DNA of 64,000 nt from NCBI GenBank assembly GCA_963716725.1, contig CAVQUB010000020.1:96001-160000 (forward strand), written 5' to 3'. The DNA is from an uncultured delta proteobacterium (GTDB taxonomy: Bacteria; Myxococcota_A; Polyangia; Polyangiales; Polyangiaceae). Below the pieces are notes generated by a model. It was not told the DNA's origin. It ran no database searches and was given only the letters and a program-made list of their open reading frames with translations. Shown here one piece after another: positions 1 to 64,000 of the stretch (position 1 is its first letter; each line of letters opens with the position of its first letter). The position numbers were made by a program, and so were the translations under genes.

Positions 1-1
1 A

Positions 2-1042
2 GCGCTGGCCGACCTCCGCGAAGGCAAGCTCGCGCCCGTCTACCTGGTCGCGGGCGAAGAGCGACACCTGGCGCTGGACGTCGTGCGCGCGGTGCGCGAC
101 GTTGCTCTCGCGGGCGCGACTCCTGGCTTGAACGAAGAGCAGATGGTGGCCGGCGAGGTCACGGCACGAGCCGTGCTGTCGGCCGCCCGCACCCTGCCGA
201 TGTTCGCGAAACGGCGGCTGGTGGTCCTGCGCTCTCTCGAGCGCTGGGACGCGCACGGTGAAAAGAAGGCGAACTCCGAGGCCCTGGATCAGCTCGCCGA
301 CTACCTGGACGACCCCTCGCCAAGCACGGTGCTGCTCCTGGTCGCGGGCAAGCTGGACAAACGCCGTAGGCTCTACACCAGCGCACAGAAGAAGGGCTTC
401 CTGGTGGTGTGCGAGCCCCTCAAGCGCGACGCCCTCCCGGGCTGGATCACCCGGGCAGTGCGCGAACGCGGCAACACCGCCGCGGCCGGCGTTGCCGACC
501 TGATCGCGGAGCTCGCCGGTCCCGAGCTGGGCGCAGTGGCCGACGCCGTCGAACGCGTCTGCCTCTTCGCCGGTGAGGGCGCCGAGCTGACCGAGGATCA
601 CGTCGCCGAGTGCATTGTCCGCCTCAGACCGACCACTGTCTGGGAGCTGGTCGATGCCGTGGGGGCGCGGGACGCGGGGCGCGCCCTGTCGACACTCGCC
701 GGTGTCTACGATCCCTCCGATCGTGGTCTGAGGCTGGTGGGTGTGCTCGCCTGGTCTGCCAGGCAGCTGCTCAAATTCGAGTCCGCCACGCGTGGCGGGG
801 CGAGCCCGGAGGACGCCGCGAAACGCGCCGGCGCGCCGCCCTTCAAGGCCCGGGACCTCGCCAAGCAGACGCGGCAGACCTCCCGGGCCGACCTGGAGGA
901 CTGGCTGGAAACCCTGGCAGGTCTCGATTTCGCGCTCAAGGGTGGCTCCAAGCGACAACCGCAAGCCGTGCTCGAACACGCCATCCTGGCGCTCTGCACC
1001 AAGGACCGCCCGCGGGCCGCGCCGGCGCGCCGCCCCGCTTGA
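2..1042 (+). CDS. holA: DNA polymerase III subunit delta (5'-truncated by window edge)
   Basis: The frame is open from base 2 (ALADLREGKLAPVYLVAGEERHL). It continues with RTLPMFAKRRLVV, YLDDPSPSTVLLLVAGKLDKRRRL and a C-terminal LDFALKGG motif typical of HolA. Confidence 0.9.
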   Translation, partial: ALADLREGKLAPVYLVAGEERHLALDVVRAVRDVALAGATPGLNEEQMVAGEVTARAVLSAARTLPMFAKRRLVVLRSLERWDAHGEKKANSEALDQLADYLDDPSPSTVLLLVAGKLDKRRRLYTSAQKKGFLVVCEPLKRDALPGWITRAVRERGNTAAAGVADLIAELAGPELGAVADAVERVCLFAGEGAELTEDHVAECIVRLRPTTVWELVDAVGARDAGRALSTLAGVYDPSDRGLRLVGVLAWSARQLLKFESATRGGASPEDAAKRAGAPPFKARDLAKQTRQTSRADLEDWLETLAGLDFALKGGSKRQPQAVLEHAILALCTKDRPRAAPARRPA

Positions 1043-1094
1043 CCGATCCGGAGCCCAGCCCCATGCTCCGATTCGTTGAGCGCGGCCCTAGCGC

Positions 1095-1823
1095 ATGATC
1101 CGCTTCCCGGGCCGCCAGACACCGCACATGACGAAGGAAAGCCGCCATTTGGAGCACTTGGCTCGCGCGCCGCTTCCGACGCGTTTCGGGACCTTCGAGC
1201 TACACGTCTATCGCTGGGACGATCCGGACGCGGATCCGAGTCTGTCGGACGAGCACCTCGCGCTGGTCATGGGCGACGTTCGAGGTCAGAGCGGCGTGGC
1301 GGTCCGCGTTCACTCCGAGTGCCTCACCAGTGAGGTGTTTGCGTCGTTGAAATGCGACTGCAAGGGCCAGCTCGAGCGCGCCCAGGCCGAGATCGCCAAA
1401 CGCGGATCCGGAGTGCTCCTCTACCTCCGCCAAGAAGGGCGCGGCATCGGCCTCGCCAACAAGATCCGCGCCTACGCGCTGCAAGCCGAGGGCGCCGACA
1501 CCATCGAGGCCAACCAGCGGCTTCACCTGCCCATTGACGCGCGAGAGTACGACGTCGCCGTGGCCATCTTGCGAGATCTCGGCGTGGAGTCGGTCGTGTT
1601 GATGACCAACAACCCGGCCAAGGTCGACGCGCTCTCGGCCCTGGGCATGACCGTCGAAGAGCGCATCCCGATGTTGGTGGCCGCCAACCCCTTCAGTCAG
1701 GCCTACCTCGAGGTGAAGAAGCGCAAGATGCAGCACGAGCTGCCGAGCGGCGTCTTCAACCAGAAGCCCGAGCCCGAGCCGACTGAAGGATCCGAGGGCC
1801 CCGATCCCGCTGCGGCGCACTGA
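1095..1823 (+). CDS. ribA: GTP cyclohydrolase II (stand-alone RibA); true start may be ATG 1128
   Basis: Motifs LPTRFGTF, VRVHSECLTSEVFASLKCDC, RQEGRGIGLANKIRAY and MTNNPAK. Confidence 0.95.
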   Translation: MIRFPGRQTPHMTKESRHLEHLARAPLPTRFGTFELHVYRWDDPDADPSLSDEHLALVMGDVRGQSGVAVRVHSECLTSEVFASLKCDCKGQLERAQAEIAKRGSGVLLYLRQEGRGIGLANKIRAYALQAEGADTIEANQRLHLPIDAREYDVAVAILRDLGVESVVLMTNNPAKVDALSALGMTVEERIPMLVAANPFSQAYLEVKKRKMQHELPSGVFNQKPEPEPTEGSEGPDPAAAH

Positions 1824-1841
1824 CCCTGCAGTGCGTCGTCT

Positions 1842-2471
1842 TCAGTGCTCCGCGCCGCACTTGCCGAGCACATAGTCGGGCTGGCACTGGCAGACGCACT
1901 GGGCGTAGCGCGAGCCCGCCGCGCAGTTCGGTATCACCCACACGCTGCTCGCGCCGCTGCGCTGCGCCACCGCGGGATCTGTGACGCGCACGCTGAGGAT
2001 CCACGGGACCCCGTTCACGGGCCGCGCCCCGTAGTTCGGGCACGGCACCAGGTGGGAGAAGTCCGCGCTGCTCTGGTTGTCGGACTCGACCGCGCCGGCC
2101 TCGGCGAGGCTCGGCACGAAACGAACCTCCCGCTCGTCCGAGACCAGCGCCGTGCCGTCCTCGGGGTTCACCAGCTCGGTGGCGATCCGCACCGTTCCCG
2201 CATCGAGCCCGCGCACCCGGGCTCCGATGAACATGGCGTAGCCGCCCTGCGAGGCGAAACGCACCGCGACGGGATCCCCGTCGGACACCAGCGTGATGGG
2301 CGAGCCCTCAGCCTGAAAGAAGCCGGGCTGGACGACGACCGGGGGCCAGACCGTCGCCGCGTCGGCCTTGACGGGACCGGCTGTGCCTTCGTCGAGGGTG
2401 CGAGCGCCGCAGGCCGAACCGCCCACGCAGAGCACCACCGCCAACGTGGTTCTGACCGCGAGCGGTGGCAC
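1842..2471 (-). CDS. hypothetical lipoprotein with Cys-rich C-terminus
   Basis: GTG at 2471 lies directly after the glmU stop. Signal-like VRTTLAVVLCVGGSAC; ends CVCQCQPDYVLGKCGAEH. Confidence 0.6.
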   Translation of the reverse strand: MPPLAVRTTLAVVLCVGGSACGARTLDEGTAGPVKADAATVWPPVVVQPGFFQAEGSPITLVSDGDPVAVRFASQGGYAMFIGARVRGLDAGTVRIATELVNPEDGTALVSDEREVRFVPSLAEAGAVESDNQSSADFSHLVPCPNYGARPVNGVPWILSVRVTDPAVAQRSGASSVWVIPNCAAGSRYAQCVCQCQPDYVLGKCGAEH

Positions 2472-2472
2472 C

Positions 2473-3879
2473 TCACTCGCCCGCCTTCTTCCGCCTGGCC
2501 GCCGCGGCCAAGCGCGCCTTGAGCCGCGGCGCATAGCCGGCCTTGTTCTCTTGGCTGATGCGGCCGATGGCCAGAGCCTCGTCGGGCACGTCCTTCGTCA
2601 CCGTGGTGCCGGTCGCCACGTACGCGTCGCGGCCGATGCGCACTGGCGCGACGATCTGGCTGTCGCTGCCGATGAACGCGCCCGGTCCGATCACGGTGAT
2701 GTGTTTCTGAAAGCCATCGTAGTTGCAGAAGATGGTTCCGGCGCCGACGTTCGCTCCCTCGCCGATTTCGCCGTCGCCGAGATAGGCCAGATGATTCGCC
2801 TTGGCCCCGCGCGCGACGCGGGTCTTCTTGGTCTCGACGAAGTTGCCGATGTGGGCGTCGGGGCCGATCTCACTCCCCGGGCGCAGGTGGGCAAAGGGGC
2901 CGATCTGGGCTCCGGAATCGACGCGGCTCTCGGTGATCACGCTGTAGGGCTTCACCGTGGCGCGCTCGCCGATCTCCGAGTCGGTGATCACGCTGCCGAC
3001 GTCCACCAGCGCGCCGGCGCCGATCTTGGATTTGCCACGGAGGATCACGCCGGCGTCGATCACCGCGTCGATACCGACCGCCACACCGGCGTCGATGCGG
3101 GCATCGCCGCGCACGGTCGCTCCCTCGAGTTGATGGCTGCGAGCGATCCGCTGAAAGAGCAGCGTCTCGGCCTGCGCAAGCTGGCTCCGATCATTGACGC
3201 CCAGCAGGTTGTCCGCGTGGCCGACGATGGCGACCGCTCCTCCGCCGACCGCCGCGAGGGCCACGGCGTCAGTCAGATAGTACTCGCCCGCGGCGTTGTC
3301 GGCGGTGATGCCCTCGAGCGCCGCGCGGAGCGCCGCGGTGCGCGCCACGTAGACTCCGGCGTTCACCTCGCGGACCGCGCGTTCAGCGTCGCTGCGCAGA
3401 TCCCGGTGCTCGCGGACCTCGAGCACCTTGCCACTGCCATCGCGCAATACGCGACCATAGCCCTGGGGCTCGTCGAGCAGAGCGCTCATCAGGCAGAGCT
3501 CGTGCTCGCCAAGGGCGCCGAGGAGCGCACGCAGATCGTCGGCGCGCACCAGCGGCGTGTCGCCGCACAGGATCATCACGCGGTCGGTCCGGACCACGCC
3601 GATCCCCGCCTTCACCGCGTCGCCCGTCCCGCGCGGCACCTCTTGCACCGCCACGCTGACCGGTGCGTGCGGTAGCTCGGCGGCGAGCACCGCGGCGACG
3701 CGATCCTTCACATCGGGACTCACCACGCAGACGACGGCCTCGGCGCCCGCGTCGAGGGCGGAACGAATTGGAAACAGGACCAAGGGCCAACCCGCGGCGC
3801 GGTGCAGCACCTTGGGCAGCGTGCTCTTCATGCGTTTGCCGAGACCGGCGGCCAGGACGATGGCGGTGAGAGCGCTCAT
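2473..3879 (-). CDS. glmU: bifunctional UDP-GlcNAc pyrophosphorylase / glucosamine-1-P N-acetyltransferase
   Basis: IVLAAGLGKRMKSTLPKVLH, GTGDAV, GEYYLTD, hexapeptide repeats, ANHLAYLGD and GTIFCNYDG. Start is MSALTAIV at ATG 3879. Confidence 0.97.
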   Translation of the reverse strand: MSALTAIVLAAGLGKRMKSTLPKVLHRAAGWPLVLFPIRSALDAGAEAVVCVVSPDVKDRVAAVLAAELPHAPVSVAVQEVPRGTGDAVKAGIGVVRTDRVMILCGDTPLVRADDLRALLGALGEHELCLMSALLDEPQGYGRVLRDGSGKVLEVREHRDLRSDAERAVREVNAGVYVARTAALRAALEGITADNAAGEYYLTDAVALAAVGGGAVAIVGHADNLLGVNDRSQLAQAETLLFQRIARSHQLEGATVRGDARIDAGVAVGIDAVIDAGVILRGKSKIGAGALVDVGSVITDSEIGERATVKPYSVITESRVDSGAQIGPFAHLRPGSEIGPDAHIGNFVETKKTRVARGAKANHLAYLGDGEIGEGANVGAGTIFCNYDGFQKHITVIGPGAFIGSDSQIVAPVRIGRDAYVATGTTVTKDVPDEALAIGRISQENKAGYAPRLKARLAAAARRKKAGE

Positions 3880-3983
3880 GGCTGCGCTGATTTCGCACGG
3901 TCTGGCCCGCGGGTCACGGATGCCGCGACGCGTCACACGGCGCCACCCGCCCGGACCGCCGAGGCAGCGTAAACTAGCCGACC

Positions 3984-6900
3984 ATGCGACGCTCCTATCG
4001 GAAGACCACGCTGGTGGTCGGGGTTGCCTTGTCCCTGTCCGCCGCCTGCTCCGGGGACTTCGACGACCGGCGCAAGCTCCGGGAGCCGGTTGGCACCCTC
4101 GGCGACGACATGTACTCGGCGCTCTGCGATCGCGTCGGCGCCTCCGTGCTCACCGAGGACGTCTACGGCGCCTCCTACCGCGGGGTCTGTCACCGCGACG
4201 CGGCGGGCAAGTACCGAGATCAGGTGGACCAGAGCAAGCTGCCGGCCATCAAGGATCCGCTCAGCGGATCGGGCGTGGTTCGCACGCTGGCCATCGCCAA
4301 GGTCGAGGCGATGGGCAAGCGCCGCGTCGATCTGATCCAGGCCTTCAACGCCACCTTCAGCGACGAGCCGATGCCGGATCCATTCCATCCGGGCAAGACG
4401 GTGAAGGGCCACGTCGCGCTCCAGCGCTTCTTGCAGCGCATCGTGCCGCTCTACGAGACGAACCCGGTGAACAAGCAAGGCTCGGGATCTCGCGAAGGCC
4501 TGATGCCCAGCGTGACGCGCTCGACGGGGCGCCTCTTCGCGGCCCTCGCCGGTCCCGGCAAAGACCCCTACGCGAAGTACGGAGATCCGGCCAAGGCCAA
4601 GAAGGCCCAAGAAGCGCTGTCTCGTCTGTCGGGACGCCTGGGTTATCGCCCGCTGCGCGTGGCCCTCGGCGCCATCAAGCCCTCCATGGCCTACCCGGAG
4701 CTGCGCCAGCTCACGCAGACCCTGGCGCTGCGCTTGCGCCCGCCGAGCAAGAACGCCGCGCCGGGCACCGGCACCATGCGCGACGCGTTCCAGAACGTGC
4801 TCGGGATGGCGCAGCACGAGCTCTCGACCAGCCTCGAGGCGCCGCTGCCCATCGCCTACGCGCTCAGCGACGCGGCCAAGCTCCAACCCAATCGGCCACG
4901 CACCAACTCGGAGGTGGCGCGGGCCATCATGCTGAGCACCGATCCGGCCTTCGAGAAGCCCGGTGCGCTGCCCCACTACCTGGTGGTGCGGGACTCGCGG
5001 GGCTACGCGGTGCCCACGGGCAACCAGCCGGGCGTGGTCGGGACCGTCGGCGGCGCGTTCTACGACGGCGACGGCGACGGCTTCGCCGACGTGGACGCGC
5101 GCGGGCGCTTCCTGGGGCCTGCAGGCGTCGCGCAAATCGACACGCCCTTCTTCGTGCCCGGCCTGCCGCGGGTGCTGCCGCCCGATGCCTTCGGACGCGC
5201 CGTCGATCCTTCGGGCACGCCCCTCTTTGCCTACCTCGACACGAGCCAGACCTTCGTCGGCTCGACCACGCGCGATCTCGAGCCGCTGCTCAATCCCGAT
5301 CCCGTCGCCGAGAGCGAGGCCCTCGCCGATCTCTTGAGCGGCGCCTACGCGCTCTACGGCGATCCGATCCAGAACAAGGCCGACTGGGGCGTCGGCGGCG
5401 TCTACCCGACCTTCGACACCGCGCAGTCGCCCCTCGCCGATCTGACCCACGCGACGGGCTGGATGTTCGCCCACAAGAACAGCGACGTGCACCTGAAGAT
5501 GGTCGGCAAGCTGTTCAAGGATCACGAACAGACCATGGCTCGACTGATCGGCGCCTCACTGAAGATCCGAGAAGTCAGCAACGCCCACCCCGAGGCCAAG
5601 TTCGATCCGACGGTCACGATCTGGGACGAGCTCCAGGAGATCATCGTCAAGACCGCCAAGGATCCGAAGCTGTTCAAGGACGTGCTCCGGGCGCTGGCGC
5701 ACCCTGACACCCAGGCCTACCTGGGCAAGGCCTACAGCAACTACGCCAAGTACAAGGACGCCCTCTACTACAACACCAACGACATCAACGGCGCGCTGGT
5801 GAACCTGACGGATCCCACCAACCCCGAACCCCACGTGCCGCCGGACACCACGCAGCCGGACGCCGGGGACAACCGCAGCAACCTGCACCGCATCTTCCAG
5901 CTCATCCACGACGTGAACGGCGTGAACGCCTGCAACAGGCCCGGCGCGAAGGTCCGAATCCAGGTGCTCGGGCTGAACATCTCGTGGCCCCTGATCGGCT
6001 CGTACGAGGAGTGCGAGCTCTTCGACTTCCAGAACATGGGCCTGTTCTACCTGGACTCGATCTTGGGCAAGGCCAAGCTGAACGTGAAGTCAGACGTGCT
6101 CAACTCCCTGATGAACGCGGCGAAGGTCTTCTCGGATCCGAACCAGATGTTCGAAGAGTCGAGCGGCATCGACGGCATGACCCTGACCCCGGAGCCCCGG
6201 GGCCTGAACCGCCTGGTGTTCTTCGGCGCGCAGACCGCCAAGTTCGATGCGCTCTTTGGCGGCACCATGCCCGACCGCGACCCGAACTTCAGCGGCAAGA
6301 ACAAGGTCACCAACGACTTCGTCGCGGCGACCATCGATCCGGTCTCCACCTCGGTCTGCCCCGAGCGTCTGGTCACGAACCCCAAGGGCCAGCCCCCGCA
6401 GCTTTGGCTCTCGGATTGCTCGCTGCCGGGCGGCATGCCGAGCGACGTGCTCAGGATCCGCGGCAAGGGCACCATCTTCCTCTGGGAGAAGTACGAGTTC
6501 TACAAGGCCATGAAGCCGCTGCTCGCGGCCTTCGCCAACAACGGCGCCGGCCAGACCTTCCTCGACAGCGTCGAGACCTTGTACCGCCACTGGCCCACCG
6601 AGCAGCACGGCCCAGAGTGCAACGCGAACATCCCCGCGGGCCTCGGCTTCGCGGATCGCCCCTGGCAGAAGTTTCTGACCCAGTCGGACGCCCAATCGCA
6701 CAAGGTGAACCCGGCCTACAACGCCAAGTGGTGCAATCCGAGCGGCGGCACGCGCTACGAGCCGGTCCTGGCCGAGGCCTTCGCCGGCGACATCATCCCG
6801 GCCTTGGGCGAGCTGATCAAAGCCCTCGACGACCCGAACTTCGTCAAGGACGAGCGCAACGGCGGCGTCGCCAAGAGCGGGCTCGACGTGCTGCACGAGA

Positions 6901-7913
6901 TGACCGTCGCCATGATGGATCCCGACTACGCCGCGAGCGTGGGCATGGTCGATCGCGCAGGCGACAAGGGCGGCAAGTGGGCCAACGGTCTGATCGCCAA
7001 GCCCCAGCTGACCCTCTTCGACATGTTCGCGGACTCGATGGCCAAGATCGACGCGCGCCTCCAGCCGGGCAGCCCCCGCTTCACGCGCTGGAAGCGCGCG
7101 CGCAGCAAGCTGGTGGACCAGTTCTTGGCCGTGGACGGCGACGGCACGGCGGCGGTGTTCCACAACCAGGCGTTCATCAAGAGCGTCCCGATTCTGGTCG
7201 ACGTCATCCGGGAGCAGATCAACGCCAACTGCCCCGACCGCGAGACCAACCCCATGGCCTGCGCGTGGGCGGTCAAAGATCTCGGCGCCAAGACCGCCGA
7301 GAGCATCGGCGGCCCAATGTTCGGGACCACGATGACGCTCCTGGATCTGATCAACGAGGACGAAGAGGCTCGCCGCGCCCTCGAGCGTCACCTGCGCTAT
7401 CTGGTCCAGGAGGCGAGCTCGAACGACGCCATGATCAGCATGCTGGCCAGCTCCGCCGACATGATGCAAATCTTGTCGGACGATTTGAACATGCCCGCCA
7501 TCTACAACGCGGTGGCCACGGCCGCGGCGCCCGAAGACGCGACCGCCAACGACCAGCCGACCCCCGGCACCGCCGACCGCGTGCTCGAGCTGCTGGACGC
7601 GCTCACCGCCGAGCCGGTGGTGAACGGCAAGGCCCAGCCGAACCCCTACGATCCCTACCGATTCCAGGACCGGTTGCTGGCCAACCTGGTAACGCCGCTC
7701 GATCCGAACAACACCGACAGCCTGACGCCCCTGGAGATTTTCTTGGACACCTTCGCCGAGGTCAACCGCCTCGACGCCAGCGCGGGGCGCGAAGAGCCGC
7801 TCTCACCCGACGACCTCGAGCTCGTGTTCGCGACCATGCGGGACTTCTTGACCAGCAAGACGCGCGGCATGGAGCAGCTCTACGAAATCATGCGACACCG
7901 AAACGGCGAGTAG
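3984..7913 (+). CDS. large (1309 aa) uncharacterised lipoprotein
   Basis: Long ORF with strong GC3 bias. Lipoprotein signal (VVGVALSLSAAC), a DGDGDGFADVD Ca-binding-like loop and scattered Cys. Confidence 0.85.
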   Translation: MRRSYRKTTLVVGVALSLSAACSGDFDDRRKLREPVGTLGDDMYSALCDRVGASVLTEDVYGASYRGVCHRDAAGKYRDQVDQSKLPAIKDPLSGSGVVRTLAIAKVEAMGKRRVDLIQAFNATFSDEPMPDPFHPGKTVKGHVALQRFLQRIVPLYETNPVNKQGSGSREGLMPSVTRSTGRLFAALAGPGKDPYAKYGDPAKAKKAQEALSRLSGRLGYRPLRVALGAIKPSMAYPELRQLTQTLALRLRPPSKNAAPGTGTMRDAFQNVLGMAQHELSTSLEAPLPIAYALSDAAKLQPNRPRTNSEVARAIMLSTDPAFEKPGALPHYLVVRDSRGYAVPTGNQPGVVGTVGGAFYDGDGDGFADVDARGRFLGPAGVAQIDTPFFVPGLPRVLPPDAFGRAVDPSGTPLFAYLDTSQTFVGSTTRDLEPLLNPDPVAESEALADLLSGAYALYGDPIQNKADWGVGGVYPTFDTAQSPLADLTHATGWMFAHKNSDVHLKMVGKLFKDHEQTMARLIGASLKIREVSNAHPEAKFDPTVTIWDELQEIIVKTAKDPKLFKDVLRALAHPDTQAYLGKAYSNYAKYKDALYYNTNDINGALVNLTDPTNPEPHVPPDTTQPDAGDNRSNLHRIFQLIHDVNGVNACNRPGAKVRIQVLGLNISWPLIGSYEECELFDFQNMGLFYLDSILGKAKLNVKSDVLNSLMNAAKVFSDPNQMFEESSGIDGMTLTPEPRGLNRLVFFGAQTAKFDALFGGTMPDRDPNFSGKNKVTNDFVAATIDPVSTSVCPERLVTNPKGQPPQLWLSDCSLPGGMPSDVLRIRGKGTIFLWEKYEFYKAMKPLLAAFANNGAGQTFLDSVETLYRHWPTEQHGPECNANIPAGLGFADRPWQKFLTQSDAQSHKVNPAYNAKWCNPSGGTRYEPVLAEAFAGDIIPALGELIKALDDPNFVKDERNGGVAKSGLDVLHEMTVAMMDPDYAASVGMVDRAGDKGGKWANGLIAKPQLTLFDMFADSMAKIDARLQPGSPRFTRWKRARSKLVDQFLAVDGDGTAAVFHNQAFIKSVPILVDVIREQINANCPDRETNPMACAWAVKDLGAKTAESIGGPMFGTTMTLLDLINEDEEARRALERHLRYLVQEASSNDAMISMLASSADMMQILSDDLNMPAIYNAVATAAAPEDATANDQPTPGTADRVLELLDALTAEPVVNGKAQPNPYDPYRFQDRLLANLVTPLDPNNTDSLTPLEIFLDTFAEVNRLDASAGREEPLSPDDLELVFATMRDFLTSKTRGMEQLYEIMRHRNGE

Positions 7914-8051
7914 CGGTGGGCGCACCAGGGCCAGGCAGCGCGGCGCCAGATCCGGCGGCCGCCGCCCAGAACCGCCGGCGCGGTCCTGGCTCGGAGTCGG
8001 GCGCGCGATCGCGCTCGCGATTCGGGCTGGGATCTGCCTTAATGCTCCAAG

Positions 8052-9710
8052 GTGACAGGAGGGCGATCGTTGCGAAGCGCTAGCGCATGCGCGTTCGGAT
8101 TGGTGCTCGCGACTGCGACGCACTCGCAGGGCGCCGGCCTCTATTTCGGAGACCGCGGAGTGCGGCCGCTGGGACGGGCCGGGGCCTTCGTGGCCGGAGC
8201 GGACGACGGCGGCGCCATCGCCTACAACCCGGCCGGGCTCGCCTTCGCGGGCCACGCCTATCTGGGTGACTTCGCCTGGGTGAACTACACCAGCACCTAC
8301 CAGCGCAAGCAGCTGGTGCGCCAGGTCGATCCAAACACCGGGCAGCCCACCGGACAGACCTGGGAGTTCACCTTCCCGGAGGTGGAGGGCCGCACGCCGG
8401 TCATTCCGATCCCGACGGCGGTCTACTCGAACCCGCTCGGCCAGAAGGACTTCAATTTCGCCTTCGGGCTCCACGCGCCCTACGCGGCAATCACCAGCTT
8501 TCCCGAGAAGGTGAGCGGCCAGCCGGCCCCGCAGCGCTACTCGCTGATCACGCTCGACGGCTCCGCGCTCGCCGTGCTCGGCGCCTACGCTTCGTATCGA
8601 CCCTCGAAAGAGATCGCGCTCGGAGCCGGCATCGAGGCGCTCGCGGGCTACTTCCAGACCACTGTCTACTTCAGCGCGTGCGTGCCCGAGCGGTTCATCT
8701 GCGCCCCCGAGCAACCCGAGTACGACGCCTACGGTCAGCTGCGGGTCGGCCCCATCGTTGCGCCTACCGGGATCATCGGCGCCATCTTCCTGCCCAGTGA
8801 TTCGCTGCGCATCGGCGCCTCGTTTCACCTCCCGGTCTGGATCAACTCCCCCGGAACCCAGAAGGTCCGGCTTCCGGCCGCCGCGGTCTTCGAAGGCGCG
8901 CGCGTCACGGGCGACGCGGTGAACGTGAAGTTCAACCTGCCCTGGGTCGCCCGGCTGGGCATCGAGGTCCGCCCCGCCGACGGGCTCGCGGTCGAAGCCG
9001 GCGTCGCCTACGAAGCCTGGAGCATGCACGACAAGATCACGGTCAGCTCCGAGGACATCGCGATGGAGAACGTCGCGGGCTTTCCGCCGGTCTACAAGAT
9101 CCCGCCGCTCAGCATCGAACGCGGCTTCCGCGATACGTACTCGGCTCGCGTCGGCGGCGAGTACAAGTTCCCGGTGTCGAGCTACGCCCTCGGGCTGCGC
9201 GGCGGCGCAGCGTACGAACGCAGCGCCATCCCCAAAGAGTACCTCTCGGCGACCACCATCGATCTCGACAAGGTGACTCTCTCGGTCGGCGGCAGCCTGT
9301 ACCTGGGCAAATGGCGCTTCGACGGGGTCTTCGCCCGGGTGATCGGGATGCCGGTCGAGGTTGGCACGGACGAGCAGCGCATCGCGCAGCTGAACCCCGT
9401 GCTGGCGAACCCGCCGGCCAATCCCAACTACATCAACGCCGGCAAGTACTCTGCCAGCGCCAACGTACTCGGCGTCGGCTTGGTCTATCAGTTCGACTCT
9501 GCCGCCGAGCCGCCCACCCGCCCGATCTCGATGCCCGCTGAAGACGACGAAGCCGCGCCTCCGAAGTCGAAACCCAAGAGCTCGGAGGCGCCCGAGGAGA
9601 AGTCGGAGCCCGAGCCCAAGCCCAAGAAGGCGGACGACGATTTCGAGAAGGCCTTCGAGCAGGAGCTCGAGAAGAAGCCCCCGAAGAAACCCGGCAAGGG
9701 CAAGAAGTGA
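8052..9710 (+). CDS. outer-membrane transport protein, FadL/OmpP1/TodX family, with charged low-complexity C-terminal tail
   Basis: Signal peptide followed by GVRPLGRAGAFVAGADDGGAIAYNPAGL (FadL plug NPA motif). Beta-barrel pattern ends VGLVYQF, then a Pro/Glu/Lys tail. Confidence 0.85.
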   Translation: MTGGRSLRSASACAFGLVLATATHSQGAGLYFGDRGVRPLGRAGAFVAGADDGGAIAYNPAGLAFAGHAYLGDFAWVNYTSTYQRKQLVRQVDPNTGQPTGQTWEFTFPEVEGRTPVIPIPTAVYSNPLGQKDFNFAFGLHAPYAAITSFPEKVSGQPAPQRYSLITLDGSALAVLGAYASYRPSKEIALGAGIEALAGYFQTTVYFSACVPERFICAPEQPEYDAYGQLRVGPIVAPTGIIGAIFLPSDSLRIGASFHLPVWINSPGTQKVRLPAAAVFEGARVTGDAVNVKFNLPWVARLGIEVRPADGLAVEAGVAYEAWSMHDKITVSSEDIAMENVAGFPPVYKIPPLSIERGFRDTYSARVGGEYKFPVSSYALGLRGGAAYERSAIPKEYLSATTIDLDKVTLSVGGSLYLGKWRFDGVFARVIGMPVEVGTDEQRIAQLNPVLANPPANPNYINAGKYSASANVLGVGLVYQFDSAAEPPTRPISMPAEDDEAAPPKSKPKSSEAPEEKSEPEPKPKKADDDFEKAFEQELEKKPPKKPGKGKK

Positions 9711-10454
9711 TCAGCGCGACTCGTAGACCCGGAGCGCCGGCAGCTCGAGCGCGGTGAGGAAGCCACCCTCCTTGCCGCAGCGCGTGTCGATCGCCACCAC
9801 GTCACCGCGGTACCAGAGGTCGGTCGGATCCTCCGGCGTGTAGGTCGATAGCTCGGGCAGCTCTTCGGTGGCGGTGTGGCCGCACACCACGCGCTTACCG
9901 GCGTACTCACTGAAGAACTTTTCGCTGCGCGACCAGAGCAGGACCATCCGATCCTCTGCCTGGCTCGGGTGGAGAAAGCTCCCGTCTTTGTGCGGGAGAC
10001 CGGCGTGCACGTAGATCGCGTGCTCGTCTTCGTAGAAATGCGGTAGCCCCGACAGCCACTGGCTGACCGCTTCGGGGAAGAAGGAAGCCGAAAACAGGGC
10101 TTCCAGATCCTCCTTGTCGGGCGTGGTCTCCGGCAGCGGGCGCCCACGATACGAGCGCACGCAAGCCCAGCAGCCGTTGGGCTGCGGCAGCAGGAACTCG
10201 GGGAACCCGCCGTTCATCGCCCGGAGCCAGCCGTCTTCGTGGTTGCCCCGCAAGAACACCAGCTTGGCCGGCAGCTCGTCGTGCAGCGCCATCAGGCGCT
10301 CGATGACGCCCTTCGAGTCCGGTCCACGGTCAAGGTAGTCACCGAGGAAGACCAGGGTGTCGCCCGCATCGAGGGCCGGCAGGCGCCCGAGCAGCAGGTT
10401 CAGGTGCCCGAGATCGCCGTGCACGTCTCCGACCACCAAGGTGCGCCCCGCCAT
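9711..10454 (-). CDS. metallophosphoesterase / PPP-type Ser/Thr protein phosphatase
   Basis: GDVHG, GDYLDRG, RGNHE, VHAG and GHT motifs. Confidence 0.92.
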   Translation of the reverse strand: MAGRTLVVGDVHGDLGHLNLLLGRLPALDAGDTLVFLGDYLDRGPDSKGVIERLMALHDELPAKLVFLRGNHEDGWLRAMNGGFPEFLLPQPNGCWACVRSYRGRPLPETTPDKEDLEALFSASFFPEAVSQWLSGLPHFYEDEHAIYVHAGLPHKDGSFLHPSQAEDRMVLLWSRSEKFFSEYAGKRVVCGHTATEELPELSTYTPEDPTDLWYRGDVVAIDTRCGKEGGFLTALELPALRVYESR

Positions 10455-10465
10455 CTGTGCTCCGA

Positions 10466-12712
10466 TCAGCCCCCGACCGCCGGCTCGGGCTGCTCAGCTG
10501 AGCCCCCGGCAGATGGCTCGACTGGCACGGACTCCGACGCCGGCTGAGAGGGCTCGGGATCGTTCGGCGCAGTGAGCGCGGCGGCCTTGGCGCTGGCGCT
10601 GCCAGCGGGAACGTACACGACCAGCTTGTCCCCAGACTCGAGCTTCTTCTGGCGCGACTGCCGGTTGACGCGTTCCATCCAACCCACGCTCATGCCGTGC
10701 CGGCGACCCAGGCTCGCCAGGGTGTCGCCGCTCTTCGCCTCGACGGTGATGCGCTTCTTGCCTTTCAAGCCCTCGAAGTGATCGAAGAACTCCGGAGTCC
10801 CCGCGACGAGCACCCTCACCTCGCTCTCGGAGAGCACGCGGACACCGGACAGATCCGCGCTGGGTTTCACCCACATCGTCAGCACCATCCCGGACACCAG
10901 CCGCGCGTTTGCATCGACGGCGTTCCAAGCCACCACCTCGCTGTTCGAGACGGCGAAGCCCCGGGCGATTCGCTCGAGGGTGTCGCCGCTCTGAACGCGA
11001 TAAAACACCCGCTTCTTGTCGGAGTAGCGGAACTCGCGGGGAGACGTCACCACGACCTCGCCGAGGGCCGGGGCCGCAGCCCCACTCGCTTCACGCTTGG
11101 GCAAGAGCAGGACGGTGCCCGCTCCGAGCCCTTCGTCGTCGCGGAGCTTGTTGAGCTTGGCCACAGTGGCGCGATCCGTCCCCCGCACTGACGCGATCTT
11201 GGCGGCGTCATCGCCGAGGCGCACCACGTAGGGCTCGAGCTCGGGATCGAGCTCGGAGACGTTGGCGAGCGCTCGAGTGATCTGCTGCGCCTTGCCCGCA
11301 GGCACGCGCACGAAGGCCCGTGGCTGCGTGGTGCCCACCAGCGGCGGCACCCGTCCCAAGAGCAGGTGTGGATTCAACGCCTCGAGGGTGGCGACCGGTG
11401 TCTGGGCCGCCTCGGCGATCTTTTCGAGTGAGAGTCCGCCGCGGGCCACGACGCTGTCCAGGTTCTCCGGAGCATCACCGGCCACATCCGCGAGGCCGAA
11501 GGCCTTCTTGTTCGTCATCACCAGGGCGATGGCGAAGATCTTCGGGACGTAGAGGGTCGTCTCCCACGGGATGCCCGCTTCGTAGCGGCAGAGTTCCCAG
11601 TAGTCGTTGGTGTTGAACTTGCGGATGGACCGGGACAGCCCGCCGTAGCCCATGTTGTAGGCCGCCATCGCCAGCTCCCAGCTGCCGAAGCGGCGGTACA
11701 AGTCGCCCAGATAGAGCACCGCGGCGTCCGTCGCGCGTTTGGGATCGTAGCGCTCGTCGACCCAGCGATCGACGTTGAGCCCGTACATGCGCCCCGCGTC
11801 CGGCATGAACTGCCAGAGTCCCGCCGCGCCCGCCGGTGACACGATGGTCGGGTTGTGGCCGCTCTCGATCAGGCTGAGCCAGACTAGATCCGAGGGCAGC
11901 CCCGCGCGGGTCAACTCCGACTTGAGGAACGCCACGTAGCGTCCGCTCTTGCGGGCCCAGACCCGGGCGATGGCCCTGCCCTTGGGGTTGTCTCGGTAAA
12001 ACTTCAAGTAGCGGACGACCCGCGACTCGAGGCGCACCGGCAGATCCGGCATCGTCAGCGATCGAATCCACTCCGCGTCGCTGGCGTTGTCGTTCGAGTC
12101 GTCGAGCCCGGGATCGCTCGCAATCGCGGGCGGCACACCGGAGGCGTGCACGCGTGCCCCGGCGCTCGGGGCGGGCTTCGGCAGATCCCAGCTGAAGCCC
12201 GAGGTGGAGCCGGGCAACGGCTTGGGGAAGAGCACTCGCTCGGCGTCCTTCAGCGCTTCGAGCTCGGGATCCTTCTTGTCGGTGCCCTGCTTGGAGGTCG
12301 CGGTGACGCGGCGACGCGCCGCTTCGTTCGGCGGCGGCGAGGCCTTTCCCGCCGGGAGGGTCGCCGCCGGACGCCGAGGCGCCTTGCCCTTCTTCGTGGG
12401 AGCTGGCTTTGCCTTCGGCTTCGACTTCGACTTCGCCTTCGCCGGAGCGGGCGCAGGTGCCGCCGGTCCCGTCGCGGGAGCGGGCGCCGGATTCGCTTTC
12501 GGCGCGGGCGTGGGATTCACCTGCGGTGCCGGCGCGGGATTCACCTTCGGCGGCGGCGGGAGGTTCACCTTCGGCGCGGGCGCCGGATTCGCTTTCGGTG
12601 CGGGCGCCGGATTCACTTTCGGCGGTGCTTCGGGGAGCACGTCTTGAGCACGAGCGACCGTCGCGAGCGACAGAATCGCCGCGAGCACGATCGAAGCTCC
12701 CGCGCGCTGCAT
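10466..12712 (-). CDS. MltD-like lytic transglycosylase with multiple LysM domains
   Basis: Signal peptide from MQRAGAS (ATG 12712). SLT motifs IESG, AGAAGLWQFMP and AAYNMG; LysM repeats (YRVQSGDTLERIA, KSGDTLASLG). Confidence 0.92.
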   Translation of the reverse strand: MQRAGASIVLAAILSLATVARAQDVLPEAPPKVNPAPAPKANPAPAPKVNLPPPPKVNPAPAPQVNPTPAPKANPAPAPATGPAAPAPAPAKAKSKSKPKAKPAPTKKGKAPRRPAATLPAGKASPPPNEAARRRVTATSKQGTDKKDPELEALKDAERVLFPKPLPGSTSGFSWDLPKPAPSAGARVHASGVPPAIASDPGLDDSNDNASDAEWIRSLTMPDLPVRLESRVVRYLKFYRDNPKGRAIARVWARKSGRYVAFLKSELTRAGLPSDLVWLSLIESGHNPTIVSPAGAAGLWQFMPDAGRMYGLNVDRWVDERYDPKRATDAAVLYLGDLYRRFGSWELAMAAYNMGYGGLSRSIRKFNTNDYWELCRYEAGIPWETTLYVPKIFAIALVMTNKKAFGLADVAGDAPENLDSVVARGGLSLEKIAEAAQTPVATLEALNPHLLLGRVPPLVGTTQPRAFVRVPAGKAQQITRALANVSELDPELEPYVVRLGDDAAKIASVRGTDRATVAKLNKLRDDEGLGAGTVLLLPKREASGAAAPALGEVVVTSPREFRYSDKKRVFYRVQSGDTLERIARGFAVSNSEVVAWNAVDANARLVSGMVLTMWVKPSADLSGVRVLSESEVRVLVAGTPEFFDHFEGLKGKKRITVEAKSGDTLASLGRRHGMSVGWMERVNRQSRQKKLESGDKLVVYVPAGSASAKAAALTAPNDPEPSQPASESVPVEPSAGGSAEQPEPAVGG
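12478..12628 (-). repeat. degenerate 24-bp tandem repeat encoding PAPK(V/A)NPA x~6 in the N-terminal linker of the transglycosylase
   Basis: Protein reads PPKVNPAPAPKANPAPAPKVNLPPPPKVNPAPAPQVNPTPAPKANPAPAP. Confidence 0.8.
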
Positions 12713-12801
12713 CGCCCAGTCGTAGCGACGAAGGTGGGTGGGGTCAAATCGCGCGGGGATCTCGCGGAAGTCTTGTGCGCGAGCCGCGAGGTGTGCGGGG
12801 G

Positions 12802-13272
12802 TCAGAGCACGGCTTGTTTCGAGACCATCATCCAGAGCACGGCCATGGTCACGGTGAACGACGGCAGTCCGAGCAGGGCCCACGTGCGCTGCATACGATA
12901 CCACTCGGCGGGCAACGCCCGCTCCTCAGCCGCCGCGAGCTTTGACAGCGTTCGCATGCGGATCTGGAGGTACGCGGCAGGAAGCCAGGTGATCCCCGCG
13001 ATGGCGTAGCCCGCGAGCCCTTGCCAGACCCACGGCGTCTGGAGCGGGAGCCGATAGATGACCACCAGCCAGAGCCCGGTCACCGGCATGATCAGCCCCG
13101 CGGGCACGGTGAAGATCCAGTCGGCGCGGACCACCTCGGCGTCGCACCACGCCACCACGCGGGCGTCCTTCGAAGCGCCAGCGCGGAACTTGTAATACGC
13201 GCTGCCGAGCCCGGTCCCCAAGAAGAGCACCGCGCCGAGCACGTGGATCGTCTTCAAGACCAGGATGAGCAT
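12802..13272 (-). CDS. DUF2269-family integral membrane protein
   Basis: MLILVLKTIHVLGAVLFLGTGLGSAYY, VVRADWIFTVPA, WLPAAYLQIRM and WMMVSK are characteristic of the family. ATG at 13272. Confidence 0.85.
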   Translation of the reverse strand: MLILVLKTIHVLGAVLFLGTGLGSAYYKFRAGASKDARVVAWCDAEVVRADWIFTVPAGLIMPVTGLWLVVIYRLPLQTPWVWQGLAGYAIAGITWLPAAYLQIRMRTLSKLAAAEERALPAEWYRMQRTWALLGLPSFTVTMAVLWMMVSKQAVL

Positions 13273-14012
13273 CGGCGGAGGATGACCAGGGTGCCGAGCA
13301 GGACGGGCACGTTCTTGGTGAAGGGACCGAAGGGGTGGAACCAGAGCCAGGGAACGAACCAAGAGACCACGACCGGGAGCACGATCAGACCACCGGCCTG
13401 CGCGATCAGCAACCAGCGGAGCACCGGGCCGCGAGTCGCGAGCACGGCGACCCCAGAGGCCACCTGCAACGCGCCGATGACCAGGAGCAGCGTGCCCGGG
13501 CGCCCGAAGGCGAGCCCGGTCTGCGTCGCGATCGACAGCTCCTCCGCCTGCTGGAACAGGATCTTGGGAAACAGCCCCTCGGTGATCCACACCGACGCCA
13601 TGCCACCCCGGAGCAGCCACCGCGCCCTCGGCGAGTAGCCCTCGCGCTCGATCAGGTACGCGACCACCACCGCCGCCACGATGGGCACGTTCTTGGTCAG
13701 CATGCCGAAGGGGCTGACCAGCAGCCGAGGCTCCCCGAGCGCGAGGATGGCCGTGAAGCTGGCCACCATGGAGACCTGGAGCAGCGTGATCCACCAGGAG
13801 GGTCGCCCGAGCGCGACCCAAAACGCCAACGCCACCTCGAAGGCGCAGGTCAGCGGCATGAGCCACTCGGGCAATCCGAGGCGGTGCAGGTAGCTCGCGC
13901 CGATGGCGCGATAGGTCGCGCTCACCACCATCACCCCCGTCGCGAGCCAGACCGACGCGACTCCGACCCTGAGCCAGAGCGAGTCCCGGGAGATGTCCTG
14001 TTGGTCCACCAC
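13254..14012 (-). CDS. DoxX-like membrane protein with two tandem DoxX-like units
   Basis: Two repeats: LRVGVASVWLATG...PFGMLTKNVP and LRGGMASVWITEG...PFGPFTKNVP. Confidence 0.8.
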   Translation of the reverse strand: MVDQQDISRDSLWLRVGVASVWLATGVMVVSATYRAIGASYLHRLGLPEWLMPLTCAFEVALAFWVALGRPSWWITLLQVSMVASFTAILALGEPRLLVSPFGMLTKNVPIVAAVVVAYLIEREGYSPRARWLLRGGMASVWITEGLFPKILFQQAEELSIATQTGLAFGRPGTLLLVIGALQVASGVAVLATRGPVLRWLLIAQAGGLIVLPVVVSWFVPWLWFHPFGPFTKNVPVLLGTLVILRRCSSWS

Positions 14013-14039
14013 CCGCGACGTCTATCACGGAGTCGTGAT

Positions 14040-15479
14040 TCAGCGCTGGGCTACGACGAAGAGCGCGCTGCCCTCACGGAACAGCAGAAGCAGGGTTCGG
14101 CCACGGGCCTTTCCATAGAGCTCGCGGAAGCGTTCGACCCCGGTGACCTGCTGCCGATCCACCTCGAGCACCACGTCACCGGCCCGAAGCCCAGCCCGCG
14201 CCGCCGGGCTGCCGCGGTCGACCTCGACCACCACGGCTCCGGCCGCGACTTGCGCGGGCAGGTGCAGGCTGCGCCGGGCGTCCGGCGTGAGCTCCCCCAA
14301 GGTGAGCCCGTCGAGCGCGTCGGCCTTCGACGGCGCGAAGTCACGTCGAAGGTCGCTCGGTTGCTCGTCCAGCGCTGCGCTGATCTCGACGGGCTTCTTC
14401 GCGCGCAGGAGCCCGAGCTTGACCTTCTTCCCGGCGCCGCTGGCCGCGATCTGGTTGCGGAACTGACCCACGCCGGCGACCGTTCGTCCTTCAAGCTGCG
14501 TGATGACGTCACCCCGCACCAGGCCGGCGCGCTGGGCCGGGGAACCCGCCTGCACGTCGGAGACCAGCACGCCGGTGGGCGTCGGCAGCGCCAGCGCCGT
14601 CGCCAGCTCTTGATCCACGTCTTGGATCGACACGCCGAGCCACCCGCGCACGACCTTGCCCTGGGTGCGCAAGCTCTCGACGATGGGCTTGGCCATGTTG
14701 GTCGGGATCGCGAAGCCGATGCCGACGTTGCCGCCGGTCCGCGACAAGATCGCGGTGTTGATGCCGACCAGCCGGCCCTCCATGTCGACCAAGGCGCCGC
14801 CGGAGTTGCCGGGATTGATGGCGGCGTCGGTCTGGATGAAGTCTTCGTAGTCGACGATGCCCATGTTGGCGCGCCCCTTCGCCGACACGATCCCCATGGT
14901 GACCGTCTGCCCGACCCCGAAGGGGTTGCCCACCGCCAACACCACGTCGCCCAGACGCAGCCGCGCGGAGTCGCCGAGCTCGAGGGGCACCAGCCCCTTG
15001 GTATCTCCCGAGAGCTCGAGCACCGCGAGATCGCTCTTGGGATCGGTGCCGACGACCCGAGCGCCCAGCACGCGGTTATCCGCGGTCTTGACCTCCAGCT
15101 TCTCCGCGCCAGCCACCACGTGGTTGTTGGTCACCACGATCCCAGGGCCAATCACGACCCCGGATCCGATGCCCGCTTGCCGATCGGGTGAGCCGGAGCC
15201 AAACGGGAAGGTGACGGGCGCGACACGCGTCGACGCGACGCTGACCACCGAGGGTAGGACCCGCTCCACGACGTCCGCGATGCTCACGCCACCGGCGCGC
15301 GCCAGCGCAGCGCTGGGCAACACCGCCGGTGCCGAAGCGGCGGGCTGAGCCGACGCCTCGGGCGACTCCACTGCCCGCGCTGGTGGCTCAGGGGCGCGCG
15401 CACACGAGACACACCAGAGCAGGGCTGCGGATCCGAACGCCGCCAAGGCGAGTGAACGCCATTGAATCGAGAAGCGCAT
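14040..15479 (-). CDS. htrA: HtrA/DegP/DegQ-family serine endoprotease with two PDZ domains
   Basis: TNNHVV, D in DPKSDLAVL, TDAAINPGNSGG, RGWLGV and two PDZ domains; lipoprotein-like N-terminus. Confidence 0.93.
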   Translation of the reverse strand: MRFSIQWRSLALAAFGSAALLWCVSCARAPEPPARAVESPEASAQPAASAPAVLPSAALARAGGVSIADVVERVLPSVVSVASTRVAPVTFPFGSGSPDRQAGIGSGVVIGPGIVVTNNHVVAGAEKLEVKTADNRVLGARVVGTDPKSDLAVLELSGDTKGLVPLELGDSARLRLGDVVLAVGNPFGVGQTVTMGIVSAKGRANMGIVDYEDFIQTDAAINPGNSGGALVDMEGRLVGINTAILSRTGGNVGIGFAIPTNMAKPIVESLRTQGKVVRGWLGVSIQDVDQELATALALPTPTGVLVSDVQAGSPAQRAGLVRGDVITQLEGRTVAGVGQFRNQIAASGAGKKVKLGLLRAKKPVEISAALDEQPSDLRRDFAPSKADALDGLTLGELTPDARRSLHLPAQVAAGAVVVEVDRGSPAARAGLRAGDVVLEVDRQQVTGVERFRELYGKARGRTLLLLFREGSALFVVAQR

Positions 15480-15523
15480 GTGGCTGGGAAACAGCGCGGA
15501 GGGTCCGGTCATTCCCGCCGGCC

Positions 15524-15886
15524 TCAGCCGACCCGCACCGGGATCTTCCGCGGCGTCTGCGCCGACTGCTTGGGCAGGTGGAGGCGCAAGACCCCGGCGT
15601 CGAGCTTGGCCTCGATGCGATCCTTGTCGATCACCTGTGAAATGGTGAAGGTACGGCTGAAGTCGACCGGCTCGTACTCCGTCGCCAGCGCCGTGCCAGA
15701 CGCTGCGCCGCTGCGCCGTGCCTCGAGCGTGAGCGTGTCGCCGTCGGCCTGAATCACCAGGTCGTCTTTGGTGACGCCGGGCAGATCGGCGAGCAGCAGG
15801 ATCTCCTTCTCGTTTTCGTAAACGTCGACCCGCGGGTTGACGTGGCGTCGTTCTTTGGCCTGCGAGAGCTTGTCGTTTCGAGTCAT
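15524..15886 (-). CDS. Hsp20/alpha-crystallin small heat shock protein
   Basis: PRVDVYE, ADLPGV, FSRTF and AKLDAGVLRLHLPK. Confidence 0.93.
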   Translation of the reverse strand: MTRNDKLSQAKERRHVNPRVDVYENEKEILLLADLPGVTKDDLVIQADGDTLTLEARRSGAASGTALATEYEPVDFSRTFTISQVIDKDRIEAKLDAGVLRLHLPKQSAQTPRKIPVRVG

Positions 15887-15896
15887 GGCTTTCTCC

Positions 15897-16340
15897 TCAA
15901 GCGACGCGAACTGCGATCTTCCGGGGTTGGGCCTCGGCGGCCTTCTCGAGCGTCACGGTCAGGACGCCGTGCTGGAGCACGGCCAGGGTCTTCTCTGGGT
16001 CGACCTTGGCCGGGAGCGCGAAGCTGCGCGTGAAGCGATGAGGCGCCCGTTCTTGGCGATAGGCCGCGTATCCCTCCGGCGCGTCCGCCCTGCGCTGCCC
16101 GCTCAGGGTGAGCACGTCCTGCTCGAGCGTGAGCGAGAGATCAGCGTCCTTCACTCCGGGCAGGTCTGCCTGGAGCACAAACGCGGTGCCCGTGTCGCTG
16201 AAGTTGACCCGAGGGATCCCCCCGGTCGCGGGCTCGGGCGCGCCGCCGGCATCGACGTCGTCGAAGACGCGATCCATGCGGCGCCGAAGCTGGTCCATGA
16301 TGGCCAGCGTGCGGTCGAAATCACTGTGATAGCCGAACAT
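15897..16340 (-). CDS. Hsp20/alpha-crystallin small heat shock protein
   Basis: ADLPGV, FTRSFALP and HGVLTVTLEK; SD AGGAGA at 16348-16353. Confidence 0.93.
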   Translation of the reverse strand: MFGYHSDFDRTLAIMDQLRRRMDRVFDDVDAGGAPEPATGGIPRVNFSDTGTAFVLQADLPGVKDADLSLTLEQDVLTLSGQRRADAPEGYAAYRQERAPHRFTRSFALPAKVDPEKTLAVLQHGVLTVTLEKAAEAQPRKIAVRVA

Positions 16341-16456
16341 CGGTCGTTCTCCTGATCGAGTGGGGTCCGACCTGCGCCGAGCGGCGAGCCGAGTCGAACC
16401 CAGTCCTCCACGACGGGCCTTTCTGAGGGAAAAGCCCGAGATCCGTGGACACCAGC

Positions 16457-16485
16457 ACCATGTGCACCGGCCCCCGACGTGTCAA
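16457..16485 (-). promoter_or_regulatory. putative sigma70-type promoter of the hsp20-hsp20-htrA operon
   Basis: The minus strand reads TTGACA-N17-CATGGT, a perfect -35 with a weak -10. Confidence 0.5.
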
Positions 16486-16496
16486 CCGCCGAGGGC

Positions 16497-17576
16497 TCAC
16501 CTGAGCGCGCGCAGGTACTCCGCGATCTCGGGCAGCGGCAGCGTGTGCGTCGCCACTCCAGCCCGCACCGCCGCCCCCGGCATCCCGTAGACGATGGCTG
16601 TTGCGTCGCTCTCGACCACCACCACGCCGCCGGCGTCGCGGATGGCGCGGGCTCCCTCGGCCCCGTCGTCCCCCATGCCCGTCAAGATGACGCCGACAGC
16701 CTTGGGTCCGTGCGCGCGGGCGAGGCTCGTGAACAATCGATCCGCGCTGGGCACGTAGCGATCTTCCGCCGTGGGCGGCCACACCCGGGCCTTGGGAGCC
16801 GCAAACGACGTGCTCGCCTCCAGCGTCAAGCAGCGCCCACCCGGACAGACGAGCCCGAGGCCGGCGACGACCTCGTCACCGTCGGCGGCCTCGCGCACCC
16901 TGAGCTCGCTGCGGCGATTGAGCCGTTCAGAGAAGGTCCGCGTGAAGTTCTCCGGCATGTGCTGGGTCATCAGCAGCGCGTTTGGGTATCTCGCCGGCAA
17001 GCGCGCGGCGATCTGCATCAGCGCTGTCGGGCCACCGGTGCTGGAGGCGATGCCGACCACCTGGCGAGCCGGCTGCGCGTCTGCAGAGCGCGGCGGCTCG
17101 GAGTCGGTACCGGAAAACGAATCGAGCTTGGGGCGGGTCACGAATACGCCGCGCTTCAGCGTGCGAGCGAGGAGCACCTTCGCCAACAGCTCCCGGCCTA
17201 TCCGCTGGAAGTCGCCGTCGGGCTTGTGCTCGGTCTTGGCGACGAAATCCAGCGCACCCAGCTCGAGGGCCCGGAAGACGTTTTCTTTCGCGCTGTAGCT
17301 CGAGACCACGATCACCGGCGTGGGTTGCCGGCTCATCAAGATCCGCAAGAAGGTGAAGCCGTCCATCTTCGGCATCTCGAGATCCAGCGTGATCACGTCC
17401 GGCCGCAGGGAGAGCGCCAGCTGCAGTGCCTGCTCGCCGTCGGCCGCTCGGCCCACGACTCGTACGTCCGCAGCGCCGTCGAGGATCTCGGCGATGCTCC
17501 GGCGGTTGACGGCGGAATCGTCGACCACGAGCACGGTCGTGGGAGTTACGCTGGGCAGGTTCATCTCGCGAGTCAT
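16497..17576 (-). CDS. cheB: chemotaxis methylesterase CheB (REC + esterase)
   Basis: VLVVDDS...TLDLEMPKMDG receiver domain. Catalytic SSTGG, QHMP and LTGMGDDG. ATG 17576 overlaps the cheR stop. Confidence 0.95.
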   Translation of the reverse strand: MTREMNLPSVTPTTVLVVDDSAVNRRSIAEILDGAADVRVVGRAADGEQALQLALSLRPDVITLDLEMPKMDGFTFLRILMSRQPTPVIVVSSYSAKENVFRALELGALDFVAKTEHKPDGDFQRIGRELLAKVLLARTLKRGVFVTRPKLDSFSGTDSEPPRSADAQPARQVVGIASSTGGPTALMQIAARLPARYPNALLMTQHMPENFTRTFSERLNRRSELRVREAADGDEVVAGLGLVCPGGRCLTLEASTSFAAPKARVWPPTAEDRYVPSADRLFTSLARAHGPKAVGVILTGMGDDGAEGARAIRDAGGVVVVESDATAIVYGMPGAAVRAGVATHTLPLPEIAEYLRALR

Positions 17577-18448
17577 GGCAACAGCGAACCCGGCGCCCGT
17601 GCAGCCACGGGCTTGCGGTACACCAGATCTTCTCTCAGGTGGCAGAGTTCGAACGCCGTCGAGACGTTCCACAATGATTCCGAGTGTCCCAGGAGCAGGT
17701 AGCCGCCGGGGAACAAACGTTCGTACAGATTTTCGATGACGCGAGCCCGAGCCTGCGTGTCGAAATAGATCAGGACGTTCCGACACAATACGACATCGAC
17801 GCGGCCGACGATGGACCCACGCGACGCGTCGAGCAGATTGAGCTGGCCGAAGTGGCAGAGTCGTCGGACCGCATCCGCGACGTGGGTCCCGTCCGGTCGC
17901 TCGTCGAAGTACGCACGCCGGATCTCGGGTCCGGTGGAGCGAAAGGCGCTGGGGCGATATACGCCGCGACGCGCCGCCGCGACGCTCTTCTTGGACAGAT
18001 CGCTGCCGATGACCCGAACGTCCCAGCCCTCGAAGAGCTTGGACTCCAGCACGCAGATGCCCAAGGAGTAGACCTCTTCGCCCGTCGCGCAGCCGGCGCT
18101 CCAAATCGCGAGCCGCCGCGAGCGCTGATTCGACTGCGCGAGCGCTGGCAAGAGCTCGTCGCGGAGCGCCCTCAGCTGGTACTCTTGTCGAAAGAAGTAG
18201 GTCTCCTTGGTCGTCAGCAGATTGAGGGCTTCCTCGAGCTCCGCGGCGCCGCCGCGGCTCAGGCGCAGATACTGATAGTAGTCGTTGAAGCTCGGGAGCG
18301 AGAGCGCCGCCAAACGCTCGGACAGCCTGCGCTCGAACGCGTAGAGCGCGTCGTCGTGATACTCGAGGCCGGCGCTCGCGTTGATCAGGTCGCGCAGCAA
18401 GCGAAAGACCTCCGGCGTCAGCCGCGGCCTCTGGGAGGCCGGCGTCAT
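17573..18448 (-). CDS. cheR: chemotaxis methyltransferase CheR
   Basis: TTKETYFFR, IWSAGCATGEEVYSL, CRNVLIYFD and LLGHSESL. ATG at 18448. Confidence 0.95.
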   Translation of the reverse strand: MTPASQRPRLTPEVFRLLRDLINASAGLEYHDDALYAFERRLSERLAALSLPSFNDYYQYLRLSRGGAAELEEALNLLTTKETYFFRQEYQLRALRDELLPALAQSNQRSRRLAIWSAGCATGEEVYSLGICVLESKLFEGWDVRVIGSDLSKKSVAAARRGVYRPSAFRSTGPEIRRAYFDERPDGTHVADAVRRLCHFGQLNLLDASRGSIVGRVDVVLCRNVLIYFDTQARARVIENLYERLFPGGYLLLGHSESLWNVSTAFELCHLREDLVYRKPVAARAPGSLLP

Positions 18449-20547
18449 TCCCGTCGCATCCCCCGCAGACTCGGCGGCGGAGCGGTTCGGCGCCGACCGC
18501 TCGTGGTCTCGGCTGCGGTGATGGCGCGCACGATCTCGTCGCGCACTAGTTCCTGGGCCTCGACGGACAGCCGGCCGCGCAGCAAGTTCAGCGCGTCGTC
18601 GCCGCCCAACGCGCCGAGCACCTCGGCTGCCAGGCGTCGCACGTCCCACTCGACGTGGTCGAGGCAGGCCGAGAGGCGCTCGACCGTCCGAGCATCCCGG
18701 GCACTGGCCAGCACCCGCATGGCCGACTTCACGACCTCAGAGTCGGCGTGGGCGAGCCCGACGGCCAGCGCCTCGTTCCTCTCCGCACTCTGGAAGCCGC
18801 CGAGGGTCTCCAGCGCGACCACCGCGACGAAGGGTTCTCGTTCGAGCAACGCTCCCAGAACCGGGAGCGCTCTCGGATCCGCCACCGCTCCGAGCGCACG
18901 GCACGCCGCGGCCACCAGGGTGGGCTCGGTCGCGGTCTGCGCGACCTCCAGCAGCCGCTCGACGCCGAGGGGTGCTCCGCCCGCGCCAGTGATCATGCCT
19001 AGGGCGTGCACCGCGGCCAGACGAACTTCGGGCTCCTCGTCGCCGAGGGCAAAGGCGACCGGCTCGAGGGCGTTTGCTCCCCCGATGGCGGCGAGCGCCG
19101 AGAGCGCTGCGCAGCGCGTGGTAGCGGCAGGACTGTCGAGCGCTGCGTGCAAGAAGCCGATGTGTGACTCCCGGTCCGGGAGTTGAACGGCTAGTGTCTC
19201 GATGACGACAGCGGCGGCTTCTGCCTCGGCACCATCGGGCGCAGCGCGACGCACGACCTCGAGGGCGTCCGCCGGGTAGTGGCGCGCCAACGCCACCAGC
19301 GCACGCTGAGCCGCTTGGCGCACGACTGGCCCAGCCGAAATGAGGCGCACTGCGTCGCCCAATGCTCCCCGATCGCCGGCGCCTCCCAGGGCCTCGAGCG
19401 CGGCAGCCACGACCTCTGGGTACGGGTCTCCGAGGGCTCGCTTGGCCGCCGCGTTGGCGTCCGGGTGAAGACGGACCAAGGGGCCCAAGAGCGTGATGCA
19501 GGCGGAGCGTTGCCCCGGCGCCGGAGCCTGCGAGCCGGCGATCAGCGCATCGACGGCGACGCCGCCCAGCTCCGCGAGGGTCGCCTCTGCCTGCTCGGCC
19601 AAGGAGTCGTCAGCGAGGGCCGCCACCGCGACCCGCGCAGCGTCGGCTTCGCCGACGAAGGTCGAGACTCGCAGGGCGCTACGGCGCGCTTCCACGGGAG
19701 CGTCTTCGTCGCCGGCGAGCGCAAAGATCGATTCTCGAACGTGCGCCGGGACACCCAGCATGCCTTGGCGCAAGGCGCGGTGGGCCGCGGTGCTCGAATC
19801 TCCGAGCATCGCGATGGACTCGAGGCCTTCGACGAAGGTCCGGCCGCGCTCCGACGCGAGGGCCGCGAGCATGATGGGAACGGCAGGCTCCGCGCCGCTC
19901 CGACCCGCGGCGGTGAGCACCGCCGGGCGCAGGATCGGATCGTCCGCGAGGGGCTCGAGCCGCTCCCAGGGCACCTCGGCGGAGAGTCGATTGAGGCCAG
20001 AGAGGGCCGCCAACCTGGAAAACTGCTCGGGCGAATCGAGGCAGGCGTCCAAAATGGCGATGGCCTCTTCGGCGCAGGCCTCGCCGATGCACGCCACAGC
20101 CTCGATGGCCGCCCCGCGCACGTTGACGTCATCGTCCCGGAGCAGCGTCCGCAGGATGGGCAGCGCCTCGGGGCGCGCGCCCTTCGCGAGGATGTCCACG
20201 ACCAGCTTCTTGCCGTCGGCGTCCAGATCGACCAGCGCCGCCGCCAACGCCGGGATGGCGTGCACAGCGTAGCCTGCCAAGGCCTCGACGGCGCTGTTCC
20301 GCGCCCCGATGTTGTCGCCAGGTCGCAACTCGTTCACCAACGCTTTGAGCACGGCGGCGGAGGGCGCCAGCGCCAGCGCGGTGAGAACGGCCTCTTTTCG
20401 CACTCGCCAATCGCTATCGCCGAGGGCCTGCGTCAGCAGCGCCACCGACACGGGGCCTTCGGCGCGTCTCATCGCGGACATGGCGCGGCGTCGCTCCTCG
20501 GCGTCGTTCGCCTCGAGCGCTCGCTTCAGGTCCGAGGCATCACTCAC
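18445..20547 (-). CDS. HEAT-repeat protein embedded in the che operon
   Basis: Multiple LxDxDxxVRxxAxxAL repeats. GTG 20547 overlaps the cheW stop, and its own stop overlaps the cheR start. Confidence 0.88.
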   Translation of the reverse strand: MSDASDLKRALEANDAEERRRAMSAMRRAEGPVSVALLTQALGDSDWRVRKEAVLTALALAPSAAVLKALVNELRPGDNIGARNSAVEALAGYAVHAIPALAAALVDLDADGKKLVVDILAKGARPEALPILRTLLRDDDVNVRGAAIEAVACIGEACAEEAIAILDACLDSPEQFSRLAALSGLNRLSAEVPWERLEPLADDPILRPAVLTAAGRSGAEPAVPIMLAALASERGRTFVEGLESIAMLGDSSTAAHRALRQGMLGVPAHVRESIFALAGDEDAPVEARRSALRVSTFVGEADAARVAVAALADDSLAEQAEATLAELGGVAVDALIAGSQAPAPGQRSACITLLGPLVRLHPDANAAAKRALGDPYPEVVAAALEALGGAGDRGALGDAVRLISAGPVVRQAAQRALVALARHYPADALEVVRRAAPDGAEAEAAAVVIETLAVQLPDRESHIGFLHAALDSPAATTRCAALSALAAIGGANALEPVAFALGDEEPEVRLAAVHALGMITGAGGAPLGVERLLEVAQTATEPTLVAAACRALGAVADPRALPVLGALLEREPFVAVVALETLGGFQSAERNEALAVGLAHADSEVVKSAMRVLASARDARTVERLSACLDHVEWDVRRLAAEVLGALGGDDALNLLRGRLSVEAQELVRDEIVRAITAAETTSGRRRTAPPPSLRGMRRE

Positions 20548-21038
20548 GTCGCCGCGGCTTCCTCGCCGATCAGGCCCTTCGCCGCGAGGGGGGCCACCAG
20601 CGCGTCGAATCGGGCAACGTCGAGCACGAACACCAGAAGCTCGTCGTGACGCGCGACCCCGATGATGCCGCGGATGTCGTCCCCGCCGCCAAGGCTGGGC
20701 GCGGCGCCGAGTTCCTCGCCGCCAGTGCCGAAGACCTCGGTGACCCCGTCCACGATGAGCCCGACCGTGCGCTGTTCGACATCGACCAAAATCCACTTCG
20801 CGCGGCGCCCGTCGTCCCGGCAAGGCAGCCCGAAGCGAGCGCGCAAATCCACCACCGGGATCACCGTGCCGCGGTGGTTTGCGACTCCGGCGACCGCGGG
20901 CGGTGAGTGCGGAAGGGCGGTGAGGTCCAGGGGATTGACGATTTCACGAACGGCGCCGATGGGAACCGCGTAGTGCACGTCGCCCACGGTGAATCCGACG
21001 AGGCTCTTCTGGGGATCGGGTCGCGCTCTGTTCGTCAC
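20544..21038 (-). CDS. cheW: chemotaxis coupling protein CheW
   Basis: YAVPIGAVREIV, LPHSPPAVAGVANHRGTVIPVVDLR and VGLIVDGVTEV. Confidence 0.93.
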   Translation of the reverse strand: MTNRARPDPQKSLVGFTVGDVHYAVPIGAVREIVNPLDLTALPHSPPAVAGVANHRGTVIPVVDLRARFGLPCRDDGRRAKWILVDVEQRTVGLIVDGVTEVFGTGGEELGAAPSLGGGDDIRGIIGVARHDELLVFVLDVARFDALVAPLAAKGLIGEEAAAT

Positions 21039-21040
21039 TA

Positions 21041-21571
21041 TCAGTCACCCTCCGGCAAATGATCCACGAGGCGGACGAGGTCGAGCAAGACAATGACGTC
21101 GTCGCCCGGTTTGGGACGTCCAATTCCAACGACGTGCTCCGCTACATCACCGCCAAAGACCGCGCTCGAGAGCTCGACTTCGCTCTCGGACAGCCGTACC
21201 ACCTGCCGAACCTCGTCGGCGAGCACGCCGAATATCTCTCCAGAGGTGCCGACGGTGAGCAAGATCCGCGAGCGACGGGTCGGGGGCGCGGACGGCAGCC
21301 CGAGGCGCCGACGCAGATCCAGCACCGTGACCAACAGGCCGCGGACACTGCACACTCCCAGAACGGCCCGAGGCGCCCGGGGCACGAAGGTCAAGGGCGG
21401 TGGGCTCAAGATTTCTCGGATGCCCGTCAGCTCGACGCCGTAGTCGTCCTCGCCGGCTCGAAGCACCAAGAACTCGCGCACCGGCCCCCGATGCGCCATC
21501 GCACGCCGACCGGCGCGGCCACCGAACCTCGCCAGGTCAGCCACGCTGGAGTGCCTCCTCGGGCGCCGCAT
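21041..21571 (-). CDS. cheW: chemotaxis coupling protein CheW (start may be ATG 21499)
   Basis: YGVELTGIREIL, VPRAPRAVLGVCSVRGLLVTVLDLR and GVLADEVRQV. Confidence 0.9.
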   Translation of the reverse strand: MRRPRRHSSVADLARFGGRAGRRAMAHRGPVREFLVLRAGEDDYGVELTGIREILSPPPLTFVPRAPRAVLGVCSVRGLLVTVLDLRRRLGLPSAPPTRRSRILLTVGTSGEIFGVLADEVRQVVRLSESEVELSSAVFGGDVAEHVVGIGRPKPGDDVIVLLDLVRLVDHLPEGD

Positions 21572-23646
21572 CGGCGACGGCCAGCACTTCTTCGATCAGA
21601 GATGCTGCGTCCAGCACCAGCGCGACCTTCTGGTCGCCGAGCTCGGTGGCTCCGGCCAGGCCTCGCACCTCGGACAGGGACGGGCCGAGGGGCTTGATGA
21701 CGATGTCTTCTTGACCCAGCACGGCGTCCACCACCAGGCCGAGTCTCCGGGTGCCCAGCCTGGTGACGACGACGAATCGACGCGGGCTCGGCCCAGCGCT
21801 GGCGGGCAGCCCCAGGTGCGTGGCCAGGTGGCATACGGGCAGCGTCACGCCTCGAACCGACACGACCTCACGACCATCGACAGTCCGCAGCCCGCGTGGG
21901 TCGAAGACGATGGCCTCCGACACGTGGCTGATGGCGACGGCGAAGACGTGACCCGCCGCCCGCACCAGGAGGGCGTTCACGATGGCGAGGGTGATGGGCA
22001 GCGTGATCGTCATCTTGGTGCCGATCCCGCGCTCGCTGCGCACGTCGATCACCCCGCCGATCTTGGCGAGGTTCGTCTTGACGACGTCCATGCCCACTCC
22101 GCGCCCGCTGAAATCGCCGGCGGTGTCCCGAGTGCTGATCCCGGGCATGAAGATCAACCCGAGCAGATCGTGGCGGGCGAGATCGCCGGCATCGACGCGC
22201 GAGATACGGCCCATGGCCACCGCCTTCTCGACCAGGGCCTCCTCGTCAATGCCCGCGCCGTCGTCCTCGATCTCGATCATCACGTGATTGCCCTTTTGAT
22301 AGGCGTTGAGCGCGATGGTGCCAGCCACGGGCTTTCCGGCGCGCTCACGTTCGCTCGCGGGCTCGATCCCGTGATCGATGGCGTTGCGAATCATGTGCAT
22401 GAGGGGGTCGCTGAGTTCTTCGACGATCAGCTTGTCGATCTCGGTCTCCGCTCCGGTGATCACCAGGCGGATTTCCTTGCCGACGTCCCGCCCGATCTGC
22501 CTCACCACGCGAGCCAAGCGATCGAAGACCTGACCCAGCGGGACCATGCGCACCTCGAGCATGGCGTCTCGCAGCTCCCCCAAGCGCCGTTCGAAGCTGC
22601 GATGTAGTCGCACGATCTCGGTGGCCAGCTGGCGCTGACCGTCGGCGCGCGAGCGGTCCGCGAGACGCGACAGCACTCCGCGCACGATGCCGAGCTCACC
22701 GATGATGTTCATCAGGTGGTCGAGCTTCTTGATGTCCACGCGCACGGTCTGCGTCACGGACTTCAGCGTTTGCGCGGGTTCGGCCGCGAGCAGGTCCTCG
22801 GAGGTCCCCACCGCCGGCATTGCCGGCTCCGACGGCAAGGACACCAGTGTTCCGCCCGCCGCCGCCGGCGCCAGCGTGCCCGCTCCCAGCGAGGGGCGGC
22901 GTCGCCGCGGCACCTCTTCGATGACGACGTTGTCGGCGCCCAGGGTGCCGATCAGCATCGCCAGGTCGTCGCGAGAGGCCATCAGCAAATCGAGTTCGAT
23001 GGTGTCGGAGCTCGCCGATGCGCCGGTGGGCAGATAGGTGATGATCTCTCCGTGGCGCTTGGCTTGGTCCTTGATCTCCTCAAGCGCGCGATCGATGGTC
23101 ACCAGGTCGAACTGCACGCGAAGTCGATACAGCGCACGTCCGTTCTCGATGTTGGTGCGCAGCCGGTGCTCCTCGTACTCGGTCAGCACCGCGAGCATCC
23201 CAGGGTCAAACTCGTACTTGCCGTCCAAGCTCGGCTCCGAATTGCTCGCAGCTCCGAGGCCATCGATGCGTCGGCGCAGCTCTTCGATGGCCGCGGCGGG
23301 CGGCGCGGTCCCACTTCGCTCCGCCTCGAGGACTCGAGCGAAGACGTCGACGGAGCCGAACAGGATGTCGAGCACCACCGGGCTGAGCGGCATGCGTCCG
23401 AGCCGGAGCGCGTCGAGCAGATCTTCGAGGCGATGCGACACCAGGCCCAGCTGCGTGGCGCCAAACAGCCCTGCGAGGCCCTTGAGGGTGTGAACCGCGC
23501 GAAAGGCCTCGTTCACCAGCGCCGGGTCGTCGCCACCGACCTTCAAGGTCGCGTCGAGCGAGAGCAGGTTTCGGGAGAAGGTCTCGACGATTCTCCTGCG
23601 CTTCGGTGAAGAACTCTTCGCGCGCCCGATCCCCCGGCTCAGCCAT
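21537..23646 (-). CDS. cheA: chemotaxis histidine kinase CheA (one +1 indel near 23592, probably a sequencing error)
   Basis: The N-terminus MAEPGDRAREEFFTEAQE joins IVETFSRNLL after removing one A. Hpt FRAVHTLKG, VRVDIKKLD, HMIRNAIDHGIE, DDGAGID, SGRGVGMDVV and a C-terminal CheW domain. Confidence 0.93.
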
Positions 23647-24043
23647 GGCCGAGATTGTCCTCTTCGAAGCCCAGGTGTCGGAGAGCTTCTTCCCTCAACT
23701 GCTCGGGGGTGAAGGGCTTCGCGAGGTATCCGACCGCGCCCATCGCCAGCCCGCGCTCCCGATCTCGACCGGCCGTCTGGGTGGACATGAGGAGCACGCG
23801 CGTCGCTCGGTGATGCTCGCTGGAGCGAATGAACGACAGCAGCTCGAGCCCGTTGATATCGGGCATGTTGACGTCGGTAATGACCAGATCCCAAGAGCCG
23901 CGCGGCAGCAGCCTCAGCGCCGCGAAGCCGCTCTCGGCTTCGACGACCTCGAGCGGTGCGTTCCCAAAGTCGACAGACGCCAGCGCCCCGCGCACATAGG
24001 CGCGAGTGACCTCGGAGTCCTCGACCACCAGAACGCGGGCCAT
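23639..24043 (-). CDS. cheY: CheY-like single-domain response regulator
   Basis: VLVVEDS, ITDVNMPDING and YLAKPF. ATG at 24043. Confidence 0.88.
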   Translation of the reverse strand: MARVLVVEDSEVTRAYVRGALASVDFGNAPLEVVEAESGFAALRLLPRGSWDLVITDVNMPDINGLELLSFIRSSEHHRATRVLLMSTQTAGRDRERGLAMGAVGYLAKPFTPEQLREEALRHLGFEEDNLGHG

Positions 24044-24939
24044 CAGCCCGGTCCTCGAGGCTTCTCGGGGGTGGTTCGCGGCTTCTTGGGCTCCTTGCCC
24101 GGCGCCAAGTAGAGCGACTTGCGCTCCTTCGGCACTTCGGCGAACACGCCCAGGAGCCAGGTCTCGAGATTGGCCCACAGCTCGGGGTGCTCTTCGGCCA
24201 GGAACAGCGCCGAGTGGCGCGACCCGTCGTAGCGCTTGACCGTGCCGTTCATCGCCATCTTCTCCAGGGCGTCAACGGGCGCCTTCGAGACGGTGTCGTC
24301 CTTCGCGCCCGCAATGAAGGTCGGCAGGTTCCGAACCTCCGAGTAGGGTCGGTAGAGCGGGTGCCCACTGATGCCCTCTCCGGGCGAAACCAGGCCGAGC
24401 GCCGTGACGTTGCTCGCGGCGAACGCGACCTGACTGGCGAGGGCGGCGCCCAGCGAAGTCCCGACCAGCACGATCCCGCGCGGCTTGGTCGCCTCGGTCA
24501 CGTGGGCGATGGCGGCTTCGACGTCTTTGCTCAGGTCTTTGGTGTCGCCGAGCTTGGCCTTCTCGGGAGGCTTCGAGGCGCCTTGTCCCCGGAGGTCGAA
24601 GCTCAGGACGGTGAAACGTTTGGGAGCGATGACCAGGCGCTCGCGCAAGGGCGCGAGCTCGCTACGGTCGCCGCTGAGGCGGTGAATGAGGATCACCGCC
24701 GGCGCGTTGGGCTCGGATGAGACGAACAGCTCGCCCGAGAGCGCCGCTCCGTCCGCCGACGCGAAGGTCGCGGGACGGCCCGGCGTCGGCGCGATCATGA
24801 TTGAGGGCACCTCGCTCGCAGAGGGAGACGCCGTCGGCGCCTGGCCGGCGGACCCCGGCGCGCCGGACTTGGACGGGCTCGAGTCGCATCCGGTCGCTAG
24901 GACCAAGGCTGCGAGCGCGAGGAACAGCGGCCGTTGCAT
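24043..24939 (-). CDS. alpha/beta-hydrolase lipoprotein
   Basis: Lipobox LATGC. GTSLG nucleophile elbow, with D in KDD and H in SRHS. Confidence 0.85.
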   Translation of the reverse strand: MQRPLFLALAALVLATGCDSSPSKSGAPGSAGQAPTASPSASEVPSIMIAPTPGRPATFASADGAALSGELFVSSEPNAPAVILIHRLSGDRSELAPLRERLVIAPKRFTVLSFDLRGQGASKPPEKAKLGDTKDLSKDVEAAIAHVTEATKPRGIVLVGTSLGAALASQVAFAASNVTALGLVSPGEGISGHPLYRPYSEVRNLPTFIAGAKDDTVSKAPVDALEKMAMNGTVKRYDGSRHSALFLAEEHPELWANLETWLLGVFAEVPKERKSLYLAPGKEPKKPRTTPEKPRGPG

Positions 24940-24992
24940 GGCGGGTCATCGTAGCAGCTCCGAGGGCCGGAAAAATGCTCTATCCTCCGCGC

Positions 24993-26063
24993 ATGGGATC
25001 TGAGCCAGGGTCGACGCCGGCCGAAGACACCGTCGAGGCGGCGCCCGGAGGCTCCCCCGCCACCGGCAGCCGATCCCCCTCCAGCCACGATCAGACCGTC
25101 GAGGCGGCCCTCGCAGCCAGCTCGCGCGCCGAGGCGACGCTGGACGCGCTGTACCAGGCCATCCAGCACGTCACTCAGGGCGTGAGCGGCGCTCGCGAGG
25201 CCAACGACCAACTCGCCGAGGAGCTGCATCGCGTTCGCGAGATGCACGCTTCGAGCAACGAGCAACGCCTCGTATACCGAAACCAAGTCGCGCTGCTCCA
25301 GGAGCAGCTCGAGGACGCGCGCAACGATCGCGAGTTCCTGGTTCAAGAACAGGACCGCTTCCTCTCCGGCCTCCTCGAGGAGCACGAGCAAACCCTGTCT
25401 CGTCTCGCGGCCGAGCGCGACGAAGCGTTCGCGCGCGTCGAGAATTTGCTGCGCGAAACCCAAGACACCGCACCGCCGAAGTCCATCAGTCTGCGACGAA
25501 CCAACCCAGGGCTGGGCGATGTGACGCCGCCGGTCCCTCAGGTGGTGTTGACGACGCGCCAGGACCACGATCGAAATCTCGAGAAGCTGCTCTCCGAGCG
25601 CGATCGCTCACGCGACGTCCTCCGACGCCTGCAGCAGCAGCGCGACGAAGCCCAGCAGTCCTTGGCGCAGGTGACGCGCGAGCGGGACCAATACCTGTCG
25701 GAGCTCAGCCGATTCGCTCCGGGCAGAGTCATCCTCCAGCGGACCGCGCCCTCTCCGACGGCGAACCGACGCACGCAGCCCGCGGTACCGCACCTCGCGG
25801 CGCGCGCGACGGATCCGAGCCCGCCCGACCCGAGCGACGCCCTCGGCGACAGCGTCGGCGACCGCGCTACGGCTCCGCCGGGCAATGACCTACAAGCCGC
25901 CATCGCGCTCTCGCGGCCGTCCCCGCCGACGGGGATCCCCGCGCAAATTGGACCGAGGCCGCCCCTCAAGCGCAAGCCCGACGCGGCGACGCAGCCGCTG
26001 GGCGGCTATTCGGTGCGCGGCGATGATCGCGAGGACGGCGACGGCTCGTCGGGACGCGGATGA
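24993..26063 (+). CDS. hypothetical coiled-coil protein with Pro-rich tail
   Basis: Heptad-rich E/Q/R/L region and coding-like codon bias. ATG at 24993. Confidence 0.7.
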   Translation: MGSEPGSTPAEDTVEAAPGGSPATGSRSPSSHDQTVEAALAASSRAEATLDALYQAIQHVTQGVSGAREANDQLAEELHRVREMHASSNEQRLVYRNQVALLQEQLEDARNDREFLVQEQDRFLSGLLEEHEQTLSRLAAERDEAFARVENLLRETQDTAPPKSISLRRTNPGLGDVTPPVPQVVLTTRQDHDRNLEKLLSERDRSRDVLRRLQQQRDEAQQSLAQVTRERDQYLSELSRFAPGRVILQRTAPSPTANRRTQPAVPHLAARATDPSPPDPSDALGDSVGDRATAPPGNDLQAAIALSRPSPPTGIPAQIGPRPPLKRKPDAATQPLGGYSVRGDDREDGDGSSGRG

Positions 26064-26350
26064 GCGACGCCGGCGACGAAGCGACGAAGGGCATCGCAGG
26101 ACAGATTGCCCAGCGTTCCGATGACCCGCCGGTCGTCGCGCGCATGATCGTCGAAATTCGCTCCGACGGAACGCGCACTATCGCGCGAGGCGCCATCGAA
26201 GAAGCAACGACAGGCGAGCGCGTCGCCATCGAAGCTCATGGCACCACTCCGCTCGCTCTGGCGCGCTCGCTGGCCAAGAGCATGTTCAGCGCTCCGGCGC
26301 TGGCGCGACAAGCCGTCCGCGCGTTGCTGTCCACCAAGAAGCACCGCTAA
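26060..26350 (+). CDS. small hypothetical protein
   Basis: ATGA overlap with the upstream gene and a globular-looking core (VVARMIVEIRSDGTRTIARGAIE). Confidence 0.7.
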   Translation: MSDAGDEATKGIAGQIAQRSDDPPVVARMIVEIRSDGTRTIARGAIEEATTGERVAIEAHGTTPLALARSLAKSMFSAPALARQAVRALLSTKKHR

Positions 26351-26450
26351 AACGGCGCTGCCCTCGCCGCAGGTCCACGAACACGCACGTGCAGAACCCG
26401 CGGTTGACGCAGGCCGCTGATTCTTCGATGCTGTTCCCCCTGCCGGGCCG

Positions 26451-27329
26451 ATGCCCAACGCGATGTCCATCCCGCTCGATTTCAAGAGCTGCGACGAGAT
26501 CACGCCCGCGTTGATCGAGCGAGCGTTCGCAGCAGAATCCGGCTCCCCGCGAGACCAGGTGCTGAAGCTCGTCGAAAAGATGGCGCGGGTCGCGTCGCCG
26601 GGAAAGGGAGCCGAGCGAATCCTCGAGGTGCTGGCGCGACTCGCGCACAGCGCCTGGGTCGATGGCACGCTAGACATCGTGCTCCGCGACTTCGACTTGG
26701 CGACGCAAATAGACATCCGGGTCGACGTCGGGAAGCACTTCGAAAGGCTGAGGACGATCTCGGTGGCGGTGCCCCTGGCCGAGTTGGCGGAGTGGGCCAC
26801 CGAGAACCCGGAGGCGCTCACTCCTCTGGTCGTCTTCGACTCGCGACGGGACGACGAACTGCGCCTGCGCAAGGGAAGCGTTCTGCACGTCGCGCGCGAC
26901 CGCGCGCCCCACTCGCGCCTGTCCGCGGCGCCCCAGAGCGTTCGAACCCGCATCGCGGCAGCGAGCCTCTCGGCGGTCCCGCAGTCCGCGCGCCCCGCCA
27001 GGCCGGATGCGGCGGCGGACCCGCAGACGCCCGCACCACCCTCGAGCGCGGTCCGCGGGCCCATGTCCGCCGCCCTGCGCAAGAGCGTGCCCCCACCCGC
27101 GGACGTGCACGCCCGACGCACCCTTCCGGACACGGACGACGGCGTCGGGCCCGCGGACGTACACCGCCGGCGCACGCCTCGAGTGCTCGAGCTTCAACTG
27201 CCGCCAGAAGCCTACCCGCCGCGGCCCCAGGCCGACCAAAGAAAGGCAACCACCCGCATCCCCGCGGTTCGACCGGCGCCGGCCCCGGAGCCCACCGACG
27301 TCGATCCGACCGACGAGGGTTGGGAGTGA
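26451..27329 (+). CDS. hypothetical protein (globular N-domain, disordered tail)
   Basis: Coding-like bias; its stop overlaps the GTG of the next gene. Confidence 0.65.
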   Translation: MPNAMSIPLDFKSCDEITPALIERAFAAESGSPRDQVLKLVEKMARVASPGKGAERILEVLARLAHSAWVDGTLDIVLRDFDLATQIDIRVDVGKHFERLRTISVAVPLAELAEWATENPEALTPLVVFDSRRDDELRLRKGSVLHVARDRAPHSRLSAAPQSVRTRIAAASLSAVPQSARPARPDAAADPQTPAPPSSAVRGPMSAALRKSVPPPADVHARRTLPDTDDGVGPADVHRRRTPRVLELQLPPEAYPPRPQADQRKATTRIPAVRPAPAPEPTDVDPTDEGWE

Positions 27330-27901
27330 AGGTGTCGGAGAGCACCAAGCTGAAGGTGGCGTTTGTCGGCAGCCACGGCGTCGGCAAGACGACCCTCTGC
27401 TACGGCCTGGCCGCACGCCTGAAGGCACGGGACCTGGTGCTCGAGGTGGTGCACGAAGTCGCGCGACGGTGCCCGCTGCCGATCAACGAGGAGACAGGCG
27501 TCGCCAGCGAATCCTGGATCTTGCACACTCAGATTGCGGAAGAAGTGGTCGCGGCCCAGCGCTATCCCGTGGTCATCTGCGATCGCAGCGCGCTGGACAA
27601 CTACGTGTATCTTCTCCTGGCCGCCGGACCCCAGGAAGGTCTCGAGCTGCTCGTGAGTTACTGGATGAAGACCTACGACCTCCTGGTGCAGGTGCCCGTC
27701 GTGCATGAACCGAGCGCCGACGGCTTTCGCACAACGGATCCCGAGTTCCAGCGCCGGGTAGACGACCGGCTCACGGTCGAGCTCGCGACCCGGGGTCTCG
27801 CTGCACATCGACTGGACCCAATCCGTCGAGCCGATTGGCTGAACGACGCCGAAGCGCTGGTCTGGAGTCGGGTGCAACCCCGCCAGCTCTCGTTGCTCTG
27901 A
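27326..27901 (+). CDS. P-loop NTPase/kinase, NadR/Ttd14-like AAA_28 family
   Basis: Walker A VAFVGSHGVGKTT, EVAR and VICDRSALD. Confidence 0.82.
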   Translation: MKVSESTKLKVAFVGSHGVGKTTLCYGLAARLKARDLVLEVVHEVARRCPLPINEETGVASESWILHTQIAEEVVAAQRYPVVICDRSALDNYVYLLLAAGPQEGLELLVSYWMKTYDLLVQVPVVHEPSADGFRTTDPEFQRRVDDRLTVELATRGLAAHRLDPIRRADWLNDAEALVWSRVQPRQLSLL

Positions 27902-27906
27902 AGACC

Positions 27907-29085
27907 GTGGACGCCACTTACCAGAGCGCAGTCAACCGAGACGTGCCGCCAGCGCGCGACGGCGAGTTCTCGCCTCTGCGAATCGGCCCCCTCGAGGTCT
28001 GGCCCCCGGTTGTCTTGGCGCCGATGGCGGGCGTCACCAATTTCCCGTTCCGCGCCCTGTGCCGCCGCTTCGGCGCCGGGCTGTACGTGAGCGAGATGAT
28101 CACGGCGCGACCATTGGTCGAGGGCCGCGACAAGACCCTGCGGCTGGCGGACTTCGGCCCCGGCGAGCACCCGCGCAGCCTCCAGCTCTATGGCGTGGAC
28201 CCTCATTACGTCGGAGAGGCGGTCAAGCGTCTGGTCGGCGAGGGTCGCGTCGACCACATCGACATGAACTTCGGCTGCCCCGTGCGAAAGGTCACGCGCA
28301 AGGGCGGCGGGGCCGCCATCCCGGTGAAGCCCAATCTGCTCCGAAGCATCGTCGAAGCTGCGGTGAAGGGCGCCGGCGAGGTGCCCGTCACCATCAAGTT
28401 CCGGATGGGCATCCACGACGGGCTCCTGACCTACCTAGACGCGGGCCGCGTCGGCGAAGACGCCGGTTGCGCGGCGGTCGGACTGCACGCGCGCACGGCT
28501 GCGCAACTCTACGACGGCGAGGCGCGCTGGGACGCCATCGCCGAGCTGAAGAGCCGCTTGCGCATCCCGGTGTTGGGCAACGGCGACATCTGGGAGGCAG
28601 AGGACGCCCTGCGCATGATGCGCACTACCGGCTGTGACGGGGTCATCGTCGGCCGTGGGTGCCTGGGCCGACCCTGGCTGTTTCGCGATCTCGCCGCCGT
28701 GTTCGGCGGTCGTGCACCGGACAACCCTCCGGCGCTCGGGGAGGTCGTCGACGTGATGATCGAGCACGCGCGCCTTTTATGCGAGTGGATTGGGGAGGGG
28801 CCGGCGATGCGCGCATTCCGCCGCCACACGAGCTGGTACACCAAGGGGTTCCGCGGGAGTGCCGAGCTCCGGGAACGTATGATGAAGATCACGACCCTCG
28901 CGGACCTCCAGGAGATCGTCGCAGTGGTGGATCGGGCCCAGCCCTTCCCGGTTTCGGCCATGCGGGTACCCCGCGGAAAAGCCTCGGGAACTCAGGACGT
29001 CAGCCTGCCCGAGGGCTACCTCGACGACCGGCTCGACGCGACCCCGCCGTCCGAAGACGCCGAAGACGCCTTCAGCGGCGGCTGA
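27907..29085 (+). CDS. dusB: tRNA-dihydrouridine synthase B
   Basis: LAPMAGVTN, DMNFGCPVRKV, LHART, GNGDI and IVGRGCLGRPWLF. Confidence 0.93.
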   Translation: MDATYQSAVNRDVPPARDGEFSPLRIGPLEVWPPVVLAPMAGVTNFPFRALCRRFGAGLYVSEMITARPLVEGRDKTLRLADFGPGEHPRSLQLYGVDPHYVGEAVKRLVGEGRVDHIDMNFGCPVRKVTRKGGGAAIPVKPNLLRSIVEAAVKGAGEVPVTIKFRMGIHDGLLTYLDAGRVGEDAGCAAVGLHARTAAQLYDGEARWDAIAELKSRLRIPVLGNGDIWEAEDALRMMRTTGCDGVIVGRGCLGRPWLFRDLAAVFGGRAPDNPPALGEVVDVMIEHARLLCEWIGEGPAMRAFRRHTSWYTKGFRGSAELRERMMKITTLADLQEIVAVVDRAQPFPVSAMRVPRGKASGTQDVSLPEGYLDDRLDATPPSEDAEDAFSGG

Positions 29086-29138
29086 ATCGGGCTGGCCGGC
29101 CCGCGGGTCTCGGGTAGACTCCGGCCGAGGGAATAGCC

Positions 29139-29654
29139 GTGCGTGCGTTGAAGATCCTGACCTCGCTGGTGTCTTGGCGTTGGACGCCCTGCGTCGCGCT
29201 CATCGCTTCGTCGCTCCTCTACGTGTTGATCGTGGTGCTCGTGACGCCCACCACCCTCGCCTTCGGTGGATCGCCCGCCTTCGGTGGATCGCCGAAGGGG
29301 GTCAACGTGATCGAGGGTCCCCCCACCACGAACGCGATGGGCGCGCCGCGCACGCCGCCCGACCGACAACGCGAGGCCGCCGCGCAGCCGCCCGGCGTGA
29401 TGATGGTGGCGCCCGTCGCGCCTCAGCCCCCCACGCCCGCGCCGGCACCCGTCGAAGAAATCCACCGACCCGAACCATCGCCACCTCCGCCGCCGGAGCC
29501 GGAGCCGGCGCCGGCCGAAGCAGATGAACACACTCAGGCGCCCCCTCCGCCGGTGGTGAACACGAAAGATCGCGTCTTGGCGGCGCCGCTCCGCATGATG
29601 CCGCAGATCAGCGCGACCGTGACGCCGGTCACCGGACCGCCGCCGAGCGAGTGA
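29139..29654 (+). CDS. membrane-anchored Pro-rich hypothetical protein
   Basis: N-terminal hydrophobic helix followed by a Pro-rich region. Confidence 0.6.
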   Translation: MRALKILTSLVSWRWTPCVALIASSLLYVLIVVLVTPTTLAFGGSPAFGGSPKGVNVIEGPPTTNAMGAPRTPPDRQREAAAQPPGVMMVAPVAPQPPTPAPAPVEEIHRPEPSPPPPPEPEPAPAEADEHTQAPPPPVVNTKDRVLAAPLRMMPQISATVTPVTGPPPSE

Positions 29655-29656
29655 TT

Positions 29657-30016
29657 TCACCCCTCGCGCAAGCGCTGAAGGGCGCGGCGATCCATCTTGG
29701 TGGGGCGACCCGCCCCGCGATCGCGGATCCCGACCCTTGGTTCACGCGGCGGTGGCGGTGGCGAGTGGTCGGCGTAGAGCGCCCTGGCGTCGGCGGCTGA
29801 TGCTCGCTTCTCGGCGAGTCCAACCACTTCGAGCACCAATTCGCCGCGCGGAGCGAGGGCGCGGATCTGATCTCCCACTCGGACCCCGTGGCTGGCGCGA
29901 ACCGAGGCCCCGTTGAGCCGGACGTGCCCCCCGCCGCAGGCGTCGGTGGCCTGTGTCCTGGTCTTGTAGATGCGGGCTGCGCACAGCCAGCGGTCGATGC
30001 GAACGGCCTCCACCAC
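29657..30016 (-). CDS. hslR: S4-domain RNA-binding heat shock protein Hsp15
   Basis: VRIDRWLCAARIYKTRTQA and GRPTKMDRR. Confidence 0.92.
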   Translation of the reverse strand: MVEAVRIDRWLCAARIYKTRTQATDACGGGHVRLNGASVRASHGVRVGDQIRALAPRGELVLEVVGLAEKRASAADARALYADHSPPPPPREPRVGIRDRGAGRPTKMDRRALQRLREG

Positions 30017-30099
30017 TCAAAGATACCCCAACGATGGCCACGATGTTGGCCCGAGGACTGCTTGGCACGCGACAATTTCCCCTGCCAAAGGAGTTCGCC

Positions 30100-30822
30100 G
30101 TGGTCCTCACCCATTCCGAGAAAGCCCTGCGTCCGAGTCGCCCGCCTCCGCTCTGGTTCGTGACCAACGGAGAGATCACCGTGGGGCCCGTGCGGACGGA
30201 TTTGCTCCAGCGAGGGGTCTTCCACGGGCGCATTCCGGAAGACTGCTTCGTGCGGGAGCTGACCTGGCGCACGTGGCGCCGCCTGGACCAGATCCGGGAG
30301 GTCCGCGCGGTGCAGCGGGAGCCTGGCGGCGGCGCGCTCCGGGCCAAGAAGACCGTGGTCGCCAGCCACACCGCTCTGCTGAGTCAGCTCTGCCTCGCCG
30401 CGGACGCCGCGGAGGTCCTGACGCTGAGCCTGCACGCAGCTTTCGAGGCCACCAACGCGAGCTTCGGTCTCGTGCATCGCGCGTACGGCGAGGGCCCGGC
30501 GCCCATCACGACCTGCGTGCGGGGCGTGGCCATGATCGGCAGGCTCGGCGCCGCGCTGCACGATGACGCTGCCGTGCGCCTGGCCCGCCTCGGCGGACTG
30601 ATCGTCGCTCCACCCAACGCGGGCGAAGCCGAGCGCTGCGTGGCAGCGCGGCTGGGCGCGCCTCCCGACCTGGGCGGCGTCGCAATGGTACCCGTCAGCA
30701 TCGGCCCAAGCCTCATGGCCATCATCGAACTCGGGCGTGTTGGGCACGCTTTCCGCGCCAGTGACGTGCTCGACCTGGAGCAAATCGCGGCGGCTGCGGC
30801 CCTCGCGATCCACGGATCCTGA
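30100..30822 (+). CDS. GYF_2(DUF4339)-like plus GAF-like domain protein
   Basis: SD AAGGAG precedes GTG 30100. N-terminal WFVTNG...VGPV...LLQRG...W...W is GYF_2-like; C-terminal MVPV...AIIELGR...AFRASDVLDLEQIA is GAF-like. Confidence 0.65.
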   Translation: MVLTHSEKALRPSRPPPLWFVTNGEITVGPVRTDLLQRGVFHGRIPEDCFVRELTWRTWRRLDQIREVRAVQREPGGGALRAKKTVVASHTALLSQLCLAADAAEVLTLSLHAAFEATNASFGLVHRAYGEGPAPITTCVRGVAMIGRLGAALHDDAAVRLARLGGLIVAPPNAGEAERCVAARLGAPPDLGGVAMVPVSIGPSLMAIIELGRVGHAFRASDVLDLEQIAAAAALAIHGS

Positions 30823-30986
30823 GTCGAGCCGCCCGGCGCTGGCGCCGAGGCCGATCGCTCGCTGGGGCATCGTCTCGCGGCGGAGTACCTCGACCAGCAA
30901 GGCGCCGGAGACGGCGTGCTGCTCGCATCGATGACTCGCCGCAGTGACGACGGTCCGGACCAAAAGCGTGAATCGCTGAGCGCTGC

Positions 30987-31875
30987 TCAGGCGAGCTCCG
31001 CGGCCGCGGCGTCGACGCCGTTGCGGAAGATCGCCAGGCCGGCGCCCTCTGGAGCGGCCGTTCCGAGCACGCGGCGCCGAGCCCATCGGGTGGTGGAACG
31101 GGTAGAGGTAGGCGTCGGGGTGCGGCATCAGACCGAACAGCCGGCCGGACGGGATCGCAGATGCCGGCCACGGCGTCCGGGCGAGCCGTTGGGGTTGTGC
31201 GGCCACTCCTCGGTCGGCCGCTCCGTCGGCGCCGACGTAGCGCGCGACGATCTGGCGCTGGTCGCCTCGCAGCCGCTCCAGCAGCGTCGTCGCTCTCGGC
31301 GAGGAACTTGCCCTCGCCGTGCCGCGCGGGCAGGTCCATGCGCTCGAGGCCGCGCGTCCAGACGCAGGGCGACGCGGGATCGAAGCCCAAGCGGACCCAG
31401 GCGTCGCGGTAGCCCAGCGCGGTCGTTGGGCGCCAGCGTCGCGCGCGGCGTGCGGTAGTCGCCGTCGAGGCCCGGCAGCAGCCCGAGGCGCGACCATGGT
31501 CTGGAAGCCGTTGCAGATCCCCAGGGCCAGGCCGCCGCGGCTCGATGAACTCCAGCAGCTGGTCGTAGAGCCGCCAGCGGATCTTGTTGGCGAAGACGAA
31601 GCCGGCGCCCAGGTGATCGCCGAAGGCGAAGCCGCCGATGAAGGCCAGGATCTGGTAGTCGGCGAGCCGCGTGGCGCGCCGCGCCGTCGAGCAGCTCGAG
31701 CAGGTGCACGCGCTCCGGGCGGGCGCCGGCCATGCGGAACGCCGGCCTCGGTCTCGGCCTCGCAGTTCAGGCCGAGCCCGGTGAGGATCAGCACGCGCAC
31801 CTCGCGCCGCGAGCCGGTCCTGCTCCGCGCTCGGGCAGCCGGTCGAACAGCGCTCCAGCGCCGGCGTCACGTCAT
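30987..31875 (-). CDS. purQ: FGAM synthase glutaminase subunit PurQ (multiple frameshifts; start approximate)
   Basis: Fragments in alternating frames: VLILTGLGLNCEAET, GGFAFGDHLGAG, LGICNGFQ, HGEGKF, HNPNGS and FGLMPHPD. Confidence 0.85.
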
Positions 31876-34800
31876 CGCCCAGCGTCTCCTTGAAGGCCGC
31901 TCCGAGCGCGTCGACGTCGAGGTCGATCGAGCACGCGCTCCGGCCCGGCGCACCACGAGGCGCGGCGTCGGCCGTGACCCGGCCGACGCGCCGGCAGGGC
32001 AGCCCGTCGAACATGCACCGCTCGAAGCCGCCGGCCTGCGCCCGGCGCGACGGTGACCAGCGAACCGCCCGTTGGATTCGGAGAACAGCGCGACGTCCGC
32101 GGGCAGAGCCCGGCGAGGTCGGCGCAGCCGCGCCAGGTCGAGGTCGAGGCCGAGCTCGCCGGCCATCACGCAGCGCGCGAAGGCCGACGCCCAGCCCCCC
32201 TTCGCCGGCGTGGCCGCCGAGCGCACCAGCCCGTCGCGGATCGCCGCCTCCAGCGCGCGGTAGCAGCGGCAGCGTCTCGGCCGGGTCGAGGCGCGGCACC
32301 TGTGTTGCCGACGTACGGCGCCGGGCTGGCCCAGCTCGCGCGGCCTCGCCGTCCAGCGTCGCCGCAGGTAGCGGAAGTACTCGCTGCCGCCCGTCTCGTC
32401 CCGCGTCGCGCCGAGCAGGAAGACGACGTCGCCCGGCGCCTTGCGGCTCGAGCGTGAGCGCCGTCGCGACGTCGTCGATCTGCCCGATGGCCGAGACCAG
32501 CAGCGTCGGCGGCACGCTGATCTTCACGCCCGCCCATCGGTCGAGTCGTTCTTCATCGAGTCCTTGCCCGAGATCAGCGGCGCGCCGTAGGCCACGGCAG
32601 GCCTCGTACAGGCCGCGGCAGGCGCGCACGAGCTGGGCCAGCTTGTAGGCGCCGTCCGGTCGTCTCGGAGCCTGCACCGGGTCGGGCCAGCAGAAGTTGT
32701 CGAGCAGCGCGATGCGATCGAGCCGCGCGCCCGGCGCAGAGCTGGCGCCGCACCGCCTCGTCGACGACCGCCCGCGCCATCGCGTGGCGTGTCGATGTCC
32801 GAGTAGAACGGGTTGATCGCCCTCGGAGAGCACGAAGCCGCGCAGCGAGCCGTGCCGCGCCAGGAAGACCGTGGCGTCGGCCGGCACGTCGCTGCCCACG
32901 CCGATGAACGGCTTGATCACGCTGAGCCCCTTGACCTCGTGGTCGTAGTGGCGCGCCTTGGCCTCGCCCGAGCAGAGGTTGAGCCGGCGCCAGCATCTCG
33001 GCAGCGTCGCGTCCGAGATCCGCGGGCGGCGGCGCCGGCGGCTCGTCGAAGCGCGGCGGGCTGCCAGCGCGCGGCGAGATCGAGATCGGGAGCGCCGTCG
33101 TGCAGGAACTCCATGTCGAGGCAGGCCGACCGTCTCGTCGCCGTAGGTGACGTGGAAGCAGCCGTCGTCGGTGAACTCGCCGAGCACCGTCGCCTCGACC
33201 TCGCGCCGCCGCGGCCAGGTCGAGGAACGCGCTCGATGCTGCTCCGGGCGGCACGGCCAGCGTCATGCGCTCCTGGGCCTCGGAGACCAGGATCTCCCAG
33301 GGCGCCAGGCCCGCGTACTTGAGCGGCGCCGCGCCAGGTCGAGCCGGGCGCCGCCCGGGCTCCTGCGCCATCTCGCCGACCGAGGACGAGAGCCCGCCGG
33401 CGCCGTTGTCGGTGATCGCGCTGTACAGCCCGAGGTCGCGCGCCTCGAGCAGGAAGTCGAACATCCGCTTCTGCGTGATCGGGTCGCCGATCTGCACCGC
33501 CTGGACCGGCGCGCTCTCGTCGAGCGCCGCCGAGGAGAAGGTCGCGCCGTGGATGCCGTCGGCGCCGATCCGCCCGCCGATCATCACGATCGGTCGCCGG
33601 GCCGCGCGCCCTTCTCGCTCGCCGGGCCGTCCGGCCACGGTGACCGGCAGCGAGCCGACGGTGCCGCAGAAGACCAGCGGCTTGCCCAGGTAGCGGTCGT
33701 CGAAGAGCTCCCAGCCCGCGGCCGTAGGGGATGCCGCTCTGGTTGCCGCCGTCGATCACGCCCTCGGTGCACGCCGTCGCGGATCCGCCGCGGGTGCAGC
33801 AGGCCCGTGGGCAGCTCGCCCGTCGTAGAACGGCGAGGCGAAGCAGTAGCCCCAGACGTTGACCAGCAGCTCGGCGCCGAGCCCGGTGCCGAACGGGATC
33901 GCGGTTGACGCCGACGATCCCGGTGATCGCGCCGCCGTAGGGATCGAGCGCCGACGGGGAGTTGTGCGTCTCGACCTTGTAGACCAGGTGGACGCTGGTC
34001 GTCGAAGGCCGACGACGCCGGCGTTGTCGTGGAACACCGAGACCAGCCACGAGCGTCCGTCCTCTCGCGCTCGATCACCGCACGTTCGACCGCCTCGGTC
34101 GTCGCCGCGGATGTAGGTCTTGAACAGCGGAGCCGATCGTCTCCGGCGGTCGCGCTCACCCTCGTGGTAGCGGATCGTGGCGTTGAAGATCTTGTGCTTG
34201 CAGTGCTCGCTCCAGGTCTGCGCCAGGCACTCGAGCTCCACGTCGGTCGGCTCGGTCGCCCAGGCCCGCGCTGCGCCTCGCCTCGCTGGCTCGGCCTGGC
34301 GCGCGGAAGTGATCACGGATCGCCCGCATCTCCGCCGACGAGAGCGCCAAGCAGCCTCTCGCGGCTCAGCGCCTCAGCTCGTCGTCGGTCCCGCCAAGTC
34401 GACGATGGCGACGGCCGGGGTGTCGTGGCTCGCGACCACGCGGCACGGAGAGGTCCGGGGGCGCTGCGCTCCACTCGTCGCAGGTCTCGATGCGCGTGGT
34501 CTGGATCACCGGGTTGGCCAGCAGCTCGAGCGCGATGCGCTCCGCCTGGTCGCGATCGACTCCGTCGAGCAGGTAGAGCGTCGAGGCAGTAGACGGCCGC
34601 CCGGTCTGGCAGCTTGCGTCCCAGCGTGTCCTCGACCGCGACCTGCGCGCTCTTGCCCACCGGGTCGGTCACGCCGGGCTTGAAGCCGACGGTGATCGCG
34701 ACGTCGAAGTGTTCCCCCTCGAGCTTGCCGAGCGCGCTGACTTGGAGGACCGGACAGGTGAACTCCGCGCGAACCTTCTCGGCCTCGCCGGCGCTCAATT

Positions 34801-34951
34801 CGCCGGTGATCCGATACACGTCGCGCGTGCGCACCCGGCCCACGTCAATCCCGAGAAAGCTCCGGATGGTGGCCGATACTCCGGCCCCGCGCGCGTCGGA
34901 AAGCTCGGGACGCACGGCGACTTCGATGCGGGTCACGGCGGAGGAGGTCAT
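31867..34951 (-). CDS. purL: FGAM synthase large subunit PurL (many frameshifts)
   Basis: Fragments [92 protein letters not shown] and [12 protein letters not shown] at 34951. Confidence 0.9.
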
Positions 34952-35170
34952 CGGCTGGGCGCGCGGAGGGTAAGGGGCTCGCCCCCGGCGTGCAACACGA
35001 GTTTCGAACGGACCCGCTTTGATCCGGCTCGGCGCGGACGCGATGCTAAATTCGGCGCCAGCGGGGGAGGGCCACGAGCTCACCGTGGTTCCGCAGCTGC
35101 ACCATCACCGTGAACGGCAAAGAAGTCTACGCCAAGCGCCTCCGCTGATCGCGCCGCAAGGAGCTCACCA

Positions 35171-35611
35171 ATGTTCGAATCCAAAGACCCCGACTGGCGC
35201 CAGCGCGTCAGCGAAATATTCAGCCAGGCGAACTTCGTGCGCGACCTCGGCGTTTGCCTCGTTGACCTCGGTCCGGGTTGGGTCGAATCGGAGCTGACGG
35301 TCGAGCCTCGCCACCTGCAGCAAGACGGCGTCGTACACGCTGGGGTCCAGGCCACGCTCGCGGACCACAGCGCGGGGGCCGCTGCCGGCACGCTCGCGCC
35401 CCCCGGAGTCGCAACGCTCAGCGTCGAATTCAAGATCCAGCTGCTCCGGCCTGCGCTCGGCGAACGCCTGCGCTGCCGCGCCGAGGTAATCAAACCGGGA
35501 CGCAACATCGTCGCTACGGAGGCCTGGGTGTACGCCCTCGCCAGCGGCGAAGAGAAGCTCGTCTCGAAGCTCACCGCGACGATGAGCTACGTGCGCTTCG
35601 AATCACGCTGA
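35171..35611 (+). CDS. PaaI-family hotdog thioesterase
   Basis: HLQQDGVVHAGVQATLAD and EFKIQLLRPA; SD AAGGAG. Confidence 0.9.
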   Translation: MFESKDPDWRQRVSEIFSQANFVRDLGVCLVDLGPGWVESELTVEPRHLQQDGVVHAGVQATLADHSAGAAAGTLAPPGVATLSVEFKIQLLRPALGERLRCRAEVIKPGRNIVATEAWVYALASGEEKLVSKLTATMSYVRFESR

Positions 35612-35614
35612 CGT

Positions 35615-36651
35615 TCACTTGCCGACGCGCTTCTGAAACTTCAGCGTCATCCGGTCGCTTTCGCCGATGGCCACGAACTTCTCGGGGTCTTTGTCGCCCT
35701 GGCGAAGCGCGGGAGGCAGCGACCACACGCCCTCGGGGTAGTCCTTGGTGTCCTTGGCGTTGGCGTTGACTTCGCTCTTGGCCACGAGCACGAAACCCAC
35801 CGCCTTTGCCTGCTCGATGACCCACGCCTGGGGCAGATATCCCTTCTCGGCGCTCTGGTCGGCATTGGCTCCTTCGGCTGCGCGGTGTTGGACCACGCCC
35901 AGGGTGCCGCCCGGCTTCAGCGCCGCATGGATCTGCTCCAGGTTCGCCTTCACGCGCCGTCCGCGGCGATGCCAGTTGTGCATTTCTCGGAACACCAGGG
36001 CCAAATCGACCTGGCCTTCGTGGCCCAAGACCATGTTCTGGGGATCGACAACGACCACCTCGACCCTACCGGACAGCTCCTCGGACTTGTCCAAGTAGTG
36101 GCGAAAGCGCCGACCGTAAAACGTGCCCGGCGCGGTCTCCGGGCCCTTTGGATCGAGGGCCGTGACCACCAGCTTGCCTCGGCTCCGCAGTACCGGCGCC
36201 AGGATTTCCGTGTACCAGCCGTCGCCGCCGCCGACTTCCATCGCCGTCATGTCTTGGCGCAATCCCAGGAACGTCAGCGTCTGTAGTGGGCGGCGGTGCG
36301 GATCGCGCTCGGCGTTGCCGGGCTGGCGGTGCGGGCTGGCGAGCGCAGCTTCGATGGCTGCGCGCGGATTCGGGAACTTCTTTTCGCCAATCGCCTTGAC
36401 CGCAGCGCGAAGCTCGTCGTTGAAGCGCGCGCGCTCGGCTTTGGCGTCGACCTCGAGCTGAGCGAGCTTCTTCCTGGCCGCATCGTCGACCTTCCGCTTC
36501 TCGAGCTCTTCCGCGCTGGGCGCCGGGGCTCGGGTGCCGTTGCCGGCGTGGACGGGGTCGTGGGCGGCTCGGCGGGCGGTGCTTCGGCCTCAGGCTTGGG
36601 GCCACAGGCGGCGCAGAGCAAAACCAAGAGGAGCGAAGGACGAAGGTGCAT
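35615..36651 (-). CDS. lipoprotein-anchored class I SAM-dependent methyltransferase (one frameshift near 36525)
   Basis: Lipobox LLCAAC. After a single shift the frame reads ...ASPHRQPGNAERDPHRRPLQTLTFLG...EVGGGDGWYTEILAP...LKPGGTLGVVQHR...GESDRMTLKF. Confidence 0.82.
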
Positions 36652-36806
36652 GGCGAGCCAGCGTAGTGCCCTGGCTCGTTTCAGCAAGCTCGCAGAGTTT
36701 CCTCCGCGTCATGCGGCCGCGCGGCGCTCGAGACCCCGAACCCCGACTCTGGCGGCGATCCCCCGCGTCGTCCATCGACCGGTGGAGGCAGCGCCAGTCG
36801 CCACTC

Positions 36807-36977
36807 AAGAGCTGTCGAAAATTCGACAGCTCTTTCACTTTGTCATCGGGGAGGCACGCGCCTCCCCGCCCCACCGAAGTGAATTCGTTGGGGCCCCACC
36901 CCACGCGACGCGCTTCGCGATACCCGACGGGGTGGGCCGGCTCCGCCGGCCTGCGCTCCGCCATTCTTCGACAGACC
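36807..36977. mobile_element. putative MITE/REP-like structured element with imperfect terminal inverted repeats
   Basis: The left end GAGCTGTCGAAAA matches the right end (reverse complement GGTCTGTCGAAGAA). There is a palindrome at 36807-36834 plus four internal hairpins, and no ORF. Confidence 0.55.
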
Positions 36978-36978
36978 T

Positions 36979-39283
36979 TCACTCGATGATCACGTTCTCG
37001 GGGCACACCTCGAAACTCGCGAGGCACGGAAAGCTAAGCCCGGCGAGCACGCGGCGGACGCAGCGCGCGTGTGCCGGCGATCCGCCGTCGACCCGCTGAA
37101 CGCGGCCCTTGGCATCGAGCACCACGCGCACCGCGGCGTTCAACGCCATGCTCGGGCAGGCGGCGACGGCTCTGGCCGCTGCGTGCACGTCGCGCTGGCT
37201 CCTGCCGCTCACCGGCATCAACAACTCGTTGCCATCGGGCTGCGCGCACTTCGCGCCACGTGTAGCCAGGGCCTGCTCGACCTTGCGCACGTCGCCACGT
37301 GCGTCGAGTCGGCACAGGGCACCGTATCCGATCGTGGACTCGGTCGCCCGAGGGGACTCTCCCAAGGAGACGTTCCCGGTGAAACACGCGTCCGCGGCGG
37401 CGACGATGCCGAGAGCGGCGCGTTCGATTTCTTGGCGCTCGTCCGCCGAGCACACTCGCGTCTCGGAGGCGTCGGGCGTGACGACTTCTTCGCTCGCTGG
37501 GGCGGAGTCGGCGAGCGCATGCGGGGGCGTGCTCGCGTCCGCCATCGGCGCGACGGCGCCCACCGACGAGGTGTCGACCGGTGCGGGGCCCAGAGCCACG
37601 GCCGGCGCCGGTTCCCGAGCGCAGGCGGCAGACACCACGAAGCTCACGAAGGAAGCCGCAGCAGCCCGCATCGGCGCGAAGATCCGACGTGACCCAAGCC
37701 GTCCGAGCTTGTCCTCGATGCTCTCGAGTTCCGCCTCGATCTCGGCCGCCCGTGACCTCGCCGCACGCACCAGGGGAACCGCCTCCGCGAAGCCGCCGCC
37801 CGAAAGCGCTAGATTCGAGCGCGCTCCGGTAGCTCTCGACGTACAGACGATTGACCCGGGCCCGCGCCCGCTCCAGCCGCTCGACCCACGACGGCTCCAC
37901 GCGCTCGGCATGCAATCGCCTCGCGAGCCCGAGCGCAAGGAACGCGTCGTGCGTGCGGAACGCGACGCTGTAGTCCCAGAACGCTTCGGCACGCAGACGC
38001 ATGAAGATCTCCGCGAAGCGCTCCACTCGCGGGTCGCTGAAGGTGTAGCCGTATCGGAACGGGTTGCCGATCAGGCGCTGCTCTTCTTGCATGGTCTGAT
38101 GCAGGCGCGTGCCGTGGTAGACCATCATGCGCGTCGCCTCGAACACGCCGCGCGGCACCCGGTCGAGGAGATCGATGCCGCTCGCGATGGTCTCGGGAGT
38201 CGAGCACGGGTTGACCAGCATCAGGTTCGAGACCGTCACTACGCCCAGGTCGGCGAGTTGCTCGAGCAGCGCGAGCTCCGGTTCGCCCGGCGGCGGACGT
38301 CCGAAGCGGAGCCCCTCCTCGGCTGTCGCGAGCTCGAGCCCGACGAATACGCGCACCAGCCCCAGCTCGGCGAAGGCCGCGACAATGGCGGGCGTGATGC
38401 GGTCGGCCCGCAGCATGGTCCCAATACCGAACGCGCCAACCCCGCGCTCGGCGAGGCCCCGCTTCCAAAGCCTCAGGTACTCGAGGGCCTCGTGCTCCGC
38501 GTAAGGCAACAGGTGCTCGTCCACGAAGTAGAAATAGCGCACGCCTCGGCGGTGCCAGAGCTCCGCCATCTCGTCGCACACGGCGTCGATCTCGCGCCGG
38601 CGCACCCCACCAACGCCAGCGCGCGTCAGCACTTCTTTGGCGACGCCGGCCCGCACGCCCTCGCGGCGCTCGAGCGTGTGCAGCGCTGCGGGACCGCAGT
38701 ACTGGCAGCGGCCCAGGCACCCGCGAGACGCGGCCATGTGCGCGGCCTTGTAGCCCAGGATCTCCGGCAGTTCGTCGCGAAGCGGGTGAACGCTCTGGGA
38801 CACCGAATCGAGTACGTCTGCGGGCGCCCCGTCGCCCGCCCGCGTGGTGACGCCCCCGATGCCGTCGACGTTTCGTCCCTCCGCGACCCGGCGCGCAATC
38901 TCGACGATGGGGCCCTCGCCGGCGAAGCGGACCACGCTGTCGAGCCACTCGTGCCGCCCGAGCAGCCAGTCGCGGGCCAGCGTCGCGAACTGCCCACCCG
39001 CGGTGACGTGACCGCGAAACCCCGCGCGGCTCAGCGCTTCGCCCACGGCCAGCGGCAAGATCGCCGAGCCGCCGTCGGCCAGCGAGAGGCCAACCACTTC
39101 GGGAGGGCGCGCCAAGATCGCGGTCACGGCCCGCTCGAGCTCGACGGCGTCGTTGACGTAGTGGCGCTCTACGGTCATCCCGGCCTGCACGAGCGCGCCC
39201 GCCAGGTACGCGAGCCCGAGGTTCTCGTTGTGCTCGAGCCGGCGACCGACCAGCACGACCCGAGCGCGCGACGTCAGCGTCAT
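36979..39283 (-). CDS. cobalamin-binding radical SAM protein fused to a lipoprotein-like C-terminal module (one +1 indel near 37815)
   Basis: B12-binding domain (ENLGLAYLAGAL, EVVGLS, AGGQFAT, GEG), ASRGCLGRCQYC and YFVDE. Removing one base joins it to the frame of ORF 36979-37992. Confidence 0.8.
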
Positions 39284-39378
39284 TCCTCGATTATGGGCCC
39301 TGCCTCGCTGCCATCGCAACTGCCCGCTGCTAGGCGCGGGACTGTCTCGGAGACCCCGAAGATGCTCTAACCGCAGGC

Positions 39379-40197
39379 GTGACTTCAGCTCAGCCGAAGT
39401 CGAGAGACTGGTTCTGGGTCGAAGCCGGCTCGCTCGTGGCCACGCTCGTGGGCGGCGCCGTCCTGCGCTACTGGCTCTCGACGGTGGTGCCCTTCGACCC
39501 GGGGGAGGTCGCTGTCCTCGAGCACGCGAGTGATCCCGACCGCGCCATGCGCGTGCCATTCATCATGATGAACGGCATCAGCCTGTTCGTGCTCTACGTG
39601 GTGGTACGCCGCAGCGCGGGCGTCGGAGCCGCCTTCGCCACGGAGCTCGCCCTCCAGGCGAGCTTGGTGTTTCAGCTCGAGGCGCTGCGAATACGGATGC
39701 TCAGCGCGGTTGTACTGCTCGCGCTGTTCGTCATCGCCTATGTCCGCCTGTACCGTCCGTCCAAGCGCCTCCCGCGGCGCGTCGACCGGATCCTGTTGGG
39801 CATAGCGCTGTTCCTATCGCTCCGGCAGCTTCAGCTGCTGGTCACACTGCCGGGGCGCATGGCCGAGATCCGCCGCGAGTCGCGCGCCGACGTGGCCTCC
39901 CTCGCCGCGAGCGTGGCTGCGTGTGGTGGCGAGCGCGAGCTGACGCTCGAGCGCCTGCCCAGTTGCCCCATTGCGTGGCCGACGAAGCGTTCGCTGGAGC
40001 AACAAGAATCGCTCTGGGAGCACCAGCGGCGGCTTGGCAAGGACGCCGTGGCCGTGCCGGCCGCCGTCGCGGTGCCCCCTTCGGGGCCGGGAGCGCGGGT
40101 CGCAATCCTCGATGCGCGCGGCGCCGGGTTCATCGTGGTCCCCGAGGGACCGCTCGCCACGACCGCGCGGCGCGTGCTCTCCAGCGCCGCGCGTTGA
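39379..40197 (+). CDS. hypothetical multi-pass membrane protein
   Basis: About five hydrophobic segments followed by a soluble C-terminal domain. Confidence 0.7.
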   Translation: MTSAQPKSRDWFWVEAGSLVATLVGGAVLRYWLSTVVPFDPGEVAVLEHASDPDRAMRVPFIMMNGISLFVLYVVVRRSAGVGAAFATELALQASLVFQLEALRIRMLSAVVLLALFVIAYVRLYRPSKRLPRRVDRILLGIALFLSLRQLQLLVTLPGRMAEIRRESRADVASLAASVAACGGERELTLERLPSCPIAWPTKRSLEQQESLWEHQRRLGKDAVAVPAAVAVPPSGPGARVAILDARGAGFIVVPEGPLATTARRVLSSAAR

Positions 40198-40221
40198 CAC
40201 CCCGCGCCCCCGAGGTAGCGT
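40194..40221 (+). promoter_or_regulatory. putative sigma70 promoter for a near-leaderless carboxyltransferase mRNA
   Basis: TTGACA-N16-TAGCGT, 9 nt before ATG 40231, with no SD. Confidence 0.6.
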
Positions 40222-40230
40222 GCGTGCGCC

Positions 40231-41855
<1,625 letters not shown>

Positions 41856-41877
41856 GGGCCCTCGCCCCCCGGACGCC

Positions 41878-43743
41878 TCAGGGCTGGACGCAGGCCGGGT
41901 CGTAGAGCGACACGTCGTCCAGGTTGAAACCGCCGACGTCGTAGGCCTGCGATTGGGGGATGGCGTAGCAGAAGCGGACCCGGAAGCTCGCGCTCTTGTG
42001 CGCCGTGACATCGAAGGTCTGGAGCGACCACTGGGCGTCGCCGATGCACTGGTTCCCAGAGTTCCAAACCGCAGTCCAGCTGCTGCCGCCGTTGCTGGTC
42101 ACGTCCACTCGGTTGGTCATGTACGGGCCCTGATCCGAGTGCAGATGGCGGTAATACGACAGGCTCACCGCTCCCGGCTCCGAGGTCAGGTTGATGTTGG
42201 GGCTCGTCATGCAGTAGTCGCCGTGCTGCGCGGTTCCGGTACAGGCGCCGATGGCCACGCCGGCCACGCCGTTGTCGTTGCCGGGGCTGTGATCGCTGCC
42301 TGGATCGTTGCCTCCGCAGGTCGAGCTGCCGCAGGTGCTGCTCTTGGCCGGCGCAATCTGCCACTGCTGCCCGAGGTTCCAGTTGGCGTTGTTGTCCGCA
42401 AAGCTCTCGAAGAAGCGCCGCGTCTTGGGGACATGGGACAGCCCCCCGAAGGTGTTGCACGAGTCGATGGTGCAGGCATTGGAGTCGTCGGTGGGCAGCT
42501 TCGCAAACTGGGCGCCGCTCGCCGGGTTGCAGGCCATGGTCGTGCACTGGTCGGCGTCGGTCTTGACCGCGGTAGCGACGATGGACAAGTCGTCGACGGT
42601 CCATCCGCCGATGTCGTAGACCTGCACGTTGCCGATGTCGAAACCGATGCGGACCTTGAGCTGCGCGTTCTTTTGAGCGGTGATGTCGAACGACATCGGA
42701 TACCAGCCCATGCCGCGGGGCGGCGCGTCAATCAAGAGCACCGGTGACGGCTGGCTCGCGGTGTTCCACAGCACGACCCACTGCGCACCGTCCCAGACCT
42801 CGATGCGGCTGTTCATGTAGGGCGCGTAGTCGGCATTGAGCCAGCGCCAGAAGCGCAGTTCGACGGAGGTGCCGGCGGGCGCCTTGGTTGCGTCGACCGC
42901 GGGGCTCTCCAAGTAGTAGAACCCATGCGTGGTCTTCGCGGGGAAGCCGCCGACCACCACCCCAGCCACGCCGTTGTCGCTGGTAGGGCTGTGATCCGAA
43001 GCGGGATCGTTGCCGCCAGAGATGCCGCCGCTCGACGCCACGGCCGGTTTGATTTGCCACTCGTTGCCGAGGACCCACCCGGCGGAGTTGTCGCTGAAGC
43101 CCTCCGCGAAGAGGGTCTGCTCCTTGAGGTGCGAGACACCCGTGGTCTTGTCGCAGAGATCGAGGGTGCATGCGTCGTTGTCGTTGAGATCGATCTTGGG
43201 GTTCGAGCACACGCCGCCCCCACAGACGTCATTGGTGCATGCGTCGCCGTCATTGCAGTCCGCCGCCCCATTGCAGCCGCCGCCGCTGCCGCCGGTGCCG
43301 CCCGTCACGCTGCCGCCGGTGCCGCCCGTCACGCTGCCGCCGGTGCCGCCCGTCACGCTGCCGCCGGTGCCGCCCGTCACGCTGCCGCCGGTGCCGCCCG
43401 TCACGCTGCCGCCGCTGCCGCCCGTCACGCTGCCGCCGCTGCCGCCCGTCACGCTGCCGCCGGTGCCGCCCGTCACGCTGCCGCCGGTGCCGCCCGTCAC
43501 GCTGCCGCCGCTGCCGCCCGTCACGCTGCCGCCGGTGCCGCCCGTCACGCTGCCGCCGGTGCCGCCCGTCACGCTGCCGCCGCTGCCGCCCGTCACGCTG
43601 CCGCCGCTGCCGCCGCCAGTCCCGCCCGCGCCGCCAGCCGACGACCCGCCCGACGCATTGAAACCTACGTCGTCGTCTCCGCCGCAGGCGGACAGCCCCA
43701 ACAACGCAATGACAGGACCAACCAAGATGCGGCGCGTAAACAT
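41878..43743 (-). CDS. surface lipoprotein: Gly/Thr linker, Cys-rich repeats and two related beta-sandwich domains
   Basis: SD GGAGG and ATG 43743; lipobox LSAC. CNDGDACTNDVC repeats; duplicated F-x-E-x-F-x-DN...W-x-LG-x-x-WQI...NDP...DHSP...DNGVAGV domain. Confidence 0.85.
   Translation of the reverse strand: MFTRRILVGPVIALLGLSACGGDDDVGFNASGGSSAGGAGGTGGGSGGSVTGGSGGSVTGGTGGSVTGGTGGSVTGGSGGSVTGGTGGSVTGGTGGSVTGGSGGSVTGGSGGSVTGGTGGSVTGGTGGSVTGGTGGSVTGGTGGSVTGGTGGSGGGCNGAADCNDGDACTNDVCGGGVCSNPKIDLNDNDACTLDLCDKTTGVSHLKEQTLFAEGFSDNSAGWVLGNEWQIKPAVASSGGISGGNDPASDHSPTSDNGVAGVVVGGFPAKTTHGFYYLESPAVDATKAPAGTSVELRFWRWLNADYAPYMNSRIEVWDGAQWVVLWNTASQPSPVLLIDAPPRGMGWYPMSFDITAQKNAQLKVRIGFDIGNVQVYDIGGWTVDDLSIVATAVKTDADQCTTMACNPASGAQFAKLPTDDSNACTIDSCNTFGGLSHVPKTRRFFESFADNNANWNLGQQWQIAPAKSSTCGSSTCGGNDPGSDHSPGNDNGVAGVAIGACTGTAQHGDYCMTSPNINLTSEPGAVSLSYYRHLHSDQGPYMTNRVDVTSNGGSSWTAVWNSGNQCIGDAQWSLQTFDVTAHKSASFRVRFCYAIPQSQAYDVGGFNLDDVSLYDPACVQP
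43283..43615 (-). repeat. 24-bp tandem repeat (13 units) encoding GG(T/S)GGSVT
   Basis: The unit gccgccg(g/c)tgccgcccgtcacgct repeats head-to-tail with no spacers. Confidence 0.95.
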
Positions 43744-43812
43744 GTCGCCTCCCAAGCCGATTGGTGTAGCACGGCGCAGCCGAATGCGGCACGCAGCCGC
43801 GCTCGTGCTAGC

Positions 43813-44088
43813 TTGAAGTCTGTGTGGAACTGGACGGGATTGCTCGCGGTATCGCTGATCGTCGCCTGCGCCACTGACAACACCGGGACACTCGCTCCCA
43901 CCATTGGAGGAGGCGCCGGGGGCACGAGCGCGACCGGGGGCACCGCAGGCAACAGCGGTGGGGGAACCGCCGGCAGCGGCGGATCGAGCTTCGGGGGCAG
44001 CGCCGGCAGCGACGGGAGCGCCGGCAGCGACGCCGCACTCGACGGGAGCGCCGGCAGCGACGCCGCACTCGAAGCAGCCGGCGAGTAG
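43813..44088 (+). CDS. small Gly/Ser-rich lipoprotein, possibly truncated
   Basis: LLAVSLIVAC lipobox followed by a Gly-rich linker with a perfect 30-bp duplication (44011-44070). There is no folded domain before the stop. Confidence 0.5.
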   Translation: MKSVWNWTGLLAVSLIVACATDNTGTLAPTIGGGAGGTSATGGTAGNSGGGTAGSGGSSFGGSAGSDGSAGSDAALDGSAGSDAALEAAGE

Positions 44089-44195
44089 CGGGCGGCTGCC
44101 TGCGCGAAGTCCTGACGCTGAGCGGCGTCTGAGTGTTGCTTTCGATGCCGGTCGTACTGGGGATGTCGAGCTCGGGCTGCATGCACCGAGAGTCC

Positions 44196-44500
44196 TCACC
44201 CCGGCAGTCGTTTCAGCTGCGGAGTGAATCGATCGGTGAGCCAGCGCGTCGTTCCGGGGAACCAACGCGCCACGGCGTAGCTCTTGGGGTAGATCACCCG
44301 AGGCCGCTTCTTCTTCACGGCAGCGAGCACCAACGCGGCCAGCACGTCCGAGTCGCCCGTCGGAACGTAGCGTGCCGCCGCCGTCGCCTCGAAGGCCGAG
44401 CGTCCCGCGGCCTCCATCGCGCTTCGGACCGGTCCCGGATACACGGTGACGACATGCACGTTGCTGCGGGCGACTTCTGCACGCAACCCTTCCGAGCGCT
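44196..44500 (-). pseudogene. C-terminal remnant of a short-chain dehydrogenase/reductase
   Basis: SEGLRAEVARSNVHVVTVYPGPVRS is the post-YxxxK part of an SDR. The Rossmann and catalytic part is absent and the upstream DNA belongs to another gene. Confidence 0.7.
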
Positions 44501-44503
44501 GCA

Positions 44504-44970
44504 TCAGCTGTGGCTCTCGAGCTGACCGAATCTCGCGCGCAATCGGCGGTGACGCCAGCGAAAGAGCGCGCTGACAATGCCACGTGTCAACGCCTCCGGC
44601 GCAAATCGAGGCTCTACCCGCAAACGGTCGCGGACGCGTGTCCCCCGGGAACCGCCTCGACCCAGCGCTCGTGCTCCCACACGCGCTGCAGGGTCGAGCG
44701 CGAGCGCTCGAGAAAGTGGCCGCGGCTGGCCTCGACCAGCCGAAGCTGGTGACGATCGAAAGGCAGTACGCGAAACGCGAGCAAGATCGAGGCGAAGAGT
44801 GGCTCGCCCGGCGGCGCGTCCTCGAGCGAACGCCGCCGAGCCTCGGGCGGCGCAGCCATGGCAACCCAAGGCGCCAGCTCTCGGTTCACGCCTTCCAAAG
44901 TGGACACCTCCGCCCAGACGTCGCTCTCGGGCGCGGACAGTAGAGACTCGAAATCGAGGTCGATGGTCAT
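44504..44970 (-). CDS. SRPBCC-like hypothetical protein (frameshift near 44640)
   Basis: ...GVNRELAPW...LPFDRH...WEHERWVEAVPGG joins TRVRDRLRVEPR...LFRWRHRRLRARFG in the adjacent frame. Confidence 0.65.
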
Positions 44971-44990
44971 TGAATGTCGTCCCTCTCAGA

Positions 44991-47267
44991 TCAGAAAAAC
45001 GCCTCCACTCCGATGCTCGGGATGGTGACCGGCCCGATCTCCTGGGCGCGGCACTTGCCCGTCTCGTCGCAGTTCAGGTCCACAGGCTCTTTGCTGAGAG
45101 TTGCGTTCAGCACCTCGACGACGAAGGCCCAGTAGCCGCTCTCGCCGAGGCGCCAACGCTTCTCGAGGCGCAGATCCACGCGGTAGAAATCCGGGACGCG
45201 CTTCGGGCTCTTGGATCGGACCTCGGTCGAGGTGGCCTCCTCGGCTGGAAATCCCGAGTAGTAGACCAGTCGCGATCCGGCACGCCAGCGGCGACCGAGG
45301 TCGTAGGCGAGCGCCAGGTTCAGGACGTGCGTGCGGTCGAAGGCCGCGGGGAAGTGCTCGCGACCGAAGCTTCGAGTCGAACGGCTCAGAGTGTACGCGA
45401 AGTAGCCGCCGAGGCGCTGGGTCAGCGGGCGACGCAGCATGACTTCCGCACCCACGGCCGAACCCAAGCTGCGCCGATCGAGGTCGTCATCGTCACCACC
45501 ACCGCCAAGGCGATCCGTCATGTCGAAGAAGACGTTCTGGAACAGCGTGAGCGAGCCGGTGAAGTCTTCGGGCAGATCGTACTCGACGCCTGCGCTAGAC
45601 TGGAGGCTCCGCTGCAAGCCTCCGCGCAGTCCTGCCAGCTGAAACCCCGGCACCGGCACCACGAACGAGGGCGGCTGGTGCGCGATGCCAAAGGCGTGGA
45701 TAGTGCGGAGCTTGGGCGTGATCTCGAATCGGGCCGAGATCCGCGGGTCGATTCCGAGGCGCGACGCGCCGTCCGAGGAATACAGATCGAGCCGCAGGCC
45801 GGGAGTCACGCTGATTCCCCGCGCGACCTCCAGCGCGAGCTCGCCGTGGACCCCCATCGCCAGATCGGTCCGCTCGGGAAAGAGTCGCTCGAAGTCCTCT
45901 TGGTCGTCGGCGTCCTCGGCGAAGTTCGGGGTGTGAACGTCGTAGTGGTCCAGCGCCACGTCCGCCCCGACGCGCAGCGCTACGTCCCGGCTGGGGCGAT
46001 GGCGCACCTCGCTGCGGAGCGCCAGCATCCGGTCGCGCATGTAGAAATCCTCATCACCCCCGCGCGTGAGGTCGTAGCCTGCCGTGAGCGCCATGCGTAC
46101 GTCCGTGTCGCGGGTGGCGCGCCGATCCCAGCGCAAGTCCACACGATGAAACTCGGTCCCGAGCAATGTCTCGACCCGGCCCTCTCGCTTCTCACCGAGG
46201 AAGTCGTACGCGCCAAAGGAGAAGAGCGTAACCGTGTCACGGGCGCTGACGTCGTGGCTGACGCGCAGCTGGTAGTCCCAATATTCGAGCACCGCCTCCG
46301 GTGAGAGCAGCGAGAGCAAGAGCCCCGTGTAGGAGTATCGACCGCCGGCCAGGGCCGTACCGCGTCCGCCGTCAAAGGGCGCTTCCATCAGGGCGCCGGC
46401 GTCGATCAAGCGCAGGTTCGCCTCGCCGTGCAGCTCGGGTCGAGGTGGGGTCGTTTCACCCGCGACGATGCCGCCGGCGAAGCGCCCGAAGCGCGCCGGG
46501 TAGCCGCCCGGGTACAGGTCCACACGCTCGATGATGCCGGGATGGACGACCGACGGGCCCAAGCCGACGTGGTAGAGCAGCGGGACTCGGATGCCGTCGA
46601 GAAAGTAGCCGACGTTGCCGGGCGGAGCTCCGCGCACGAAGAAGAAGGGCACGCCGCTGATGATGGGCGTGACGCCGGGCAGCGCCTCGATCGCCCGGAA
46701 TGGATCTCCGAAGCTGCCCGGCAGCTCGCGCACCTCGGCGCGGGTGAAGCTACGCACAGTCGGCGCGAGCTTGTCTCCGTGCACGACGACCTCTATCTGC
46801 TCGCTCGCCCGGGATGCCGGCGGCTTCGGCGCGCTGGCCGCCGGAGGCGTATCGGTCGGCGGCTGAGACGAAGGCGGCTCGGTGAACCGGAGCTCGAAGC
46901 GGATCCGCGAGGCGACCGCCCTTCCCCCGCGCTTGGCCGGATCGAAAGTCCAACGGTAGGCGCTTCGCGCTGCCGCTTCCGCGAACGGGGGTTCACCGCT
47001 GACCACGGTCACGTCGCGGACTGCGCCGTCGAGACCGATCACGAGTTCGAGGACGACGCGGGCGTCGCCCTTGCCCCCGACCGGGTAGGCCACGCTGGTA
47101 TCGCCCATCGCCCGCGGGCGATCGACGTCCTGTTGTGCCCGCGCCGCGGGCGCGATTGCCCACACCGCAATCGCGACTGACAACGCCCAGATCAGCCGGG
47201 CGTCGGCTGATCGCAACCGAACACGACGTCCACGTCTTTCACCTGCTGGGCCTTGAGCTTGTCGCAA
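44991..47267 (-). CDS. TonB-dependent receptor with N-terminal TonB C-terminal-like domain (start may be slightly downstream)
   Basis: Signal peptide; TonB_C-like YP...VVLELVIGLDGAV...FDPAKRGG; plug LPGSFGDPFRAIEALPGV; barrel ending IPSIGVEAFF. Confidence 0.9.
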   Translation of the reverse strand: MRQAQGPAGERRGRRVRLRSADARLIWALSVAIAVWAIAPAARAQQDVDRPRAMGDTSVAYPVGGKGDARVVLELVIGLDGAVRDVTVVSGEPPFAEAAARSAYRWTFDPAKRGGRAVASRIRFELRFTEPPSSQPPTDTPPAASAPKPPASRASEQIEVVVHGDKLAPTVRSFTRAEVRELPGSFGDPFRAIEALPGVTPIISGVPFFFVRGAPPGNVGYFLDGIRVPLLYHVGLGPSVVHPGIIERVDLYPGGYPARFGRFAGGIVAGETTPPRPELHGEANLRLIDAGALMEAPFDGGRGTALAGGRYSYTGLLLSLLSPEAVLEYWDYQLRVSHDVSARDTVTLFSFGAYDFLGEKREGRVETLLGTEFHRVDLRWDRRATRDTDVRMALTAGYDLTRGGDEDFYMRDRMLALRSEVRHRPSRDVALRVGADVALDHYDVHTPNFAEDADDQEDFERLFPERTDLAMGVHGELALEVARGISVTPGLRLDLYSSDGASRLGIDPRISARFEITPKLRTIHAFGIAHQPPSFVVPVPGFQLAGLRGGLQRSLQSSAGVEYDLPEDFTGSLTLFQNVFFDMTDRLGGGGDDDDLDRRSLGSAVGAEVMLRRPLTQRLGGYFAYTLSRSTRSFGREHFPAAFDRTHVLNLALAYDLGRRWRAGSRLVYYSGFPAEEATSTEVRSKSPKRVPDFYRVDLRLEKRWRLGESGYWAFVVEVLNATLSKEPVDLNCDETGKCRAQEIGPVTIPSIGVEAFF

Positions 47268-47655
47268 TCAGTTCCGTAGAACGTAATCTGATTGGTCGTC
47301 GAGTCGTAGTCCCTACCACTCTGATGGGTCTTGTCTCGCGGCAGCTTGGCGTTGTCGAAGAATACGAAGACTTTGCTCGGATCCTTCGGGGTCTTGTTCA
47401 GGGAGAACGAGCAGCTCGCGATGCTGCCTGCGATCTTGCTCAGGGCTGCCGAGAGGCTGGTCGCGTCGTTGGCCTGGTAGTACTTGGTCGTCGGGTCGTT
47501 GTTGGGCACGCCGCCCGCAACGGCAAACTTGTTCATCTGCACGGGATCAATGCCCGATCCGAAGCCGATGACGAAGGTCGAGACCCCGTTGGTGTTCATC
47601 TGCTTGATGATCGTCTCAGTGCCCGCATCGCCACCAGCAGCGTTGCAGCCCGCGA
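47192..47655 (-). pseudogene. C-terminal remnant of a myxobacterial vWA-domain protein
   Basis: GVSTFVIGFG...LSAALSKIAGSIASCSFSL...ITFYGTDCD...VDVVFGC. There is no signal peptide or MIDAS N-half, and similarity is lost at about 47655. Confidence 0.65.
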
Positions 47656-47710
47656 CCCTGGCTGCATCGTATCGGGAACGAAAGCGCCGCGCACGCGGGA
47701 AGTGTCGGGT

Positions 47711-48571
47711 TCATTCCAGCGTCACTGGGTCTTTGCAGCACCGGAACCCGATCTCGTAGAATCGGAAGGCGTTGCCGTGATTCACGACCGCGTTCTGGCA
47801 GGTGCGCGCCTCGGCCCAATAGCGCCCCTTGAGCGATCCCGTGAAGTCCTTGCCCGAGCCACCATCACGCCGGCGCGTCCACTCCTCGACGTTGCCGCAG
47901 AGATCGAAGACGCCGTCTGGACCCGCGCAGCCGCCGTTCGATCCGTTCGGCTCGGCTTGGTAGAGCATCTCCACGTGATCTGCCGCCACCTTGGCGGAGG
48001 CCGAGACCGCCCGAGTGGCCTCGAGTAGCTGCGCGAGTGACTCGACGTTCGGCTTCGAGACCGTCCACGGCCAACCGTTGAGCTTGCTCTGATCGTAGAG
48101 CTTCCAGGTCTCGTCGTCGTTGCAGATCCCGGCCACGTGTTGATCACCGTAGGGGTAGGTCGTGCCCGTCGGTCCTTCGCAGCTTCGAGTCCACTCGTCG
48201 TCGAAGCACAGACGTTTGCCGCGGGCCTGACACCAGGCCTCGCTCTCGTCGAAGGTGAACATCACGAGGGGGAGAGCGCCGACCTGATTGGGCGCCTCGT
48301 AGCGATCGATGCACGCGGCTTCGACCAACAGCATGTCCGCGGAGCAGGCAGCGGGCGGCTCCACGTCGGGTGCCGACTCGGGCGCGTCGATGGCGTCGGC
48401 GGCGTCCATATCGACCCCGACATCTCCGGCGTCGGTTGCTGCGCTTCCCCCAAGCCCGCCGCTACCGGGCGACGCCCCGGACTCGTCGTCGTCGCCGGAG
48501 CTGCACGACCCCAGCGCGAAGATCGCCGCCAACGTCGCCAACGCCGCTCCGAGCCTCATGTCTCGCATCAT
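47711..48571 (-). CDS. formylglycine-generating enzyme (SUMF1/FGE-sulfatase) domain lipoprotein
   Basis: Lipobox LGSC; CIDRYE, GKRLC..DEW, YPYG, FDLCGNVEEW and GFRCC. Confidence 0.88.
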   Translation of the reverse strand: MMRDMRLGAALATLAAIFALGSCSSGDDDESGASPGSGGLGGSAATDAGDVGVDMDAADAIDAPESAPDVEPPAACSADMLLVEAACIDRYEAPNQVGALPLVMFTFDESEAWCQARGKRLCFDDEWTRSCEGPTGTTYPYGDQHVAGICNDDETWKLYDQSKLNGWPWTVSKPNVESLAQLLEATRAVSASAKVAADHVEMLYQAEPNGSNGGCAGPDGVFDLCGNVEEWTRRRDGGSGKDFTGSLKGRYWAEARTCQNAVVNHGNAFRFYEIGFRCCKDPVTLE

Positions 48572-48614
48572 GGACCGACTTCGGCTCGCTCGCTCGCCGG
48601 GTTGCGCGCGGCGC

Positions 48615-49511
48615 TCAGTCCTCGGGCGGCGCCTCGGGCTCGATGGGCGACAGCGGGGAAGACGCGAGGAGTTGCGCCTCTTGGCCCCGCAGCCGACCCG
48701 TGACGCCGACCTCGACGCGCAGCGCGAGCTCCGAAGGCCTGGGGGGTAACGCCACGAGGGGCAGCGGCACCACCAGTCGTTCACCGGGTTTCAGCGCGTG
48801 CCGGCCGGAGGGCAGCTTCTTTCTGGCGATCAGGCGGGCGACGTCATCGGGGGAGAGGAAGCGCTCGTCCGCGAGGCGCCCCCCTCGCTCGAATACCACC
48901 CGCACCGTGAGCGTACCGTTGGGCGCCTTGGGCTCGAAGATGGAAAGCTCCAGAGGCTCGACCCCACGGTGTGACAGCGTCAGGTCCACGGCCACGTTCG
49001 GCCCATCGACTTGCGCGCTCGAGACGACCTTCAGGGCCGCGAGCGGACGCTGCCTCGCGGCCTCGACCAGACCGTCGAGCAGCAAACGCAGCGAGTTCGC
49101 GCCTTCGTCCTTTGCCAGGAGCGAAACCTCGGCGCGCCTCGTGCCGTGCGCCAGACGGAGGTGGCCCGAGCCGCCCGCGGTGAACCCCGGCTCATCCGAA
49201 CGATCGAGCAGCGCGAAGTCTCGGATCACGTTCTCGATCTGGCCCTGGTCACTGGGCTTCGGGCGCACAGCGAAGAAGCCGACCGGAGCGTAAGGCTCGT
49301 TGCGCCGCGCTCTGCGGAGCACGAGCCGCGCCAGGCCCTTGTCCCCGAGCGTGAACTCGAAGCTCTCGGGGGGTCGTTCGGCCTCCACTCCGTACTGGAT
49401 CGCCAGGGCCCGAGCGGGCGCGACGGTCCGCGCCGGACGACCGCCGCAACTCGTCAGCCCGATCGCCAGGGCGGCGAGAGCGAAGCGCGCTCGAAGGTGA
49501 ACTCTTCTCAC
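48615..49511 (-). CDS. hypothetical lipoprotein
   Basis: GTG 49511 overlaps the upstream stop; lipobox IGLTSC. Confidence 0.65.
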   Translation of the reverse strand: MRRVHLRARFALAALAIGLTSCGGRPARTVAPARALAIQYGVEAERPPESFEFTLGDKGLARLVLRRARRNEPYAPVGFFAVRPKPSDQGQIENVIRDFALLDRSDEPGFTAGGSGHLRLAHGTRRAEVSLLAKDEGANSLRLLLDGLVEAARQRPLAALKVVSSAQVDGPNVAVDLTLSHRGVEPLELSIFEPKAPNGTLTVRVVFERGGRLADERFLSPDDVARLIARKKLPSGRHALKPGERLVVPLPLVALPPRPSELALRVEVGVTGRLRGQEAQLLASSPLSPIEPEAPPED

Positions 49512-50587
49512 CCCGAACCCGCGCCGACACGACCGCTGACGCTGGCGCTCGCCTGAACGCTGACGTTGATGCGCACCGACGCCTGGGCGGAGGCGTGGGC
49601 CGCGGCCGCGACGCACGCGACGGCCTGCGCGCCAGCATTGCCGATGATTTTCGGCAGGCGTCCACCGACATCGACGACCACCTTCACGTCGCCCAGGACC
49701 CGCTTGCCGAGGCCGATCTCGGCCTGGAGCAGGTAGGGCAGGTTGGCCCGGAGCGTCGCCGCCAGGCGCATGGCCGCGTCCACGTTCTGCCCGACGTTGA
49801 CGTTCACCTGGCCCGGGGTGCACTGAGCCCGGAGGCTCGCCCGAGCGCTGCAGCTCGCCTGACACTCCCCCGACGCGCTCGGGCCCTGCACGTAGCCTTC
49901 GCATTTCGGCGCCTGCCACTGGCCTTGGCACTTTGCGTGGCAGGTGGCGTCGCAACTGCCGGTGCAAGTGCCGTTGCACACTCCGGTGCAGCGTCCTTGT
50001 GCGTCCACTGCACTGCACTGCCCGTTGCAAGTTCCATTGCAACGTCCTTCGCAGCGTCCTTCGCAGGTGCCCTGGCAGTAGCCGGAGAGGCGTGCGGGTT
50101 CGCACTGCGCGACTATCTGGCCAGGATCGACCTGCACGTTGCACTGCCCATCGCACTGCGCCTTGGCTTGAAAGTCCGCCTGGCACTGGGGTGGCTGGGC
50201 CTGGACCTGGATCTGAATGCCCTGCTTCAGGATCCAGTCTATCTGCGCGGCCAGGGCGCCGCACGCCGCCTGGGCGGAGGCACCCGGGTCGTCGTTCTTG
50301 GCGTTCATGGCGGTGTCCGGGATACCCAGGTCGCGGCCCATGTTCCTGCAGGCGGTCGTGGCCAGCGCTTCCATCTGGACGGACGCCTGCATCAAGTCCT
50401 TTGTCGCGGAGACGAAGGCCCTCACCTCGGCATTGGCCTTGGCGTTGGCCGAGAAGCTCATCTGCATCGGATCGCCCGATCCGAGGGCCGGGCACGCCGC
50501 TCCGCCGAGGGCGCCGAACTTGCCGTCCATGCAGCTCATCGACACGACCATCAGGAACACAGCGAAGAGCACGTGGGCGAAGCGCAT
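49508..50587 (-). CDS. Cys-rich lipoprotein with C-x-G-x repeats
   Basis: SD GGAGGT, ATG 50587 and VSMSC lipobox; CQGTCEGRCEGRCNGTCNGQC...CTGVCNGTCTGSCDATC. Confidence 0.85.
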   Translation of the reverse strand: MRFAHVLFAVFLMVVSMSCMDGKFGALGGAACPALGSGDPMQMSFSANAKANAEVRAFVSATKDLMQASVQMEALATTACRNMGRDLGIPDTAMNAKNDDPGASAQAACGALAAQIDWILKQGIQIQVQAQPPQCQADFQAKAQCDGQCNVQVDPGQIVAQCEPARLSGYCQGTCEGRCEGRCNGTCNGQCSAVDAQGRCTGVCNGTCTGSCDATCHAKCQGQWQAPKCEGYVQGPSASGECQASCSARASLRAQCTPGQVNVNVGQNVDAAMRLAATLRANLPYLLQAEIGLGKRVLGDVKVVVDVGGRLPKIIGNAGAQAVACVAAAAHASAQASVRINVSVQASASVSGRVGAGSG

Positions 50588-50677
50588 GACGACCTCCGAG
50601 CGGAGCCTTGCCGGACCGCCGCTTCGACGCAAGTCCCCTGGAGCGCAGGGCTTGCGCTACTCTGCTCCGAAGCGTCG

Positions 50678-51478
50678 ATGCCGCACCAGAAACCTTATCT
50701 CGACAGCGCACTCCCGCTCTGCTTCGCGCACCGGGGAGGCGCCGCGCTCTGGCCGGAGAACACGCTCCTGGCGCTCCGCGGCGCCGTCGAGCTCGGCGTG
50801 AGCTACCTCGAGACCGACGTTCACCTGACCCGCGACGGGCACTTGGTCGTGTTCCACGACCACCGACTCGAGCGCACCACCGACGGCTACGGCTTCATCC
50901 GCGACTTCTCCCTCAGTGAGCTGCAGGAGCTCGACGCTGGCTTTCGCTTTTCGCCCGACGGCAAGACCCGGCCGTGGCGCGGCAAGGGGCTACGCATCCC
51001 GCTCTTGTCGGAGGTATTCGAGATCGCGCCACACGTCCGGCTCAACGTCGAGATGAAGCAGAGCAAGGTGGGGTTGCCGCGGGCGCTCTGGCGCTTCATC
51101 GAAGAGCACGGAGTGCACGACCGCATCTTGGTCGCGGCGGCCGAGGCCGGACTCGCGCGGGAGTTTCGCATGTTCTCCCGGGGTCGGGTCGCCACCAGCG
51201 CGTCGGCCCTTGAGGTGATCGAGTTCTGGTCAGCGGCGCGGGTGGGGCTCGGCCGCGTCGTTCCCCTGCACTACGACGCGCTTCAGGTACCCCCGAGCTA
51301 CCACGGGCTCGAGGTCGTCACGGAACGCTTCGTGCGCACCGCGCACGCGCGCGGCCTGCAGGTCCACGTGTGGACCATCGACGAACCCGCGGAAATGCGC
51401 CGCCTCCTCGCGCTGGGCGTGGACGGTCTGATGAGCGATCGGCCCGATCGATTGCTGGAGGTGATGCAAGAGCCATGA
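50678..51478 (+). CDS. glycerophosphodiester phosphodiesterase
   Basis: AHRGG, PENTL, ETDVHLTRDG, HD, NVEMK, VHVWTID and GVDGLMSDRP. Confidence 0.93.
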   Translation: MPHQKPYLDSALPLCFAHRGGAALWPENTLLALRGAVELGVSYLETDVHLTRDGHLVVFHDHRLERTTDGYGFIRDFSLSELQELDAGFRFSPDGKTRPWRGKGLRIPLLSEVFEIAPHVRLNVEMKQSKVGLPRALWRFIEEHGVHDRILVAAAEAGLAREFRMFSRGRVATSASALEVIEFWSAARVGLGRVVPLHYDALQVPPSYHGLEVVTERFVRTAHARGLQVHVWTIDEPAEMRRLLALGVDGLMSDRPDRLLEVMQEP

Positions 51479-51873
51479 ACCCTGCCCCACCGCCGCCTCA
51501 CGCGCCGCCGCCACCGCCCACCGGACCGGTGGGTGGCTACGGACTCGCGCTACCGCCGGGCGTGAGCGCCGAGAGCGCCTATCAGAAGCCCGGCGGCGCT
51601 GGCTCCGAGCCGCTTGGGCTCGTGGGGCTGATCCTCGGCCTGCTCAGCCTGCCGCTCTACCTGTGCTGCGGTGGGCTCTCAATCGTGCTGAACCTCGTCG
51701 GGCTCGGGCTCGGGGTCGCGGCCCTCGCTCGCGGACGGAGCGCGGAGCGCCAGGGCAGTCGCGCCGTCGCGATGGCGGCCGTGATCGTCAACGGCCTGCT
51801 CCTGCTGCTGAGCGTGGTCGCGATGCTGTTCTTCTTTGGCATGATGGGCTTCGGGATCCTGAGCGGTCCCTGA
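51475..51873 (+). CDS. small membrane protein with Pro-rich N-terminus (DUF4190-like)
   Basis: ATGA overlap with the GDPD gene; Pro-rich start followed by three hydrophobic helices containing LCCGG. Confidence 0.7.
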   Translation: MNPAPPPPHAPPPPPTGPVGGYGLALPPGVSAESAYQKPGGAGSEPLGLVGLILGLLSLPLYLCCGGLSIVLNLVGLGLGVAALARGRSAERQGSRAVAMAAVIVNGLLLLLSVVAMLFFFGMMGFGILSGP

Positions 51874-51891
51874 AGCGCGCTGCGGAAGCGC

Positions 51892-52269
51892 CTACTCCCC
51901 GCTGTCGGGCGCCGGCTGCGACAGGCACACCTGCGGTCCATCGTCACCCGCGTCTGGCGGCGGTGGCGACAGGCACACCTGCGGCCCGTCGTCGCCGGCG
52001 TCCGGCGGTGGCCTCGACAAACACGGCTGCGGCCCGGCGTCGGTTCCCGCGGTGCCGCCACTGCTCACGCCACCCGATCCGGCAGCGCCACCGCTCGCTC
52101 CACCGGAGCCGCCGCCCGAGACGGCCGCAGTGCCACCGCTGCCGCCGCCGTCAGTGTCTCCGCCGCAACCGGTGACCGAGGCGGCAGCAACTCCGGCGCT
52201 CGCAAGGGCCATTGCGACGAAGCGGGCGCGTCGCGCCATGATGAGTCGTTTGGCGTCTCCGTCCGACAT
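51892..52269 (-). CDS. small lipoprotein with three PQ(P/V)CLS repeats
   Basis: Leader KRLIMARRARFVAMALASAG, lipobox VTGC, Gly/Ser linker and three ~16-aa repeats. Confidence 0.8.
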   Translation of the reverse strand: MSDGDAKRLIMARRARFVAMALASAGVAAASVTGCGGDTDGGGSGGTAAVSGGGSGGASGGAAGSGGVSSGGTAGTDAGPQPCLSRPPPDAGDDGPQVCLSPPPPDAGDDGPQVCLSQPAPDSGE

Positions 52270-52305
52270 GACGCTGATGATGCGTCACGCAAACGCGGCT
52301 GTCAC

Positions 52306-53031
52306 TCAGTGTTTCTCCGTGAACACGCGGTCGGCGGGAACGCCCAGTTCGGTGGTCAGCAGCGCCACGCACTCCACCACCATCTCGCCGACGCCGCACA
52401 CGTAGACGCGCGAGCCCGAGAGCGGAGCGACCAGCTCCGCTAGGTGGCTCTGTACCCATCCGGTACGCCCCGACCAGCCGTTCTGGGGGCGACTCACGCA
52501 CGGCTCGTAGCGCAAGCGAGGGTGCTTGACACACAGCTGCTCGAGTTCGGCCCGCCACAAGAGCTCCGGCTCGGTGCGGGCGCCGGCCAACAACAAGATC
52601 GGCGAGTCCCCCCCCCTCGGCAGCGCGCGGTGCAGCATCGCGCGGATGGGCGCCAGCCCCGTCCCGGTGGCGACGAACACCTCCGGCGCACCATCCGGCT
52701 CTCGGCGCACGAAGCTGCCCTGCGGACCCATGACGTCGACGGCTCCGCCAATCACCACGTCGTCGAGGGCTCCCCCGCCCGCGACGGCGAGCTCGAATTG
52801 CCCCGAGGGCGCAAAGTCGGGAGCGCTGGCGATGGACAGCGGCATGCGCTTGTCGTCTCCGGCGGGCCCGACCTCGACGTACTGACCCGGAACCCAGTCG
52901 AGGGGTTCGGGGCCGAGGGTGGCGAGCGTGAGCCCACGCACGCGCGGCGACAACATCGTCTGTGCCACGAGCTCGGCTCGAACTCGACGGGGCGCGGGAA
53001 GTCCATGAAGCGCCTGCATAGTCCAAGGCAC
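52306..53031 (-). CDS. FAD/NAD(P)-binding oxidoreductase, ferredoxin-reductase (FNR) type
   Basis: PGQYV, SIASAP, GPQGSF, VATGTGLAP and VYVCG..MV. Confidence 0.88.
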   Translation of the reverse strand: MPWTMQALHGLPAPRRVRAELVAQTMLSPRVRGLTLATLGPEPLDWVPGQYVEVGPAGDDKRMPLSIASAPDFAPSGQFELAVAGGGALDDVVIGGAVDVMGPQGSFVRREPDGAPEVFVATGTGLAPIRAMLHRALPRGGDSPILLLAGARTEPELLWRAELEQLCVKHPRLRYEPCVSRPQNGWSGRTGWVQSHLAELVAPLSGSRVYVCGVGEMVVECVALLTTELGVPADRVFTEKH

Positions 53032-53074
53032 CTGCCGATCGCAACGGTTGGCATTGTGTTAGCCTGCGCCGCGC

Positions 53075-55058
53075 ATGCGGCCGATTACGAAGCTCTTGAT
53101 CGCGAACCGCGGCGAGATCGCCCTGCGCATCCAGTGGACGGCTCGAGCCATGGGCATCGGGACAGTCGCCGTCTTCTCGGACGCCGACCCCACGCCCCTT
53201 CGTGCGAGCCGCCGACGAGGCCGTGCGCATCGGGCCACCGCCCAGCGCCGAGAGCTACCTCCGCGTCGATCGCATCATCGACGCCGCGAGGCGCACCGGC
53301 GCCGACGCGGTCCACCCCGGCTTCGGCTTTCTCGCCGAGAACGCGGAGTTCGCGCGCGCCTGCGCGGACGCGGGCTTGATCTTCGTCGGACCCAGCCCCG
53401 AGGCCATCGCGAGCATGGGCTCCAAGAAGGCCGCAAAACGCCTGGTCGCCGCTGCCGGAGTGCCGGTCGTGCCCGGCGCCGAGCCCGACGATCAGTCCGC
53501 CGAGTCCATCGACCGAACACGCGCTGCGCCGTGGGCTTTCCGCTGCTTGCTCAAGGCCAGCGCGGGCGGCGGCGGCAAGGGCATGCGGGTGGTGAGGCGC
53601 GCTGAGGACTTGCTCTCCGCCATCGAAGGCGCCAAGCGCGAGGCCAGGAGCGCCTTCGGTGACGACACCCTGCTGGTAGAGAGGTACATCGAGCGACCGC
53701 GTCACGTCGAAATCCAGATCCTGGGCGATCGTCACGGCAACCTGCTGCACTTGTTCGAACGCGAGTGCTCGATCCAGCGCCGCCACCAGAAGATCGTCGA
53801 AGAATCGCCATCGCCAGCCCTGGACCCGGATCTCCGCGCCAAGATGGGCGCGGCAGCGGTGACCGTGGGCAAGGCCGTCGGCTACGAGAACGCCGGCACC
53901 GTCGAGTTCATCCTGGCCCAAGACGGCGCTTTCTACTTCCTGGAGGTCAACACGCGGCTTCAGGTCGAGCACCCGGTGACCGAGTGCGTGACGGGCATCG
54001 ACATCGTGCGCGAGCAGATCCTGATCGCGCAGGGTCAGCCGCTGACGTTCCAGCAGGAAGACCTGCGCCAGAACGGTCACGCGGTCGAGTGTCGCCTGTA
54101 CGCCGAGGACGCCGACAATCACTTCTTGCCGACCACCGGCAAACTCGTGGACTGGTTCGTGCCCGAGATGCCGGGACTGCGCGTGGACTCGGGCGTCGAA
54201 CAGGGCTCCGAGGTCGGCATCCACTACGATCCGATGCTGGCCAAGGTGATCACGCACGCGCCCAGCCGAGGCGAGGCCATCCAAAAGATGATCGGTGCGC
54301 TCTCGCGCCTGAGCGCCGAAGGCCTGGTCACGAACCGTGAGTTCCTGCTGCGCGTGCTGTCGCACCCCGAGTTCCGCGCGGGCGCTACCCACACTCACTT
54401 CATCGACGAGCACCTCGCGGAGCGGCCCGAGGATCCGAAGCGCGCCGAGCGCGAGCGCTGGGCGGCCGTCGCAGCGACTCTGGCGGGCCGCGACCACCGA
54501 AGGCGCGATGGCCGGATTTTGCCGGGCCTCGAGCCTGGATTCCGCAACAACCCCAACCGCCGCGAGTGGGTAGAGTACCGCCTGGCGGATCGCCACGTCC
54601 GCGTCGAATACGCGGGACTCGGGTCGGGCAAACTCGCGATGAGCGTCGACGGCAGCGAGCACGTGGTGCGTGACGTGAGCGCCGAAGAGCGACAGGTGAG
54701 CTTCGAAGACGAGGCCGGCGCACGTCGGGCGTTCCGGGTCAGTCGCCGCGCCGATCACTGGTTCGTACACGCGGTCGGCGGGTCGTTCACCTTGGTCGAG
54801 CTCCCGCGCTTCCCCGAGAAGCAGACCAGCGTCGCGCCCGGCTCTTGCGTCGCGCCGATGCCCGGCAAGGTGGTCAAGGTCGTCGCGCTCGAAGGAACCG
54901 CGGTCGCGGCCGGCGACGTGCTGGTGGTGCTCGAAGCCATGAAGATGGAGCACTCGGTCAGGGCGCCGGAGGCAGGGGTCGTGAAGCAACTCCTGGTCTC
55001 CGAGGGGGAACAGGTCGAGGCCGATGCGGTGTTGGCCATCGTCGGTGCCGCCGAGTGA
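53075..55058 (+). CDS. acyl-CoA carboxylase alpha subunit (biotin carboxylase + biotinyl domain), MCC/AtuF-like (frameshift near 53195)
   Basis: [54 protein letters not shown] and the EAMKM biotin site. Confidence 0.93.
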
Positions 55059-55106
55059 AGCGCTGGCGGAGGCTCGTGGTGCCGCTGGCGCTGCCCTTGC
55101 TGTGAG

Positions 55107-56282
55107 CTACGGCGCCGTTCGCATCGCCGGTGGGCTGGGAGCGTCCGGAGTCGCGGTGCGCCATCGCCAAACCAGGGCGGCGGACACCACCAGCACCACG
55201 ACCGCCAGCACGCTCATGACCACGGCGACGGGCAAGAGCACGCTCCGCGGCGGCGCCGGAGGCGGCCAGCTCGTGGGCGCCTGCAGCGGCTGGACCAACG
55301 TGGGTTGGTTCCCCGACGGGGGCGCGAGCAACTCGGTCGGCTGGTTCCCCGAGGGCGGTGCCAAAAGCAGCGTCTCCACCTGACCCGACGGCAGCTCTCC
55401 CTCCGGAGGCATCTGCACCGCCGGCCCGAGCGCCGCCACGGGAAGCTGCGGGATCAGCTGCTCGAGCACGGTCAGCATCTGCTGGCCGACAGGAAAGCGG
55501 TGGGCCGGATCCTTGTCGAGGGCGCGCCTGAGCAGGGGGCCGAATACCGATTGTTCGACCGCCGCTGGCAGGGCCACCGGATCGGGTGACAGCTGAACCC
55601 GCGCGGCCTCGAGGGGCGTTCCGCGCACCAGCGCATGACCGCACGACATCTCGGCCAGCATCATGCCGACGGCGTAGAGGTCCATGCTCGGAATCGGCGG
55701 CTGGCCCAGGATCTGGTCCGGAGGCATGTAGCGCGGCGTCCCGATCACCATGCCGGCGGCGGTGAGCGGCGCGCTCTCGCTGGTCTTCGCGATCCCAAAA
55801 TCGAGCACTTTCACGAAATCGGACTCACCCGCAAAGGTGCAAATGAAGATGTTGCCCGGCTTCATGTCGCGATGCACGACTCCAAGCGCGTGAGCCTCCA
55901 TCAAGCTCTTCAGGATTTGCGAGACGATCCGTGCCGTGCGCTGCTGGCCGAGGGGCCCCTCGCGCTTGATCAGGGCCTCGAGCGTCTCGCCGGACAACAG
56001 CTCGTACACGATGAACGGGCTCGGGCGGCGACCCAAGTCGAAGTCGAGCAGGTGCACCGTGTTGGGATGGGTGAGCTGACGAGCTAGCTCGGCTTCACGT
56101 CGGAAGCGCTGCTCGCCGGCGGCGTCGACGCTGTCGGCGCTCATGATCTTGATGGCCACCTCTCGCCCGATGCGCAGCTCGGTGGCGCGAAAGACCTGAC
56201 TGAAACCGCCGTGACCGATCTCGGCCTCCAGCCGATAGCGCTGGGCGAGCACCATACCGGGAGCTGGAATGACCTGTTCCAA
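55107..56282 (-). CDS. Hanks-type Ser/Thr protein kinase with C-terminal TM helix
   Basis: IGHGGFSQV, VAIK, HRDMKPGN, DFG and GTPRYM; hydrophobic helix near the C-terminus. Confidence 0.93.
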   Translation of the reverse strand: MEQVIPAPGMVLAQRYRLEAEIGHGGFSQVFRATELRIGREVAIKIMSADSVDAAGEQRFRREAELARQLTHPNTVHLLDFDLGRRPSPFIVYELLSGETLEALIKREGPLGQQRTARIVSQILKSLMEAHALGVVHRDMKPGNIFICTFAGESDFVKVLDFGIAKTSESAPLTAAGMVIGTPRYMPPDQILGQPPIPSMDLYAVGMMLAEMSCGHALVRGTPLEAARVQLSPDPVALPAAVEQSVFGPLLRRALDKDPAHRFPVGQQMLTVLEQLIPQLPVAALGPAVQMPPEGELPSGQVETLLLAPPSGNQPTELLAPPSGNQPTLVQPLQAPTSWPPPAPPRSVLLPVAVVMSVLAVVVLVVSAALVWRWRTATPDAPSPPAMRTAP

Positions 56283-56593
56283 GCCCGATCGTGCTAGCGC
56301 CGGCGGCTGGCGCGATGCAAGCGCTGGTTTCCGCTGGCAGGGTCCGGGATGCGTTTCGCGGGACTTTGGCTCACGGGGGCGTTGGCCCCGGCGAGCTGCG
56401 GACAGGACGAGCGCGCGCCGGCCGTGGGGCTGGGCGATCCGGCCTGGACGCCCGGGCCTGAGCGCTGCGACGCGCAGGAGCTCGATGACCTGTCACGCTT
56501 CCGGGACTGCTCCCGGGGCAGCGGCATCTTCGGTCGCTGGGGCGAGCACGGAGAGACCGCCGCGATCGCGGGAAGGCCCCTTCGATCCGCGCT

Positions 56594-59548
56594 TCAGAGC
56601 AGCCCCGCTCGCCCGGCCTTTCGGCGCTGGATTTCGGTTTCGATCATCGCGACGTGCTCGTGCTCCTCCGCTTCGAGCTCACGATACAGGCGCCACACCG
56701 CGCTGCCGCGCACGAGCTCCGACGAGCGCCTCGCGAAGAACTGCTTCGCGCGTTCTTCGAGGGCCGCGGCCAGCTCGAGCAACTCGATGGCGGTCGACGG
56801 CTCGGAGTTGGTCCCAGCATAGAGTTCGCTCACGTCGGGTCCGAGGGCCATCTCTCCGAGCCCCGGCGTGCTCACGTGGTAGCGCGCCGCGAGCAGGTCG
56901 ATGTGCTCGCGCTCCATGGCCGCCAGCCGTCCGAACATGTCCGCCAGTTCGGGATCCGTCGTGAGCTTGGCGCCCCGCGCGTAGAACGCCCAGCCTCCCA
57001 GCTCGATCTCCATGGCCTTTTGCACCGCATCGCGGGCGGCATCGTCCAGCTCGGTTTCGGCTCGCACCCGGCTGAGCGTGCCGTTGCAAGCTGCGCAACG
57101 CCCGAAGGGGAAGGCGAAGCCCTCGTGGACTTTGTGGCAGGACAGGCACTGCCAGGTGATGGTGGCGCCCGCACAGCACACGTAGGGCTCCCCGCGTTCG
57201 ATGCGCCCGTGGCAGCGCGGACACTTGCCTTCCCCCGCCGGAAACTCCTCGACTCCGGGCTCGATGGCCGTGGGAGGCCAGACCCGACGCTCCAAGAATC
57301 GACTGATGTGTCGCGCCGCCCGGCGACCGGCGCCCAGCGCGAGGATCACGGTGGCGCCGCCGGTGACGATGTCACCTCCGGCGAAGACGCCTTCCACGTT
57401 CGTCGCCTGCGTGAGCGGATCCGCCTCGATGTAGCCCCACTTGGTCAACTTCAGCTCCGCCACCGATCGCGGCACGATGGGGTTGGCCCGGGTGCCGAGC
57501 GCGTAGATCACGGTCGTGGCCGGGAGCTCCGAGAACTCTCCCTCCAGCGGCACCGGCTTGCGACGCCCGGAGGCATCGGGCTCGCCGAGCTCCATCTGCT
57601 GGCAGCGCAGTCCGCGGACGTTCTCACTCTCGTCGAGCAGGATCTCGGTCGGCGCCCGGAGAAAGTGGAAGCTCACGCCCTCTTCCCGCGCGTGCCGGAT
57701 TTCTTCGATGCGGGCCGGGGCCTCGGCTTCGGTGCGCCGGTACACGCACTGCACGCGCTTCGTGCCGAGGCGCTTGGCGACGCGCAAGCAGTCCATGGCG
57801 GTATTGCCCGCACCGATGACGACCACCGAGTCACCGAGCTCGATAGGAGTGTCGCGGTACGGAAAGCGATCGCCACCCATCAGGTTGACACGCGTCAGAA
57901 ACTCGTTGGCGCTCAGCACTTGACCGGCGCCTTCGCCGGGCAAGCCCAAGAACACGGGGTAGCCGGCGCCCGTCGCCACGAACAACGCCGAGAAGCCCAT
58001 CTCGCCAAGCAATTGCTCGACGGTGAAGGTCTTGCCAACGACCTTGTTCACCTCGAAGCGCACGCCGAGCTGTTCGAGCGCTCGCACTTCCTTCTCGATG
58101 AACTCGCGGGGAAGCCGGAAGCTCGGGATGCCGTAGCGCAGCACCCCACCGACGACGTGCAGGGCCTCGTAGACGATCACCTCGACGCCCTCGCGGGCCA
58201 GATCACCGGCGCAGGCGAGGCCCGCCGGGCCCGAGCCCACGATGGCGACGCGACCTTTCGACGGGTCTTTGGGCACGGGCTCGAAGATGGGCGGCGGCGC
58301 GTTGTCGCCCACGAAGCGCTCGAGGCGCCCGATGGCCACCGGCTCCATCTTCTTGTGCAAGACGCACTGCGCCTCACATTGGCTCTCTTGGGGGCAGACG
58401 CGGCCGCAGATGGCCGGAAACAGGTTGCTCTCGTGGATCACCGACAGCGCGCCCGGCAGGTCGCGCACGAGCATGTGCCGGATGAAGCGCGGAATGTCGA
58501 TGTTGACCGGGCAGCCCTCGATGCAGGTCGGTCGCACGCATTGGATGCAGCGCTCGGCTTCCAGGAGCGCGTTCTGCTCGGTGTAGCCGAGGTTCACTTC
58601 GTCGAAGCTCTGCGCGCGCTCGAGGGCAGCACGCTCGGGCATGGCAGTGGCGGTGGGAAGCACCGCCTTGAGCTTCTTGTAGTTGCGCTTGCCCTGTTCG
58701 AAGAGCTGAAGGTCGAGGTTGCAGACGTGGGCGAAGTCAGCCTCCGCACGCTGCTCGGGACCTCGGAAGCGACGCTGACGGATGGCAAGCTCGCCGAAAT
58801 CCACTTGGTGGGCGTCGAAGTCCGGCCCGTCCACACAGGCAAAGCGCAAGTCGCCGCCCACGGTGACCCGACACGAGCCGCACATGCCGGTCCCGTCCAC
58901 CATGATGGCGTTTAGGCTCACGATGGTGGGCACGCCGCTCGGCCGCGTCACCTCGGCCACCGCCCGCATCATGGCCAAGGGTCCAATGGCGATGACCCGC
59001 TTCGGCTTCGGCTCCTTGGCGATCACCTCTGCTACCGCGTCGGTCACGAGCCCCGCCCGCCCCAAGCTGCCGTCGTCCGTGCATACGACGACCTGATCGC
59101 TGATTTCCCGGAACCGTTCCTGCCAGAACACGAGGTTCTTCGAGCGAAATCCGATGATGCTGGTGACGCGGTGGCCCGCTTCCTTGAAGGCGCGCGCCTG
59201 CGGGTAGATCGGCGCCACACCGAGTCCGCCGCCGACGAGCACCACGTGACCGGGCTCGTCGACGTGACTGGCGGTCCCAAGCGGCCCGACGAAATCCAGG
59301 AACCAGTCCCCTTCACGGTACTTGGCCAGCATCTCGCGCGTCGAGCGCCCGAGGGCCTGGATCACCAGGGTGACGGTGCCGCGCCGGCGGTCGAAGTCGG
59401 CGATGGTGAGGGGGATGCGCTCGCCGTTCTCGTGCAGGCGGAGCATCACGAACTGCCCGGGCTGTGATGCCTTGGCGACGTCCGGAGCGAAGACCTCCCA
59501 GAGGAAGGTGGTGTCCGAGAAGCTCTGGTGGCGAACGATCTGGTACAC
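56594..59548 (-). CDS. fused NfnA/PyrK-like + NfnB/GltD-like oxidoreductase + CxxC metal ribbon + rubrerythrin/ferritin-like domain
   Basis: GTG at 59548. PGQFV, ERIPLTIAD, MVDGTGMCGSCRV...CVDGP; RCIQC..C..GCP and CGRVCPQESQC; GSGPAG and GAGNTAMD; CLSC...CAAC; E..G..FY...EREH and E....FF...EHEH. Confidence 0.92.
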   Translation of the reverse strand: MYQIVRHQSFSDTTFLWEVFAPDVAKASQPGQFVMLRLHENGERIPLTIADFDRRRGTVTLVIQALGRSTREMLAKYREGDWFLDFVGPLGTASHVDEPGHVVLVGGGLGVAPIYPQARAFKEAGHRVTSIIGFRSKNLVFWQERFREISDQVVVCTDDGSLGRAGLVTDAVAEVIAKEPKPKRVIAIGPLAMMRAVAEVTRPSGVPTIVSLNAIMVDGTGMCGSCRVTVGGDLRFACVDGPDFDAHQVDFGELAIRQRRFRGPEQRAEADFAHVCNLDLQLFEQGKRNYKKLKAVLPTATAMPERAALERAQSFDEVNLGYTEQNALLEAERCIQCVRPTCIEGCPVNIDIPRFIRHMLVRDLPGALSVIHESNLFPAICGRVCPQESQCEAQCVLHKKMEPVAIGRLERFVGDNAPPPIFEPVPKDPSKGRVAIVGSGPAGLACAGDLAREGVEVIVYEALHVVGGVLRYGIPSFRLPREFIEKEVRALEQLGVRFEVNKVVGKTFTVEQLLGEMGFSALFVATGAGYPVFLGLPGEGAGQVLSANEFLTRVNLMGGDRFPYRDTPIELGDSVVVIGAGNTAMDCLRVAKRLGTKRVQCVYRRTEAEAPARIEEIRHAREEGVSFHFLRAPTEILLDESENVRGLRCQQMELGEPDASGRRKPVPLEGEFSELPATTVIYALGTRANPIVPRSVAELKLTKWGYIEADPLTQATNVEGVFAGGDIVTGGATVILALGAGRRAARHISRFLERRVWPPTAIEPGVEEFPAGEGKCPRCHGRIERGEPYVCCAGATITWQCLSCHKVHEGFAFPFGRCAACNGTLSRVRAETELDDAARDAVQKAMEIELGGWAFYARGAKLTTDPELADMFGRLAAMEREHIDLLAARYHVSTPGLGEMALGPDVSELYAGTNSEPSTAIELLELAAALEERAKQFFARRSSELVRGSAVWRLYRELEAEEHEHVAMIETEIQRRKAGRAGLL

Positions 59549-59666
59549 GCGGGAGGAGCATTGTCCTATCCCGCGAGCGGTTCCCAGGGAAATCGGGCTC
59601 GCTCCCTTCGGGAAATTCTGCGCGGCTCGATTCCAACCGGCAACGCAGGACCTATACTTCCGCGAC

Positions 59667-60317
59667 GTGAACTTCTTCGGCCACGCAGCGGTCGCCGCTT
59701 GGCGCTCGACCGATCCGAGCTTCGTGCTCGGCTCGATGCTGCCGGACTTCGCGACCATGATCCGCGCACGGCAGCCGCAGGTCGGGCACGCCACGCTCGC
59801 CGACGGCGTCGCCTACCATCACCGCACCGACGATGCGTTCCACGACTCCGGCGTGTTCCGGGAGCTGATGCGCGAAGCTCACGACCAGCTGTCGACGGCG
59901 GGTCTGCGCCGCGGCAGCGCCCGCGCGGTGGCGCACGTCGGCGTGGAAATCCTCCTCGACGGGGTGCTCGCGGATGCTCCGAGCGCGCGTCATGCCTATC
60001 TGTCGGCCCTCGCTCGGGCTCCGCTCTTGGCCTCCGAACTCGAGTGGCGAACTGACGCCGACGCCGCAGCGTTCCGGGGCTTGCTCCGGGCTCTGGCGGG
60101 CCGCGGGCTCTCGCGCGAGCACACCGCTCCGACCGTGGTCGCGTTGCGCGTCGAGCGAACCCTCTCGGATCGTCCGCGGCTGGCCATCGACCCCGGCCAG
60201 CTCGAGCTCGTCGCGCACTGGGCTTCGACGATGATGGACGCCGTCCGGACGGAGACCCCCCGACTCGTGTCGGAGCTCGAGTCTGCTCTCTTGTCTTCCT
60301 CCGGGCTCGCCCGCTGA
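59667..60317 (+). CDS. AcpH/ACP-phosphodiesterase-like metal-dependent hydrolase
   Basis: VNFFGH, LGSMLPDF, GVAYHHRTDDAFH and HVGVEILLD. Confidence 0.7.
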   Translation: MNFFGHAAVAAWRSTDPSFVLGSMLPDFATMIRARQPQVGHATLADGVAYHHRTDDAFHDSGVFRELMREAHDQLSTAGLRRGSARAVAHVGVEILLDGVLADAPSARHAYLSALARAPLLASELEWRTDADAAAFRGLLRALAGRGLSREHTAPTVVALRVERTLSDRPRLAIDPGQLELVAHWASTMMDAVRTETPRLVSELESALLSSSGLAR

Positions 60318-60337
60318 GGTAGGCTCCGGCAACAATC

Positions 60338-61519
60338 ATGGCAGAAGCAGCGGGCGGACTCGGGATCGCGCGGGGCGTGGTCAAAGTGCTCGCGCTCGTC
60401 GTCGGCTTCGCTCTCGTGGCGCTGTCGCTGATGGCCCTGGTCGGAGCCGTCACGCAAAACGTCTGGGCGCGGCTCGGCGTCGCGCTGGTCGTCGCCCTGG
60501 TGGTGCCCGCCGTGATCACCGACCGCCTGCTGCCCGCCGGCGACAATCTCTCACGCGCCAAGGGCCTCCTGGGTGACGTCTTCGCGGTCTCGTGGCTGGG
60601 CGCGGGCGTGGTCTCGGTGGTCGCCTTCGGCGCGTTCATGCGGCCGCTCTTGGTGCGCGAGGCGGACCGACTCGCCGCCTCCGGGGTCGGTCCCATCGCC
60701 GAGCTGGCGTTTCTCCTCGGCGGCGCCAAGCCCGAGGCCGGCGCGCCAATCTCACCTGCAAGCGCGGCGCCGGATCCCGCCGCCGCTCCTTCGGCAAGCG
60801 CAGCGTCGGTTGGCGTGGTCCCATCCGCATCGGCTTCGCCCGAAGTCGACGCCGGCCCCCCCAAGAAGCAGGACAAGTCCGAGCTCGGTCCCGCCGAGCT
60901 GTTCAAGAGGCTCTCGCCCTCGGTCGTCACCGTGAGCATCAAGAGCGGCGACCGCGGCGGGGGCGGTACCGGGTTCCTGTTGGACCAGAGCGGAACCATC
61001 GCGACGAACCGGCACGTGGTCGAAGAGGCTGACTCTCTGTCCGTCAAGTTCATCAACGGCGCGGTCTACGAAGACGTCGAGTTGCTCGTCGAGGACGCCG
61101 GACACGACCTGGCGCTCTTGCGCGTCGAGCTCGCGAAGCCCAAAGACGGCAAGGCGCCGAAGACGGATCCCGTGAAGCTCGGGAACTCCGACGACGTCGA
61201 GGTCGGCGAGCGCGTGCTCTCCATCGGCAATCCCCTGGGACTGGAGCACACGCTGACCGACGGCCTCGTCTCGCAGCGCCGCACCTACATGGGCCGGCAG
61301 TGGATCCAGATGTCAGCGCCGGTGTCGCCCGGTAACTCGGGCGGTCCCCTCTTCGACATGAAGGGAAACGTCATCGGGGTGACGACAGCCATCGTCGGCC
61401 CGATCATCGGCCAGAACTTGAACCTCGCCGTCCCCGTCAACGCGCTCAGAGCGCTGATTCGCCCCGACTACCCCCAACGTCGCAAGATCGGAAAGGCCGG
61501 CAAGGCCGGCACCTGGTGA
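60338..61519 (+). CDS. membrane-anchored trypsin-like (S1C) serine protease without PDZ
   Basis: Three N-terminal TM helices; TNRHVV, DLALL and SPGNSGGP. Confidence 0.9.
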   Translation: MAEAAGGLGIARGVVKVLALVVGFALVALSLMALVGAVTQNVWARLGVALVVALVVPAVITDRLLPAGDNLSRAKGLLGDVFAVSWLGAGVVSVVAFGAFMRPLLVREADRLAASGVGPIAELAFLLGGAKPEAGAPISPASAAPDPAAAPSASAASVGVVPSASASPEVDAGPPKKQDKSELGPAELFKRLSPSVVTVSIKSGDRGGGGTGFLLDQSGTIATNRHVVEEADSLSVKFINGAVYEDVELLVEDAGHDLALLRVELAKPKDGKAPKTDPVKLGNSDDVEVGERVLSIGNPLGLEHTLTDGLVSQRRTYMGRQWIQMSAPVSPGNSGGPLFDMKGNVIGVTTAIVGPIIGQNLNLAVPVNALRALIRPDYPQRRKIGKAGKAGTW

Positions 61520-61522
61520 GTC

Positions 61523-62944
61523 GTGCGACAGAACCTGGTCTTCCTGATTCTGATCGGCCTGTTCGGCGTGCTCGCGATCAGCCTGGCAACGCGCGACCGA
61601 GCGTCGCACGCTGTCCCCCTCCCCATCGCGCCGTCGGCGTCGGCGTCGACGTCGGAGGCGCCGAGCGCCTCGCAGTCAGCCGCCCCGTCGCCGTCGGCAT
61701 CGGCAGCGCCCGCAGCTTCAGTGGCGAAGCTGGGGCGACCCCTTCGAGTCATCGGCACCGGCTGGGAAACCCTCGCCCCGATCGTGCTCGCCAACGGCGG
61801 GCTCGAGCCCAAGAAGGACAGCGACGTCGGCAAGGCGGGCGTCGAGGCCGCAGTGAGGGTGGCACGCGAGCTAGACGACTTCGAAGCCGCGCTCGCCCGC
61901 GGCGGCTCTGACGGCGATGGCGCTGACGTCGCGGTCATCCCCCTGCCGAATCTCGTCGCATCTTATCAAAAGCTTCAGGCACTACGCCCGGTGGTGGTGT
62001 TCGCGAGCGCCTGGTCCCGCGGCCGTGAGGTCATCACCGCCAAGCAACCGCTCGACAAGCTCCCCGCCAGCGGAGAGGTACACTTGGCGACCGACGGCAC
62101 CCCGGCCGCGAGCTACTTTGGGCTGTTTGCCGCCGACCTGGCGGGCGTCGCTCCGGCGCGCCTACGCGCGGTCGAGCCGGGCGACGCGAAGATCCACCTC
62201 TCGGCGCTCAGTCGGCGGGAGTTCAAGGCGGCGGATCAGAAGGACGTGCTGCTCAGCACCGCGGAAGCGGTGCGCTTCGCGCCCATCGTCCTGGTGTGCT
62301 CCGCCGCGTTCGTCGAAAAACACCCCGACTCAGTCGAGCATTTCGTCGAAGCGTGGCTTGCTGGCGCCAAGCGCCTCGCTTCGGATCCCACCACCTCGGC
62401 CCGAAGCATCTCTGCCCTCGACAACGCCCCGGAGCCCATCACTCTGCTGGCCGCCCTCGGCGACCTGGTCCCCATCGGACTCGGCGAGAACGCCGAGTTG
62501 CTCGGGCTGTCCGGTCGGGGTGCGGTGACCATCGACTCACTCACGCTGCGCATGTGGCGCCTGGCGCGAGAGGCCAAGTGGATCACCGTCGCGCAGCCGG
62601 AGCGGTCGCTGGTGGTCACGGGGCCCGTCGCTCAGATCGTGCGCGCAGATCCTTCGCAGCTCAGAGCTGCCCCGAGCGCTGACGCGGTGCCCAAGCTCGC
62701 CAAAGGAGCTCGGGCGCTGATCGTGGTGCGCGCCCCTAAGGATAGCGCCGAGTCCGCCATCGGTTTCGTCGCGGGCGTGTTCCAGCGATCCCCGATTCGG
62801 GTTTCGGCCGCCGAGCCCAAGCTCGCGGAGAGCCTCGTGCGGGTGAGCAGCGAGCGCTTCGGACTGCCGCAGGGGCGCCTGCTCACGGGGACGACCGCCG
62901 CCCGCGGGGCGGAGGCCGTGGTCGAAGTGATGCCGGTGCCCTGA
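61523..62944 (+). CDS. exported protein resembling NMT1/THI5-like substrate-binding proteins
   Basis: N-terminal anchor and Ala/Ser linker. WSRG...TPAASYF...FVEKHPDSVEHFVEAW matches a pattern typical of class II periplasmic binding proteins. Confidence 0.55.
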   Translation: MRQNLVFLILIGLFGVLAISLATRDRASHAVPLPIAPSASASTSEAPSASQSAAPSPSASAAPAASVAKLGRPLRVIGTGWETLAPIVLANGGLEPKKDSDVGKAGVEAAVRVARELDDFEAALARGGSDGDGADVAVIPLPNLVASYQKLQALRPVVVFASAWSRGREVITAKQPLDKLPASGEVHLATDGTPAASYFGLFAADLAGVAPARLRAVEPGDAKIHLSALSRREFKAADQKDVLLSTAEAVRFAPIVLVCSAAFVEKHPDSVEHFVEAWLAGAKRLASDPTTSARSISALDNAPEPITLLAALGDLVPIGLGENAELLGLSGRGAVTIDSLTLRMWRLAREAKWITVAQPERSLVVTGPVAQIVRADPSQLRAAPSADAVPKLAKGARALIVVRAPKDSAESAIGFVAGVFQRSPIRVSAAEPKLAESLVRVSSERFGLPQGRLLTGTTAARGAEAVVEVMPVP

Positions 62945-63100
62945 GGAATCCCGGCTCATCGGCCAGGTATTCGACGGAAAATTGACTAGGCGTCCGAAAC
63001 GCTTGGGAAGGCGCGGTGCTCACCGGTCCTCGACCGAGCACCCGGTTGCACACTGCCCCACATGGGGCTACCTGAGGGACCTCTTCGGGAGGTAACGGCA

Positions 63101-64000
63101 ATGGGTCTTAAGATGCGATGGGTCCACACGTCTGCGCTGGCGGTCTTCGGACTGGGCGCGGCAGCAATGGCTCCGGGTTGCGGCAGCGACAGCAGCGGCG
63201 GCGGCGGCGGAATTGGCGGCGGCGGTAACGTCGGTGCGACCGGCGGCAGCGGCAACACCGGCGGCGGTGGCGTCGGCAACACCGGCGGCGGCGGCGTCGG
63301 CAATACCGGCGGCGGCGGCGTCGGCAATACCGGCGGCGGCGGCGTCGGCGGCTCGACGGGCTGCCCCGGCACCCTCTCGGACTGCAACGGGACCTGCACC
63401 AACACCGAGTTCGATCCCAGCAACTGCGGCGCTTGCGGCACCGTCTGCAAGACCGGCGAGTTCTGCTCGCAGGGCACGTGCGCGGGCCAGTGCCTCGGCA
63501 CCACGCTCTGCACCGGCAAGTGCGTCGACACCGACGCCGATCCGAACAACTGCGGCGCCTGCGGCACGGTCTGCACGACCGGCCAGGTCTGCTCGCTCGG
63601 CAAGTGCGGCGTCAACTGCACGGGCGGCTCCGCCCAGTGCGGAGGCCAGTGCGTCGACACGCAGAGCAACCCGAACCACTGCGGCGGCTGCGGCACTGCC
63701 TGCACGAGCGGCCAGGTCTGCTCGGCAGGTCAATGCGCGACCAGCTGCGGCACCGGCTACACCAAGTGCGGGTCCTCCTGCGTCGAAACTCAGAACGACA
63801 AGAACAACTGCGGCGCCTGCGGCACGGTCTGCCCCGCCGGCCAGGCCTGCCTCCAAGGCAAGTGCGGCAGCTGCGACATCAACACCACGGACTGCGACGG
63901 CGACGGATACGCCGGCAAGAACGAAGGCGACTGCTGCGAAGTTCCCGGCCTCTGCGGCGCCAACCCGCAGCTCGTGAACCCGGGTGCGCTCGAGGTCGTG
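63101..64000 (+). CDS. Cys-rich repeat lipoprotein (3'-truncated by window edge; absent from ORF track)
   Basis: SD GGAGGT and ATG 63101; AMAPGC lipobox; GGGGVGNT repeats; four CVDTxxDPNNCGACGTVC-type repeats, then DCDGDGY...DCC...VNPGALEV. The frame is open to the window end. Confidence 0.88.
   Translation, partial: MGLKMRWVHTSALAVFGLGAAAMAPGCGSDSSGGGGGIGGGGNVGATGGSGNTGGGGVGNTGGGGVGNTGGGGVGNTGGGGVGGSTGCPGTLSDCNGTCTNTEFDPSNCGACGTVCKTGEFCSQGTCAGQCLGTTLCTGKCVDTDADPNNCGACGTVCTTGQVCSLGKCGVNCTGGSAQCGGQCVDTQSNPNHCGGCGTACTSGQVCSAGQCATSCGTGYTKCGSSCVETQNDKNNCGACGTVCPAGQACLQGKCGSCDINTTDCDGDGYAGKNEGDCCEVPGLCGANPQLVNPGALEVV

Follow-up and report, generated by a model that had tools for sequence, protein, structure and literature searches.

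The Fe-S enzymes of the radical SAM superfamily are cytoplasmic and sensitive to oxygen, and disulfide-bonded lipoproteins belong outside the cytoplasmic membrane. Those of class B, which depend on cobalamin and include OxsB, TsrM, MgmA, CysS and TokK, combine an N-terminal B12-binding Rossmann domain with a barrel carrying a CxxxCxxC motif; to judge from their entry descriptions, none of these five is known to continue into a signal segment and exported module at the C-terminus. Borosins such as OphMA carry an enzyme and a conserved C-terminal tail in one polypeptide, but their enzyme is a SAM-dependent N-methyltransferase and the whole protein stays in the cytoplasm. TolA, TonB and AgmX/PglI (NF033768) share a layout of anchor, spacer and end domain. 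Lipoprotein precursors, which are processed by Lgt and LspA, have a basic n-region, an Ala-rich h-region and a lipobox of two small residues and Cys, and no lipoprotein is known to mature from a signal as deep as 540 residues inside its protein; literature searches found none either. Nor did full-text searches turn up an account of an exported or lipoprotein module joined to a radical SAM enzyme, and in a preprint on Tat tail anchors radical SAM appears merely as the gene next door. Among B12-dependent radical SAM enzymes, the peptide C-methyltransferases ApyD and PoyC work in trans, on small peptides with leaders that are encoded in gene clusters. According to PMC10635010, ApyD converts the penultimate Tyr of its peptide to beta-methyl-Tyr by methylation at C-beta, which shows that enzymes of this class can act near a peptide C-terminus.

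Here we describe a gene of the window (the whole 64,000-nucleotide stretch of DNA that was analysed) in which a class B radical SAM enzyme is joined, through what looks like a lipoprotein signal in mid-protein, to a Cys-rich module predicted to be exported (Table 1). Like the borosins, it unites enzyme and conserved tail without a separate precursor gene having been found; unlike them, it has a radical SAM enzyme, a part predicted to be exported, and a signal segment and predicted folded exported domain between enzyme and tail. It is of the same enzyme class as ApyD and PoyC, but its locus has no gene cluster.

Table 1. Features of the fusion gene and its conserved neighbour (residues refer to the corrected protein; coordinates are those of the window).
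Feature	Residues	Coordinates	Strand	Basis or detail
Fusion gene, ~767 aa		36979..39283	-	stop codon 36979-36981; spurious extra base at 37814/37815
B12 (cobalamin)-binding domain	11-129	38897..39253	-	PF02310, E 5.3e-10, 39.6 bits, cut-off 32.1
Radical SAM core	186-358	38210..38728	-	PF04055, 34.1 bits, cut-off 29.5
CxxxCxxC motif (CLGRCQYC)	C189, C193, C196	38696-38719	-	
C-terminal helical part of enzyme	359-489	37817..38209	-	AF2 helices 418-493, pLDDT about 85-97
Assembly indel	Asp490	37813..37816	-	coding strand GAAT, true codon GAT
Linker helix (..AEIEAELESIEDKL..), predicted cytoplasmic	499-528	37699..37788	-	AF2 helix
Internal lipoprotein-type signal segment	F535-C554	37621..37680	-	F-A-P-M-R-AAAASFVSFVVSAA-C
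Internal ATG	M538	37669-37671	-	
Lipobox Cys	C554	37621-37623	-	
Variable Pro/Ala-rich linker, predicted disordered	555-608	37459..37620	-	AF2, conservation
Cys-rich module (exported, predicted)	609-750	37033..37458	-	alignments, AF2 model
Module C-terminal half, weakly TolA/TonB-C-terminal-like	691-765	36988-37212	-	structure matches
Conserved C-terminal tail, FPCLASFEVCPENVIIE	751-767	36982..37032	-	conservation, AF2
Divergent membrane-protein gene, no family assignment		39379..40197	+	neighbour clustering; no Pfam match

The fusion gene, its frame break and its surroundings

The stretch from 39283 to 36979 on the minus strand is almost certainly a single gene for one fusion protein, broken in the window by an assembly error. 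The open reading frame starts at ATG 39283 and reads MTLTSRARVV...; as the initial annotation had described, it encodes the radical SAM enzyme through ESYRSAL and then turns into Arg-rich text that ends with a stop at 37034. Coding continues in the next frame as (N)LALSGGGFAEAVPLVRAARSRAAEIEAELESIEDKLGRLGSRRIFAPMRAAAASFVSFVVSAAC...CPENVIIE up to the stop codon of the gene, and a GC3 frame plot places the switch of coding frame between about 37825 and 37795. The same annotation had proposed the deletion of one base near 37815, and this correction proved right. In a DNA alignment the window reads CTCGAATCTAGCG at the indel and six relatives are one base shorter. The base at 37814 is omitted by the Logan contigs of all three covering runs (X1, X3 and X7, from three studies; a fourth run of the set, X10, is without coverage of the site), and the X1 contig is otherwise the same as the window across 901 bases. 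No RNA run was among the public runs listed for this DNA, which has no bearing on expression. Furthermore, the frame is unbroken in 6/6 close genomic relatives, and a continuous version of 767 residues is on record as P0005, which differs from the window protein by few substitutions and has the junction ..YRSALDLALSGGGF.. / ..SALDLAL... Other ordinary genes of the window are also frame-broken, for example a carboxyltransferase gene at 40243-41852 that needs three frames, which hints at noise in the consensus of the window. On the practical side, indel errors in this assembly split real genes.

The genes around the fusion gene vary from locus to locus and include an amidohydrolase, purine-synthesis genes, DnaB, a toxin-antitoxin pair and flavin amine oxidases. 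The only neighbour conserved with it is the divergent membrane-protein gene, and this only within the genus (window, L022, L023 and L024); more distant loci have no counterpart beside the fusion gene, and its protein has no similarity to that of the upstream ORF of L030. No conserved operon was found across the loci compared, nor a separate precursor or substrate gene conserved nearby. Because no neighbour is conserved beyond the genus, the gene looks self-contained.

Domains of the fusion protein

By its domains and modelled fold, the ~490-residue N-terminal part is a cobalamin-dependent (class B) radical SAM enzyme. The three Cys of the CxxxCxxC motif are invariant in 21/21 aligned proteins, the protein alignment contains no conserved auxiliary-cluster Cys, and the helical part after the radical SAM core has a mean column conservation of 0.64 in 50 fused proteins. 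When the full model was compared with solved structures in Foldseek, it matched OxsB (5ul3, E 9.5e-20), TsrM (6wte, 2.2e-16), MgmA (9ccb, 1.3e-15), CysS (9n1b, 2.1e-15) and TokK (7kdy, 6.2e-14). However, the enzyme reaches none of the curated NCBIfam subfamilies of B12-dependent radical SAM enzymes: with the models for HpnR, ladderane-lipid radical SAM, ApyD and BchE, the best scores (34, 33.9, 31.8 and 24.7 bits) stayed far under the cut-offs (360, 650, 750 and 481), and the RiPP C-methyltransferase model TIGR03975 gave no match at E up to 0.1. The weak matches were to TIGR04072 and HpnR (E 1.2e-8 each) and to the ApyD model NF050148 (E 4.9e-8, at only 31.8 bits against its cut-off of 750). 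Records of these proteins are titled 'B12-binding domain-containing protein' or 'YgiQ family'.

The enzyme is followed by the linker helix, which is conserved in frame in all relatives, and then by the putative signal segment. The initial annotation had singled out this hydrophobic stretch ending in Cys, and it is indeed kept: the lipobox Cys is present in 50/50 fused proteins and the residue before it is Ala, Gly or Ser in 49/50, with Leu or Val at position -3 in only about one third. Basic residues precede the segment, P537 (46/50), F535 (43/50), R539 (40/50) and M538 (34/50) recur at its start, and its Ala-rich h-region, counted from the Arg to the Cys, is mostly 13-20 residues long. These are the hallmarks of a lipoprotein precursor, except that the segment occupies residues 535-554 of 767, behind a predicted folded Fe-S enzyme, and hence is not an N-terminal signal; the frame upstream of it is continuous in 50/50 fused proteins. 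A Tat-type signal, for which the run S-R-R-x-F-A-P could be taken, was rejected as the main route because the Arg pair is poorly kept (the two residues are found in only 17/50 and 30/50) and a disulfide-rich module suits export by Sec. The Pro/Ala-rich linker that follows has a mean conservation of 0.20 in the 50 fused proteins, and pLDDT is below 50 for residues 531-607 of the AF2 model.

Eight Cys are conserved in the module and tail, six of them within the module proper (612, 633, 657, 679, 709 and 741) and two in the tail (753 and 760). Modelled alone, the module reached a pLDDT of 87.3. The top match of its C-terminal half in both VIA-align (Z 5.1, rmsd 3.3, 73 residues) and Foldseek (E 0.52) was the C-terminal domain of TolA (2x9a_B), in each case below the trust level of the tool, as were further TolA rows in VIA-align (Z 2.9-4.0) and TolA and TonB rows in Foldseek (E 1-3). 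The window module had no match to the profiles PF03544, TIGR01352 and NF033768 at E up to 1, and the divergent member P0155 matched NF033768 at E 1.8e-5 (24.8 bits, under the cut-off of 40). The resemblance to TonB_C/AgmX-type domains proposed initially is thus weakly supported, by the structural likeness to TolA and the sub-cut-off match of P0155. The protein further differs from TolA and TonB in that its module adds an N-terminal half and eight Cys, and its cytoplasmic part would be an enzyme of 490 residues as opposed to a short tail beside ExbBD or TolQR. The Protein Atlas gave unnamed Myxococcota clusters and one further cluster with TonB_C in 14% of its members, which is a lead only.

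The module and tail end in the consensus FPCLASFEVCPExVIxE. Over the 50 fused proteins, mean conservation was 0.70 for the tail, 0.67 for F-x-P-M-R plus the h-region, 0.64-0.68 for the catalytic domains and 0.32-0.42 for the remaining module; by this measure, the tail and the F-x-P-M-R stretch with its h-region are as conserved as the catalytic domains. The last three to six residues of the tail are predicted to be disordered, with pLDDT below 50 at 762-767 in the full model and at 159-161 in the model of the module.

Fused and stand-alone relatives

As read from the sequences, at least 50 diverged proteins, from Polyangiales-type Myxococcota, keep this architecture. Among the near-length database matches to the C-terminal module, PF04055 is found in 20/20, so that all are fused to the enzyme, and PF02310 in 18/20, the other two being cut at the N-terminus; four shorter matches are fragments or miscalls. 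The proposal of an enzyme-lipoprotein fusion is thus borne out by these 20 proteins and by the six continuous genomic relatives, and the pattern named as its refutation, homologues that end after the SAM barrel with the lipoprotein in a separate gene, was not what the relatives presented. About 20 stand-alone lipoprotein relatives with an ordinary N-terminal signal of their own do exist (e.g. P0078, P0099, P0120, P0130, P0137, P0147 and P0162), and the tail motif is mostly absent from them; the loci of P0078 and P0099 were not found in metagenome contigs. When 401 Myxococcota genomes were searched by profile, matches were obtained in 8 genomes at an E-value limit of 1e-5. The six strongest, which were inspected, belong to open frames of 765-1004 aa or to the broken gene of the window itself, and none is a clear stand-alone copy of the module; of three weaker matches, one falls in a frame of 171 aa that is interrupted by a stop and two are partial, in frames of 625 and 505 aa. 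A second, paralogous family of B12-dependent radical SAM proteins has the same layout, with invariant motifs of its own in the end predicted to be exported (21/21 homologues), RPEMAPRPP repeats in that end, a Pro-rich spacer and a match to TIGR01352 (TonB C-terminal) of 19.7 bits, under the cut-off of 27.1.

The conservation of the C-terminal tail motif, which the initial annotation had made a touchstone, holds for most of the family: the terminal [VAICM]-I-x-E is present in 37/50 proteins with the enzyme and in 2/25 without it. The canonical tail is absent from the other 13/50 fused proteins, for example P0139, P0142 and P0160 with their hydrophobic tails, and the stand-alone P0116 has its hydrophobic tail in common with its fused sister, so that tails partly track descent. 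In seven independent pairs, the relation of tail to enzyme went the expected way in 3-4, the opposite way in 0-1 and showed no difference in 3-4; with phylogeny respected in this manner, on quick trees, the link is not significant (sign test, p about 0.125). The genome contains no free lipoprotein with the same tail, and the motif occurs once genome-wide. In complex prediction of the enzyme (1-530) with the module (605-767), the score was 0.00 twice, in runs without controls, and speaks neither for nor against binding.

Proposed export, cleavage and modification of the extension

The likeliest reading is a precursor whose C-terminal module is exported and severed at its lipobox, perhaps once the enzyme has modified it in cis, with a permanently tethered enzyme as the main rival reading. 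The enzyme part would remain in the cytoplasm, given its need for Fe-S, SAM and cobalamin. The internal segment would insert with its N-terminal side in and its C-terminal side out, and Sec would thread the module outward, where it would form four disulfides; the eight conserved Cys and the best, though weak, structural matches, which are to periplasmic TolA and TonB C-terminal domains, are in favour of such an exported module. Lgt would then probably attach lipid to Cys554 and LspA cut the chain there, so that a mature lipoprotein would part from the enzyme; lipidation and cleavage are probable because the h-region is short, the lipobox canonical and the stand-alone relatives, which carry the same signal at their N-terminus, ordinary lipoproteins. 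Export with cleavage at the lipobox is, on these grounds, somewhat favoured, although the low share of Leu or Val at position -3 and the lack of a known lipoprotein with so deep a signal weigh against it.

The most speculative step is that the enzyme would act in cis on its own extension prior to export, either on the disordered, conserved tail CPExVIxE or on the cytoplasmic juxtamembrane motif F-x-P-M-R, which would make the gene product an enzyme-plus-substrate precursor. A coupling of enzyme and extension is favoured by the disorder and conservation of the tail, the conservation of F-x-P-M-R and the h-region, the counts of tail with and without enzyme, the lack of conserved neighbours beyond the genus and the layout of the paralogous family. 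ApyD is a precedent for action near a peptide C-terminus, and as in borosins, each of the 50 fused proteins unites the enzyme with a conserved candidate core, a separate precursor gene not having been found. Against cis action, the tail would spend only a short time in the cytoplasm if targeting were co-translational. The tail might just as well serve as a strand for binding in the periplasm, since the C-terminal domains of TolA and TonB engage their partners through strand addition. We treat modification in cis as a doubtful possibility. Taken loosely, the chain of fusion, export, lipobox cleavage and possible cis-modification is plausible without being probable, and its modification, cleavage and topology are all deduced from sequence. 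That it amounts to a complete one-gene maturation system, in which the enzyme modifies (e.g. C-methylates) its own extension, the internal signal exports it and LspA frees it, in at least two paralogous Polyangiales families, is rather unlikely. A B12-scavenging lipoprotein of the BtuG/BtuH kind had no support in fold or sequence.

The segment might instead stay uncleaved as a signal anchor, which would make the protein a bitopic inner-membrane radical SAM enzyme, tethered permanently. Its substrate would then lie in the membrane or envelope, for example a lipid, as with the hopanoid methylases, and the periplasmic spacer and TolA/TonB-like domain would position or regulate it through contact of the tail with an outer-membrane or periplasmic partner. 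Anchor, Pro/Ala spacer and TolA/TonB-like end domain do reproduce the TolA/TonB layout, which recurs in the Pro-rich spacer and sub-threshold TonB match of the second family, but an h-region of mostly 13-20 residues is short for a stable transmembrane helix, and a plain anchor would not need the constant small-small-Cys end. Although the weak best NCBIfam matches include the lipid enzymes TIGR04072 and HpnR, these are far under their cut-offs and no better than that to the peptide methylase ApyD. A conserved substrate gene nearby is absent, as this reading would have it; the stand-alone relatives of the module, however, are ordinary lipoproteins. We consider a tethered enzyme unlikely, but a serious contender.

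It is improbable that one frame yields two products, the lipoprotein being made mainly from the internal ATG and the fusion being a tolerated by-product of a lost stop, with no functional coupling. From M538 onward (M-R-AAAA...A-C) the protein has the exact look of a lipoprotein signal as it stands at an N-terminus, position 538 is more often Met than any other residue, and stand-alone homologues exist. However, Met is absent from 16/50 fused proteins, where some of the replacements (F, T and others) cannot be start codons, the equivalent position in the second family varies among M, V, L, I, A and T, and a Shine-Dalgarno-like motif at the usual distance upstream is absent in 8/8 loci, which weakens the earlier suggestion of a lipoprotein made alone from the ATG at 37671. 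Nor is there a stop between enzyme and module in any of the 50 diverged proteins, and the linker of 45 residues keeps its protein sequence in the frame of the enzyme. Finally, a frame break that is genuine in the organism, whether the gene decayed recently into a pseudogene or is read by programmed +1 frameshifting at CTC-GAA-T-CTA, has next to no likelihood and the frameshift was rejected, since the extra base, though present in the window as assembled, is absent from the contigs of all covering runs including the otherwise identical X1, the near-identical P0005 and the six relatives are continuous, no slippery site is conserved and ordinary genes of the window are broken as well.

Thus, a radical SAM enzyme and a lipoprotein appear to be held in a conserved covalent union by a signal peptide in mid-protein, an arrangement that no annotated family fits, and the design suggests that the enzyme is synthesised along with an exported partner or substrate of its own. 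Cleavage of the module, if it occurs, would extend what Lgt and LspA can process and amount to a natural 'polyprotein' from which a lipoprotein arises. Action of the enzyme on its own extension, if confirmed, would be a new way of putting a radical modification, such as a C-methyl group, on an exported bacterial protein, and a compact system in which gene structure solves the identification of the substrate, the usual obstacle for orphan B12-dependent radical SAM enzymes. Should the full one-gene maturation hold, it would be a first on two counts, as an autocatalytic fusion of a radical SAM enzyme with its substrate and as a lipoprotein whose signal peptide lies 535 residues inside its precursor.

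Assembly error at the junction of enzyme and module

Past ...RLYVESYRSAL, the first frame of the fusion gene turned into Arg-rich text that continued to 37034, and the adjacent frame read LALSGGGFAEAVPLVRAARSRAAEIEAELESIEDKLGRLGSRRIFAPMRAAAASFVSFVVSAAC... and finished CPENVIIE, with its stop at 36979-36981. A third-position GC plot placed the shift of the true coding frame from the first to the second frame between about 37825 and 37795. ORFs, translations and this plot showed the initial annotation's account of the sequence to be accurate to the base, and its proposal of an extra base near 37815 was borne out. Of 41 related genomes searched, six encode a closely homologous enzyme (67-83% identity), five from the same genus and one from another family of the order. 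In all six genomes the Cys-rich C-module followed the enzyme in the same open frame with no gap, and in the junction DNA alignment the window was one base longer than every one of these relatives (CTCGAATCTAGCG versus, for example, CTCGATCTGGCA). Furthermore, Logan contigs from four public runs of four studies were compared over 37400-38300; run X10 had no coverage of the junction site, and all three covering runs (X1, X3 and X7) lacked one base at 37814, the X1 contig being otherwise identical to the window. The protein database also contains a continuous 767-aa version, P0005 (..YRSALDLALSGGGF..), with a few substitutions relative to the window's protein. We conclude that an assembly error caused the frame break and that the fusion of enzyme and module is clearly real.

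Other ordinary genes in the window are broken, and its consensus is therefore evidently noisy. A carboxyltransferase gene at 40243-41852 (+) (acyl-CoA carboxylase, PF01039) needs all three forward frames to match its intact homologue in the related locus L024, which points to several indel errors in the assembly. The gene downstream of the fusion, 35615-36687 (-), is apparently split too: one frame carries a lipoprotein signal (MHLRPSLLLVLLCAACG...), a second one a coiled region together with a SAM-methyltransferase-like body (weak PF13489). At 36810-36836, about 150 bases 3' of the fusion-gene stop, TTTC follows a perfect inverted repeat of 10 bases (AGCTGTCGAA / TTCGACAGCT), an element that resembles a terminator.

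Organization and conservation of the corrected protein

Features of the fusion gene, its product and a paralogue; residue numbers refer to the corrected 767-aa protein
Feature	Position	Strand	Description
Fusion-gene ORF	ATG start at 39283	(-)	MTLTSRARVVLVGRRLEHNENLG...; PF02310 at residues 11-129, PF04055 at residues 186-358 with CLGRCQYC
Enzyme	residues 1-490		
Long helix	residues 499-528		confident
Hydrophobic signal segment	residues 535-554		F-A-P-M-R-AAAASFVSFVVSAA-C
Pro/Ala linker	residues 555-608		disordered
Folded module	residues 609-750		
Tail	residues 751-767		FPCLASFEVCPENVIIE
Family 2 paralogue	G000:C12:72772-75019 = L031:174-2405	(-)	B12-radical SAM enzyme, helix, hydrophobic segment closed by a lipobox-type Cys

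By domain, motif and fold, the enzyme is a class B radical SAM member. It matched solved cobalamin-dependent radical SAM structures, first OxsB (9.5e-20) and then TsrM, MgmA, CysS and TokK, and reached none of the curated B12-rSAM subfamilies. The whole-protein AlphaFold model (21-sequence alignment) had a mean pLDDT of 80.6 and fell below 50 only at residues 1-3, 531-607 and the final six residues.

We counted conservation in an alignment of 50 full-length fused proteins. The Cys closing the hydrophobic segment was present in all 50 and was preceded by A, G or S in 49; P537 was found in 46, F535 in 43, R539 in 40 and M538 in only 34. Eight Cys are conserved in module and tail, with Cys 753 and 760 lying in the tail. 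Mean column conservation of the tail (0.70) and of F-x-P-M-R plus h-region (0.67) was similar to that of the enzyme domains (0.64-0.68), compared to 0.20 for the linker and 0.32-0.42 for the Cys module. Constraint as strong as that on the catalytic core thus acts on two short islands beyond the enzyme. By its sequence, the signal segment matches the lipobox pattern, but in an internal position, unlike the N-terminal signal that defines lipoprotein precursors. The S-R-R-I-F-A-P run ahead of it (window 37680-37692, residues 531-535) resembles a twin-arginine (Tat) motif, whose two Arg occur in only 17/50 and 30/50 family members.

The initial annotation had likened the module's end to TonB_C/AgmX domains. 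The window's module matched no Pfam or NCBIfam model, and for a divergent fused member, P0155, the AgmX/PglI C-terminal model NF033768 gave 24.8 bits (cut-off 40). The likeness did surface, weakly, at the top of both structure searches with a module-only model (pLDDT 87.3, 63-sequence alignment). Foldseek gave no match at E up to 1e-3; its top row was 2x9a_B, the C-terminal domain of TolA (E 0.52), and several TolA/TonB C-terminal domains came next (E 1-3). In VIA-align against 48,161 chains, 2x9a_B again ranked highest (Z 5.1, rmsd 3.3 A, 73 residues, covering model residues 85-159), ahead of more TolA rows (Z 2.9-4.0). All of these structural scores lie below the tool's trust level. Together, the profile and structure matches hint, weakly but consistently, at a TolA/TonB-type end domain in the last 75 residues. 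The window also encodes a TonB-dependent receptor (Plug and beta-barrel), 44994-47267 (-), whose N-terminal end carries a TonB_C domain (PF03544), an arrangement also present in the related locus L022.

Fused and stand-alone relatives

A word-indexed search with the C-part returned 20 near-length proteins, all with PF04055 and 18 with PF02310, the remaining two being cut at the N-terminus; four shorter matches were fragments or miscalled frames. A lipoprotein always encoded as a separate gene, the pattern initially held to speak against a fusion, was contradicted by all six close genomes and all 20 near-length proteins. An exhaustive profile search (7-sequence alignment, 1.84 billion representatives, E up to 1e-3) gave 151 proteins, and a rule-based sort of the 150 listed yielded 33 full-length fusions, 24 fragments retaining sequence from the enzyme or linker, a further 73 fragments and 20 stand-alone lipoprotein-like proteins. 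After reading, 21 stand-alone proteins with an ordinary N-terminal signal and lipobox were kept (e.g. P0078, P0099), and P0049, P0090 and P0136 were left out as probable pieces of fusions. In P0048, P0082, P0106, P0124, P0145 and P0146, the enzyme's first 25-50 residues are joined straight to the signal or module end, a form also found in genome G003 (L020, G003:C5:236597-236800). Judged by sequence, these mini-genes look like recurrent internal deletions that removed the enzyme and kept start and tail. In quick maximum-likelihood trees of the module, stand-alone forms were scattered among fused ones, and well-supported branches required at least 5 changes of state.

The C-terminal motif is conserved in part: [VAICM]-I-x-E ended 37/50 proteins with the enzyme and 2/25 without it, and some fused proteins carried other tails. 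Among seven phylogenetically independent pairs, 3-4 changed in the expected direction, 0 (rarely 1) in the opposite one and 3-4 were unchanged (p about 0.125); with so few pairs the link is not established, and a tie between tail and enzyme presence is suggestive. The free lipoprotein with the same tail did not materialize in the 84%-complete genome, where the tail motif and GLxFPCL each occurred once, only in the fusion gene.

Named carriers are Polyangiales-type Myxococcota metagenome genomes (Polyangiaceae, Sandaracinaceae, Byssovorax), and the module occurred in 8 genomes of a 401-genome phylum sample. No neighbour gene was conserved beyond the genus, the sole common one being a divergent membrane-protein gene (39379-40197) that the window has in common with three close loci. 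The surroundings therefore offer no operon as a clue, and the fusion gene looks self-contained.

Two of four inspected paralogous B12-rSAM genes in the same genome likewise have at their ends a helix, then a hydrophobic segment that terminates in small-small-Cys, and a Pro-rich exported part. All 21 database relatives of the C-terminal part of the C12 paralogue were fused to PF04055. This family shares ...AAA-S/T-AGL...A-x-C and then K-S-H-P-T-E-M-V-A-I-P-T, with KSHPTEMVAIPT invariant, and its members close with two to four RPEMAPRPP repeats; its TonB C-terminal match was sub-threshold (19.7 bits, cut-off 27.1), and the position equivalent to M538 varies. In a third paralogue (G000:C3, L032), the anchor is similar and the tail Pro-rich.

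Putative export and action in cis

Enzyme, signal segment, linker, module and tail form one widely conserved polypeptide. The class B radical SAM enzyme is known; the enzyme-signal-module architecture read from these sequences appears new, no description of it having been found in full-text literature searches, and database names of the fused proteins are generic. Radical SAM and cobalamin chemistry requires the cytoplasm, whereas a periplasmic location is indicated by the pairs of conserved Cys and by the lipoprotein relatives, and Lgt/LspA recognise basic residues followed by a short Ala-rich h-region ending A/G/S-Cys. We therefore read the fusion protein as a precursor. The internal signal would insert N-in/C-out, the module would be exported by Sec, and Cys554 would be lipidated and the module cut off there, a sequence of steps that we modestly favour. 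The main rival, an uncleaved TolA/TonB-like tethered enzyme working on a membrane substrate, is a possible but doubtful reading; the Arg-to-Cys spacing of the 50 fused proteins, mostly 13-20 residues, is the length of a signal peptide and not of a membrane helix. That the lipoprotein is translated separately from the internal ATG, as suggested initially, is improbable as a rule, since the Met is missing in 16/50 fused proteins, 8/8 loci showed no Shine-Dalgarno motif and a stop codon never separates enzyme from module in these proteins.

Borosin-type enzyme-substrate fusions offer a comparison for the design of the precursor, by analogy only, self-modification being putative here. The enzyme may act in cis on its own extension before export, with either the juxtamembrane F-x-P-M-R or the tail, disordered and invariant, as candidate target. 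Indirect support for such action comes from the two conservation islands, the absence of partner genes, a second family that has exported motifs of its own, and known peptide-modifying B12-rSAMs; one of the latter, ApyD, methylates its peptide at the penultimate residue (PMC10635010). Tentatively, action in cis on its own extension would be the best-fitting reason for this family to keep enzyme and exported module in a single chain.
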